Shown here one piece after another: positions 1 through 64,000 of a DNA stretch of 64,000 nt. Source of the DNA: Selaginella moellendorffii (taxonomy: Eukaryota; Plantae; Lycopodiophyta); contig NW_003314297.1 of assembly GCF_000143415.4 (NCBI RefSeq), positions 744,001 through 808,000 on the forward strand. Reading direction: 5' to 3'. Position 1 is the stretch's first letter. Each line of letters opens with the position of its first letter. A program made the position numbers and the translations under genes. The notes beneath the pieces are model-generated. The model searched no databases, was not told the DNA's origin, and saw only the letters and a list, made by a program, of their open reading frames with translations.

Positions 1-447
1 CTTTTGAGTAAATACATACTTAATGTGGATAAATACAATAGCACAAAAAAAAGGCACCAATCAGTTGTTTTCATTTTCCCCAGTTCGAGCTAAGCATAGT
101 TGAGCCGAAAGATGTCGTTGAGGACGAAGAGGGAACCCTCGGCCGTGGGAACGAGATGGAACATCTAGAAAAAAATCCACAAAGAAAATCGATTCCAATG
201 ATTCAATCCAAGTAGAAACGAAGAAAATTGATTCGATCCAATCCAACAAGCAAAAGATCGATGGGGGGGACCAAAAGCGCACCAAGAGAAAACGAAAGAT
301 CTATGGCGGGATCAAACAGATCTAAAGGAAACGAAGTGAAACTTGCTAGCATAAAGCAGGAATCTCTTTCTTCTTCGAGCTCGAGGAGGATCACGCAGGG
401 ATCTAAGAACTCTTGAGCGCCAAGCAAAGAATGGAGGAGGATCATAC

Positions 448-753
448 CTGGCTGAATTTGAGGGGGTGCTCCTCGCCGGGCAGCTGGAGGATCCCGCTGA
501 CAAAGACGAGCATACCTCCGTGCGCGCCCGAGGGCTGGCAGTCGACCGTGGAGATGTTGTGCTTGCACTGCTGGAAGGGCAAGCTATTGAGCTTGTTGGC
601 GATGTTGGGCGCGCCCTGGAATTGCTGGCCCTCGAAGGTGAGCATGGACGCGTCCTGGTAGAGCGAGACGAGCCCGGCGCGGTTGGCGTCGAATGTGTTG
701 TAGTAGTGATCCACGAATGCCCGCGACACCTGATCGGGATCCATGGCCGCCAT
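448..753 (-). CDS. NTF2: Nuclear transport factor 2, exon 1 (last exon not identified in the window)
   Basis: MDPDQVSRAFVDHYYNTFDANR...LTFEGQQFQGAPNIANKLNSLPFQQCKHNISTVDCQPSG...LKFSQ is the typical plant NTF2 sequence; GT donor (GTATGA) directly after FSQ. Confidence 0.93.
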
Positions 754-1260
754 CGATCGGAGCCCCTGCGCGAAGAACCCTAGTTTTTGCTTGGCGAGTT
801 ATAATCTATTCCTTTTTTCCGGTTTGCTTTATTACACTTTTATATCATAGTTGCTGACTCAGCCCTAGCATGTGTGGCAAGTGACGTGTCAGGTGAGTTG
901 GCGTGGCGAGATGCCAGAGAGACATGTGGCACTGACCTGGCAGATGCCCTATGTGTGGGGCACCTGCCAAGTGTCACCGCGGCNNNNNNNNNNNNNNNNN
1001 NNNNNNNNNNNNNNNNNNNNNNNNNNNNNNNNNNNNNNNNNNNNNNNNNNNNNNNNNNNNNNNNNNNNNNNNNNNNNNNNNNNNNNNNNNNNNNNNNNNN
1101 NNNNNNNNNNNNNNNNNNNNNNNNNNNNNNNNNNNNNNNNNNNNNNNNNNNNNNNNNNNNNNNNNNNNNNNNNNNNNNNNNNNNNNNNNNNNNNNNNNNN
1201 NNNNNNNNNNNNNNNNNNNNNNNNNNNNNNNNNNNNNNNNNNNNNNNNNNNNNNNNNNNN

Positions 1261-1590
1261 GGGATTCTGGCGGCGTTAGCGCTGGCGGGCACAGTGATCA
1301 CCGTGACGGTGGTGGGCTTTATCATCGCCTCGCCCTTCCTGCTCTTCTTTAGCCCCGTGCTGGTGCCGCTTGGCACGCTCTTCGTGATCGGCACCGGGAT
1401 GTTTGCGGTGTTTTGCTCTGCGGTGTCGTGGCTCTACCAGTACATGCGCGGCGGACACCCTCCAGGCTCGGACAAGATCGACACGGTGAGGAGGAGGATA
1501 GCTGAGTCCGCACATCATTTGAGCGAGAAGACGCAGGGCACTGGCGGTGATATCAGCCGCTACTTGCAGGACGCAGCCAAGGCTTCGTAA
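1261..1590 (+). CDS. Oleosin (5' end lost in N-gap)
   Basis: Long hydrophobic hairpin with proline knot PFLLFFSPVLVP (PX5SPX3P), then SWLYQYMRGGHPPGSDKID; stop TAA at 1588-1590. Confidence 0.9.
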   Translation, partial: GILAALALAGTVITVTVVGFIIASPFLLFFSPVLVPLGTLFVIGTGMFAVFCSAVSWLYQYMRGGHPPGSDKIDTVRRRIAESAHHLSEKTQGTGGDISRYLQDAAKAS

Positions 1591-2459
1591 GATCTTCCGG
1601 CTAAGCATCCGAGCCAGCTCTGCAGCGATTTCCATTCCCTTTAGCTGTTTCTCTCAGAATCGAGAGGAGTTTCCTCGATCGATCGATGAAACTCCATTCT
1701 CTTTGTCCTAAGTTTGTAGCTTTGCAGCAGAGCTTCTTTTTGTGTTCGTTGTCATGTGGTGAATAAGAAACTCCCAGAATCTCTGAATATCTCCTTTCTA
1801 ATTGTAGAATCTCCTTCTTATTAGTATTTCATTCTTTAAACTACAATATATTCATAGAATAAGTATATTTGTAACCAAGTATTCTTCACTCTTAAGAATT
1901 TATTTGTCTATCTATCTGAACACACTTCAGCATCCAAAAATATATACTCATATATTTGAGTGTCATATGTGGTTGTGATGTATGCTCACGTCTACTTTGT
2001 CTCCGTCCATCATCTCTCTGTCACTAGCACTTGTCCCCGCCTAACACAGATAAATTCTGGCGCCAGCCCCATGGCTGCCGAGGGCGGGAGTTTATGCAAA
2101 CATTCGACAAAGGACAATCTTGGGAATCTCGGTAAACGAGCCTAGCAACCTGGGATCAAAACAAAAGCGCTCTTTGATTGAATGTCACTGAGAAATGAGG
2201 TGTTTTGGTGGCATGTCCTGTATAACCCAATCTTATGGACGGTCTAAATGTGAATTTGTCCTAGTAGATATTAGGTTAATACATGATGTCCATTATATAG
2301 ATTACTAGTAGACTAGAGCCAATGTGTTTTAATATGGAATCACCTTTAGTGCATATTGCGCAGCAAATGCTAGTACAAAAATCAATAATTTTAAACAACT
2401 TTTTCTTTTGATATTTTTATAGGTATATATATAAACACACAATACTATACAGCATATGC

Positions 2460-3300
2460 TATATATTTAGAACACTAATATATTCCCAAAGTGAAAAAGA
2501 AGAATTACTCAGTAAATATTATTGATAAATATATTATATGCATTATTACTTTGGAATATGAATATATTTAGAATACTAAGATTTTAATACTCAACCCAGA
2601 AAACAATTAAAATAAATTTTCTAATTATAATGTTTTTATAGTTATAAAAATAAATATATTTATTACACTTTCAGACAATAAAAAATAAAAGAAGAATTAC
2701 TAAAAATAAATTTTATTAATTAGAATTTACATGTAAAGTATGTTTTTTACTGGGATTATATATTACTACCCAGACCCGTGTTACTAACATGGACCGTGAT
2801 CCCGGCCGTGGTCACCGGGATCACGGTCCGTGTTAGTAACACGGACCACTGTTCACGAACACGGCCGTGGGAACACGACCCATGGCCGTGTTCGTGAAAC
2901 ACGGTGAACACGGCTGGGATCCCGGCCGTGTTCGTAACACTGACCCAGACTCATAGAAATGTAAAGAAGAACTACTAAGATTAATTATTATTAATTAGTA
3001 TATATTATTTATGTTTACTTGGAATATGAATAAATATATAACCAAGATTAAGAACATTAATATATTACTAAGACCCAAACATAACCTAAAAAAATATTGT
3101 ACATATCCTTAAACTCAAACACCTAGAAATGGAATCGAAATAAATCAATTTAATTTTAAGTAATATAGATATTAGCAAATAATTACTTTGCCATGTTCTT
3201 TTTTTAGAATATAAAACAATAAAGTTTAAGAACACTAATCTACTACCCAGACCCAAGTAAAATTAAGAGAAGAAATACAAAAACATAATTGTTATTAAGA
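2460..3300. repeat. Degenerate AT-rich repeat units (AGAACACTAATATATT...CCC motif)
   Basis: Related motif recurs near 2468, 2568, 3050 and 3228; the TTTGGAATATGAAT motif occurs twice (~2549, ~3018). Confidence 0.4.
2776..2942. mobile_element. hAT-superfamily MITE (167 bp, non-autonomous)
   Basis: Perfect 8-bp flanking duplication ACCCAGAC at 2768-2775 and 2943-2950; imperfect terminal inverted repeats CCGTGTTACTAACA / (rc) CAGTGTTACGAACA; GC-rich island in AT-rich DNA. Confidence 0.8.
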
Positions 3301-4369
3301 TATAAACTATAAATTTAAAACCTGATATTCTATGTTTGTAAGATTTATAAAGGTGTTTAATTTATTTGTACTAAGACTAAGCTAACCCACACCTTGAGCA
3401 TCAACGTCATGTTTGAAATGTAATAGAGAGAGGCAATCTATATGGAATTGTTGTAATTGCCCAATCAATACATCAATATAGCTTATCAATTAGTGAGGGG
3501 TGACTCTATCTATAAACGAAACATATACATAAAGAAGAAAATTGTAAGACAAGATAAGTGCCATCTTAGTTATATTAACTGATTGAAAGTCAAAATGAAT
3601 TTTAATCATAGTATCCAAGTTAGGAAATTATATTCTTGGCCCAATGGTTTCTAAATAACATCCCCTATACAATCACCAGCACACAGCAATCAAGCCCTAC
3701 AAGAACCCTAAGAGCTGTTGTTCTCATGCCCACACAATTCCTCACAAGAGTTTTTCAGGAGCCAAAAAAAATTGATAAGCAATGTAGGAGGGCCATAGAC
3801 TTATAACATGCAACATTTTTTGTTGCCTACTGTCCACGCTTATTCCCTAGCAATTCTTTACCCCAGCACCTAGTCTCCGCCCACAAATTCAAATAGTAAA
3901 TGCTCATCATAGAACTGAGTGCTAATAGCAAACTGGATCAATTAATTTCCTATGGCACTCCTCTATTGGATAGCCATGGCACTCCACTTGGCGCTCCACT
4001 GCTCCAAAATGCTGGCCATAGCACTCCACTACTAGTCCAGCCCTAGGGAAAGAAGTGAGAACTAGGATGGAAGAGAGCATATGCATGAGTCAAGCATGGC
4101 AACCATCCATAAACCCTAGAGCTCCTAGGCTTTCCACTTAGTGGCTGCTGACCACCCCTGTGGTGGTGTTGGTCACCTCCTCTCCCGCTTCTCCACAAAC
4201 CCTAGAGCTCTTGGGTGGCCATTGACCACCACAAATATCCCTATGCCATAAAGATCCCTATTGCTGCCTCTCTCTTGACAATTGCCTCTTCTTATTGAGG
4301 AAGAAAACTTGCTTGAAGAAACTCCCAATGATCATCAAGCTCCTCAAATCTTGGACACATCCTCCTCCT

Positions 4370-5000
4370 CAAGCTGCATTTTGAGCACATAGCTTCCTCC
4401 TCCACATGGCTCCAATGCCATTGCCAGCCCTACCACTCATGATTGGCTTGTAGAGCTGGGGATGCTCCTCATCTATGAGTTCCAGAGCAAGGGCAATGGC
4501 TGAATCGAACAGGTAGATGTAGTTGGAAGTGATGGACATCTTGGGACATGATGCATTCACTTTCACGTGATGGAGACAAAGTAGAACAAGAAAAACTTTA
4601 CCTTGAGGAGATCATTGACATTGCTGGTGATTGCTTCTGGGATGAGCTCAACAACTAGCAAGGTGTTGTTCTAGAGAACTTGGAGGCAGGGAATGCCATC
4701 CTGAAAGAGCAATGTGAGTCCTCCAAATTTGGAATAGGGGCTCGATGCCAAGTACTTTGTCAGACTCTAGACAACTAGAATAGTAGTTCATCAAGATGGA
4801 TTTGTTGGGAGATCTAGTGATGGGATAACCATTGGGAAGTCCAAGGCTAAAGTGAATACGGACCGACAAGCAGGGTAGCTTGGTGAAGTGTTCAAAAGCC
4901 GGCTCTAGTTCCCTTGGGAGATCGAATGGCCAATACTCCCAGTCCAAGAGTGGGTGGCACTATCTACTTGGATACTTGGCATGGCTTAACAGAACTTCGC
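4370..5000 (-). mobile_element. Highly decayed retroelement-like coding relic (class uncertain)
   Basis: Frame-broken, intron-less ORF fragments with faint resemblance to the N-terminal RT region of YR retrotransposons; no diagnostic YxDD seen. Confidence 0.2.
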
Positions 5001-5704
5001 TCTAGGCCCATGGCTAGAGCACCCAAAGGCGGAAAGTGGGGAGCGTACCCATAAGGCTCGCATAAGGCCACAGTGTTTTGAAATGTTGTTCTAAAGTCCC
5101 AGACTATGGAAAGGAAGAAGAGTGGTCCTTTGGTGTAGTGACCAAGAATACAGTCATGTGGTGAGGAAATCTTAGAGGACGATGGGACTTAGTAGTCAGG
5201 CTTGTGGGCCTTGTCCCAGTGGTGGTATTGGTGAACACGGCCATGGACAGAAAAGGGACTTGGTGGAGACTGTAAAAAGGATATTGAGGAAGGTTATTCC
5301 CCATGTCTGCAGGCATCTTTAGAATGCTAAAGAGTGGACCTAAGATAGTCACTCATGGATGGATAGCTTAGTCTTTGAGAGACATGACTGTGATGCAGGT
5401 GGTGTTAGACCACCGATGTGACCAAGGTGAATGGGCATGGCTTTAGCGTAATGGGCTAGTATGTCGGTGGTACCTTGGGGTGTCAGTCATTGGATCGGAC
5501 ATGTGAAGCACTTGGACCAAGTAAAAAGGTTGAGTGGCATGGATGCCAATTCTCAGGGCTAGTAAGCCCCAAGTCTTGAATTAAACTTATGAAGGTTGTC
5601 CATGAGGTTCCTCCAAGTGGTCGGAGGTGTGGTTAAGTGATTAAAGTAGAAAGGAAAAATTAATTACTTATATCGAGGTTAAACTCAGGCCAGCAAACTT
5701 GAGA

Positions 5705-5853
5705 ACTTTGGCTACTCGGGGGCCCAAGGTTATTCAAATAACCTCGGCCCCTCTAGCCACTAAAGTGCATAAGATCAAGTTTGGGCTAGCCACCTCGGGC
5801 ACTTTAGCCACCCAAGGTTATTCAAACAACCTTAGCCTCTCGAGTAGCCAAAG
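5705..5853. repeat. Imperfect inverted repeat / foldback relic
   Basis: ACTTTGGCTACTCGGGGGCCCAAGGTTATTCAAATAACCTCGG (~5705-5746) pairs with CCAAGGTTATTCAAACAACCTTAGCCTCTCGAGTAGCCAAAGT (~5811-5853). Confidence 0.55.
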
Positions 5854-7144
5854 TGCCTGAGGTACTTGATATTTTTTCTTTTTTTCTTTTACTATTTGAA
5901 TTTTTTATTATTTTTGTTTAGTTTAACTAACAAAATGTCTTCTCTTGTAGAAAAGGAAAATAGTACTACCTAAAAAGGCTGTTAAAGCCAAGAAAACATG
6001 AGAAATTAAATTCAACACTAGTGAAAATATTACAATTGACATATCTATTGACACATCGTGCAATAAATTTTAAAACAAAAGTTGCATCAAGACCATTTAG
6101 ATGTGGTAAGGGAAACTTATTGCCACCTTCATAAAACTCACTTTGGGCAAATATAGGCTATCACAGCTCTTATTACTTTCTAACTCACTCTATATTCTAC
6201 ATCTTTTAATTTGCCATAAACATATGTTATCAAGTTCTCACATTGGAGGAGAAGCTCTTCAAAAAGCACTTGAACTACTATAACACTCTTGAGAGGATAC
6301 ATTTATAATCTTTAGATACTAGTGCAATTTACATTGGTCCATTCAAAACAAGGAGTTAAGATCCTTCATTCTAACTTATCTACGCAAAAATTTCTTCATT
6401 CATTGCAAAATTACTTACTTGTAAAGCATTTTTCATTACCCTTACCAAGGAGAGTGCCCAAAGTATGCAGTAATAGTAAACTCAACCCATGGCATTTGAA
6501 AAGCACTTAAAATATGCTGAAAAACATCACACCTAAAACTCTAACCCAAACTCTAAACCCTGCTGATGTGTCAAAAAACATTTAACATGAAGATGCAATG
6601 CAAAAAATTGCATATATAACATTAATTTAGACTTTGCCATGCATATGTGGCAAACACTAATGCATACTTATGTATTAAAAAAAAGTTATGCTCAAAATAT
6701 TATTTTGTGAATCACAGTGTGTTACAATAATTTAAGCATGTATGTGGTTTTTTTTCATATATATATTTTTGAAGCATGCAAGATTTTTTATCAGGCCATT
6801 GGGGGGTGTACCTCCCCTCCAAAATTGTAATAAAGAACTGCTTGTCATAATTGGATGGACTTTTGTCATAGTTGTCATAGTTGGATTTTTTAAGAATTGA
6901 GTTCTAATTTAAAAATAGCAATTTAAAAATATTTGCTATGCACTATAAGACACTGAATCTAAATAATTACAATCAGTTATCAATCCTTCAGCATCCCAAA
7001 TGCAAAATCCACTATCAAAGCTAGCACTCACAACATATACTAAAATTCTAGTGGCCAAAGTTGCACACAGTTCTAAAGGTTTGTAAGCATTTTTATTCAA
7101 AAATTATGTGTTAGATAAGAAATTCTGTAAAAACAATTCTTTTG

Positions 7145-10100
7145 TTATTTGGTTCTTTGCTTCTGTTTAGAAGATCTCTTTCTTTTCTTGTTTGCTGGCT
7201 TTTGTGTTGCTTCATCATCGTTAGAACGCACGCCTTCATCGTCTTGCTCATCGTCATCCGAGAGAAGAAGATCTTCGACCCTGTCCTCCTCGACCCCCGC
7301 TTGATCGCCTTTCTCTTTCTCCTCCTCTTTTTGTTGCTTCTTCGTAAGAATCTCAGTCCTGCAATTATACCCGATCAAACAAAACCTGGAGAAGAAGTTG
7401 AGATTCAGACCCTGCTCTCTTCTTTTGTTGATGCCATTTCTTGTTAAACAACTCCTTGGCCTTGCCATCGTCTCGAGCGAGCTCGTCCTCGTCCGGCTTT
7501 TGCTTTACCTCCACACTGCAACAAGAGAGTAAATAAAAAGAGGTACTAGAGAAACGAGAAAACAACCTTGTTTCTACAAGAGCTTGCCGCCGTTCTTTCG
7601 CTCGTTCTCGTAGAACGTTGCAATATTGAAACAATGGACTTGTTCCAGCCTCCCTCTCAGCCTGTTCGTGAAAAGGCTTGAGAGAGAAAAGAAAACCACC
7701 AAGCGCATGCACGTACCTTTAGAAAGGATGCAACAGCTTCGCTATCTTTTGGAGAGAACGAGACCCCTTCCCGCTTCTTTGTCACAAACTCTACATTTCG
7801 TTCAATCTGAAATAACAAAGTTCAGTGCTGGAAAAATTAAAACCGTGAAAGTTGTCTTGCCTGTTCAACGAGCTGCCTCGCTAGCCTTCTAAAACGGTCG
7901 ACATTCGTTTCTTTCACGAATCGACGGAGTTGAGCGAGGGGAATCAGAGCCAGCTCAGGAAACGCCACGGAGTAACACCACTGCGTCAAATGCTCAGCAA
8001 GCTGCTCGAGCACCGTGTTCACGCATTCTTCCTGAAAGGCCCTCGTCTTCACCACTGGTTTACCCACCTACAAATCACCAGCATGAGTCACTTGAAGAAA
8101 CTAAAAAACACGCGTTTACCTTGATCACGACATGAAAATCTACGCTGTCCCCAGCTCCTCCAGTTGGCGGCTTTTTCATCTCTTTAAAATCGAGCATATC
8201 CAGCAGCACGGGAGCAACTGGGATGAACGTATTCGTGGCCGCTGCCAATCTGTTAAGCATCACCGCGCACTGCATTCGCAGAGGAAAGTAGCGAGCAGTA
8301 GGAACGAGACGAGAGACGCCCCCGAGAATTTGAGCCAGTGGATACGCTAGAGGCTGAAGATTGTCCTTGCCAGTGTAAGCGCTCACTACTTTCACCCACA
8401 GTTCCAGCGAAGCCATGTACTGCCAGCAGTAAACTTTCTTGAAGGAATCCTGGAAAGTAAATATTCTATCAGCGTCACCGTCTTGAAGACAAAGCAGAGA
8501 AAACACTTACCTTGGATTTTACAGTGAGTGCGTTTCGGAGTATAATAGCCAGCTGCTTGATAAAAGTAAAGGCGCATTGGTACGAGACAGCAATGTCGAC
8601 GCCATAGAGCTCCACTACACAATTTGCCAGGAATTGTATCCGAGGAAGAGTTGTCGCGCTTACAAACTTTGCGCTAGAAACGAACTGCTTGTAGATGGTC
8701 TTTGAGCAGGACTCGAGGCAATCCGTGCCAAGTTGCATGGCCATGTCGCGGATGCACGAGAAAGCTACGAAAGACAAGGATTGTTCGCCGGTGCTCCAGA
8801 AATGAAACGCAGCCTAGACAAGGAAATGGCTGAGAGTTGAAGAACATCTAGAAAAGTATCTGCATACCTTCAGAAACTTCCTTCCCAGAGCTGGAAACTC
8901 ACCAAGAACAACGATCGACGGCCTCAAACGTCTCAAGGTAAACGAGATCATCCGGTTGTCCGTCATCTGGTTTAACACATGTAGCGCGCTGGCCAGGTAC
9001 GACTTGACAAACGGGAACAGCTTCTTCCAGCGGCCAATTTTCTTGAGATCCTCCGTAGCCACCTTTTTCTCTTGATGAATATGCAGCATTTTCTTGAAGA
9101 TCCCATCGAGCTCAGAGAGAATAAAGACCATGACCTTGTTGAAAACGTTGCTGCTATTGATGACAAATCGCTCCGAGAGCTCCTCCTCCGCCCCCTCCCC
9201 ATAGTGACATGCGCTGCGAAAAGCACCAAGTAGCTTCCGCAGCGCGGCATAGTTCTCCTTTTCCTTGACAGCTATGATCCAAGTTTCTACGTGAGCAATC
9301 GTCAGGGAGTCTTCTTCCTTGTCACGAGACGTTGGCTTCTCAGCATCGTCTTGTTCCTATAAAGAATAACTCGGATAACAAATCAAAAGAAACCAGGCAA
9401 GCCGTACCTCTTCTTCGTCTTCTTTGAACCCAAGAAGTTCTTGATCATGTTCCTCAAGGAACTTATAAAACTCTGGATCCTGCATAGCAGATTACAATAC
9501 AATCGTTAAAGCGTCAGACTAGTTCTGAGCTACCTTCCCCTTGAGTTTCTCGAGATCCATTTTGTGCTTCTCAATCTCGGATTTGAACTTTTTGTTCTCG
9601 TTTTTAACTTCCGCGTTATCCCCATCATCTGGAAGACCAAAGTTAGCTAGATAAATCTTAGACAAACAAAAAGAATACCGCTTTCGGAATCGTCTTCCAC
9701 ATCAGGTGGAGTGATGTCAATAAAGTCTTCTTCCTCTCCATCGACCTGATCGGATGACACCATTTTAGTGCTGTTTTAGTTCGTGGTCTTACGGCTCACC
9801 TCTGGAAGAGGAGCGTCGGGATCACTCGCGTCGTCAGAACCGACTCCATTTTCAACATCATCATCGCCATCGTCAAGGAAATCTCCATCCATGAGCTCAT
9901 CCACATTCATCTCCTCCATTTTCCTACAAGAAAATGGAAATTTGTCAATTTATCAATTTGTCTTCCGCAATTGAGACGTACTTCTTCTTCTTCGTCGACG
10001 CATCGGCAGCATTTTCCGCGAGGGCCGCCTTGCGACGCTTGTCTTCTGCAACAAGGATTAGATGCACTCACTGCAAAACCGCGATTTTTCTTCCATACCC

Positions 10101-10222
10101 AGTGCCGCTTCTTTGTGGCGGAGCGCATTTCGCATGGGCTTGAGCTTCCGGCGCTTGGCGATCACCGACTTGAGATGCTTCTTCGTGAATTTCTTGACGC
10201 TCTTGGGCGCTTTCTTCCCCAT
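7145..10222 (-). CDS. NOC2: Nucleolar complex protein 2 homolog (multi-exon)
   Basis: N-terminus MGKKAPKSVKKFTKKHL; DPEFYKFLEEHD; KKVYCWQYMASLELW, LVPTARYFPLRMQC, YSVAFPELALIP (Noc2 domain); acidic VEDLLLSDDDE tail. Confidence 0.93.
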
Positions 10223-10237
10223 TGCTCAGATATCCCA

Positions 10238-10245
10238 AAACCCTA
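10238..10245 (+). promoter_or_regulatory. Telo-box (AAACCCTA) just upstream of the NOC2 ATG
   Basis: Exact AAACCCTA 16 bp from the start codon; telo-boxes are common in plant ribosome-biogenesis genes. Confidence 0.5.
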
Positions 10246-10899
10246 GCAAGACCCCTAGTTTTAGGTATATTCTACAATTTTGAGAAAAAGTTCACAAACA
10301 AACAAGAAAAGAATAAGATATATTCTCACCATGTTAATCTTCACATATGAAGACCATATGTAGTTGAGTGCTTCTGCTCGAGCACATCTCCTGTTGAAAC
10401 AATGTGTTAGTGTCTGGTAGTAACTAGCGAGTGGCATTTTAAGGTTTTCCTGAACCTTGCTGTCTCATGCTTGGAAATGCAAAATATAAACAAAACAAAA
10501 AAAAAAACCAAATAAATTGGCTCTTGAAACATATAATGGAAAGCTCACCCAGTCGAATCGCAGGAGAGCCCGGCCTGCAGCAAATATATGAAAGCCAGAG
10601 TGTTAGAGTGTGCGTTTTTCTTGTCTCTGATGTTCACACTCAAAGTTTATCAATACTCAAGCATTATTTTCTTGGTATCAGGTTTTTTCTAGGGTTCCTC
10701 TGGTTGGTGGACAGCATTTTGCGGCATAACCGATGATGAGTAGGCGAATCTAGGAATAGTAATCTCATCATGGCTGGAATCCGAAAGACACTCAATTTTC
10801 GATGGGCTTACAAATTTGTTGTGATAGGGAAAGGCATGTCCGTAAGATTCATCAGCATATTTCAAATCTTTTCAAAGAGTACAGCTAATCCTCTTGTGC

Positions 10900-11520
10900 A
10901 CAAGCTTTCCAGGCAGGACAAAAAGGAAATGGCCAAGCTTCCTTATCAAAACCTGGTTGGGACATTGATGTATTTGGCCATGGCGAGCAGAGATATCGCG
11001 GTAGTGGTTTCCAGAGTACATGTCAATTCATTTAGAACCATGGCACTGGTATGCAGTGGAGTGAATCATAAACTACATATGCCAAACTGCATCCTTACAT
11101 CTTGTGTTCAAGCGGGTGGCCAAAGGAAATATTTGTTCAGGGGTGTTGGTACCATATTGGATGGTGAATGTAATGCAGTTGTTTCCTGGCGCAGCCAAAA
11201 ACAGAGAATGGTTGCATTATCAACTTGTGAAGCTGAGTACATTGTAGTGATAGAAGTAGTCAAAGAGGCTCTATGGATCTGATGTTATTAGTTTTGGACT
11301 ACAAGCACCATTGAATGTCTACAATGACAATATGGCGTGCCTACAATCTGCTGTGAATCCAATACACCACTAGAGGAACAAACACTTCGAAGTGTTCACT
11401 ATTTCATCAAAGAGCAGATTGAAAGAGAAGGTGTACATTTCCATAACAAACATGACCACAGATCTGCTTACAAAAACGACTTTTGAAGTCTGCCAACAAC
11501 AGCTCAGACTAGTTTCACAA
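10900..11520 (+). mobile_element. Ty1/Copia pol relic (RT C-terminus + RNase H)
   Basis: PYQNLVGTLMYLA...RDIA; VSWRSQKQRMVALSTCEAEYI; YNDN..C, NP.HH.RNKH, DLLTK; stops and frameshifts. Confidence 0.88.
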
Positions 11521-11839
11521 AGGGAGTAGCAATAGGTCGCAGTGTTTAAACAATAGCAGCAAATCACAGTATGTGATTGAGGCACAATCAAAAGAAACTT
11601 ATGTATACATCTCAATTCTTATTTTCCCATCTTAGCTTTGATGTCCACTGAATGAAAAGGTGCTAAAGAGAGCAATGACAGTCAGCTGGTCATGTAAAAT
11701 GTGGCCTGGTAGCAGAATGCAAAGGCCACCATTTTCTAGTGGCATCTTCATCATGTTTTCGCTGTTCAAGTAGTTATGAACAAAGCCACAAAAACTTAGG
11801 CCTAATTTATATTTAACCAAGCGCAACAAATTTTTCAGG

Positions 11840-13669
11840 ATGGAAAAGAAATATGAAACAAAATGGAAATTGTCTTTCTTAAAGTTTCCTTGCTCGAGTA
11901 ATAGCTATCTCCTTGGTCTAGGAAAGACAATCGTGGTAAGCTGCCTCTCAACACTGCTACTGGAGAAATTGTTAGAGGTAAAGGACGATGCCAGGTTCAA
12001 CATGAAACTATGGGAGGTTGGTCCTCCTCAAGTTGAAGATTTCAAGAACATGATGGACAACGTAGTCAAGACGGACCTGCATGTATCACTGACTGGAGAC
12101 GGGAATGTCTGGATCAAGCAGGTGTTGGCTCTGCGTTGCCTTCATGCGGCAGTGACTGCGATTTCTACACGAAGTTATAGTAATATGCTCGCATCTTTGG
12201 AACGCAGGGCCCCAGACTCTTGACGATGTAATAGTTTTCATCAGGCGCGGGTTGGGATTTGGTGAAGGTGAAAGGATTTTCCTTTCGTGGTATTTTGACG
12301 GGCGAACAAGGCGACGACGGGTGCATCATGGTTGCAGCATATGTTCTCGGAGGATGTTTCCTGGTTCAAACACGACCATGGTAGTGAGACTTCGTGCTGT
12401 TTACTGCAGCGACAACACGGCATTCTGTAGCATCACTCGCAGGGACAGGCACCGGACATGCGCAGACGCTCCATATTCCTCTGCCACCTTTAACAAATGA
12501 CGACATGAATGAAGTGGCCCAGATATTCTTTGACAGGGTGGTGAAAAAACCAGGGGCCTCGTGTCACGCTTACAGATGAGTGGAAGAAGGTGATCTGCAT
12601 TGCGGGCGGTAACCGGAGAACGCTCTCATTCCTTATCAACTCTCTGGTGACAGAGCTCCCACGGCCTATTAGTCTGCATGAACTGGACAGGGAGCTGCAG
12701 GAGGGATTGGATAAAAGGAAAGTAAGGAGCATGCTTGACAACCCTGTTTAGCAGTCAGTACTTACAGCAAAGGCAAAACGCGCTTGATACTCCAGGCCAT
12801 ACACTTCTCAACTAGGAGTTCCTGTGACACGAGGGGAGAAAGCGTGGGACAGTGATGACACTTGGGGTGATCTTGAAGGACAAGGCATAGTTGGTTTGAT
12901 TCAAGTAGAGCGAGATCGTCCACTAAGAAAAGCACACAAGGTGTCTGGACCTGTGACCCCAAATTTGCTGCAGTTCCGTGTCAGGTTCCTGCCCCTGGTA
13001 GCTTACTGCGTGACACACTTATCTGGCAGCGAATTAAGGGATCTATGGCCGCCCTTGACTTCATCAACAAGGAGGATGCGGACGTGCTTGAATTTGCATT
13101 TATGATTCGGCTGAAAACGCTATTGAATAACGGTGAGCATACTTTCCATTTCGCATCTCATCCTTGTATTTTGCAGGTGCACCTTTCACGCTAGGTGATA
13201 TCGTACCACGCCACACATGGTTGAGTGATGACCTCCATCACATGCAGCTCCAGTTGCCTTCACCACCGAGTAAGTTCGACTTGGGGTTGGCCTGTACTTG
13301 GCTTACCAACTTCGTGATCCTGCAGACAGTGTACAGTGGGACATTGTTCAACCAGAAAAAGCACCATGTTCGAAGCAAGAGTTTTTCGATCTCGTGGCTT
13401 GTCATCCAGGGTCTTTAATCTATAGACTGTCAAAGAACTCGTACACGGATACAATCATGAAGCTTGAGAGGAGGATATTCAAAAGGGATGGTGAGGTGGA
13501 GGCAAAAGTTATTTTCATGCACATGGAAAGGAAGTACAGGTGCAAGAGCACTCTCCTTGATTGGGGGCTTAGTGAGGAAAGAGGTGATTCACATTCATTG
13601 GACAGATCATGTGGCAGAGCTGCTGGAGAACATGCCAGGGATTCCAAAATAAATTGTGATTGGAGGTAA
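11840..13669 (+). pseudogene. Decayed P-loop NTPase (+ possible nuclease) gene, Crinkler/CR-protein-like
   Basis: Collinear frameshifted fragments: GLGKT (Walker A-like), IFLSWYFDG (Walker B-like), LHIPLPPLT, IAGGNRRTL (GGxPR-like), C-terminal YTDTIMKL...VIFMHMERKY. Confidence 0.4.
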
Positions 13670-14269
13670 ATTTGGCAAGGAGAGCCTGGAGAGCTCATTT
13701 GAGTTGTTTAATTGTGTGAGGTCGTTGTTATTGTTGACTCTAAAAATATTTCTGTTATTGTACTGTGTTATTTATTTGAACACACAAGCCGACCTATTAT
13801 TATTAGACTTATTGTAAAGCAAGAAGCATGAATTAATATGTATGACATTGGGAGCATCTAAGTGCTAGGTGACATCAATTTATTACATTCTATACTCAGG
13901 CTGGAATGAGATTCTTGAAAGGAGTCTGCATTTTGGTGGCAGTGTCACAAGAATCAAGTGGGGAGTCAAAGTGACTATCAAATGAGAGTGGATTTGAAGT
14001 GAACATTGATTTACTCTAAATTCATTCCATAATGTCAGCAGGATTTAGGGCTTTAATGTTTAACTCTACACCATGCGCTTTTAAATTTGAAATGACGTTA
14101 GTGGAGAGCTACATGCAGATGATAAGTTTTGAGGGTTATAAAGTTGCATTAACTCACATTTGTTCTGAGAGAGTGATTTGGAGGCTGGTCTTAAACCGAT
14201 GAGGGATGAGGCTCTACTTATGCTATGGAAGCCACCCAAACGACTTGGGATGTTTGAGAAGATTTCAGT

Positions 14270-15028
14270 GATATTAGTTTGATGCTTGAGGCTGAGTCTC
14301 CCTTCTGCATGGAGCGACAGTGCCATATCCAAGAAGCTCAGGTAGTAACAACTTGTAACATGTTGATGAAATCCTCGTTGGGCAGTGATCCACTGCAGAG
14401 AGTTCCAAACTATCCAGAAGAACTGGAAACCTTGCAGCTCCAGCAATTGAAAGATGAGGAGAAGATGCTGTTGCAGTGCCGATATGGGCTGGAAGTGTTT
14501 CGGCATTTCCCCCCTCCCAAACTTATGAGATCCTATGTTTAAAAACATTAACAATAAAGTACCCTACCTTTGCCTTCCTCACTCAGATACGAAGACATGA
14601 ACTAACAAATGTGTAAATGTCGGTTAAACAAACAAACTTTTTTAATTTGCTTATGCGCATGAAGCGACATACATCTGCTTGTTCATAACCAGTGTATATT
14701 ATTAAATCAAGAAAATAAGTAAATAAGCATGAGAAAACAAAAAAAAACCTTGATTCGCTTGTAGAACGTGGTTTACAAGTCCAGCGAGCTCTTAGGGCTC
14801 TCGGGTGAGCGAGTTTTGAAACCTGTGGAAAGAAATAAAGGAAAAAAGTTGACAGTCTTCCAAGTGAAGAAAGCCTTCCATCCAGGAGTACAGCATTGGA
14901 TATCTGGTGATATCTCATTGGATCTCATTAAGAGCTCGACTCGAAATCTCTTGGTTGTAGTTGGAGATGAGATCTACTTGAATATGACCAAGAGAAAAGA
15001 AAACCTTCGGTGGTTCCAGAGCTCCTAA
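14270..15028 (+). pseudogene. Fragments of an unidentified gene
   Basis: Two coding-looking ORF segments (87 and 86 aa) separated by AT-rich DNA; no motif recognised. Confidence 0.2.
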
Positions 15029-15511
15029 AACTGCAAGTCTTGCAAGCGAAGCAATTCTCTCTAACTCCATTGAATGAGGACACTTCCACTACTGCGTGCC
15101 AAGCTTGATTCATCACCTTCCAGAACGAATCATGACTTCAGGAAAGAAACCAAGAAAAAGATAATCTGCTGCATAGTTTTATTTATTGTGAATATTAATT
15201 ATTTTTACTTTTCTTACACACATGTTTATTATTTAAAAATATAGGATTAATCTGATTAGTTAGAAAAATAATAATTTATAAACATTTTTTAAGCAAAAAA
15301 CAAAAATAGCAACACTTGGTTTGCTTAATAGTAGTGTTATACTTATTAATTCAATTGATCAAATAAAGTTTATGATTATAAGCATGTTTGTAATTTACAA
15401 AACACAAGATTAATCTTATTGCATATCAACCATTAGATAATAGAAAAAAGAATATACTACAAAGGGTTTAAGAAAATTTATAAATAACCGGAGAGCGAAC
15501 AACGACGGACT

Positions 15512-16400
15512 CATAAGAGCCAGGTTTGGCAGAGCTTGCAGTAGGCACGAAAATTTCCATCCAAACTGACTCCTACCTCAGTGCTGTGTCCGTTCAGATT
15601 GAAAATGAAATCATCGGCTTGCCACTGAATCGCAGCAAAAAGCTTATAATCTATACAAAACTTCATCATCAATTCAAATACTAGCAAACTTACAATTTCG
15701 TAAGAGTTCCATTTGGTCCAGGTAACGTAGTGCAGGTAATGTAATGTAATGAGTAATTGTATGACTACTCCTGATGACGAAAACTGCCATTAGAAGCTGA
15801 CAGAAAATCAAACATTTCATATCTCAATTTGGCGGGGACATAGAATCATTCGAACCGGTCAAGTCAACTGCGCGTAGGTAGTCAAGGAGACTTTGGCCAG
15901 ATGGATATCCTGCTGCATCCTCTACGTGAGGCTTTCGACTTGCCTGTGAGGAAAACTGAAATGCATCGAGTCCAGAAAATGCAATCATGTCGTGCATTTG
16001 GTTCAAACAAAACGGCACCACCAGCTCAAGCTTGAAGTTCGTTAAGCGACATCTGCGTAGACCTATAAAGAATTTGAAAAACCAGCACTAGATTTACTGC
16101 AAAACTAATAGGCATACCCAATGAGGTCATGCCAACCATTTCCCTTGTAACTGAAGCAGTCACTGACCAAAGGCCGATCCTGGAAAATTCAGCTGTTTTT
16201 GGTTTACCTTAGTTGTTGTAATGTTTGTGAAACAATAAGCAAGCAAAACATCAACTTACACTCTTGGAAAAGAAGTCTTTGTTATCTAGATCACAAGTCT
16301 GCATCTCTTCTAAGTTTATGGAGGGTGTTAACCATGCTATGCTCTTCACTCCCGTTTTGATTGTTCCCCCATCGGCCTTTTGCTGATTGTCCAGGTAGAG
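15512..16400 (-). pseudogene. Intron-containing gene relic, possibly periplasmic-binding (ANF-receptor/GLR amino-terminal) fold
   Basis: Exon-like pieces with GT/AG borders and internal stops: GQSLLDYLRAVDLTGSN, DDFIFNLNGHSTEVGVSLDG. Confidence 0.25.
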
Positions 16401-16516
16401 CAAGAAACATACTTTAATTCAACGTGATCTACATCACATTTCTCTATTCGTAAAACTTTGATAAATAGCCCTACGTAAAGCTTAAAACGAGTGGGGTTTT
16501 GCTAGGGCTTGAAGAA

Positions 16517-19034
16517 ATGGGCGACATGATGCCGCCTCCGCCTGCTGTGTTTCGTCCTCCGCCGCCCCCAATCGCTGCGCTGCACCCGCCAGCTCCGCCG
16601 GATGTCGACGACAAGAAGAAGATCGTCGCTCCAGCTCGGCCCTACGACATTCCCGAGTGGAGCCACGCACCGGGTAAACCCTACTTTCTCGAGGTGCTCA
16701 AGGATGGATCAATTCTGGAGGAGCTTCCAGTGTGAGTTTCTCGTCATTGCTTGTGTCGAACTATTCTCATGGATGTTCTTACAGCTCGGAGAAGGGCGCT
16801 TACATGTTTGGGAGGCACGAGAACTGTGATTTTGCGCTGGATCATCCCAGCATTTCTCGGCACCATGCTGGTGAGTGAGTTTTCTGTGTTTCTTCTCATC
16901 TTCTACTTCATTTTTCTGGTATCAGTTCTTCAGTACAACAGCAATGGGGATGCGTTCATCTTCGACTTGAGCAGCACTCATGGCACTTTCGTCAACAAGC
17001 TAAAGGTTGGAATTTTTTTTCCATTTCTTGAGATGTCGAGAGATACGAGTCTCTTTTGTTCAGGTAAAAGCTAAAGTTCACGTTCCTGTACACGTTGGAA
17101 GTATCTTTCGCTTCGGTCTGTAAGTTTCATGCTAGTTCTCAGTCTAGTATCGATTAACCGGTGCCTATCCTTTTGTAGCTCTACTCGAATGTACCTCTTT
17201 CAAGGCCCAGAAGAACTTATGCCTCAGGTATGTTTTGAGCTGTGGCGAGAAAAATCGAACTGAGTGACTTGCTGCTAGGAAGGGTTGTCACGGAAAGACC
17301 GGCAGATAATGAGGCAGCTTGAAGCTCAGCAGTCGAAAGAGGAGGAAGAGGCCTCTCTTTTAAGAGCACGAGCTGATGCTGCAGCCGAGCAAGGGGCATC
17401 GTGGGGAATGGGAGAAGACGCTGTTGATGAAGAAGCTGTGGTAAGTACTTCAGCGTTCTCATGTGATCGTTTATCTGGTATTTTGTTTTTATACTTGGCA
17501 GGAAGACGATTTGACATGGCAATCGTACAAGGGGCAGTTGACGGAAAAGCAACAGAAAACCATGGAACAAATCCAAAAACGCAACGATAAGGTCTGTTTC
17601 CTTGTTCATCAAGACGATCCAAATGACTACTTCTTCGGCAATACAGCTTACGAACCTGAAAAAGGAAATTGATGCAATCCAAGCTAAAGAAGCTGCACAG
17701 GGAGGCCTCACTCAAGGACAGCAAACACAAGTAACCCGAAATGAAAAGAGGATTGAAGAGGTATTTATTTTCTACGTATTCTGGCTTTGTAATGATCGTT
17801 TTCTTTTTTGGTCAGCTCCTGGAGCAGCTTGAAAATCTTGAGGAAACTCTAAACGACAGCATAAAGGAGAGTGTCTTCGGAATAACAGGCGTTAAACGGA
17901 AAACTAAAAACTTTGAGGGGGAGGAAGAAGATGATTTAAGGTAAGCCTTGGTCAGTGTTCTCCTCGTTACTTATTCGTCCGTCTTCTGCCAGCGACGACG
18001 ACTTTTATGACCGGACGAAAAAGAAACATAAGAAGGACACGGAGGCTCAGAGCGCAGCCTCTCTTCTGGAAAAGCTTGATCAGCTAGCGAAAGAGATGGA
18101 GGAAGTGCGCTTAAAACTCATTGGAGAAGGAAAGAAACCTATGCCTTCCAGTCATGAGGAAGGTTCTGACGACCCCTTGGATGCTTATATGAGTAACGTT
18201 TCTACTGAATTAGGTGAGTTTTCAGTCTTATGCTGAAGTACTTCGATTCTTAACTAGGGCCTTCTTTGCGCAGTTGAAGATGGTGCCACACGGTTGAGAA
18301 CGGAGCTGGACAGGCTTCAGGCTGAAACAGATAAAGTGTCTACGCTCTTGAAAGTTGCAGATCCCACCGGGGAAATCACCAAAAAATGGAAAACCAAAGG
18401 TGACGAAAGCTCCCAGCCTTCTGAAGTGCCACCTGAAAAGAGCGGCACTACTTTGGACGCTAACAAACCCGACCAAGAAGCTGGCGTAATCTCCGACAGC
18501 GTTATTTGGATCGGCGCTCCCCGGCCTCAGGAGCCAGCCGAAGAGCCCGCATCTGAACGCGCGGAAGCTGCCGAAGAGGACGCTGCTGCGGAGGACAAGT
18601 TTGTGCCTTACAAAGAATGGAAGGAGAGTTTGCAACGGCATAATCCAACATCATTGCTGCCAGGCGGGCGTGAAGATGCTGAGAAAGTCTCGGAGGACGC
18701 TGTGGCCAACGACATCGCGCTGCTGCTAAGACACAAGAAGGGATTGACGAGCAGCCCCGAAGCGACCGAGCGCGAGGAGGAAACAGCTGCAGAAGCTCCT
18801 CCAACAAAGACGAAGAGTAAAAAGAAGAAAGCCAAGGAGAAGCGGACGCTGGGTCCTGAGCGTCCAAAGTTCATGGCCGATGAAGAGACGGAATTTGAGT
18901 CGTGGGTCCCTCCTGTCGGTAAGTTCTGGCTTTGTTTGTATGATTTCTCTCAAGACTTGTTCGTTTCTCTTGTTTTCTATCCAGGACAAACGGGCGATGG
19001 TAGAACATCGCTGAACGAGAAATATGGCTACTAG
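16517..19034 (+). CDS. Kanadaptin (SLC4A1AP)-like FHA-domain protein
   Basis: YDIPEWSH..YFLEVLKDG; FHA motifs FGRHENCDFALDHPSISRHHA and DLSSTHGTFVNK; DDDFYDRT; DPLDAYM; C-terminal signature QTGDGRTSLNEKYGY*. Confidence 0.92.
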
Positions 19035-19140
19035 CTAGGTGAACTTGCTGAGAATTCTCTGTACAGTGATACTGACAAGGTTTTTTAAATGCTTTCCTGA
19101 GGAAGAAACTTGAGTTCTTTCTAGGGTTCTACCAGTGCTC

Positions 19141-20260
19141 ATGGTCAGTGCAATGGGTTCCTTAATCGTTGGTGGTGGCGGCCTGATGTTTGGAGGGAGG
19201 CAGTATCACCATAGAATGCCGGCAGTGGGTTCGCCAGCTTTTCCGTCAGTAACAGCTATTGGTGTGAAGAGCAAGGGGTTGAAGTTCGGAAGTTTTGGGA
19301 TTTGTCGAGCTGTTCGTGATCCAGAAGAAGCTCCAGAGCTAAGAAACTCCAAAAAGAACGAAGCTGCGGACGAGAACAAGGATCCTGGGATTGACAGGCG
19401 CGAGCTGTTTCTCTCGATTCTCGACGATGTCAAGATCATTGGTGTGGTTCTCGCCGCTTCGATATTTTTCCGGTGGTACGTTGCAGACCCGAGCATCATT
19501 CCGTCCGAGTCTATGTCTCCAACGTTGCAGCCTGGAGATATTGTGCTCGTTGAAAAGGTAAAGCTTTCTCTTTTGATAGTTCTTTCTTATTCATGCGCAT
19601 GGCTCTCTTTTTCCCAGTTTTCATATCGATTCAACTCTCCTGACATCAATGATATTGTCACGTTTGATGGTCCTGCGTCACTGATGGTGAGCGAATGGAT
19701 TTTTTTCCTGGCTTGAGAACTGAAATTAACTTCTTATATCGTCAGCGAGGTGCTGGAGATTTATTCATCAAGCGAATCGTTGCCAAAGCGGGCGACACTG
19801 TTGAAGTAAGCTATGCAAAGTTCAATGGCTCCGTTTCTAAAACGTCTGCAGGTGTCCGACGGAAAACTCATTGTCAATGGAATTACGAAAGAAGAACCTT
19901 TCGTCTCGGAAGCCGCAATTTATGACATGCCTTCGGTGGTACGCATCTCGGATTGTTTCTCTCTTTTTTGAGTCTGAGAATTTCGCATTTCCTTGTAGCT
20001 TGTACCTGATGGTCACGTCTTCGTTATGGGAGACAACAGGAACAACAGCTATGATTCGCACATATGGTAAAAGCAAAGTGGAACCCGTCATTAGCTATCG
20101 GTTTTGCTGATCATCGTTCCCTGTTCTTTCTAGGGGCCCTCTTCCTGTGTCGAGCATCCGGGGCCGCTCCGTCTTGAGGTACTGGCCTTTAACAAGGCTC
20201 GGCAGCACACTTGGTTGGATTCGTCAATCAACGCGAGGAGTTTTGACTTCCACTTTCTAA
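19141..20260 (+). CDS. Thylakoidal processing peptidase / type I signal peptidase (Plsp1/TPP-like)
   Basis: Transit-peptide-like N-terminus; catalytic Ser box IPSESMSPTLQPGD; Lys box FIKRIVAKAGD; VMGDNRNNSYDSHIWGPLP; RYWP; stop TAA 20258-20260. Confidence 0.9.
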
Positions 20261-20533
20261 AGGTTGGTGGTGGTGGTAGCTAGGTAGTTGCTTTCGTCCA
20301 TCCCCGCGTGGGCTTTCCTCCCAAGAGAGAAAACTTTGCAAGAGATTTTGACGATTCACTATCCTTTTCTCTTCTGTTCTTCCAGACTGAACGTCTTGGT
20401 CGATGCCATATGCGTGACAACCGAAAAGCACCGAAAAGCCGAGCTAGTGGAAGACGAAGTGGACATCGAAGAATAGCTACAGGAACACGAGTTTATTGCC
20501 AAGCGAAAACGAAACTGACCGAAGCAACAGCAA

Positions 20534-21199
20534 CTAACAAGCGAGCCGACGATGAATCAGTCCAGCAATGGCAAGAACACCAAAGAACGACGAGAAACTC
20601 AGCGACGACGAAGCAGCGGAGGAGCCAGACGGCGAAGAGCCACCGGGGGAGGACGAAGAGCCGCCGGGTGATGTCGAGGAGCCACTCCTGATCTCGTCCG
20701 AGTGCTGGAAAGTTACGTTGAAGTGGAGGACTGCCGAGAAGTTGACGCTGGAGGTAGTGGTGATAACAGCGAAGCCTTGAGCAAACCTGTAGATGCCGGT
20801 GCCTCCGACGATGGCGATCTCGCGAGTTGGGTCCGTTATCTTGTCCGATCCATGGAAGCTCAGAGTACCATTCCGGTCAGAGAAGACGGCGGTGAAAGTG
20901 AGAAGAATGGTGGAGGCGTCGAGGGAGGTGACCAAGTAAGTTCCTTGAGCTCGGCCCAAGGATGTGGAAGTCGGGGAGGGGCCGAGAGTGAGGGCGTCGT
21001 CGATGATGATGACGGTGCCAAAGGCGAAGGTTGTGGTGCTGCCGTTTGCTCCGGCTACTGGGATTCCAGAGGGGTTGGAGACGAAGACGTTATCGTGCAT
21101 ATAGAACTCGAAGCTCGTCTGCTGCTCGCTCTGGCACCTGGAGCTGGGAATTATCCAGGCGAGAGCTGCCAGCGCTAGCGCGAGGAAGTGGTACTTCAT
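20534..21199 (-). CDS. Dirigent protein with Ser/Gly/Pro-rich and hydrophobic C-terminal extension (single exon)
   Basis: Signal peptide; dirigent motifs FYMHD, FGTVIIIDDALT, LGRAQG, IAIVGGTGIYRFAQG. Confidence 0.92.
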   Translation of the reverse strand: MKYHFLALALAALAWIIPSSRCQSEQQTSFEFYMHDNVFVSNPSGIPVAGANGSTTTFAFGTVIIIDDALTLGPSPTSTSLGRAQGTYLVTSLDASTILLTFTAVFSDRNGTLSFHGSDKITDPTREIAIVGGTGIYRFAQGFAVITTTSSVNFSAVLHFNVTFQHSDEIRSGSSTSPGGSSSSPGGSSPSGSSAASSSLSFSSFFGVLAIAGLIHRRLAC

Positions 21200-21500
21200 C
21201 GGAGATCCGGAGAGGAGAAATAAGCGTTGGAGCAGCAGAGAACTTACAGAGCGAATCGGAAGAGACCAAGTTATCTCTACCAGAGACGAAAGATCTCGAG
21301 CAATGTTCTCGGAAGAAATTCTAGAGAGGAAAGATCTGTGAGAACTTTGAAGACAATCTATCTGCACTTGAATTGCTCTTTTCTTACGTTCTTATTAGGT
21401 GGACTCCACAAGACCTTAGGTAGTGCGTTGCGAGGAGTAAGTCTAGGCGCAAGAGGTGCCCGGTTCGAGTCCCTTGAGAAAGAGGATATTTTCTTGACGA

Positions 21501-21508
21501 GAATATCC
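21501..21508. promoter_or_regulatory. P1BS (PHR1-binding site, GNATATNC)
   Basis: GAATATCC 55 bp upstream of the SPX ATG; SPX genes are established PHR1 targets. Confidence 0.7.
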
Positions 21509-21562
21509 ACCTTTCCCACTTCACTTTAATCGCCAGGGCGTTCTAGGGTTCTTCGCGCGGTG

Positions 21563-22834
21563 ATGAAATTCGGTAAGCGATTGCAGCAGCAGATCGAGGA
21601 GACGCTGCCGGAATGGCAGGACAAATTCCTCTCGTACAAGCAGCTCAAGAAGCGCCTCAAGCTCATCGCGGCCGAGTGCTTCACCGATCACCCGTTTGGC
21701 GGCCACCAGGAGCAGCAGCAGCGGCGGCGGCCAGCGAATTCCAGCAACGAGAGCAGCGGCAGCGTCACTGGGCCGGCTGCCAGTAATGCGGATCGTCAAT
21801 TCCAGGAGAATGAAGAGGGGCGGGGGCTCACGAGCCAGGAGGTGGAATTCATCCGGCTGCTCAATCTGGAGCTCGAGAAGTTCAACGCGTTCTTCATCGA
21901 TAAGGAGGAGGAATACGTTATTCGCTTGCAGGTATTTCTTTTCTTTTGCTCGATTGATCGATCGACAAAGACTTTAGTGGAGGATAAGTGCTGATGTCGT
22001 GCTTCCTTTTTTTCTTTCCTTCTTGTTTAATTCTTTTCCAGGAACTCAAGGAGAGGATCGAACGGGCGAGAGTGGAAAACGCCGAAAGCTCTTTGTCAGG
22101 TGGTCCCTATTTTGACGAGGAGATGCTTAATATCTGGAAGGACTTAGTCACCTTTCACGGGGAGATGGTGCTTCTCGAGAACTATAGCTCGCTCAATTAC
22201 ACAGGTACACGCAAGCTTGAAATCTTTGCTCTTGGCTTCTTCTATGATCTAAGCAACCGCTTTTCTTCTTTTTTCTTCCATTCCATTTGGAACAGGCCTG
22301 GTGAAAATCCTAAAGAAGCACGACAAGACAACAGGAGCTCTCTTGAGGCTTCCATTCATTCGCAAGGTCCTGCACCAGCCGTTTTACAAGACGGAGCTCC
22401 TCTCCAAGCTCGTCCGGGAGTGCGAGAGCAATCTCCAGTCCATCTTCCCGGCTGCGATGCTGGGCGAGACGGTGATCGATGGGCCAGTGTCCATGGATCC
22501 GGCTAAAGTGAGAGACACGTCACAAGCTGGAGTATCATCGTCGGTGGCAGCAGTGGGATCATCTTCATCAGCAGCAGCGAAGGAGGAAGAAGTGGAAGAA
22601 CAAAAAAAAGAGCTCGAGGGCGAGGGAGGAGGCGATGGAGAGAAAGCAGAGTGCTCGTCCCCAAAGCAGGAGGATGGGAATATGGAAGGGATTTACAGGA
22701 GCACAGTGGCAGCGCTCCACACTATCCAGGAGCTTCGCAAAGGCAGCTCCACTTACAGCCCACTCTCACTGCCGCTCTTCAATCGCGAGGAGAATCTGGG
22801 CGTCGTGGTGGACGAGTCCACTGTGTCGTGCTAG
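21563..22834 (+). CDS. SPX: SPX-domain-only protein (exons 21563-21931, 22042-22204, 22296-22834)
   Basis: MKFGKRL...[70 protein letters not shown]; splice phases consistent. Confidence 0.95.
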
Positions 22835-22980
22835 CGGCGAGCTCTTGATCGAATACAAAACTCGCTGGCGCTTGTACCCTGGTTTTCATATTTTCTGGCG
22901 CGTCAAATCTGGACCGGTGGTGTTTTTAGGGTTCTTGGAGAGCTGACAAGCGAATCAAAGTTAACCTTTTTTAAAACCCT

Positions 22981-23444
22981 GTGGAGAACATGGGCTCAAG
23001 TAAGTTAAATATCTCTTCTTTTTTCTTCCTATTGTTACCAGGCTTCTGGAAGACGAGGCCGAGCGCCTGTGTCAAATCGAGAACCAGCTACACCACTTAC
23101 AGGTATGAAGATTCAACTTCCATTTCAGTCCGTCCTTCGTGTTCTTTGTTTCTTTCATTCCCCAGGTAGAGGAGAGCATTTACACAGGCCATGAAGCAAC
23201 TGGAGACGACCAACACAACGAGTGAGTGGCGGACGAGGTACCTAGCAGTGAAATCGTTCCTCTTTCCTGATAACTTTGCGTTTTCTTCTGTGAATTCCCG
23301 AGTAGGATGACCATGAACTTTGCGGAGGAGCTTGATCGCGAGCTCGCCGAGGCTCTCAAAGGCCACACTCCAGGCAGCTGATCTCTTGAGAAAGGACGAC
23401 ACTGGCACTGCAGCACCCGAGGAAGCGTCCCAAGACAGTGAGTA
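22981..23444 (+). pseudogene. Decayed inverted copy of the small 4-exon gene at 35165-35746
   Basis: Reverse-complement match, introns included, with many short deletions (e.g. CTTCTGGAAGACGAGGCCGAGCG, GAGCTTGATCGCGAGCTCGCCGAGGCTCTCAA). Confidence 0.85.
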
Positions 23445-23489
23445 GAAGATAAAGTTTGCGACGATCGGGGGGTGTTTAGCAAGGATGCC

Positions 23490-24012
23490 TTTGTGTCATT
23501 CCCAACTTCACTGATAACCTGGACAATAACAGCGCGTGGTTATAGTAAGGGTGTCGCTACTCTCGTCTGAAGGTGGGGATCTTTGCCATAATCGGCATCT
23601 CTGTCACCCAGGACCTCAAATCCTCCTGGCGGAAATAGTTACTGTTTTCTCGTACTCAGGCACCCAGTCCATCCCATAAGACATCCCAATCTCTGTAAGC
23701 AAGCACGCGTACCCTTATCAGTGCCATCTTCACCAATAATGACATTCATGGCCGATATTACTTGTGCAACGGGAGTTGTCTTACTATCCCGTGGAAGAAC
23801 CAAAGACTTTGTATACGTACCCAAGATCAACCTCGCAGACTCCCAATCTTGCCAATGTGTGTGCCTCATCAAGGTACACTCCAACAGTTTTAGAAGACAT
23901 CCAGAGAGAAAAATACCTTGTAGGCTTTGCAGACTTGCACTATCTCTTTTAATCTGCAAATTTCACCCTCCATGCTGTAAATATCTTCGATGACAACAAT
24001 TATCTTTTTCCA
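23490..24012 (-). pseudogene. Decayed inverted copy of the LCB2 3' half
   Basis: [19 protein letters not shown] and the [15 protein letters not shown] region match 34150-35080 in reverse complement; multiple deletions. Confidence 0.88.
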
Positions 24013-25294
24013 AGGCCGATGTAGAACTGAGGGAATATTCCATTTGCCGCCACGTCAGTATTAGGGTCACGACCATTGGGGACACTTAAGGGGAAAAAAC
24101 AGGGGATCATTGGTATGTGAGGAAGTGAAGAAGAGAATAAAGGAAAAAGGATGCCTCGACGAAGAGGTCTTCGGCGAAGTGCCCTTGATTGTGTGAACGA
24201 GCGACTTCGGATACGACGAGNNNNNNNNNNNNNNNNNNNNNNNNNNNNNNNNNNNNNNNNNNNNNNNNNNNNNNNNNNNNNNNNNNNNNNNNNNNNNNNN
24301 NNNNNNNNNNNNNNNNNNNNAAACCATTGCATCTGATTTGCCAATGAATCGAGGCCTTCAGCTCTACATGGAGTGGATGTAGTTCTTGCAAAACAAATAT
24401 GAACAAAATAGCAATAAAATTTTAAATTGAGTTAAAATCGTCATATGTTAAGTGCAAAACTAGATTTTAAATAGAAGAAGGTCACAAGAAGAAGGGAGAT
24501 AAGTACTCAGCAGTATTTATGGGTTGGTGGTAGATGGTAGAAAATGAATATTTGTTGGTACACTCCTTCCACACCCTTCAGCAACTCTGATAAAACCATA
24601 GTGTATCAGTAATAGTAGGAAAAAAAAACAGGGGGGGGGGGACCAAAACCACTATTGCTGATTTGTCTATTTGCAAAAATAATCAAAGTAAAATTTGGGT
24701 AAGATCCAATGATCTTAAAGGGAAAAAAAATGACTATAACAAAGACAGGAATAAATCTCACTCTGAAACATTCTTGTTCTGATGAGGCTTGCTTTTGGAG
24801 AGAACAACATGGAGTTTAGAGATGACAGAAAAATTACTTTCTTCATTTGCCATTATAGATCCCTTGGAATGATATGTTTTTGCGGTCTTCAGCTTTCGTC
24901 AGTGGCTGGACCCGCATCGTTTCTTGGACAGCAGACTCCACGTCTCTCGGACCTCTGGTATTCAGCCAAAGCTTGGAAACGGGAATGTCACTGACGAAAA
25001 CCCGAGCACTAGAGCCTGGACATGGCATCAGCAAAACGCAAGAGAGACAAACCCTAGTCAGAAATCTCGCTACAATACAAGCTTGCAGTGATTTTCTGAC
25101 AAGCTCAATGACTCAAAAAACAAAAGAGATCTCAAATCATGGCTTTACTAAAACAAGAGTTGATAGCAAAGTTTACAAAAAAAGTGCCACCTGCACAAAA
25201 AAAAATAAAATGAAAAATAGCAAACAAAGAAAAGCAGATTAGAATGCTTACCCTGCTTTTTCTGTGCAAGGAGGTCATGATAGAAAATGGTGGT

Positions 25295-25990
25295 TTAGCC
25301 ATTAGCCAGTAACTTTTGGAGACTTGTTAGAATCTCTCTTTGCACAGCTTTTATGCAGGAGAGGTCCTTCTTCAGCTTAACCACTCGTTTATGAAGATTC
25401 ATATTTTTTGCCTGCAAATCCATATTTTTTACTTCAAAGAGGTCAATTTTTGCTTGAAGGATATTGACTTGCTCCTGTAGCCTCTTATTGTTGGCTTTCA
25501 GCCGGATATTTTCAAGCACTTGTCCCTGCCATTTCTTTCTCCCCTTGTCAATCTGACAACTCAGTCTCACCTATGTGCTTTGTTGAGTTGCAATTACTTT
25601 ATAAAATAAAATCCATGAGAAAAACTGTTTAGAAAAAACACAAAAGAGAAGAAATACCTTTCCAAGTTTTCTTTTTGGTCTGCTAATTCCACTGCAATAT
25701 ACTCTATTGCTGTAGCATGCTGAGTTGTTGCGTCATGGAAGCAATCCTTCCTTAAGAAAATTTCCCTGAGCATAACAAAGATTTCTGAGAAAAATTTCTG
25801 AAACAATAAAGAATCCTTACTTGTTTTCTTTATCCTCAGGGAGGATGTGAAGAGACTCCTCCCCAGAATAAACATTAAACACCGTCCCTCCAACTAGCTT
25901 GATGTCTTGCTCGCTCTGTAGCATCTCCTCAAGGGAGTGTTGCTCCACCGCATGATATGTGCTCTGGTAAACTCCGACCATCGCTATCGC
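25295..25990 (-). pseudogene. Decayed gene with coiled-coil last exon, unidentified
   Basis: Heptad-rich ENIRLKANNKRLQEQVNILQAKIDL segment; upstream exon-like pieces with stops. Confidence 0.2.
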
Positions 25991-26079
25991 CACAAATCAC
26001 CACAAACCAAGAACCCTAAATATCAAAAAGGGAAATACCCTTAAAGGGCTACCAAGAGATTAGCTGCCAAGATAAAGTA

Positions 26080-29000
26080 GCAACAAGAATAAAGAGCTCC
26101 TTAACTACATGATGTTCTGGAGGTGGTGTCTTGCTTCTAAAGACTTGGGTGTTTCCCAATTGCTATTTCTCATCACTTGCCCAAGCCTGTAGAGTTTGAG
26201 CAAGGAGAGCCAAACCAAGTAGTGTCGTTGCAGGGAGCTTTCTTCCCCACCAGACCTTGATGAGGAAGCTTAGGGTGAGTACCAATCATCTCCACGACCA
26301 GCCCCTCCTCCACCCATCTCAGTTTCTACTCCTGGCAGATCAGGAGGTGGACCACCACCACCCCACCACCACTGCCGATTCCTCCTCTGTCAGGAAGGCA
26401 TTTTACATGCATGAGGTATCCTTCTTTTTCACCCATCATGGGCCATGATGTGGATGCACATCTCAATTCCTTTGAGACTGTTGGCATTGCCAACCAAGAA
26501 GCTGATGAAACCAATTGTCTTCATTCCCTGCTACACTCCAAGATGCTGCTCTTCTCCAAGCACAACATTCTGCCCCCACCAGTATCATGACTTAGGATCT
26601 GCTTCACTCAGCTTTTCTTGCTGCTTTCCAACTTGTGGGATTCACACAGCAAGTTAGTGGGGAACTTAACTACATTCGATTGCTACCAAATGAAAGCTTA
26701 CAAAGTTTCATCATCTGGTTTTAGTGACTAGTCACTAAAAAGCACCCTCCTCCCAGTGAAGAGGATCAGGTTCGCTTCTTCACAAATGGCCTGCCTCCTG
26801 AATTGGCTTTCTTAAAGAAGAGCTAGACTCCCACAACACTCACTAAGGCTATTTCCACAGCTTCCAGTTGGGAGCAAGCTGGCCTGAGCATGGCTTGCTT
26901 CCAGCAGCCTTTCTACTCCATTCGTTTAGTGCTTGGCAGTCCTCTAGTGATCCCACCAATCTTTCCATCCCTACAAACATTAGCAATGTCACAAGCATAT
27001 CCTTTACTCACTGATCTAATGAGCTTACTTGGGCATTTGCTGGGATAATGTCCATATCCCTTGCAATGAGTACACCACGGTCAGTAGCATGCTGAGGTGG
27101 TGTTTCGACTCATCGAATCTAGTTAAACTAAACTTTGGACATTTTCTTGGCAAGTGTTTCCAAGTCATCACATACTTTAGAGATATTTTGCAATTGTGGC
27201 AGAGTTGAAGAGGAAGTCACTACGGCAGGAAGTACATGCTACTGGAGGTAGTTGTAATCAACAATTCCAGGTACCAGCTATATCCTTCATTTATTAATCC
27301 TAGAACCATCAATTACAGCAGCATGTACTTCTTACCATGGTGACTTCCTCTTCAACTCTACCATAGTTGCAAGAAATCTCCAAAGTATGTGATGACTTGG
27401 AAATACTTGCTAAGAAAATGTCCAAACTTTAACTTAACTAGATTTGAGGAGTCCAGACATTACCTCAACCTATTACTGACCGTGAGAACATCTGGTGAAC
27501 TTGTTGTAAGGGATATGGACATTATCCCAGCGAATGCCCAAGTCCTGCACCAGCTCAAGTTAAGTGCCAGCACTGCAGACAAAACAATCACATATCAGAG
27601 CACTGCATATATAAACCTGGTACCTCATCTCAGCCAGCTTCTTGCATGCCTACTGGTCCCAGCTACCATGTCTAGCCCCAACTCCTTCAAGATCCATCAC
27701 CACCCCTGGTTCTACAAGGTTATTCGCCAGATCTAGTACCCATTTATGCAAATGTCCAATCATCTGCTTTCGTTGCCAACAGCCTGGCCTCATTGCTCTT
27801 GAGTGTCCGAATGCACAAGCACCAGTCAAGTACCAGCCCATCTGCAGCATCTGTAACATGTAAGGCCTCCATACCCAAGACAACTACCCTCACGATCTTC
27901 ATTGCGATCCAGGCAGCCAAAGTGATCCTCCATGGCATTCCCTTGCTCCAAGAAATAGTCCAATGATTGACACACAAACACTAGTTGTCCAGCTCTGCTA
28001 TGGCAATTCCTGCCCTGGCCATGGCCCATGCAGCTGAGCAACAGTGCCCAATTCTTCTCTATGGCACTTATATGCCAAACACGGCATCCAGCTCCAACAC
28101 CACAGCCCACCCATGACCAGGAATTCCAGGTTCCAAGCACTTACCCTAAAACAGCTAGATGCAGTTTGAAACACATGCCATCACGATGCCCACCCTCAAC
28201 GCCACTGCCCTGTTTTGAGGCAATCCCTGCATCAGCAGTAAGCACTCAAGCCATTTTGGCCACTTGCATTTCTCTCCATTCCTCCCTACACATTCTCTAG
28301 CACTAAGTTCCTCCTGCTTTGCCATCCACATTGGTGGCCACTTCTGTGAGCCCTAAAGTGGCAGGAGCCACCTTTCCTTGGGACTTGAGGCATTGTCCTT
28401 GTTATCACTTCCTGCTGTAAGTACTCCTCTAGCTTCTTCAGAGCAGGATGACTTGCCTTTACCCTTCCACAATGCAGCTTTGGACAGCAAGCCATTTTCC
28501 AGCATGCTTAATCCAATTGCACGAGAGGGTGATAACTGGGATTTAGAAGTAGTGAAGAAAGCCTTAATTGAAAATGCTCTTCAACACTTTAAAATAAAGT
28601 TGCTTTCTGCCAACCATGGGAAAGTAAAACAGGATAGGTCTCTTGAAGAGACACTAAGAAAGTAATTTTCATCTTCTCTCATGGCCTATCATCCAGCTCA
28701 ACAAGCTGATGCAATCAAATATGCTCCTCTTTTGAACTTTAAAAAATTTGCTTCTCAAGAGCAAGAGTTTCTTTGTGAGAGCCAACCAATGCAAAGGCCA
28801 AGCATTCTTGCATCTCCAGCTTTCAACACTTTGTTTTAGCTTTGAAATTTCCAAAAGTAAATTATTGATAATTAGCTAAACAAGTCGCCACCAGTTCCCC
28901 GAGTGTGGACAATTATGTAAATCCCCTAGAATATTCTTCACAGCTGCCACGTGGTGGATGGTCAAAGTCAAGAGTAATTTGCAAACCCTGAGAGACTATA

Positions 29001-29100
29001 AGATGGATTAACAATAGGAATAAAGAGCATATAATGTTCTGGAGGGAGTGAGACTTAGTGTTTCACTTCTAATGATTTGGGTGTTTCTTAGTTGTCATCC
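26080..29100 (+). mobile_element. Degenerate LTR retrotransposon (gag relic between two diverged LTR-like direct repeats)
   Basis: AATAAAGAGC..ATGTTCTGGAGG..CTTCTAA.GA.TTGGGTGTTTC at ~26088-26156 and ~29019-29087; gag-like QVRFFTNGLPPELAFL..PTTLTKAISTA and zinc knuckle CFRCQQPGLIALECP. Confidence 0.65.
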
Positions 29101-29369
29101 AGGCAGTGTACCTCCATACCTTTCAATATCGTGCCACATGAACCTTGATGAGTTTGCCTTCTTCAACCATCCTTGCCAAGGAGTGCAGTTAGATTGATCA
29201 AATTGGAGCTTTTGACATGAATTCCTGTCCTCAATCTGTATTTGTGGAAACGAAATGCTTTAACTCCAAACAGGATACCTCTCTTGCAGCTGTTCCAACC
29301 TGCGATGTCATCTAGCATTCCTGCTGGCAGTTCCAGGATTACACGATAGCCCGATCCCGAGATTTTTTT

Positions 29370-30900
29370 TACCATGAGTTGGACAGAGGTTGAGAAAATT
29401 CTCCTCGGATCACGCTAATCAAGGCTGGGCCACAGCGCCATCAACGCTGGATGGCCGCAAAGAATTCTCGTGCGCTCGGATTAGGGTTGATCAAGCTGCC
29501 CGCAGCTCCGATGCTGCCCTCGCCGGGGATGACTCCAATCCATTCGTGGCCAACACGCTACTCCAAGTGTGGTGCCCTCGCACCGTCTTCGACAAGATGC
29601 CCCAGCGCGGCATCGACGTTGCACGGACGGTGGCCATGGCGACATGGTCCTGGAGCTCAAATGCAGGCTGACGGCTGGCAGCCCAATGCTCAAACTTTCA
29701 TCGCCGCGCTCAAGGCTTGCTCCAGCATCGCTGCAAAGGAGGAGGCCCAGCACGAGCTCGCTCCACAAAGGTATGGCTCTTCACGCGAAAGCTTCCAAGT
29801 GTGGGTTTGACACTGATGGTTTCGTGGCTAGCATGTATATCGAGTGTGGGATCGCGAGGGTTTTGGAGGGGTCAAACACCGGGACAAGGTCTCCTGGACG
29901 TTGCTCACGACCAGATATGTTGAGAACAAGCAGATGGAGATGGCCTTGGATTTGCTTGCTCAGATGGAAGCTGGAAGCCGACGCTGTGAATTTCGTGATT
30001 GCGTTAAACACTTGCGGCAGCTTGGCAGCCAGGAGACAATTCTAGCCGGAGATGGGAGCTCTGGAAAGAGGCAGGGACGTCCATGCTCGAGCTGCGAGTC
30101 TTTCATTCGACTGCGTCCGGGTGAGGAACAGTTTGGGAAGCATGGTCATCGACAGCCCATACCGCCTACACGGAGCAGGTCCTTTGATGGGATGCCGTGC
30201 CCTCTTGGACTTCTATGATGTTCGGCTATACCGATAGTGGACAGGAGAGCTAGCTTTGGCAAACCAGACGAGAAACTTCCAGTTGCCTTTGACGAGTGTC
30301 GCCGTGAGAGAACAAGCCCGAGAAAGCTCGTGAAGGTCGCTTCTTTGGAGAAAGCAAGAGTGATCCATTCGCAAGCGTAGAGCACTCGGACTTGTTCGTG
30401 GCCAGCCGCCTGGTAGACGTTTACACCAAGTGTGGGAGCATGGAAGAAGTTTTTGACGGTGCTCCTTGGGGAGATGTTGTGCACTCGCTCATCCTTGGCT
30501 ACACCGAGAAAGGCTAGGAAGAAACCAGCTTGAATCTCTTAGGATGCAATGCTGATACGCCCAGTTTTCTTGCTGCTCTCGCCACATGTGCCGGCCTCGA
30601 AATAAAAAGATCGTTGGGAAGCTAGTCAAGCTGCAAAGTCTTGAAAACACCATACTAGAAGCCTGGTTTAGGGTTTAGGGTTTAGGGTTTAGGGTTCAAG
30701 TTTGACACTGACACCTTCTTAGCAAACACGCTGATGGACGTCTACGTAAAGTGTGGAAGTGTTATGGATGATTCTTGGCTGGATTTCAACACCATGCCTT
30801 ACCACAACGTTCTCTCTTGGACAGCCCTTCTCCTCGGCTATGCTGAAAACTGGGATTTTGCTCTCGCTCTGGAGCTCTTCTTGGGAGAGTGGGAGCCTGG
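29370..30900 (+). pseudogene. PLS-class pentatricopeptide-repeat (PPR) pseudogene
   Basis: FVANTLL..VFDKMPQR; PNAQTFIAALKAC; DKVSWTLL; FLANTLMDVYVKCGS..MPYHNVLSWTALLLGYAEN; many frameshifts. Confidence 0.85.
30667..30696 (+). repeat. Interstitial telomeric repeat (TTTAGGG)4
   Basis: Four perfect tandem TTTAGGG units inside the PPR relic. Confidence 0.9.
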
Positions 30901-32522
30901 ATGGTTAACTATTACTCGTTGATGGTTAACATTTTCGAAGGATACAAGCTGTCAATCCACTACATACATGACAGCATCTATGCAAAGCAATTCTCCAAGG
31001 AATTTTTCCTTGGTAAGGCATTGTTTGTTTACCAATATTTTTTTGCCTGGGCAAGAAAACAACCACAACCAACGTGGAAGCCAACCAATTACAAAACTAA
31101 TCGCCTTTTAGTATTTATGAAAGCTCAATATAATGGGAAAATATAACAAGTATTGTCTAGATTGAATACAGCTTATGGAGCACTGATTAGATGAGTTTTT
31201 TTTTCATCTTCTTCTTCTTCTTCTTTTTTTTTGTGCTTGTGAGACTAATTGGTTTGTTTAGATTATAGGCAACGATCCAAGCTCATGGAGCACTAATCCT
31301 GCTAGTCTAATGTTATGGAGCTCATAAAACGCTTAGTAGTGGCTTTTTTTTCATCTCTCCTCTCTTTTCATCCTAATTAACTGATTTGCTCAGCTTATGT
31401 ATAGATCAGGATGCTCTAATGGAAGCAAGTGCTCAAGCCCAGGTGCTTAGTTGGCCAATTTAGTGATTCAGTTTATCTCCTTGTTTCAGTTGTGGTTAGG
31501 GTCGTAAATGTGTGGTGAATCTAGCTCTAGGGGTCTCTAACCTCAATTAATTTGATAAATAATTTTTCATCATGCAATTCTAAATTGAATTTTTTCAATT
31601 TTGAATTTTAAGTGGAACAAAATCTCATGAATTCCACTTTCATAAACCATAATTTTAAATTTAAATTTTTGATAATATTTCTCTTTCATATATCTCATGA
31701 GAGATAAAATGCAATATTACAATCATAACACTGTTCAGAAGAAAAGTAAATTTAGTATGCTGAAGAAGCTCTACAAAAATAAATTTTTGAAGTGATAAAT
31801 GGTGGATTGTGCATTTGGTTTACTAAGAGGTTTGCATTGTTTTCAATTCTCTTCATCTTCTAAAATGAAGTTTTTTACAGGAAATTTCCAGATTCTTATG
31901 TCGAAAATCTGAATGCAACCAGATGTTGTCCTTAATATTGTTTACGCTTGCTACCTACTTCATAATTATCTCATTGACAGAGGAGATGTCATGGAAGACT
32001 AGATGGAAGAACTTCATCCTGATGATCATCACTATGATCACCACAATGAGTCCAAGGGTAAACTCATCCGAGAAACACTGCTTCAATACCTTATTCAATA
32101 GCCTAGAAAGGATAGGCACTGTCACTTAAATTTATAAGTAGATGAGCCATGGCACCAGAGCATCAGGTCCAGGAGCTCCACTTGATTGGAATGGTTGAGC
32201 TGGTGCAGATGCGGATGCATCAAATGATGCAGTGCCTTTAGGCCATCTCCCCTCCTTTTGTAGCACTGGAGCTTTGAAGGGAGAGAGATTGGTAGCTGCT
32301 CCCAGTATTTGTCTTTTTGATTCAAGCTAGCTCAAAAAAATGTTTAGATGAACAGAAGAGGAGCAAACCCCGGCCTCCCTCTCACAACTCTTAACCTTAC
32401 TAAAGCTCCTCGAGTTATTGAGGTAGGCACCAATCTCATCCAAGGTGCTCTTACTCCAGCAAGATCAATACCTCTGTTGTGTTTACAATCAGAAAAGAAA
32501 AGTCTAAACATCTTGTGAGTTA

Positions 32523-32990
32523 AGCTCTTTGTCAGGTGGTTCCTATTTTGACGAGGAGATGTGGAATATCTGGAAGGACTTAGTGATATTTCACAGAGAG
32601 ATGGTGTATACAAGCTTGAAATCTTCCTCTTGGCTTCTTCTATGATGCAATCGCTTTTCTTCTTTTTTCTTCCATTCCATTTGGAACAGGCCTAGCTCCT
32701 CTTCAAGTTCGTCCGGGAGTGCGAGAGCCATCTCCAGTCCATCTTCCCGGCTGCGAGGAGACGGTGATCTATTCGCCAGCTTCCATAGATCCGGCTAAAG
32801 TGAGAGACTCATCACAAGCAGAGCAGCAGCGAAGGAGGAAGAAGTGATATCGGGGGCGCGATGGAGAGAGAGAGGATGGAAATATGGAAGGGATTTACAG
32901 GAGCGTGGCAGCGCTCCACACTTCGCAAAGGCAGCTCGACCTCTTCAATCGCGACGTCAAATCTGGACCGTTGGTGTTTATAGGGTTCTT
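32523..32990 (+). pseudogene. Decayed copy of SPX exons 2-3 and 3' flank
   Basis: Same-strand match to ~22086-22937, including intron 2 (TTCCATTCCATTTGGAACAG) and CGTCAAATCTGGACCG..TAGGGTTCTT; many deletions. Confidence 0.88.
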
Positions 32991-33049
32991 TGATTAGGTC
33001 TACTCGTGCTCTGTTTCTCCATTTCGTTTATTTTCTTCGCGACTCGCCA

Positions 33050-35114
33050 ATGAGCACAGCGTCCATTCTCACGCTCTACTCCACCTACATCAGCTACGGC
33101 TTGCTCTTCGTGCTAGGTCATCTGCGCGATTTGTGCCGCTCGATCCACAGGGCATTCTTCGCGATCAAGGACGCGAATCCGCCGGTAAGCATTTCTTGAG
33201 GCCGATTTGAGCCGGATCCCTGGATTTCTCGCTTGCTCTACAGGGATATGCGCCATTGTGTCGGAGCTATGAAGATTTCTATGCCAGGCGCTTATACCAC
33301 AGGATCCAGGTAATATTTCGCTGGACTGGTCTTGGTTTTAGATTTCTTTTCTCTTTTGTGAAAGGATTGCTTCAATCGGCCCATTGCGAGCGCTCCAGAG
33401 TCGTGGATCGATGTGATTGAAAGGGAGTCTAGCGATAATAACAAGACTTTACAGTAGGTGATAACTTTTTGTGTTTGGTACTTAGAATTCTCGTGCTTTT
33501 GGAAGTTTCTTTTCGGGAGCTTCCCTGATCCTTGGATTTTATTTTTTTTGATAGTCGGCCCTTCAAGACACGGAGATGTCTCAACCTTGGCTCTTACAAC
33601 TACCTTGGATTTGCTGCCGCTGACGAGTACTGCACGCCCCGGGTGATCGAGTCTCTTGAAAAATATGGTGCTAGCACTTGTGCTAGCCGTGTTGATGGAG
33701 GTAAAATTTCCGTGTTTTTCCTTTCTAGAAAGTACCTAACTTTATGCATTGCAGGAACTACATCACTCCATGTAGAGCTAGAGGAGTTGGTTGCACGATT
33801 CGTTGGCAAACCGGATGCAATGGTTTACGGAATGGGTTTCGCGACCAACTCAACCACACTACCAGGCCTTATTGGCAAGGTATGCTTTTTCTTTGTGGAA
33901 TTTATGTCGCAAGCTTATGGCATGTGGTAGGGAGGACTAATCATCAGCGATTCTTTGAACCACGCATCTATTATATTTGGAGCGCGTAGTTCTGGCTCCA
34001 AAGTGAAAGTTTTCCAGCACAACTGTAAGCTGTTTTACGTTTGCGTTTCTCACTGAATGCTGATACGAATTTTCAGCACCCCAGCATCTCGAAGAGGTGC
34101 TACGGGAGAACATTGCTGAAGGGCAACCTCGGACTCATCGGCCTTGGAAAAAGATAATTGTTGTCGTCGAAGGGATTTACAGCATGGAGGGGGAGATTTG
34201 CAGATTAAAAGAGATAGTGCAAGTCTGCAAAGCCTACAAGGTATTTTTCTCTCTAAATGTCTTCTAAAAACTGTTGGAACAGGCATACGTGTACCTTGAT
34301 GAGGCACACAGTATAGGCGCCATTGGAAAGACTGGGAGAGGAGTCTGCGAGCACTTGGGCGTTGATCCTGCTGATATAGATGTGATGATGGGTACGTTCA
34401 CAAAGTCTTTTGGTTCTTCCGGGGGATACATTGCGGGATCTAAAGTAAGACAACTCTCTCCTGGTTATTGTGACTCATGGATGAGAATATCTTTGCAGGA
34501 CCTTATCGCATATTTGAAGAGCATTAGTCCTGGCCATATGTACGCAACCGCAATGTCACCTCCCGTTGCGCAACAAGTAATATCGGCCATGAAAGTCATA
34601 ATTGGTGAAGATGGCACTGATAGGGGTACGTCTGCTTGCTTACAGAGACTCAGATACCTTATGGAATGTTTCATTCAGGTGCCCGAAAGCTTGCTCAAGT
34701 ACGAGAAAACAGTAACTATTTCCGTCAGGAGCTACGGAAGATGGGATTTGAGGTCCTGGGTGACAGAGACTCTCCAGTTATGCCGATTATGCTTTACAAT
34801 CCAGCAAAGATCCCCGCCTTCAGTCGCGAGTGCCTCAGGCGAAATGTAAGTCCTTGCAACTTTGAAGCGGAAGTCCTGATTTTTCTTTCTGTTTTATAGG
34901 TGGCTGTTGTGACTGTGGCCTTTCCAGCGACACCCTTACTCCTAGCCCGAGCCAGGATATGTATTTCGGCGTCACACACCAAGGAAGACTTGGAGCAAGC
35001 ACTAGAGGTCCGTACGTGGTAAAATCCCTTCCGAGTCTATAACCACGTGCTGTTGTTGTCCAGGTTATCAGTGAAGTTGGGGACCTGGTTCACATCAAAT
35101 ACTTCAAACATTGA
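33050..35114 (+). CDS. LCB2: Serine palmitoyltransferase subunit 2 (long-chain base biosynthesis protein 2)
   Basis: [16 protein letters not shown]; [14 protein letters not shown]; MGFATNS; SDSLNHASI; [10 protein letters not shown]; PLP-lysine motif GTFTKSFG; [10 protein letters not shown]. Confidence 0.96.
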
Positions 35115-35164
35115 CACAAAAGTCCTTGCTTATGTACAAAACTGGAGACCGCAAACTTTCTCTT

Positions 35165-35746
35165 CTACTCGCTGTCTTGGGACGCTTTGTCCTCGGGAGC
35201 TGCAGTGCCAGTGTCGTCCTTTCTCAAGAGGTCATCTGCCTGGAGTGTGGCCTTGAGAGCCTCGGCGAGCTCGCGATCAAGCTCCTCTGCAAAGTTCATG
35301 TCGTCATCGTCATCCTAGTCGGGAATTCACAGGAGAAAATGCAAAGTTATCAGGAAAGAGGAACGATTTCACTGCTAGGTACCTCGTCCGCCTCGTCGAG
35401 CGCCTCCTTGGGCTGCTCGCTCGTTGTGTTGGCCGTCTCCAGTTGCTTCATGGCCTGTGTGTAAATGCTCTCCTCTACCTGGGGAATGAAAGAAACAAAG
35501 AACACGAAGAACACATTGGAATGGAAGTTGAATCTTCATACCTGTAAGTGGTGTAGCTGGTTGAGAATTTTTTGCTCGATTTGACACAGCCGCTCGGCCT
35601 CGTCTTCCAGAAGCCTGGTAACAGCAGCAAGAGAAACAAATGAAAGGCAAGAGATATTTAACTTACTTGAGCATATCAACTGGGCTCATGGAGTCCATAG
35701 GCCCGGTGCCCATGCTCTCCACGACTGCCTGCTCGGACTCCATCAT
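35165..35746 (-). CDS. 132-aa acidic coiled-coil protein, SNAPC5/SNAP19-like (exons 35746-35667, 35614-35542, 35478-35383, 35314-35165)
   Basis: Manually spliced with canonical GT-AG introns and consistent phases: MMESEQAVVESMGTGPMDSMSPVDMLKLLEDEAERLCQIEQKILNQLHHLQVEESIYTQAMKQLE...DDDDDMNFAEELDRELAEALK...QDSE*. Confidence 0.7.
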
Positions 35747-35979
35747 CTAGGGTTGCAGCCAAAGCAACTGCTAGGGCGCGCCACGTCATTTTATTTTTTC
35801 AATTTATCTTTCTTCCCAGTCTTGAGACCGTCGAAACAAAGAAATGAAGAGAAATGTAGTGTGGAAAAACTATACATATGAATCTAATGTAGTGTTTGAA
35901 AGCTCGCATTATTTCGTCCAGCCTCGACAGGTCAAGCACGCTGTGTTCCTGACGACCGTATCGACTTGTGAAGATGAAA

Positions 35980-37225
35980 CTAAGGCAACAATCCCTTATC
36001 TCGCATATCGGAGACTGTGTCACACAGCATTCGTTCGAGTGGTATGTCGAATTCAGTAATCAGCTCCATGATCTTCTTCTTTCCCATTTCCTCGGGATAC
36101 AAGCCGTATTCACTCAAACCGCTCGTGTCAGCAACGCACCTGGCGTTTCCAGCTTTAATAGGAACCCCGGAAAGGAAATGCTTACTCTTTTGGATATGGA
36201 AGCTGAGGGAACTTGGCCTTGAGAATCTCGATGATTTCCCTGTTGGGCACCAGACTTTCCACGCAGAGATAGCGGCCCGAGGCCTCCTCCTTGTCCATGG
36301 CCTTAATGTGAGCTTTTGAGACGTCTCTCACGTCCACAACTGGGATGGACACATCGGGATAGCTGCTTTGGCTACCTGCAAAACGAGACGTTAACAGGCT
36401 TCCCAAGCAGTGAAAACTTGGCACAAACCATCCACGAGAACCTTCAAGACCTCACTGCTGAAATTCAGCGTTGGCTGGAGCATCGGGCCAAACACGTACG
36501 AGGGGCAGATCGTGATGAGGTCAAGGCCGTACTCCTTGGAGAGACTCCACGCTAGCTTCTCAGACTCCGTCTTGGCTACCACATACCATTGCTTGAAACA
36601 AGAGTTCCAGTGAGTAAAGTCTACCATCGATACAGTTCTTTTACCTTGAGCTTCCTGCAGGCGTCAATGTCGGACCAGCAGCTCTCATCGACAATTCTTT
36701 CCCTAGGCCGATTCGGATCGATCAGAACTGCAGCCATGGACGACGTGACGATGACCCGTTTGATCCTCTCCTGTGCGCAGGCTTTCAAGACGTTGCGAGT
36801 GCCGGTGATTGCTGGCAGCAAAACATCCTGGGACTCAAAAACGAAGTCAGCCTTAACCAGAGGAAAGAAATGAAACAGGACATACAAACTACTTACATCT
36901 GGATTCTCAGGCGATATGGTTACAGGGCAAGCGGTGTGGAACACAACTTCACAGCCCCGAATCGCGTCAGCGATTGAATCGTAGTCAAGAACATCAGCTT
37001 TATGTAGTTTGAGTCTCTCGCTTCCATCCAGTTGCTTTAGATGTCCATACTTGGCGTTATCTGAAAGCCACCATCACTTGACAAACTAAGATAGAACAAA
37101 GATAAGAAAAAAGAACCTGGATCACGGACAGTGCCATGAACCGTACAGCCTTTCTTCAGGAGATCACGAACGATCCACGAGGCAATGAAACCACCAGCTC
37201 CAGTCACGCAAACTACCTTCGCCAT
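35980..37225 (-). CDS. Cinnamoyl-CoA reductase-like / DFR-family NAD(P)H-dependent reductase
   Basis: [13 protein letters not shown]; VFHTACPV; [10 protein letters not shown]; DESCWSD; WYVVAKT (YxxxK); [11 protein letters not shown]; lacks the NWYCY motif of bona fide CCR. Confidence 0.9.
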
Positions 37226-37381
37226 TCGAAGCAATCTTTGAGTTCCTGCAATTCACTCCTTCCTAATTTTAAAAAAAAAAATGCTGCATCGAGGAGACGT
37301 GTTTCCTGCTAAAATTTCAACTGCGCAAGGACTTTCGAGGCGTGTGGGACTCGGCACCTTTTACTTAGGACAAAATTTTGG

Positions 37382-39925
37382 CTATGGAGCAGCGATGGCA
37401 CCCATTACATATTCAAAGGAGGCAGTCCATTCAGCTTTGAAAAGGAGCTCCTTGACCATTCGCATTATGTCCAGAGACATGTCCAACTTACGTTGCCAAC
37501 CCTGAAAAGGAAAGCAAACCAGCTTAGGCACTCTGAATTGGCACAGCGCATATCTGACCTCGAGAATCACTACCGTCACCATTACCGTGCACACCTCACC
37601 ATCGAGGTTGACGCGGTACCTTCTCACTTGCTCAAACAGCTCTGCTATGTAATCACCCATCTTCGAAGTACCTCGTACTGACAAGTACTGCTTGAAGGTA
37701 TTGTCGACATCGCCTATGAAAGCCTGTGACCAAACGGTTCAGTGTGATGTCTTCCCGGCTGAAAACAGCATACCTCTGGATTGGTACACGTTTGATCCTC
37801 TGAAAACTCAAGTGCGCAGCGTGCAACTCGAGCTCCATCTTTATCGGAGAGTGCCTTTCAAGGGACGTTGTCAGATAAGCCATGGAAAAGAAAGAGAAGC
37901 AATAGATACCTTAAACAGTTCCAGAAGAATGTACCGGTTTCGTTGACTTAGCTCGGCTGTCATTCCCACATCTAATAGTATCAATTGAGGAACCTTTTTA
38001 CCCAGCTTTACGAACATATTGCCAGGATGGAGATCACCATGAATGAAATTATCTGACTGCCATACCACGATCGAAATAAGCAGCAATCAGCTTAAAAAGT
38101 TTCCATACCAACAACATCTTCAAAAGTAGACTACTCCCAAGCCTGGCCAACTGAGAATGTAGTTTCGTCCGTGGACCTTCGTCGATAAATTCTTGGATGC
38201 TCCGGCCTTCCTCAAATGTCTGCAAAAATTACCATTTAAAATCGATATAGGAAACCTAAGTTTATCGTAAGTTACCTCAACTAAAACTTCGGGATGCACA
38301 AGTGGATAAATAGGCCGTGGAAAAGAAACATTTCGCCATTGCCGAAAATTGTATATGAACCTCATCAAATGTGCTGCCTCAAGAGTCAAATCTACCTGGG
38401 AAATGAACGAGACTGGTAATTATATATGCGAGAATAACAGCCTCACCTGTTTTGTCATGAACGTCGCGAATTGCTGGACGGTTTTATCTAGCTGCAAGTG
38501 TTCTAACGAAGAAAACTTGGTCGACATTCGGGCTAACCAATTCATTATCACGAAGTCGCGCTGAATAACCGTGCTCACACGCGGATGCCGGACCTTCAAA
38601 AGGACTTGTCAGAGGAGAGCTTCAGAATAGATTGTGTACCTTAACGGCAACTACAAGTGGCTTTTGACCTTTGGTTCTCAAAACCGCTTTGTGCACCTGA
38701 GAAAAAGTCAAGATAACACTAACGAGGAAGCACCAAAGCACGATACCTGTGCTATGCTTCCAGATGCTATTGGTTTCTCAGAGAACTCCTCAAACAGACG
38801 ATCTAAAGGTAAATGGAACGCCTTCTCAATGATTTTACGTGTTTCATAAAACGTATGGGCAGGTGCCTAAAGATATTAACTTGAGAAAAAAGTTGGCGGG
38901 AATGAAACAAACACAAACCTGCGAATGTAGCTTTGATAGCTGCTGGCATATGTCCGCTGGAAACATATCAGGACGAGTGGCGGCCCATTGTCCCCATTTG
39001 ATGAAAGCAGGGCCTAAAAGAAAGCACGATACATAAGCTTAATCCTCAGATAGGCAAAAAGACGTACCAGCATACTCTAAAGTTCTCAAAAGCACATACA
39101 ACCACGCAGCACGCAACCTCGAGTCAGGCTTGTCCGCTGCGAACATCGATAGCACTAACGCTGGAGTGAAGAGAGCAAACAGGTACAGCGTGCGGAAGAA
39201 GAGCAACACTGCTTCAACTGTCTTTGCCATGAAAACGAATCACTTATCAGATCAAGAATACCAACACCTCCGCTCGGGATGAAATTGCAGTACCTTTTGC
39301 CGGAAGGTGGCCTTCTTGAGCTGCAAATCCGTGTGGCTTAAAGACAGACCCGTGGGTGGAGGATGATCATACAGGCTTCCAAAAGGCCACTTCATTCCAC
39401 CATTTGCCTCCTCGGCCATTGCCGCTCCTTTGAAGAGAAAAGGAGCACTCCCGAGTGTAAAAGCCATCCACCTGACAATCATCTGAAGATCCAAAAGAAA
39501 AAAAAAAAACATAAAAATCCAGCTTTGAGTCACGAAAGATCAAGCTCAAACCCCAGAAATGTATGTACCTGACCTTTGTGGTTTCCCAAACCAACAAAAA
39601 GAGCTGGCTTCCAGTAGCAAAACTTGGCTCCCGGCGAGTGGAGAAGAAAGAGGTGCCTTCGTTGCTTCCAGCTCTTCCATGAGTGTATCAAAAACGCCGC
39701 TCGCCTCGCATTGGACACCGTCTCAAGCCTCGCCGCCTTCTCTAGCGCGGCGCTGGCGTGAAATTGGCGAAGGAAAATCGAGGAGAAGGAGCAAAACCTC
39801 CATGTCGACGCGCGAGTGGAGGAGCCATACAGCACCGTCTGGTTCCTTGCTCGCTTGAATCCCGACTTCCCCCCAAAGCAGGCGATGGCGGAGCGATAGA
39901 GCTGGTCTGCTTTCGTCCAGGGCAT
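37382..39925 (-). CDS. ABC1K/UbiB atypical kinase, ADCK2-like (start codon approximate)
   Basis: GPAFIKWGQWAATRPDMFP; ASGSIAQVH; AVKVRHP; DLTLEAAHL; FIHGDLHPGN; LLDVGM; LEGWQRKLD. Confidence 0.88.
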
Positions 39926-40124
39926 CACTAAATCTGCGGGCAGCGTGCGAATTTTCTTCTCTGCGATCAAACCATGAAATCCTCGCTCCCGATTCACGGG
40001 AGATGGGAGAAAACCGCCTTGCCGACCGCGACGAGCACAAACCCTAAAGGAGAACCCTACAAATAAATATCCGTTTATGGTATATTCCGTTTTAAGGCTT
40101 CACATTTTAGGGTTCTTGGCAGGG

Positions 40125-41498
40125 ATGGCGTCACAGAAGAGAGCGCCCGATCCCATTGCTGCCAAGGCTTCGGCGCCATCGCGGCGCTACGGCGCTTGCA
40201 AGCGCAATCACGCGCTGGGCAATGGCGGCTACTTGCTGGATGGCTGCCAGGAATTCGACACCGATTCCGAGACGAGCAAAATCTGCTCGGCCTGTGGCTG
40301 CCATCGCAGTTTCCACACCAAGATTGGGGACAATCCAGGCAGCACGGGCGCAGGATTTTCAGAGGGATTACTGGATCCACCAGCGTCACCAGGAGATAGC
40401 AGGTAAGATCGATGATCGATCGTTCTTGCCTTGAAATATTTCGCCATGGAAGGGAAAATGGAGGAGCAGCGGCCGACACTAGAAACTCCAGCACTAGTTC
40501 CAAGGGGCGGAAGCCATGCCGCTCCAAGCAGCTCCGGGCAAAGGCCTGCCAGATCTGGACGGACTACTTGCGGCCTCTCTCCGCGACCCAGGGCCTCCAC
40601 GGGCGCTTCTGTGACACGAAAGAAGTAAGTCTGCGCTTCTCTTCTTCTAAGCTCTCTCTCCCCCTCCTCGCTCGCTCTCTTCCTTACGACCAATTCTAGA
40701 CTTTGAGCGAGCAAACAAAAGAGCTGTGTTGCAGAGATGCAGCGAGGCGGACATCCACTGTGTATCTCCAAGTGTAGCCAGCTAAAGTGGCCTCCCCACG
40801 TCCCCTTTGCTCATCCCAAGGACATGGCCAGCCGCGAGCTCCAAGCTTTCATCAACGCATACGAGGGCGATTGGCAAGAGCACTGCCTCAGGAACCACGG
40901 CTTCTCGTCGGCCTGCGCACTTCTCCCTCGTCTAAAGAAAGGCAAGCTTTAGCTAGCATAGGAGAAAAAATGGGTGGATTGACAAGCTTCTCTCTTTACA
41001 GACTTGGATCCATGCAAAGTCTCGACCAAAGAACTCCGGCACTGGCTCAAGGAGAAAGGAAAGCCGGTCTTTTGCGTCCATCCTAAAGCCGCGAATCAGT
41101 TCGTCAACATGGGGAAGCTGGCCACTATGATCCTCCGAACTGGTGGAAAATGCAAGGTGCGTCTTAGAAAACAAGCTCTTTCTTGCACTGAAACTTGACG
41201 GGACTTCTCTGCCTTGGGACAGTTTGAGGCCGCGAACGGGTGGGACACGTTTGTGTCTGGCCAGGAGGGGATGAACAAACCGGCACTGCCCGCGGGCGAG
41301 AGAAGGAAGTGTATACGTACCATCAAGAGGCTCTACAACAGATTTATGATGGAGTTCGTCCAGGAAACGCTCAAAGAGATGGGGCTCGAGGACGACGGCG
41401 ACTCGGCAGCGGCAGAAGTGTCCGACGGGGGCGGCAACGACGAGGACGACGATGCCGACGCCGACGCGAGCGAGGCCTTGAATCCCACGCCTCTGTGA
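40125..41498 (+). CDS. ZF-HD zinc-finger domain fused to an unidentified C-terminal region (exons 40125-40402, 40453-40624, 40737-40941, 41002-41156, 41223-41498)
   Basis: YGACKRNHA..GGYLLDGCQEF...CSACGCHRSFH is the ZF-HD dimerisation domain; downstream exons join in phase; no homeodomain (KRFRTKF/WMHNNK) present. Confidence 0.7.
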
Positions 41499-41648
41499 GA
41501 TCCCCGGTTTGATTGATCACAGCAAGGCTGAAGACACAGAATTTACGCACAGGGGTTATACTGGGTAGAAAAGAAAAGAGGAAAGCTACCACGACGGGCA
41601 GAAGTATGTTGGCTGTAGCCAGCAGACTCCTCGGCCAAGTTCGCCGCC

Positions 41649-43725
41649 TCAAAAGTTGGAGCCAAGCAGTGGCTCCCTCTCCGGATCATCGCTCACAGTG
41701 TGAGTTACGCATCTCTGCAACTTTACAATGAAGGTGACCACCGATCCCTTGCCAGGGCCATCGCTCTCGATCCAGATGTGGCCTTCCATGAGATTTACCA
41801 GCCTGGAACTCGAAACCATGGAAAAAGGTTGAGCCCCAGATAATTAATATATACATCACAAACCACCTTTTGGAGATCGGCAGGCCTGTGCCACTGTAAT
41901 GCTTGATGTTCTTGGCGTCGAGAATCATCCCACCCCTGTTGAAGTGCTTGGGTATGTCCTGCGGGAGGAAGCCTTGGCCCGTGTCTCTCACCTGGAAGTT
42001 ATATACGAACGACGTGAGCTAACAAACACACCCGGAAGATCGAAACCGAGAGACTGTGACGCTACCTGTACTCGGATGTAACAATGGTGGTCGTTGCTGC
42101 CATTGACGCCCTTCTCCAGCCTCACGCTCGTACTCACGCTGCCTTCTTTGGTGAACTTGACGGCGTTTCCGGTGATTTGGAGGAGGACTTGGACGAGGCG
42201 ACGATCGTCACCGAGGACGTAGTCGGGAAGATCGGCTGCTAGTGACAGTGACAAGGCCAACTTCTTCACCGAGGCCACAGGCTTGATCTGCTCCATCACC
42301 TGTGAAGGTAGAAGGGACTGAATCACGGTGAGAGAGAAATGCGAACGTACCTCTTCGAAAATGCCGCGGAGCCTGAAAGCTCGCATGTCCAGCACGGTTT
42401 TGTCGTCCTCCAGCCTCGACAGGTCCAGCACGCTGTTGACGAGCTTGGCCAGGAGGGTGCTGTTCCTGAGGATCGTATCGACTAGAGCCCGCTGGTCTTG
42501 AGTCATGTTGGTCTCCTCGAGCCTGTGAGTGAGATCGATGATGGAGTTCATGGGAGTCCGCATCTCCTGGTTCATCACGGCCATGAAGTTGTTCCGGGCA
42601 CGGTCGGCGCTCTCCGCCTCGCGCCGGGCCGTCTCGAGCTCCACGTTCTGCTGCATCAGCAGGTCCCTGGCCTTGATCGAGTCCTCCAGGATGGACGCAT
42701 GGGACATAGCAACAGCAACCTGCGAAAATGGTGGCAAACTCGTTACAAGGCCTTTGCGAGAATGTGACTGAAAGGAACGAGAACCAAACCTGGTCGGCAA
42801 CCGCGTCCACCATGTCCAGCTCGTGAGGTCTCCATCTCCGGGCGCTGTTTGGCGGCAGTACGAGCACCATGAGAGCAAACGGCCGGTGACCGTGAGCCTG
42901 AGACCAGTCCCCTACCCGAAAGTCATTCAGGTGGAGAAACGGGACTCTGACCGCTAGCACCTCTCCTGGAGCGTACCTGCACGATGATCTCGCGGAAGCG
43001 TTGCCAGCGGCCGTGAGTACGTGAATCGCAACCGGGCTGCTCGAGGGGATGACCACGGCCCGGTTGGCTCCAAACACGAGCTTTATGTCGGGGTGGTGGA
43101 CGGGGACGCTGGTCGCCACCGCGTTGGGCGATCGCAGGCTCCGAAACAGCTCCAGCTCCGTGCCACTGCGATTCGGCATCCACAGGCAGCACTCCTCCAG
43201 CCCCAGAGTCTTGCCCAGCTCCACCAGCGTGGTGTTGAGGATGGTGTGCTTGACGAGGCTGTTGCGAATCTCCTTGGTGAGCATCCTCACGTACTTGCCG
43301 GTCTCGGCCTCGGTGCGCATCAGTCCCATCTCCCGGTCCAGCTCGTCGGCCTTGTTCTTGAGGAAGAGCTCGCGGGTCTTGACGCTGAGGAGGTCGGGGA
43401 TGATCTGGACGAGCTTGAGAGCGGTGCCGCAGGAGACGACCGCGGTGAGCGCCTTGGCGACGGTCATGACCCATTCCACGCCGCGCGAGTGCGCCTCCAC
43501 CATCCACAGGCTGATCATGTGTGTGGCGCCGCAGAGGACGATGAAGAGGCCGAAGAGGATGAGCACGCCGCGGTAGGGGAAGATCGAGGACTTGAGCACG
43601 AAGTAGGCGAGCTCGATCGGGATGGAGAAGTAGGCCAGGGCGATGAAGATGTCGGCCACGTATTGGTACCTGATGAGGAGATCCTCGGCCGGCCACAGCG
43701 GGTCAATGCAGTTGCAAGGATCCAT
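41649..43725 (-). CDS. Ethylene receptor, subfamily 1, ERS1-like (no receiver domain)
   Basis: MDPCNCID; [13 protein letters not shown]; FIVLCGATH; GAF domain; [11 protein letters not shown]; GNAVKFT; DTGQG; [10 protein letters not shown]; stop soon after the HATPase domain. Confidence 0.92.
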
Positions 43726-45385
43726 GATCGATCCAGGCGCCGACCGCGATCTGTGCCAAGCAAGGCGCCGGTGTTAGAATCGAAATTTCCTGGGCGAGAG
43801 AAGCATCAAGAATCGCGCATTCGAGCAGCAACAAGCCAAAATCTAGCCCTTTCCTCTCGGCGGATCGATCATACTGCCAGCTATGGATCGCGGACCAGGA
43901 TCAAGAACAGGCGCGGCGATGGAATCCAAACTCTCGGAGGAATGCACACCCGATCGGCAGGGGAACCTCACAAATCGAGAAAATATCAAGAAGAATCCCG
44001 CAGTGCTCTCGCTTCGACGATCCTGGAAGCAAGAAGAGCGCTCACCTGGTAAATTTTCTAGGAATTCATGCCCGGCGCGCGGTGGAGCTAGCTAGAGATT
44101 CCCTCGCTCGCTTCACGAGAAGCGCCAAACTGTTGCCCTAGAGAGGTAGTGATGCTAGAGAGATGATCTAAGAACAAGAGAGAGAGAGAGAGCGTAGAAC
44201 CAGAGCTCACTCAAGGAGGCCAAATACCATAATTACCAGGTACGAAATACGGCCGGGTTAAAAAGTGAAAAGGGGGAAGTGGATAGTGCCCGAGTTTTAT
44301 CCCACATACTTACATACGATTACGATACGAGCGCCTAGGACGGCGTTAAAAGCCACGATTACCACGCCCGGACTGGCGTGGCCTTCTCTCGTGACGCGCT
44401 GGTAAAAAAGAAAGGACTTTCCCGCCTTGCTATGCTTTGTCCGAGACCCCGAGAGAATATCCGGCACGAATGGGGAGCGAATCTCTCTCTCACGAGATCA
44501 CTAAAGTTCTAGGTGATTTTATCTAAAGCCACAATCCCATGTCATGTGCTACGCCGACTAAACTATCATAGTCCAAATCCCCTCTCGTGCCTAAACTTTA
44601 TGTTAGTTTACGAGGACAAGTGTGTAATGGGCTTTGGCTTGATCGAGCCATCGATTATCTTTTCTTAGTTTTCGTTCCCACCGATCAAAGATATCAAGAG
44701 TGATGATGCTGTCGTTCACTTGTCTGGTCTCAAAAGCGCCGCGGAGGTAACCATCACGCAACTTGGATCATTGCGCGACAAATTCTGCGTTTTCTTTAGA
44801 GTAATACGATATTTTATAGATATAATTAAATATACTTAACTTTACGACTTGATTCCTTCAATGTTCTTTTAGACAGAAATCTTGCAATTGGCTTTTCTTT
44901 TGTCATTTGGCCAAATTACCAGCCAAAACTGACATTAACCTCTATTAATCTTTAGGACATAACCGGACTTTCCAATCAAAATGTGACTTCCAGTGGTAAA
45001 CATAACTATAAACACAGGACAGTTCCTCAGCTCAGGTAGAACATTACAAGAGCTAAATCAACTCAAGAGTAAAGATTCTACTGAAATTGCTTAGAGTGAT
45101 AATATATGAAGTGTTTATAGAGCCCAAGTAAGGAGCAAGGACCCTACTTCTACTGCAATACAATGAGTTTCAGAGACATGTGGGATTGATGCAAAAACAT
45201 AACAGCAATGAGGCTAAAGTCCCAACAAAAGAGTGTCAAATGTTTAATGTTTGTGTGAGATTGAAATCTAAACTACCCAAATTCAAAAGTCAAAATTATA
45301 TACAGTGAGAATTTTGTTGGTTTGTGTACAATTGTGTACAGCAACGTTTGAGAAATTTTGTTAGTTTGTGTACAGAAAAATTTGG

Positions 45386-47488
45386 TTACACCGGTAAGAC
45401 CATTTTGTAGTCGCCTTTGAGGAATCTCCACGGTCCACTTGCTGTTCCAAGCCTGGAAAATCATACTAGCTTTAGACAACGCGCGAGTAAATCTACGCTC
45501 GAATTCAACCTTAGAAGCCCGGTGATGAGGCGGAGGCACATAAAAAAGGAGAGGCCAATCCATATGCCCGGCAGCCCCCACCAGAGAGATCCCAGAAAGA
45601 GAGGAACAAGCGACGCAGCTCCAATGCATATCTATCAACACGCGAGATTAGTTTACAGAGCCACTGGAAGTTTGAAATTTGGATAGAGCACATGATCTTA
45701 CTGTTGAGTAGGCAGAGAAGGCAAAGTCGGATCCTCCGAAATATAGACCGTCAACCACAAACGCCAGCGAGTTGATGGGCTGTGTCGCAATCACAAACTG
45801 CCAAGGTCTTGGTTAGTAAAAAAACGAAAAAAAAATTAGTTCTTAGGCTCAAAGCTTTACAGACCGGCAAAACGATGTTCACGATCTCAAGAACTTCGGT
45901 GTCGCGCGTGAACATTCTTAACAGCCACTGTGAGACAAGAAAGAGCAGCAGGCACACAAGGACTCCAAATCCGAATCCTATCTGCAAACCAAATAGAAAA
46001 ATTACGGCCAAAGCCAAAGCAGAGAAAACGTTTAGAAAAAAGCACCTGAAGAACACGATACGCTGCCAGTTTGACCTTGTCGTACTCGGCATTTGCCAAT
46101 CCCTCGGCGACGATGGCCTGGCGAAAAAGAATGAAAACATGACAATGGCTTAGAAAAACATCCAAAGCTTTGAAGAAAAAAAAGAGTTGTGGCAACCTGT
46201 CCCGCAAGAGCCAGAGAATCAGAGAGCAGTGAGGCGGCTAACCAGATCTGGACGCAAATTTGATGCGCTGCCATTGGATTAGCTCCCAGCCGAGCAGCCA
46301 GCGATGTGGCAAAAGTCATCGTCAAGAGCGTTCCAATGGTACGAAGAAGCAGCAAACCTCCTGTCAGAGCAATAGCTTTCAGAGCCTATTTGAACCAAAG
46401 TTTTTGACTCGCTTACCGGATCGAAAAAACCTCCCGAAAAACGACCATCGCAAGCGTAAGGGAAACAGCACGACAGACTGATTCAGCTTGTAGAGGAGTA
46501 CGAGGAGGATGAGATAGCTGCACAGGTACAGACAGAGCATGTTTAATCCACAGTTGCAAGCAACCATTAAAAACACAAAGAAAACAAAGAAAACAATGTA
46601 TTATTCTTACTCGGATATCACGGTCGCTGCTGCCGCTCCATAGACTTTGAGCCGGAGTGTAAACATCAGCACTGGGTCCAACGCAATGTGAACAACGTTT
46701 CCCAACACTGCCAAGAACAGTTTAAGCAAACAATTGGTTTTCAACGACTTTGATCTTGCCTGTGGCATATAGCGGCGTCTTGGTGTCTTTGAAACCACGA
46801 AAACTTCCCTGAATTGCCAAGGACACAACGATGGCTGGTGAGGCGATGGAGCGCAACAAGAGATACTGCTTTGCTGGAACAAACATGTCCGAATGCTGCA
46901 AGATTCCATGCGTTAGTCTGGTGATCAAAAAAGGTGGAAAAACGCTTGGTCTACCGGAGGAACTCCCATGATTTTCAAAACCTGCGACGATCCACCGGCG
47001 AGCAGAGCTGCCTCTGCTAGCCCGAGGATCAGACCCAGAGCGAGCGACGACGATACGGCAGGAAGTTGTACCCGTGGTTGCTGTGGGGGATCTTCATCTG
47101 CGAGTTCTTCTTTCGCATAATTGACAAGAGAGAAAGAAGTCATACCTTTAGCAACGCTAGCTTGCTTCTCCTCGCTGAAGGAGCTTTCCAGAGAGCTGGC
47201 CTTGTCCTCGGCTACAAAGGACGTGGTTATGGTGAGCAGTGGTATGTTGAAAACTTTGGAGACGAGGTTGAAGAGAGAAATGGAGACGCCCACTGCCGCA
47301 AGCTCCACCGATCCTGTCAAGGAGAGATTCACAAGAAAAAGTTAAAGGAAAGAACCAAAAGGATTAAAGGAAATCTTACCAATTCTGCCGATAAACATCG
47401 TGTCCACAAGCGAGGATAGAGGATCTGCGGCTAGAGCAAAGGCCGCGGGCAATGCTATTGCTGCGATCTCCCATAGCAGTCCAACCAT
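45386..47488 (-). CDS. MATE/DTX efflux transporter, FRD3/DTX44-45-like clade
   Basis: ALAADPLSSLVDTMFIGRIGSVELAAVGVSISLFN; QGSFRGFKDTKTPLY; MAAHQICVQIWLAASLLSDSLALAGQ; QPINSLAFVVDG; RLGTASGPW. Confidence 0.92.
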
Positions 47489-47961
47489 TCCCTGGAGTCG
47501 ATCGATCCACTCCAAAATCCTCTCGCTATATCAAGGGGTGGATCAAATCCTCCAGCGATGAGAAATCGTGTTAGCTCCGTCAATCCAAGCGCGACGGATT
47601 ACCATCCCGGCGCATCATCGCGCCCGCGGCATCTAGGGCGGGAAACGAGGGAAATACAAACGCGACCGCTAGGTTCCAAAGATTCGCAAATGGACTAAAA
47701 ATTATACTCTATACTACTTCACAGTGGATAGGGCAAAAATACTGTCTCCTTTTATCCGGAAGTTTCAGTAAAGATAATTTTGTCGTAAAAGGTAGAGGGA
47801 AACAAAATTTTAACCTGTAGTAAGACACGAATAATGGTGCCACTTGTAAAAAGGTGTCCCCACTTTTTCTATCATCTCACCATCTGTCGAATTGGTGTCC
47901 ACAACCAGGAAAAAAGAAAGATCCATGATCTTCTCAAAACTTTTTCTCCAAGCAAAGGGAG

Positions 47962-47963
<2 letters not shown>

Positions 47964-47997
<34 letters not shown>
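47964..47997 (+). repeat. (GA)17 microsatellite
   Basis: Uninterrupted GA run ending at the A of an ATG. Confidence 0.95.
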
Positions 47998-48002
<5 letters not shown>

Positions 48003-48347
48003 GAGGCACAGAGAAGAGCTCCCCTCAAGAAACGCAGCTTCTCGGCGTTCCATAGCCAGCAGCAGGAGCACCACCAGGCCGGCCAGATGCTCCTCCTCCA
48101 CTGCTACATCGAGTGCTGGAACCTCTTGCAAGGGGCCGCCGGAGTGGGACAATCAAAGCTCTTGTCCGACGATGCCCATCGCTGGACGACGACCCTCCAA
48201 CCAGCCAGTGACGAGGACTTCGTCGCTTACCTCGCTCGCTCCAGTGGAATTCGCGACACCAGCGCAATTCGCAGGCTCAGGCAAGCGCTCGACGCCGACG
48301 AAGCGAGCGGCATCTCTCAAGTCGATACAGTTTGCCGGAAGAAGTGA
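47997..48347 (+). CDS. Hypothetical 116-aa protein
   Basis: GC-rich single-exon ORF with GA-rich leader and ATGG context; no recognised family. Confidence 0.45.
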
Positions 48348-48432
48348 AAAGAAAAAAAGAAAGGAGCCTGATCCAAAGAGAGAGTGTGAGTTGTGTAAGC
48401 TCACAAATATAAAACGAAGTGGCAGCTTACGC

Positions 48433-51246
48433 TCAGTCCGATGCCAGGTCCGGGCCGAAGATATCTGGACAACCCTGCCACTGGCCAAGCTTGCGAGCTT
48501 CCCAGTACGTTTTCATGAACCGGTAAGTGCCTTGATCACTGCCTCTCTTGAACCACCTTGGCGTCCACCCCGTCTCTTGCAACTTTCTCGCCTGTGAAGG
48601 ATGAGAAGGTTTGAAACTGGCAGCTTGAGAGCAGCACAGGCAAACCTGGCGTTGTTTCTGTTCCAGCCGCTGCTTCTCTGCGTTTGCCAGGTCGTATTCC
48701 CCGTTCTCCAAGTATCTTTGGTCCGGTCTCAAGCGCGAGTCTGTTGGTGGGAGCTTCTCCTGCTAGACAACCGTAAATTGGCACGAAAGTCTTGGGATAG
48801 CAGATCGACGAACCTTGAGATCAGGGGTGATTTCGTTCAATGTTATGGCAAAGGCGGTGAGATTGTATCGCGTTGGAAACTCTGCCGGAGGATTCTTTTG
48901 CCACAGCAGTGTGGCCGTGTCCATCGGGTCGTAGCCTCGAGCATTAGACACAGGATCCCCAAGCACGTAGTACATACTCTCATCCCACTTGCCGATAAGA
49001 CTAGCCAGTTTATCACCGCCTTCGTTGTGGACGTACCCTTGAACCTACGAAACAGGACGTGAAAGTACCGATACATTAACTCTATAGAACCCAGATTAAA
49101 AAGGAAAACGAACCTGATGCGGATTTCTATCTATCATAGACTGCTCTTTGAATTTGAGCTTACAAGAAAGACCTCGATTACCCTGAATACGCATTGTACC
49201 ATAGTGATCGACATAAAGTTTGCCGAGAATTATATTGTTTATAGAGGACGTCACCTGTGAGAACCCACGGAGTTTGTCATAGCTGTACGTGGTATATTGG
49301 CTTCACTTTACCTTGCTCCATTGGAATGTCTCGCCATCATCAAATTGAAGTGTGAGTACTCCAACGGGATCAAGTTGAATTGATCTACCCCAAAACTTGC
49401 TTTTGAGCGTACTGTCTCCCCAGAGTTCCCACCCTCGGCCTTGACAGTGACAAGCAATGACCATTGGATGATGGCTTACCTGCAATGACCAGCAATATTA
49501 GTTTCGAAGAGTGAAAAGAAGTTCATGCTTACCTTCTCAGCTATAAAGCGTACGCCTTTGTCCGGAAAATCTGCTTCATACGTTTCTCCGAGCAATGGAT
49601 TAAATGGCTTGCAGTGTCGGCCTTCTGTAGAAGCGTAGCCAGAAACTGCGAAAGCTGCCACGTACAATATTCTCATTAGCCTGTTTCCCTGTAGACAAAA
49701 CACTGAGTTGCGTCAGTCTTGGTAATCGTATTTCCGTTACCTTTTGTCCATATTCTCTGGCGCGATCAAGCAGTTGAGAGTACTCCAAATCTTCAAAGCA
49801 TTTTTGCAAGGACGATAGTGGCTCGTTGAAATAAACTGGCAAGCAAATTCGACTCAGGTCCTTCCCAATGTTGTCTCTGATCATGGACCAAAGGCTGACA
49901 CAGTTTTCAACTTCCTTTGGTTCCGGTAGCCTGGTGCGCCTTTTAACAGAAGGATATACAACATCCTCGCCAGAAGGCCCGTTGCTTGAAACATCCTCGT
50001 TCTCAATCAGCTCCACAGTTGTGTTAAACACGGCGCTCTCAAGGTATGCCTCCGAGAGAGACTCCCTGGTGTCAAAGAAATCCTCGTCATCTGACTCCGC
50101 TTCCACGACTTCCTGCCGTATGTCTTCATCAGATTCTGATTCATCGGCACCTAAAAGGCGTAAAACTGCAAGAAAACGGGCCAGAATCACGTTTCCACGT
50201 ACATGAATGAGTCTTAATACCGTGGTCTTTCAACGCTCCCACTACGTTCCCTGCTCCCGCAGACGCATTGTTCTGCATCTCGTCTACAACTGTAGTCTCC
50301 AGCTCTAGCTTATCAGCCTGACAACATCGATGACATTGTCACCACAATGTAGAATCACCCTGAACTGAAAAAACATACCTCGAGAAGTCTAATCTTTTCG
50401 ATCAAGAACAGCCTCTTTTGTTGCATTACTCTCAGTTGGTGTTGGATTTTTGTAAACTCGGACATCATAATTTTCTCGCATTCTTTTATCCCTTGCTCGG
50501 GGACTCCCAGCTTGACAAGGTGCTCCTTGAGCGCGTCTGTCGAAATTTTAATGTTGTCTGCCGGCGGAGGATAGCTTAAACTGCTCATGTCTTTCGGGAA
50601 AAGGTCCTTGGAAGTTCTTAACGCATCCATCCATGCCGTCCTGTCCTCCTTCGACTCCGCACGGAGATGCAAAGTTTTTGTTCCCGTATAGATGTAAAAC
50701 TTCCTATCATCTGACTTGCTCTCTCGGAGAGAGCACACCTATCAGAGAGAAAAAAAAAGAAAAACTTATGGTGACTTACAAAAAAAGAAAAAAGAAAGAA
50801 AACAAAAGTACCTTCAAATGTACCTCTCCAAATGTTCTTCGATGCTGCCTCTCCTCGCCTTGGGAACAGAACTTTGGCTTCTTCAAGAGCTTCCGCGACT
50901 CATCTCCAATGATCTTGGAAGCCTTGATCTGCTCGTTGTGCACGCAAATCTTATCGGGTCCATGGATCTTGTAGTAGAAAAGAATGCCGTCCTCGAGCTC
51001 AAACCATCTGGGCCTCCATCCCTTTCCATAATTCACCCACTTGTGAAGAACACCGGCTAGCGCCGGGGCTGAAGACGCGCAGACATCGCCAGAGTGGCTC
51101 TTCTTCCTCGTTTTCGTGGTTGGCGATTTGGCGAGCAAATCCCCGGCATCTGGAAATGCCGCTGGGGCTGCTGGATTCCTGGCGGTGAAAGACGGCACCT
51201 TGGAGCCAGTGGCCTTGCTAGGCTTGGAAGAGGACGCCGCGGCCAT
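48433..51246 (-). CDS. Oxysterol-binding protein-related protein (PH + ORD), ORP1/ORP2 type
   Basis: PH domain [19 protein letters not shown]; FFDT FFAT-like motif; [26 protein letters not shown]; [12 protein letters not shown]; EKVSHHP; [11 protein letters not shown]. Confidence 0.95.
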
Positions 51247-51486
51247 CAAAGCGCAGCAAGGAGGACGAGGACGCGCGAGACGATCTCCGCCATTTCACAG
51301 ATTGGATCGGCATACCGTGGCGCCGGATTGATTAGAGCCGAATTCCACGCCGATGCCATGCCGGCTACAAAAGCGATGCGAAGATTGCGCCATCGCCAAA
51401 TTGAAAAGCCCTAACCCTAAGCTCCGGTGATGGTGGGAAAAGCTGACACGTGTCATATTCAAAGATTTTCAAACAAAATTAAGTTC

Positions 51487-51567
51487 CGTGGACGGCAGGA
51501 TTCGAACCTGCGCGGGCAAGCCCACATGATTTCTAGTCATGCCCGATAACCACTCTGGCACGTCCAC
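51487..51567 (-). tRNA. tRNA-Ser (AGA)
   Basis: rc = GTGGACGTGCCAGAGTGGTTATCGGGCATGACTAGAAATCATGTGGGCTTGCCCGCGCAGGTTCGAATCCTGCCGTCCACG: acceptor stem, anticodon AGA, long variable arm, TTCGAAT loop. Confidence 0.96.
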
Positions 51568-51770
51568 TTAGCTGTTAAAGTAAGATCATAAAGATAAAAT
51601 GGGAAGCGCGAGCACGCACTTAGCTACTAAAGTAAGATTAATTTGAAAAAATTGGCGGCTTTAACGAGCTCGCCTGAAAGTATTCCGTGAGGCAATCGCC
51701 TTGCAAACTCTACACCATAATCTTTCTGGAGAGATTCAGCTCCCCTTTTTTGATCATCCTAATTGTACAT

Positions 51771-54700
51771 TCAATCGAAGTACCGCCGAGTTTGGGACTT
51801 TAGAGAGTAAATGAGCCTGTGGATGTGCTTCACTCCTCGTCCCACCTTGTCCTGAATGAAAAAAAAAAACATGTCTCTAGATCGAGGATGGGAGCCTCTA
51901 TTGCTTACCTCTTTGATGGACTCCAGCTTCTCAAACGTTGGGAGTAGCTTCTGCCCAAGAGCATCCAGCTCGCCTTTCTGTGCCTGCATTGAATCCTCGG
52001 CTCCTTGGGCAGCTTGTTGTCTGTAAAGCAAACCATAAGTTATGGGTGTTTTAGTTTGATGAACTTACATCGCTTCGACATGGAGGTAGAGGATTTCCAA
52101 AGCTTGCTCCACGACGAGAACAAGGCAAGCGATTTGAGTATCGCGGATGCTGGCATCTGTACACATCTCCACCATTGCCAAGTACCTTCTGCAACCAAAT
52201 TGTGATAAGTAACAAAGCAACGAAAACGCTACAATTGGATAGGACCTCTTTCGCATGCTTTCCATTTCGGACCCTTGCTTAGACTTTGCGATGTCATCGA
52301 CTTCCTGCCTTGTAAGCTCGTTAATATCAGGAAGCTGCAAGAACAAACAGGGTTGGATGCTTCAAAACTGTTCAACGCCGAACCTTAGCCACGATAAGCA
52401 TTTTCTCTTCCGCAGAAGATTCGAGATCTAAAGCCGCCTGTTCCAAAAGACTTGAGACAAGCTTGAGGCTGGGTTGCCTTTGAAGTCCCAAGGTGTAGTG
52501 TCGCATAACCACCTCAGAACTCTGAAAATGCAGCTAGTTAGTAACTAACCAGTTTCTCGTAGCAAAAATCTCATACGTCTGTTCCAGAGATGTTTAATCT
52601 CATTCCCTGCTTGCTGACTAATGTGTGAATGTAGGAAACCAGATTGCCACGAAGGCGCGTCACAAGAAGCTCTATTTTCTTTGAGTCCTGCGAGAGCGAA
52701 AAAACACAATCACTTGCAATCGCTAGGAAACTAATCTTACCTCAGCAGGTACCCCCATATTTTGACGTTGGCTTTTAGAAAACTGAATGAATCCACTACG
52801 TGATTGATTGTCCTGCGCGAAATATATGTATGCCAAATTGAACAGGCCTTGTTTGAAGCCAAAGTCCTCAGAGCCCTCGAATGGCCACACCTATAATCGG
52901 AAAGAAAATTTGAAGCATCTAATTATTATGATATACCTTCGATAAAATTGCAGTCGCCAAATGGAGTTCTTCCAGGTCTGCCAGATACATTTTCGTCCCA
53001 TCGTCTCGCAAGATACGGTCGAACAAACCATGATGAAGTTTAACAAACTCTAGAACTTCAAGAGCTACTTCATCGCGATCCTGTTCAATAAGACGTAGAA
53101 TCAGCGCCAGTAAGCAATTGACACCTTACTTTTCTTCCTGTGTCAATTAGCGTCGTAAAACATAAAATCAACCTCAGAACGGGTATGACAATCTGATGCT
53201 GCCTGTCATGTTGTGATGGGAGTCCAATTCCCATATGCTCCTTTCTCGCATCGTCCTATTTCACAGAACAAACCACATTTTGAGATACGCTCTTACGGAA
53301 TTCAGTTTACCGTCAGCTGGACATCAATAGCTTTACAGGATGACAGATGTTGGATGGCACCCATGGCAAACAATGCTTGCGCGCCTCGTTTCTTGTTGTG
53401 AAAACACACTCTTAAAAGTAATGCCAATTCAGCCTCCAGAGTATATAGACGTCGGATCATGTCACGAGAAGGCAGAATTAAAGCCTGTATGTTCGAGAAG
53501 TTACTAAACAGCGAGAAAACATGTAATGACTTCTTCACCTGATAAGAATTTGTACTAATATCAGTGAAGCAGTTGTCAACAAACCCTGCTTTGCAAATGT
53601 CCAAAGAACACCTGATTACGATCAACCGCCACAAGTGCCTCTAGAACATAAAACGCAATGGCCTTTGCCGTTTCACTTCCATGTAATGCATCTTTACAAA
53701 CCTGAAGAAATTGTTACATTTAAAAAAAATTAAAAACATAGCTAATAGTTTTACCAAGTCAAGCAGGGCAGTAGCCTCCTGCCTAAGCATATTAAAGTTC
53801 ATTTGAGCAAGTTCGGCCTGATCCCCTTCTAGCTGCAACTTAAAACGTACGTAAGCATTCATGAAGGGTAGCTTCACTGCCTACCTTTTCGAATTCTGTG
53901 TCCTCAACGCCGTCTTGCCCCTCCATCAAAAGTCCCCGCATCATGGAAACCGAAAGTTCCGAATTTACCATGCCTTGGCAATAATGAAAATAGCTTAACA
54001 AAGATGCAAATTGCCTGAAAGCATCCAGCTAGAGTGGTCAAGATTTTATTCCAATAAGCATCGTACCTTCGTCTTAAAGCTTCAGATGACTCAGGTCGCA
54101 ATACACCGGTAAGGAGTTTCGAGAGGATGGTCTGGCACGCGGTATTGGGTAAACGGACCGTTGTCAAAACATCTCCATATATAGCGTCATCATTGTAATC
54201 TTCTTCACCAGGCGCAAATATACCATGATCTTGAAGTTTTGCCATTGATGTCAGCACAACCTGAAACAAAAATTCTTGACTCTCAGGTGCGAAAATAAAA
54301 AGAGAAAAGAAAAGAAATAAATAATAATAATACAATTTTCCTTACCTGGCTCAAGACATAAGCCATGCTCAAAGAACAGTCTGAAGAACAACTTGCGTCC
54401 AAAACCGCTTCCAGCGTGCTGTTAAAAATCAATGCATTAGAACTCCAGTTGCAACCAAATGTAGTATCTTACTCATAGATCACTTGAATGCGGTTCCCTA
54501 AGAACTCAAATCGTCTGGAGAATGTCACCTGAAATACAAGAACTAAGCAAACGTTTAAGGTCCCAACGTGCTTACCTCTACTAGTTGTGTCCATCCCACA
54601 AGCATGTGTAACTGTGCAGCTTGTTCTTCCAAAAACTTGTTGCGCTTCCATGCCCACCTAAGTAGCTGCTGCACGGCGTCACGTACTGCCACTTGTCGTC

Positions 54701-57700
54701 GCTCATTTGCCAAAATGTTATATTGCATTTCTAGCCTCTTGCACGCCTGTTAACGCTTATCGGTCCAAGGTCCAATCTCTCGAGAACGTTACTAACCTGC
54801 CAAAGCTTGTCCCTGAAAGCAGTCAGATCGATTATTCTGTCGCCACGTTCTGAAAGCGTATAGATGCCACCATCGTCGACCAATGCTGGATTGTTCAGAA
54901 TCTCTTCAACCTGACATAATGTTTTATCAACACTCTCCAGGAGCTTCACAGAATTACAGACCTTCAAATCTTCTTTAAAGTCTTCTATGCACTGTGGAAT
55001 TTCGGTTGGAGGCTCTGCCAAAGGAAACTGCAAGATATCAAGGAGCTCCAGAACCTGATAGACGTACTCATAGTTACAAAACGAGCAATTAACAGATTGT
55101 AACGAACCTTCATTTTTTGAAGGCCATAGTTAGTAAGCAACGCCGGCACGGCATTTGTCACAGGCAGAGGATCCACGCTTTCGTCCATAAAAAGCTTCCC
55201 CACAAGGCGACGACAACTCCGACGATGTGACAAAACATCCATGTCACTGACATGCAAATCCAGTGCCAATAGCTTAAAAAGCCATGCTCTCTGCAGAAAA
55301 CAAATGAAGTACATCTAGACGTCGCGAGCTAGGCTATGCATACCTGCTGCAAACTGCTAATACGTAAAGAATGGTTTGTCTCTCGCTTAGGAAGTGGCTC
55401 ACAAGCAGAGTCCAAATGCTGCAAAAATGACGAGTCATAAGGCCGAAGATGCAAGAACTTGTTAGCAGGCAATTAAACGAGGACGTACGCAAGAAAAGAA
55501 ATCGTATTTCTCCGTTCGCATAAGGTCAAGCATCGGGCCACTTGTAAATTCATCGACACAGAGCTCATACACCAGCTGTAGAACTTAACAATAGGTAAGA
55601 GCACGTCAAAAGGACAATGTATTTCATCTTGCCTGAAATCCCAGCTCGTGCAACGAGGAGTTTGCATCTGGCCTCGCGCGTGATTCCAGAAGCTCCAATA
55701 TAACTCGCATGCAGCTGATATGATAGTTCAGAGTAGAAATCTGAAAAACAAGACGCACCTGTATACGCGTTTTGGTTGAAGGATTGTCCGTTCAACAGGT
55801 TGATCTATGTCAAACGTGAGTAACAAATGAGCTAGATTTGGAGAAGGTCGATTCAAGTTTGACAAAAGCAGCTGTGTATACACAATGATGTTATATAAAG
55901 AAAAAGAAAGAAGAAGCTTCCATACCCGCAAAATAAGAGAGCCCGAGTCTTCTTTAACACAGTCAGAAGTCTGAAGTTCATGACTGCGGGCTTCTAAACA
56001 GGCTGCATAGTCCTCAACAAGATTTGCTGCGGCATTGGCATCGACAATTAAAGAAACTATGTGTGGCAATCGCGAACTGTCCAATAAAACTCTTTTAGCG
56101 CAATTCGATGGTGTAAAACAATCGCACCTAAAGACATCCATGATCTTGATCGACAGATGTTGGATAGTTGATAGCGATTCATAATGGATGTACTGGATCA
56201 AGGTTATGATTTGGCGGCTGTCATGCGACAATATAGCATCGATAGTCTACAAAATAAGCATACGAAAGTTGAAACGCTACGAAACAAAAAGAGTTGTACC
56301 TGATAAATCGGTCGCCAGTGGTCGGCATAAAAAATATCTTTCTGAAAGGCAATAACTAAAAGCTCCAAACAAAGCTGCACCGCTTCCTCAAGAGATGGAC
56401 CATAGTTTTTGCTAATGCGTTCCTCCAGTACAAAATCAGCTCCAAGCATAACAATGCTCATGAGACTTCGGAAGATAGATTTTCCGCCCATCAAATCCTG
56501 AAAACGTTTCGCTTAAAACAACATAAAAAATACCATACGTACCTTCATTATTTCAATTGGCGGAAGATACAGCTTTGCTCCGCCAAAGCTCTGCTCAGAT
56601 CCTTCCAAGGAATTTTGAAGATCCCCCTCGGACACATCATATAGCGTCAGCATCCTAAGAATACAATGCTGTCAACAAAGAACTCTAGGAAAAAAGAAAT
56701 TACAAAACATACATTTGGAAGTGCCTAAGGGATGCAACCACCATCTGCCATTTATATGTGGGATCAGCATAGGCCCTTTGAGCATACGGACCGAACACCT
56801 GATCTCGGACAAACTTGAATATGCCAGCGAATCTGAGAAAAACACTTAAAAGAAAGAAATAAACGAAATTTCAGTCTTACTTTTGGCCCTTGTGAGACTT
56901 GTCGGGGTCATTTGCCATCAGAACATTCAGCAGGTTCAAATATGAAATTGTAGAGGGATACTCTTCTTGCCTTGCCTCCACTTCATTCAGTTCAAACGTC
57001 ATGTCGTAAACTTGTTGCACATTGGCTCCTCCCAATGTAGTGGCAGCTGACAGAGGAAGATCATAAGCATCCAGCAAGCTCCATACTCTGTCTCTTATAA
57101 CTGGAGATAACGGAACAAAGGCAGAGATTGCATTTCGCAAAGATCCCTGTGCAAATCCAGTATTAGTTCCGCATGACAACATTGGAAAACGCGACCTTCA
57201 AATACGGTGGAACATTTTCAAATGGGAGAAGCTTAAAAAGCGGTTCAATATCCGGGAACCAGAGTGACCTTTCCACCTCGCTACCAGCCTCCAAGACCTT
57301 GAAAAGAATGATCATACGTCAATATCACCAGCAAACTAGCGAAGTACCTTTTTCAAAACTTGCAAATAGGCGTCAAGAGCTTTGGCATCTCCCTCCTGAA
57401 AAGGAGGGAGAAAAGAACCGCTTGTTTGAATGCAATGTCTGAAGTGCTCCTCATAGACATTGAGCGAATTAAAAAGCGTCTGCCAACTAACAGTACGGAA
57501 AGTCTTGTTCTGTAGCATCTGGTACACTTGTCTAGCCCCTTCCTCACTGCAAGCCTGTAAAGGTTTTATGAAAACACAGTCGTGATTTTTTGGGCTTACC
57601 AATCCAACCAGCATCTTGAGAAAAGCAACTAATGTAAGGTAGCTTGAATGGTCTTCGCTTATGAATCTTATGAAGTTCCAAAGAACTTCATTATCAGAAA

Positions 57701-59644
57701 CAAGTGCTGGTTCTCTCTGATAAACAACAAATTCCGTAAGAGAACGTAAGAACAATGGAAAATCACCTGGTAGACTTCTGATATAAGCTCGAGCAAAGAT
57801 ATAAAAGGATCAGCTTGTGTTTGCATAGCTTGACGGCGTGTTATCAAATCATCCTCCATTGGCTCCTCGGTCGGATACGGATCAGAAAACATGGCGACAT
57901 TCTTCAAATCTTTGATCTATTGAGGACGTCAAAAAGTAAATCCTAGAAGTGTTGAAGAACATTTGACGTACCTTCTCTCTGCCGATTGGATTGGACAAAA
58001 ATATTATGAAAAGTTTGTGCAAATAAGCATTGTACATGAACACAAGATCTGGATCATCATTCTGCCATGCCATATAAATAACCAGCCTCGCAAACATGTA
58101 AATAACCGTTACCTCGAAGGCGGCAGCTTTTAAAATTTTCTCAACGAGGAATTTAAAAACGTTCTGCTCGCAAGCGTGATCAAGACATGCTCGAGCATTT
58201 GTTATATCAGATTGTGATTCGTTGATTGAAATACCGCTCGTGTCAACGTTAGACATAAGGAAGACCCCCCATACTAGTCTAATGACATCTGTAAAACCTT
58301 TCGTTGTGCTCTCAAGCCCCACCTCCATAACCTGAAGAAAAATCAGGAGAGAAACTATCTTGCAGAACTGGTACCTGATTATGGAACTCACGGCGAAATA
58401 CAGCATCTGGCGAAAGCACAGATCCCATCTCGTGACCACCACCGAGAGCGTCCGATATTAACGAGATTGCAAGGGTAAACATCACTGTGTACGCTATCTG
58501 CGACAGGGGATATTGTAAATGATCAGCACGCATAGGAAGACACCTGAAGCTTGACGACGGATTGTGACGAAAATGCATCTCCCGAACAGTCCTTAACAAG
58601 ACCATAGATGTCTTTTGCTTCTTGCGAATCTACAAGAAGAGAAAATAAACTACAGCAACAAAGACCTCAGAAACTTACTGATCCGAACAATAAGGCATGA
58701 AAAGACCAAACACTGGCATATGCTAAGCCGTTCTCTAAGCGCGACGTCATGACGTAGCACAAGAGCTCCCCTGGCATCCATAACGTAAGGCTCAACCCCT
58801 GGCCCGCCTAAGCCAGATGGATCTTCGCGACCAAGTTCCTGTTAAGTGGCATATAGTCCCCGATGCGATACAAGTGACGCAAGGGTACCTTGATAAGTGT
58901 CACAAGTCGCTTGCGTAGTCCAGCGTCAATCAAACTCTCGATGTATTGTCGAAGATCAACGACCAAGTCTGGATCAAGCTCTTCGTCAAGCACAACGGCC
59001 TGTTCTGGCAAGAAAAGAACTCATAAGAAAACAGACATTAACAAAGCCGCAAACTTTACTCTCAGAATAAGCTGCAAGGAGTTGATTAGCGCTCTTCTTT
59101 CCGTGAACCACAACCCTGCTGATAGTCGGAGGCCCTCGAGAGGCTCACGTCCTAAGAGATTCCACTGCGCAAAACAAAAATTACGTACGTGAGACCCGCA
59201 CAAACTTAAGGTCGTTTTTCACCTCTTGATGAGCAGCGACGAGAAGACTCACGCAATCGATCTCATTCAAATGATAGTCGTCACTGAGTTTCAAAGCCTG
59301 CGATCAAAGCAAAGAACGTTAAAAGCTAAGAAGGACAACTCCCAGCATACAATTTGAACATCCTGATCGTCGAGCACGGTGGGCGGCGCGTCCGGCAGCT
59401 TCACTTCTTTCGATAAAACCTCTGTTCGATCGGCTGCCTTGGGCTCCTGACGCACATTTCCTCGGGGTTTAGGGCTTTGCGGAAGAATCTCTACGGTGAC
59501 CTAGCTTACCGGATAGAGGAGGAATGATTCGAAGTCTGGGCGGCACAAATGCAGCATATGGAAGAGCTCCGTGCGCTGCTGTGGCGATGGCGATCCTGCC
59601 AGCGCCACCTCCACTGTGGATTGCAGGCGCCTGTAAGAAACCAT
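51771..59644 (-). CDS. NUP205: Nuclear pore complex protein NUP205 (many short exons)
   Basis: ALKLSDDYHLNEIDCVSLLVAAHQEW; AGLWFTERRALI; FELNEVEARQEEYPSTISYLNLLN; PNLAHLLLTFD; QRAWLFKLLAL; LYTLEAELALLLR. Confidence 0.93.
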
Positions 59645-59834
59645 CGCGTCGAGAGTAATCCCTAGAACATAGTGAGGGAAAGAGAGCTTCGAAATCCAGG
59701 AGCTTTGGCTACTATATCAATTGGACGGTTCAGATCTTTCCACGGGGGCATTATCGACGGCCCAGAGCTCTTAAGCCACGCAACCTTAAAACTCCACTGG
59801 AAAATTCCAGATTGTAGGGTTTCTGGCTGGAAGC

Positions 59835-61755
59835 ATGCTGCGATCGCCAATCACAGTCGTTCTAGTTTCCGTGCTGCTGATCTTCTCGATTCCTGCGGAG
59901 AGCAAGGATCTCTACAAGGTACTCGCACAGTCCTGAAGAATTTGCTGCTAGAAATTTCATTCTTCTCGTCAGATTCTCGGCGTGGACAAGAATGCTGATC
60001 AACGCGCAATCAAGAAGGCTTACCACAAGCTCTCGCTCCAATATCACCCGGACAAGAACAAGGCGAAGAACGCGCAAGACAAATTCTCCGAGATAAGCAA
60101 TGGTAAGCGTCATCCTGTGTTTTTTCTTTCAAGGGAGTGCGTTCTAACGAGGGTGTAGCTTACGAGATTCTTAGTGACGAGAAGAAGCGCAAGGAGTATG
60201 ATCTCTATGGAGAGTCACCGCCGGGAGGAGGTTTTGGCGGCGGCGGCGGCGGTGGCGGTGGCTTCGGCGGTGGCGGTGGTGATCCTTTCCAGAGAGATTT
60301 TCAACAACAACAGCACCAGTATGGCAATGCTCAGCATGAATACCAGCAGCGCTATACGTTCCACTCCGATGGACCGAATGGATTCAGTTTTGACGGCTTT
60401 AACTTTGGTGGCTTTGGGAGCTACATGGACGACATGTTTGGGGGATTTTTTAAGAACTCGAATCCGGGCCCCGAGTTTGGATCGCAGCTACAGCAGTTAA
60501 GTTCGGCAGAGTTCACGAGACAAGTCCTCAATGACTCGGAAACCTGGCTGCTGCTCTTCGTTTCATCAACAGCGCTCGACCAAAGAACTCGTATCCTTGA
60601 AGAGTTTGCCAAGCACATGAACGGGGTTATCAAGGTACGTGCAGTTTCTTTCTTTTACGTTTCATTTTTGTTTTCTCCCTTTGACGAATGTTTTGATGCA
60701 GGTAGGAATCATAAACTGCCAGAGTAACCAGCTCCTATGCAAGCAACAGCGCGTTTCGGTACTCAAAGAGCCTAAACTTTACATTTGTCCGTGGGTGCCA
60801 TCCAGGAAACGATCCTTGGTTGAGTACACGGGTGAATGGAAAGTGAAGGCACTTGAGGCCTATAGTGTGGAGTTCCTTCCCAGACTTTCGACAAGGATAA
60901 TTGGGGATGAGGAGGACATTTTCGAGAAAGACGACAACCTTCCCGGAGCCGTGCTTTTGACGAAGAAAAAAGAGACCCCGGCAATGTGGAGAGCCTTGAG
61001 CGGAATCTTCCATCAGCGCGTAGTATTTTTCGAGAAAAAGGCAAGAGATAGTTGCGTTTCGTGGTTCTAAAAACAGTTTTTACGTCCTCCCACAGGTACA
61101 GGATATATCCGACACGCTGGCAAGAAAGTTCAAAGTGACAAAACTTCCGGCGGTGGTCGGTGTTCTGGCAAATTCGGACGCAACCATTCTATCCCAAGGC
61201 CCGAACATCAAACCAGATGACTTGAAAGGGCTCCTCAAAGATCTAGAGACCAAACACAGACACGTTCGCAGGGAGAAACGCGAGACCAAGTCCAGTGACG
61301 GCATTTCGAAGCTGACCAAGGAAAACTTTTCCAGATTATGCTCCGAAACCGCACTTTGTGTCATCGCGGTCACGAGATCCAAATCCGCAGAGGAGAAGGC
61401 GAAAAAGATTCTGCTTGAGGTTTGTGTTGTCCGCGATTGAGAGCTTTCACAGGACTAAAGTTCCTTTGTTTCGCAGGTTTCTCGGAAGAACATCCAGCCC
61501 GCTAATAGATCTTCCTCGGTCGCTGTCTCGTACGTGTACGTGGACGGTGCTTCTCAGGCCAAATTCGTGAAGGCATTTGGAGACAAGAGGCTAGAGAAGC
61601 AAGATCCGGCATTGGTGGCTTTCAAGTTTCGAAAGAAGAGGTTTGCTACTCACACAGGCCCATTCACGTCAGCTGCAATTGAGAACTTTGTGAGCGAAGC
61701 TCTCAACGGCGAAGTGCAGTTCCAAAATGTGAAGAAAGAGCCATTGATCTCCTGA
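59835..61755 (+). CDS. ER DnaJ protein with J-domain, Gly/Phe region and thioredoxin-like domains (ERdj3A/TMS1-like)
   Basis: Signal peptide; [24 protein letters not shown]; [18 protein letters not shown]; G/F-rich linker; [17 protein letters not shown]. Confidence 0.88.
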
Positions 61756-63428
61756 GAAACTCGTCTTCTCGCGAAGAATTGCACTCTAGCTTGTAATCTC
61801 CTTTTTGCCTCTTCCAGGATCGATCAAGCACGCCGGTCAAGTAGAACGCATCAATCAACAGTCGATTACATAACTTGTACAAAGAAAAATATCCAAAAGT
61901 AGTGTACGGTAGAAGAATATGCATTGAGAGGATTAACTCCAGATTTTAAGCAAAAGTTTTTTTTCAAACTTGACATAAATTCAAAGACGAAGTGTTTTTC
62001 TCGTCTTTGATCATTCTCAAACTTCGAGCTCTTCTCGCAAGTTATTCTACTGGGATTAAACTTCCTTTTGTTTGGGACATCCAAGAAAATTTTTTAACTT
62101 CTTTCATTTCGGATCGATCAAAGCACACACCGGTCAGGTAGAACACATCGATCGATCAACAAGCACCACAATTGACGAACTTGCAAACGTGGCGCACATC
62201 GGCTGTGTCCGCGTGTCAAGGTATCTGAACGGTTGGGATTCCATAAAACGCCGACGGCTGGAGATCTGCGGATGCGCGTAAACCACCGTTGGATACGACA
62301 TCGACGTCTCGAGATCCAACGGCGCGAGATGGCCGCGCCAAGATAACGGGCCCGATGAAGCCAGCTTGGTAGGGATCAACGACATCGAGGTGGCCTGGGC
62401 GATCGACGGCGGCGGTGATTTGTAGCGCGGAAACTCGACGGTCTGGATTGCCTCAAGCGCCCAGCCGTAGGGCCTTTGTTTGCCGCCTTGAATGCTGTGT
62501 TGCATTGCCCTCTTTTCTCATTTCTTCTTCTTTCTCCATCGTCTCGGCGCCAAAGATCTCGTTCGATTCATTGGCACTGGCGCGTTGCCCGATCGGCGCG
62601 TGTGGAATTCGGATCCTCTTTGTGGCGATCCAGGGCTAGATCAGGCGGCGGGGTCGTTTCTTCTGCGGGATCGCCGGCTGGGGCGCCCAGAATTTGGCGC
62701 CGATTAGGCCTCGCACGGCTTGCCCTGGGCGTGGAGCGGCAGGAATTGGAGCATTTCTTGTGCGATCTGTGGCGGATCAGGGATTGGGCGCCGGGAGGGT
62801 TTACATTGAGCTGCAGGTCAGTCTCGGATCAGATCTATGTGATGCCTGCTTGCCGATCTGCCGTGTGATCTGTGCCGGATGATTGCGATTGCGGGATTAT
62901 GCATTCCTGGGTGATCAGATCGCCGATCTTGCGCGGTCTTGGCACTGCTTGGCCTTGTAGGTCATCGTTTTGTGTGCGGACCTGCATTCTTTCTGCCTCC
63001 TTGGATCGTCGATCTCAAAGATCGGGAGATCTTGGGTGCCTGGGCTGCCTGGGATTGTCTGTTTGGGTTTAGTTTGTGGATCTTGGGTCTTTCTAGGCAA
63101 AGATCGCCTATCTTTCTCTTACGCTAAAGAAGATGCTTTGATGGTGTTTCCAGGATGCGCAAAAGCCCTTCTGGGTCCTCGTGGCTGGCCGACTGGAGCA
63201 GAGATCGATCCAAATGCGACGCTCTTGTCACGATTACAGGCTAGTGAGTTCTACAGTTTAGCGGCATCAACCGGGTTCTTTCCCTGGGGATCTTAAGCCT
63301 TGCATTAAGGTGGAAATGATGCGGTTTTCATTGCAATGACGATCTGCAGGCCTGGTGCCAAGAGATCAGCTTAAGATCTGGGGATCTTAGTAGGGATCTG
63401 TGAAAGTGAAGTAGCTCGTATCTCAACC

Positions 63429-64000
63429 ATGGAGAAGGTTAGCGTCACGTCTAGTACTACCGCGGGGGATTTCCCAGGAACTATGAAAAAGGTTGGTTTT
63501 TCCTCTCATTCTAGGCTGAGCCTCTACGTTTGCTTTCTTATTTCTTACTGTATTTTTGTATGGCTAAACTTCAGGTTAAGCACCTCATTGAGTCGGAGTA
63601 TTCATCAATGGATGAAGATAATGACTCGAAAGTCGAGATTGCGAAGCTCGGCGAGAGATCCGATGAGGAGTGGATCAAGCCCAAGCTCGAAAGAAAATCA
63701 GAGCTTTTAGACGGCAAAAGCCTGTGTGGACGGCTGGCGGTGATCACCTCACATTCTCCACCTCGCAATCACGCATCGGATGGCGCAGCTTCCTCGTCTG
63801 AGATGTCCCCTGGTGCAACCAGTCCGTCCAGGAGTTGTACGCAGTGTGGAGCGACCAAGACTCCACTCTGGAGAAATGGGCCTTGTGGTCCCAAGGTACT
63901 TAAATACTTTCCTTTTATCCTTTACGTTCTTCCAATCGGTGTAGAGATCTCTAACCTTGGGCTCTCTCCTCTTTTGGTGCAGTCTCTTTGCAATGCATGC
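63429..64000 (+). CDS. GATA zinc-finger transcription factor (runs off the window)
   Basis: CTQCGATKTPLWRNGPCGPK|SLCNAC split by an intron at the usual GPK/SLC position. Confidence 0.9.

Follow-up and report, generated by a model that had tools for sequence, protein, structure and literature searches.

We found that positions 35165-35746 of a 64,000-nt stretch of the Selaginella moellendorffii genome (the window) hold a genuine, independently transcribed nuclear gene, LOC112349158, with an allelic copy, LOC112345058. Judged from sequence comparison, its 132-aa product is probably a divergent lycophyte member of the SNAPC5/SNAP19 family, which supplies a small subunit of SNAPc, the transcription factor of snRNA genes, in human.

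Reading the region 35100-35850 by hand gave a minus-strand gene of four exons (80, 73, 96 and 150 nt) that together form 399 nt and encode 132 aa. The start codon lies at 35746, immediately preceded by a TAG in the same frame (35749-35747), and the three introns of 52, 63 and 68 nt all run from GT to AG and keep the frame. Without splicing, the reading frame meets a stop at codon 28. GC content was 51-60% in the exons versus 37-43% in the introns, and the lysine at the joint of exons 1 and 2 arises from a split codon, AA/G. The initial annotation had proposed four GT-AG exons joined in phase into 132 aa, and its coordinates, exon lengths and phase were all correct. The parts of the gene are listed here, with X1 to X4 denoting the sequencing runs described below.

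35667..35746, minus strand: exon 1, 80 nt, from the ATG at 35746; encodes residues 1-26 plus 2 nt; its N-terminal extension is rich in Met and, by prediction, largely disordered.
35615..35666, minus strand: intron 1, 52 nt, GTAAGT..CAG; joint 35614/35667 present in X1, X3 and X4.
35542..35614, minus strand: exon 2, 73 nt; residues 27-51; first part of the SNAPC5-like helix.
35479..35541, minus strand: intron 2, 63 nt, GTATGA..CAG; joint 35478/35542 present in X1, X3 and X4.
35383..35478, minus strand: exon 3, 96 nt; residues 52-83; starts with VEESIY, covers the rest of the long helix and continues into the acidic linker.
35315..35382, minus strand: intron 3, 68 nt, GTACCT..TAG; joint 35314/35383 present in X1, X3 and X4; retained form in X1 record 4 and in X2.
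35165..35314, minus strand: exon 4, 150 nt including the TAG at 35167-35165; residues 84-132; run of five D, second helix and acidic tail.
35302..35213, minus strand: predicted second helix, residues 88-117, within exon 4.
35470..35671, minus strand, spanning introns 1 and 2: residues 26-54, LKLLEDEAERLCQIEQKILNQLHHLQVEE, which carry the signal for the Pfam SNAPC5 family, PF15497.
35747..35979, minus strand: 5' flank, the putative promoter; it separates the ATG from the stop codon of the epimerase-family gene upstream.

A phmmer search of exon 4 against 1.84 billion representative proteins returned a single match, a 132-aa protein (P0001) that was 100% identical over residues 84-132. This entry is XP_024538768.1, "uncharacterized protein LOC112349158" of Selaginella moellendorffii, and its sequence agrees residue for residue with the translations of the four exons together with the junction lysine; we used it as the reference for the spliced protein in all later searches. 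The gene had been described as hidden, and it is indeed absent from the prokaryote-style track of open reading frames, but because RefSeq carries it as an uncharacterized protein it is better called annotated and unnamed. A second entry, P0002 (XP_024526699.1, LOC112345058), differs from P0001 at two residues, A67T and S131I.

Evidence for transcription came from a sequence index, in which 20 runs from 10 studies contain 46-71% of the words sampled from the gene's stretch, a share that corresponds to what is expected from exons without introns. We compared the contigs of four of these runs, from four studies (X1-X4), with positions 35000-36200. All three splice joints occurred in the contigs of X1, X3 and X4 (three studies), exactly at the predicted borders, so that the junctions anticipated in the initial annotation were each borne out; they appear as skips of 52, 63 and 68 nt flanked by CT..AC on the plus strand, with positions given after the stated cut shifts. 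The label "RNA?" attached to these runs is a guess; since the contigs lack the three GT-AG introns and contain spliced exons of both neighbouring genes, they derive from RNA. Unspliced pieces were also present (X2; X1 records 4-6) and represent pre-mRNA, intron retention or DNA carry-over. Between 35289 and 35568, contigs retaining intron 2 or intron 3 occurred alongside the spliced forms (X1 records 4-6, X2 record 8), and X1 record 6 showed five differences at 35510-35519, within intron 2, which might reflect a third allele or variation between strains.

The locus of P0002 (L001, scaffold GL377572.1) has the same gene order, namely an epimerase-family gene, the small gene and a convergent aminotransferase class I/II gene, and by this synteny represents the other haplotype. 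Comparison of the two haplotypes revealed 3 substitutions in 399 exon bases versus 4 in 183 intron bases, as well as 4 substitutions and 2 indels in the 233 nt of the 5' flank; exon 1 had no substitution. One of the exon changes, at 35288, was synonymous when read by hand, and both amino-acid changes (A67T and S131I) fell outside the long helix. These counts, which are small, fit purifying selection on the small gene. The RNA contigs contained variants from both haplotypes. Within the putative promoter, at 35799-35830, two indels distinguish the haplotypes, one an insertion of 9 nt (GAAAAATAC, after 35825) and the other of 1 nt, and here the RNA contigs match the version of the other haplotype.

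Upstream on the minus strand lies an epimerase/NAD-binding family gene of 322 aa, and from 35666 to 36139 contigs of three runs continue unbroken from exon 1 over the 233-nt spacer into it (X1 record 7, X2 record 9, X4 record 22), those of X1 and X4 even reaching its spliced exon. Such contigs would be expected if the four exons were spliced 3'-UTR or read-through parts of the epimerase-family transcript, with a fortuitous open reading frame and no independent coding gene, an origin that we rejected and regard as very improbable. Run X3 decided the matter together with the annotation: its depth was 137.6 on exons 1-2 against 2.3 at the end of the upstream gene, so the small gene has a transcript of its own, and three separate genes appear both in RefSeq and among the genes called for the other haplotype. 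Contigs that cross neighbouring genes are no proof of one single transcript, and those joining exon 1 to the upstream gene suggest read-through or overlapping UTRs of tandem genes. A fortuitous frame also sits poorly with three introns that all preserve it, with exons that have diverged less than introns between the haplotypes, and with a helix predicted at a pLDDT above 90.

By structure prediction, the product of this independently transcribed gene starts with a short disordered N-terminus, then forms one long amphipathic helix spanning roughly residues 22-71 and, after a disordered and acidic linker, ends in a second helix (88-117) and an acidic tail. AlphaFold2, run on the single sequence, gave a mean pLDDT of 73 and placed the long helix at residues 22-71, with a pLDDT above 90 for residues 21-60; the D/E-rich stretch at about residues 72-88 was disordered or of low pLDDT, and the second helix at 88-117 was followed by a disordered acidic tail. 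A long N-terminal amphipathic helix of the coiled-coil-bundle type is what SNAPC5 would lead one to expect, and it appears here in both the AlphaFold2 model and the Pfam alignment. SNAPC5 also combines a small size (about 100 aa) with a C-terminal region that is acidic and disordered; the same is predicted for the Selaginella protein, at 132 aa, which differs in its extra helix at 88-117.

Among 24,736 Pfam families, the top match of P0001 was PF15497, SNAPC5 (E 0.0011, 19.8 bits), with residues 26-103 aligned to profile positions 5-89 of 101, and PF15497 was likewise the best family for P0002 (20.1 bits, E 0.00089). The curated gathering score of this family is 23.6 bits, so both alleles fall 3.5-3.8 bits short, and the profile search suggested in the initial annotation thus returned the expected family as the best one at scores beneath its cut-off. 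Restricting the query to a 39-aa core (residues 24-62) left PF15497 as the sole Pfam match, at 16.6 bits, with residues 26-54 on profile positions 5-33; this gap-free alignment upholds the register that had been proposed for the core and locates the signal in the QLxxLxVEE motif noted there. The acidic tail was considered as a cause of the match and rejected: the match is independent of it because the tail fragment, residues 63-132, matches no Pfam family. Fragments 20-75 and 1-83 scored 17.5-18.4 bits with HAUS-augmin3 against 17.3-17.7 bits with SNAPC5, and this tie means that coiled-coil background reaches that score level. Human SNAPC5, as quoted in the initial annotation, shows 11 identities in 32 residues by hand count, which taken alone is within what chance would give for coiled coils.

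Protein language-model features pointed to the same family. When the ESM Atlas was searched with the whole protein, PF15497 was carried by 11 of the 20 nearest clusters, among them the closest three, with 198-209 of 256 features shared, the typical same-family range of the tool, and with scores of 0.90-0.91, 0.9 being reached by 4-10% of shuffled proteins according to the tool's own figures. For the core at residues 20-82, the nearest cluster was a 57-aa Streptophyta cluster of which 11% of the members carry PF15497 (score 0.88; 199 features shared), and an 87-aa Streptophyta cluster ranked third. The language-model match may stem in part from shared architecture, namely small size, a helix at the N-terminus and an acidic tail.

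Other searches returned no specific relative. Sequence searches of the PDB, run once for the full-length protein and once for the helix, found no SNAPC5 chain at E ≤ 10 in a PDB copy that possibly contains none, and gave coiled-coil noise at 12-14 bits. Foldseek against the PDB yielded nothing specific, its one augmin match (E 1.6) being meaningless for a long helix, and the Atlas search by structure retrieved unrelated helical proteins. Word searches of 5.8 billion protein clusters (lengths 73-231 and 42-133 aa), with the whole protein and residues 7-82 as queries, recovered P0001 itself alone; the exon-4 phmmer search likewise found no relative besides P0001, and a word search with a 54-aa open frame around exon 3 gave no candidates. 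Pfam and PDB searches with single exons had no match because queries of 24-49 aa are too short and intron 2 divides the motif.

These empty searches bear on the alternative that the gene is real and its product a lineage-restricted, small, acidic coiled-coil protein unrelated by descent to SNAPC5, its matches being convergent and due to an L/E/Q/K-rich heptad-repeat composition, small size and an acidic tail. We consider this possible, if rather doubtful. It would account for a PF15497 score below threshold, for fragments on which HAUS-augmin3 scores as high as SNAPC5, for PDB sequence and fold searches that bring up generic coiled coils alone, and for the failure to find a relative in either the clusters or the representatives; a PF15497 protein also went undetected in the four angiosperms in the table of Girbig et al. 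Convergence of this kind would, however, leave it to coincidence that two methods and the prior guess of the initial annotation all single out one family among about 25,000, that PF15497 is the sole match of the minimal 39-aa core, that the shared features lie within the same-family range, and that a moss has a PF15497 member. Generic coiled-coil proteins (HAUS-augmin3, PF14932, and SOG2; Rabin8/GRAB and lamin in the PDB) resemble the Selaginella protein in their L/E/Q/K-rich, heptad-type composition and reach similar fragment scores, but they are large and match over arbitrary internal segments, and none of them matches the core at 24-62 or is favoured by the feature search. The resemblance to SNAPC5/SNAP19 put forward in the initial annotation is partly supported, in that PF15497 ranks top for both alleles and its Atlas clusters come first, and is qualified by the score below the gathering value, by the HAUS-augmin3 tie on fragments and by the empty searches for relatives sharing the QLxxLxVEE motif. 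Assignment to SNAPC5 is likely and stays below proof, and for the long helix the most likely reading is homology to the N-terminal helix that is conserved in SNAPC5/SNAP19.

Set beside human SNAPC5/SNAP19 (UniProt O75971; PF15497), the Selaginella protein has in common a small size, a long N-terminal amphipathic helix and an acidic C-terminal part, with profile positions 5-33 lying gap-free on residues 26-54. It differs in its length (132 aa versus the 101 positions of the Pfam profile), in a 25-residue Met-rich N-terminal extension and in the predicted second helix (88-117); its score lies under the Pfam cut-off and no pairwise significance was seen. For the acidic linker and the second helix, no counterpart was identified. 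A second comparison is SNAPc5 of Physcomitrella patens (Girbig et al. 2020, Supplementary Table 1), which likewise belongs to a non-seed land plant and has the same Pfam family assignment, so that PF15497 extends into plants. The moss protein passed the HMMER criteria of those authors, whereas the Selaginella protein is sub-threshold on the current Pfam model, and the two are likened by family assignment. The moss accession is printed as A0A2K1MI5, which is apparently incomplete.

Reviews and recent structure papers describe plant SNAPc as composed solely of SNAP190-, SNAP50- and SNAP43-type subunits, and SNAPC5 as restricted to vertebrates (PMC9652321, PMC12478075, PMC10533338). A three-subunit SNAPc is reported for Arabidopsis, Drosophila and C. 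elegans, with SNAP19 called non-conserved (Sun et al. 2022, PMC9652321); SNAPC2 and SNAPC5 have been termed vertebrate-specific (PNAS 2025, PMC12478075), and a review gives plant SNAPc three core subunits only (Plant Cell 2023, PMC10533338). By contrast, a search of 30-odd proteomes with an iterated version of the Pfam family led Girbig et al. (bioRxiv 10.1101/2020.06.29.177642) to assign a SNAPc5 homologue, in Supplementary Table 1, to Physcomitrella patens, Drosophila, Anopheles and vertebrates. The table has no such entry for Vitis, Arabidopsis, Zea, Oryza, C. elegans, fungi or protists, and this distribution goes undiscussed in their text. Our literature search found no paper linking SNAPC5 with Physcomitrella, or SNAPc with Selaginella in a relevant way. 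The initial annotation had described the subunit as not characterised in plants, which agrees with the reviews but overlooks the moss PF15497 homologue already tabulated in 2020; that entry is a precedent for SNAPC5-type proteins in non-seed land plants. The larger ancestral SNAPc proposed alongside is plausible, but for the same reason it is not new in kind.

The human structure offers a model for what such a subunit could do, since SNAP19 there forms a rod module of long helices with SNAP190(1-143) and SNAP43(148-268) that has no DNA-binding activity and supports the stability of the complex (PMC9652321). By analogy, the Selaginella helix (residues ~26-60) would give one strand of a coiled-coil rod, pairing with the long helices of the SNAP190-type Myb subunit (at its N-terminus) and of the SNAP43-type subunit, that is, plant SNAPc4 and SNAPc1. 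A rod of this kind might stabilise SNAPc on the promoters of snRNA genes while making no DNA contact itself.

At slightly under an even chance, we tentatively propose that non-seed land plants (mosses and lycophytes) have a four-subunit SNAPc including a SNAPC5-type rod subunit, that SNAPC5 predates the split of plants and animals, and that it was lost or diverged beyond recognition in seed plants. If true, this would contradict the usual view of a three-subunit plant SNAPc and a SNAPC5 confined to vertebrates. Taken with the entries for moss and insects, the lycophyte SNAPC5-like gene suggests that the small rod subunit is ancient and has been repeatedly lost or overlooked, and the Selaginella protein, if a homologue, adds a lycophyte to the tabulated moss precedent. 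The gain is modest: human SNAPC5 is dispensable for transcription in vitro and accessory, the homology is sub-threshold, and the moss came first.

On its other side, the small gene faces a plus-strand aminotransferase class I/II gene whose product is 477 aa on the other haplotype and which looks like serine palmitoyltransferase. In the region 35062-35314 the stop codons of the two convergent genes are about 50 nt apart (about 35115 versus 35165), and contigs with the spliced last exons of the aminotransferase gene extend to 35287, a position within exon 4 of the small gene; either the two 3' UTRs therefore share sequence and form a natural antisense pair, or unstranded contigs merge them. Farther away in the window, a tRNA-Ser gene (anticodon AGA) occupies 51487-51567 on the minus strand and is the sole Rfam match.
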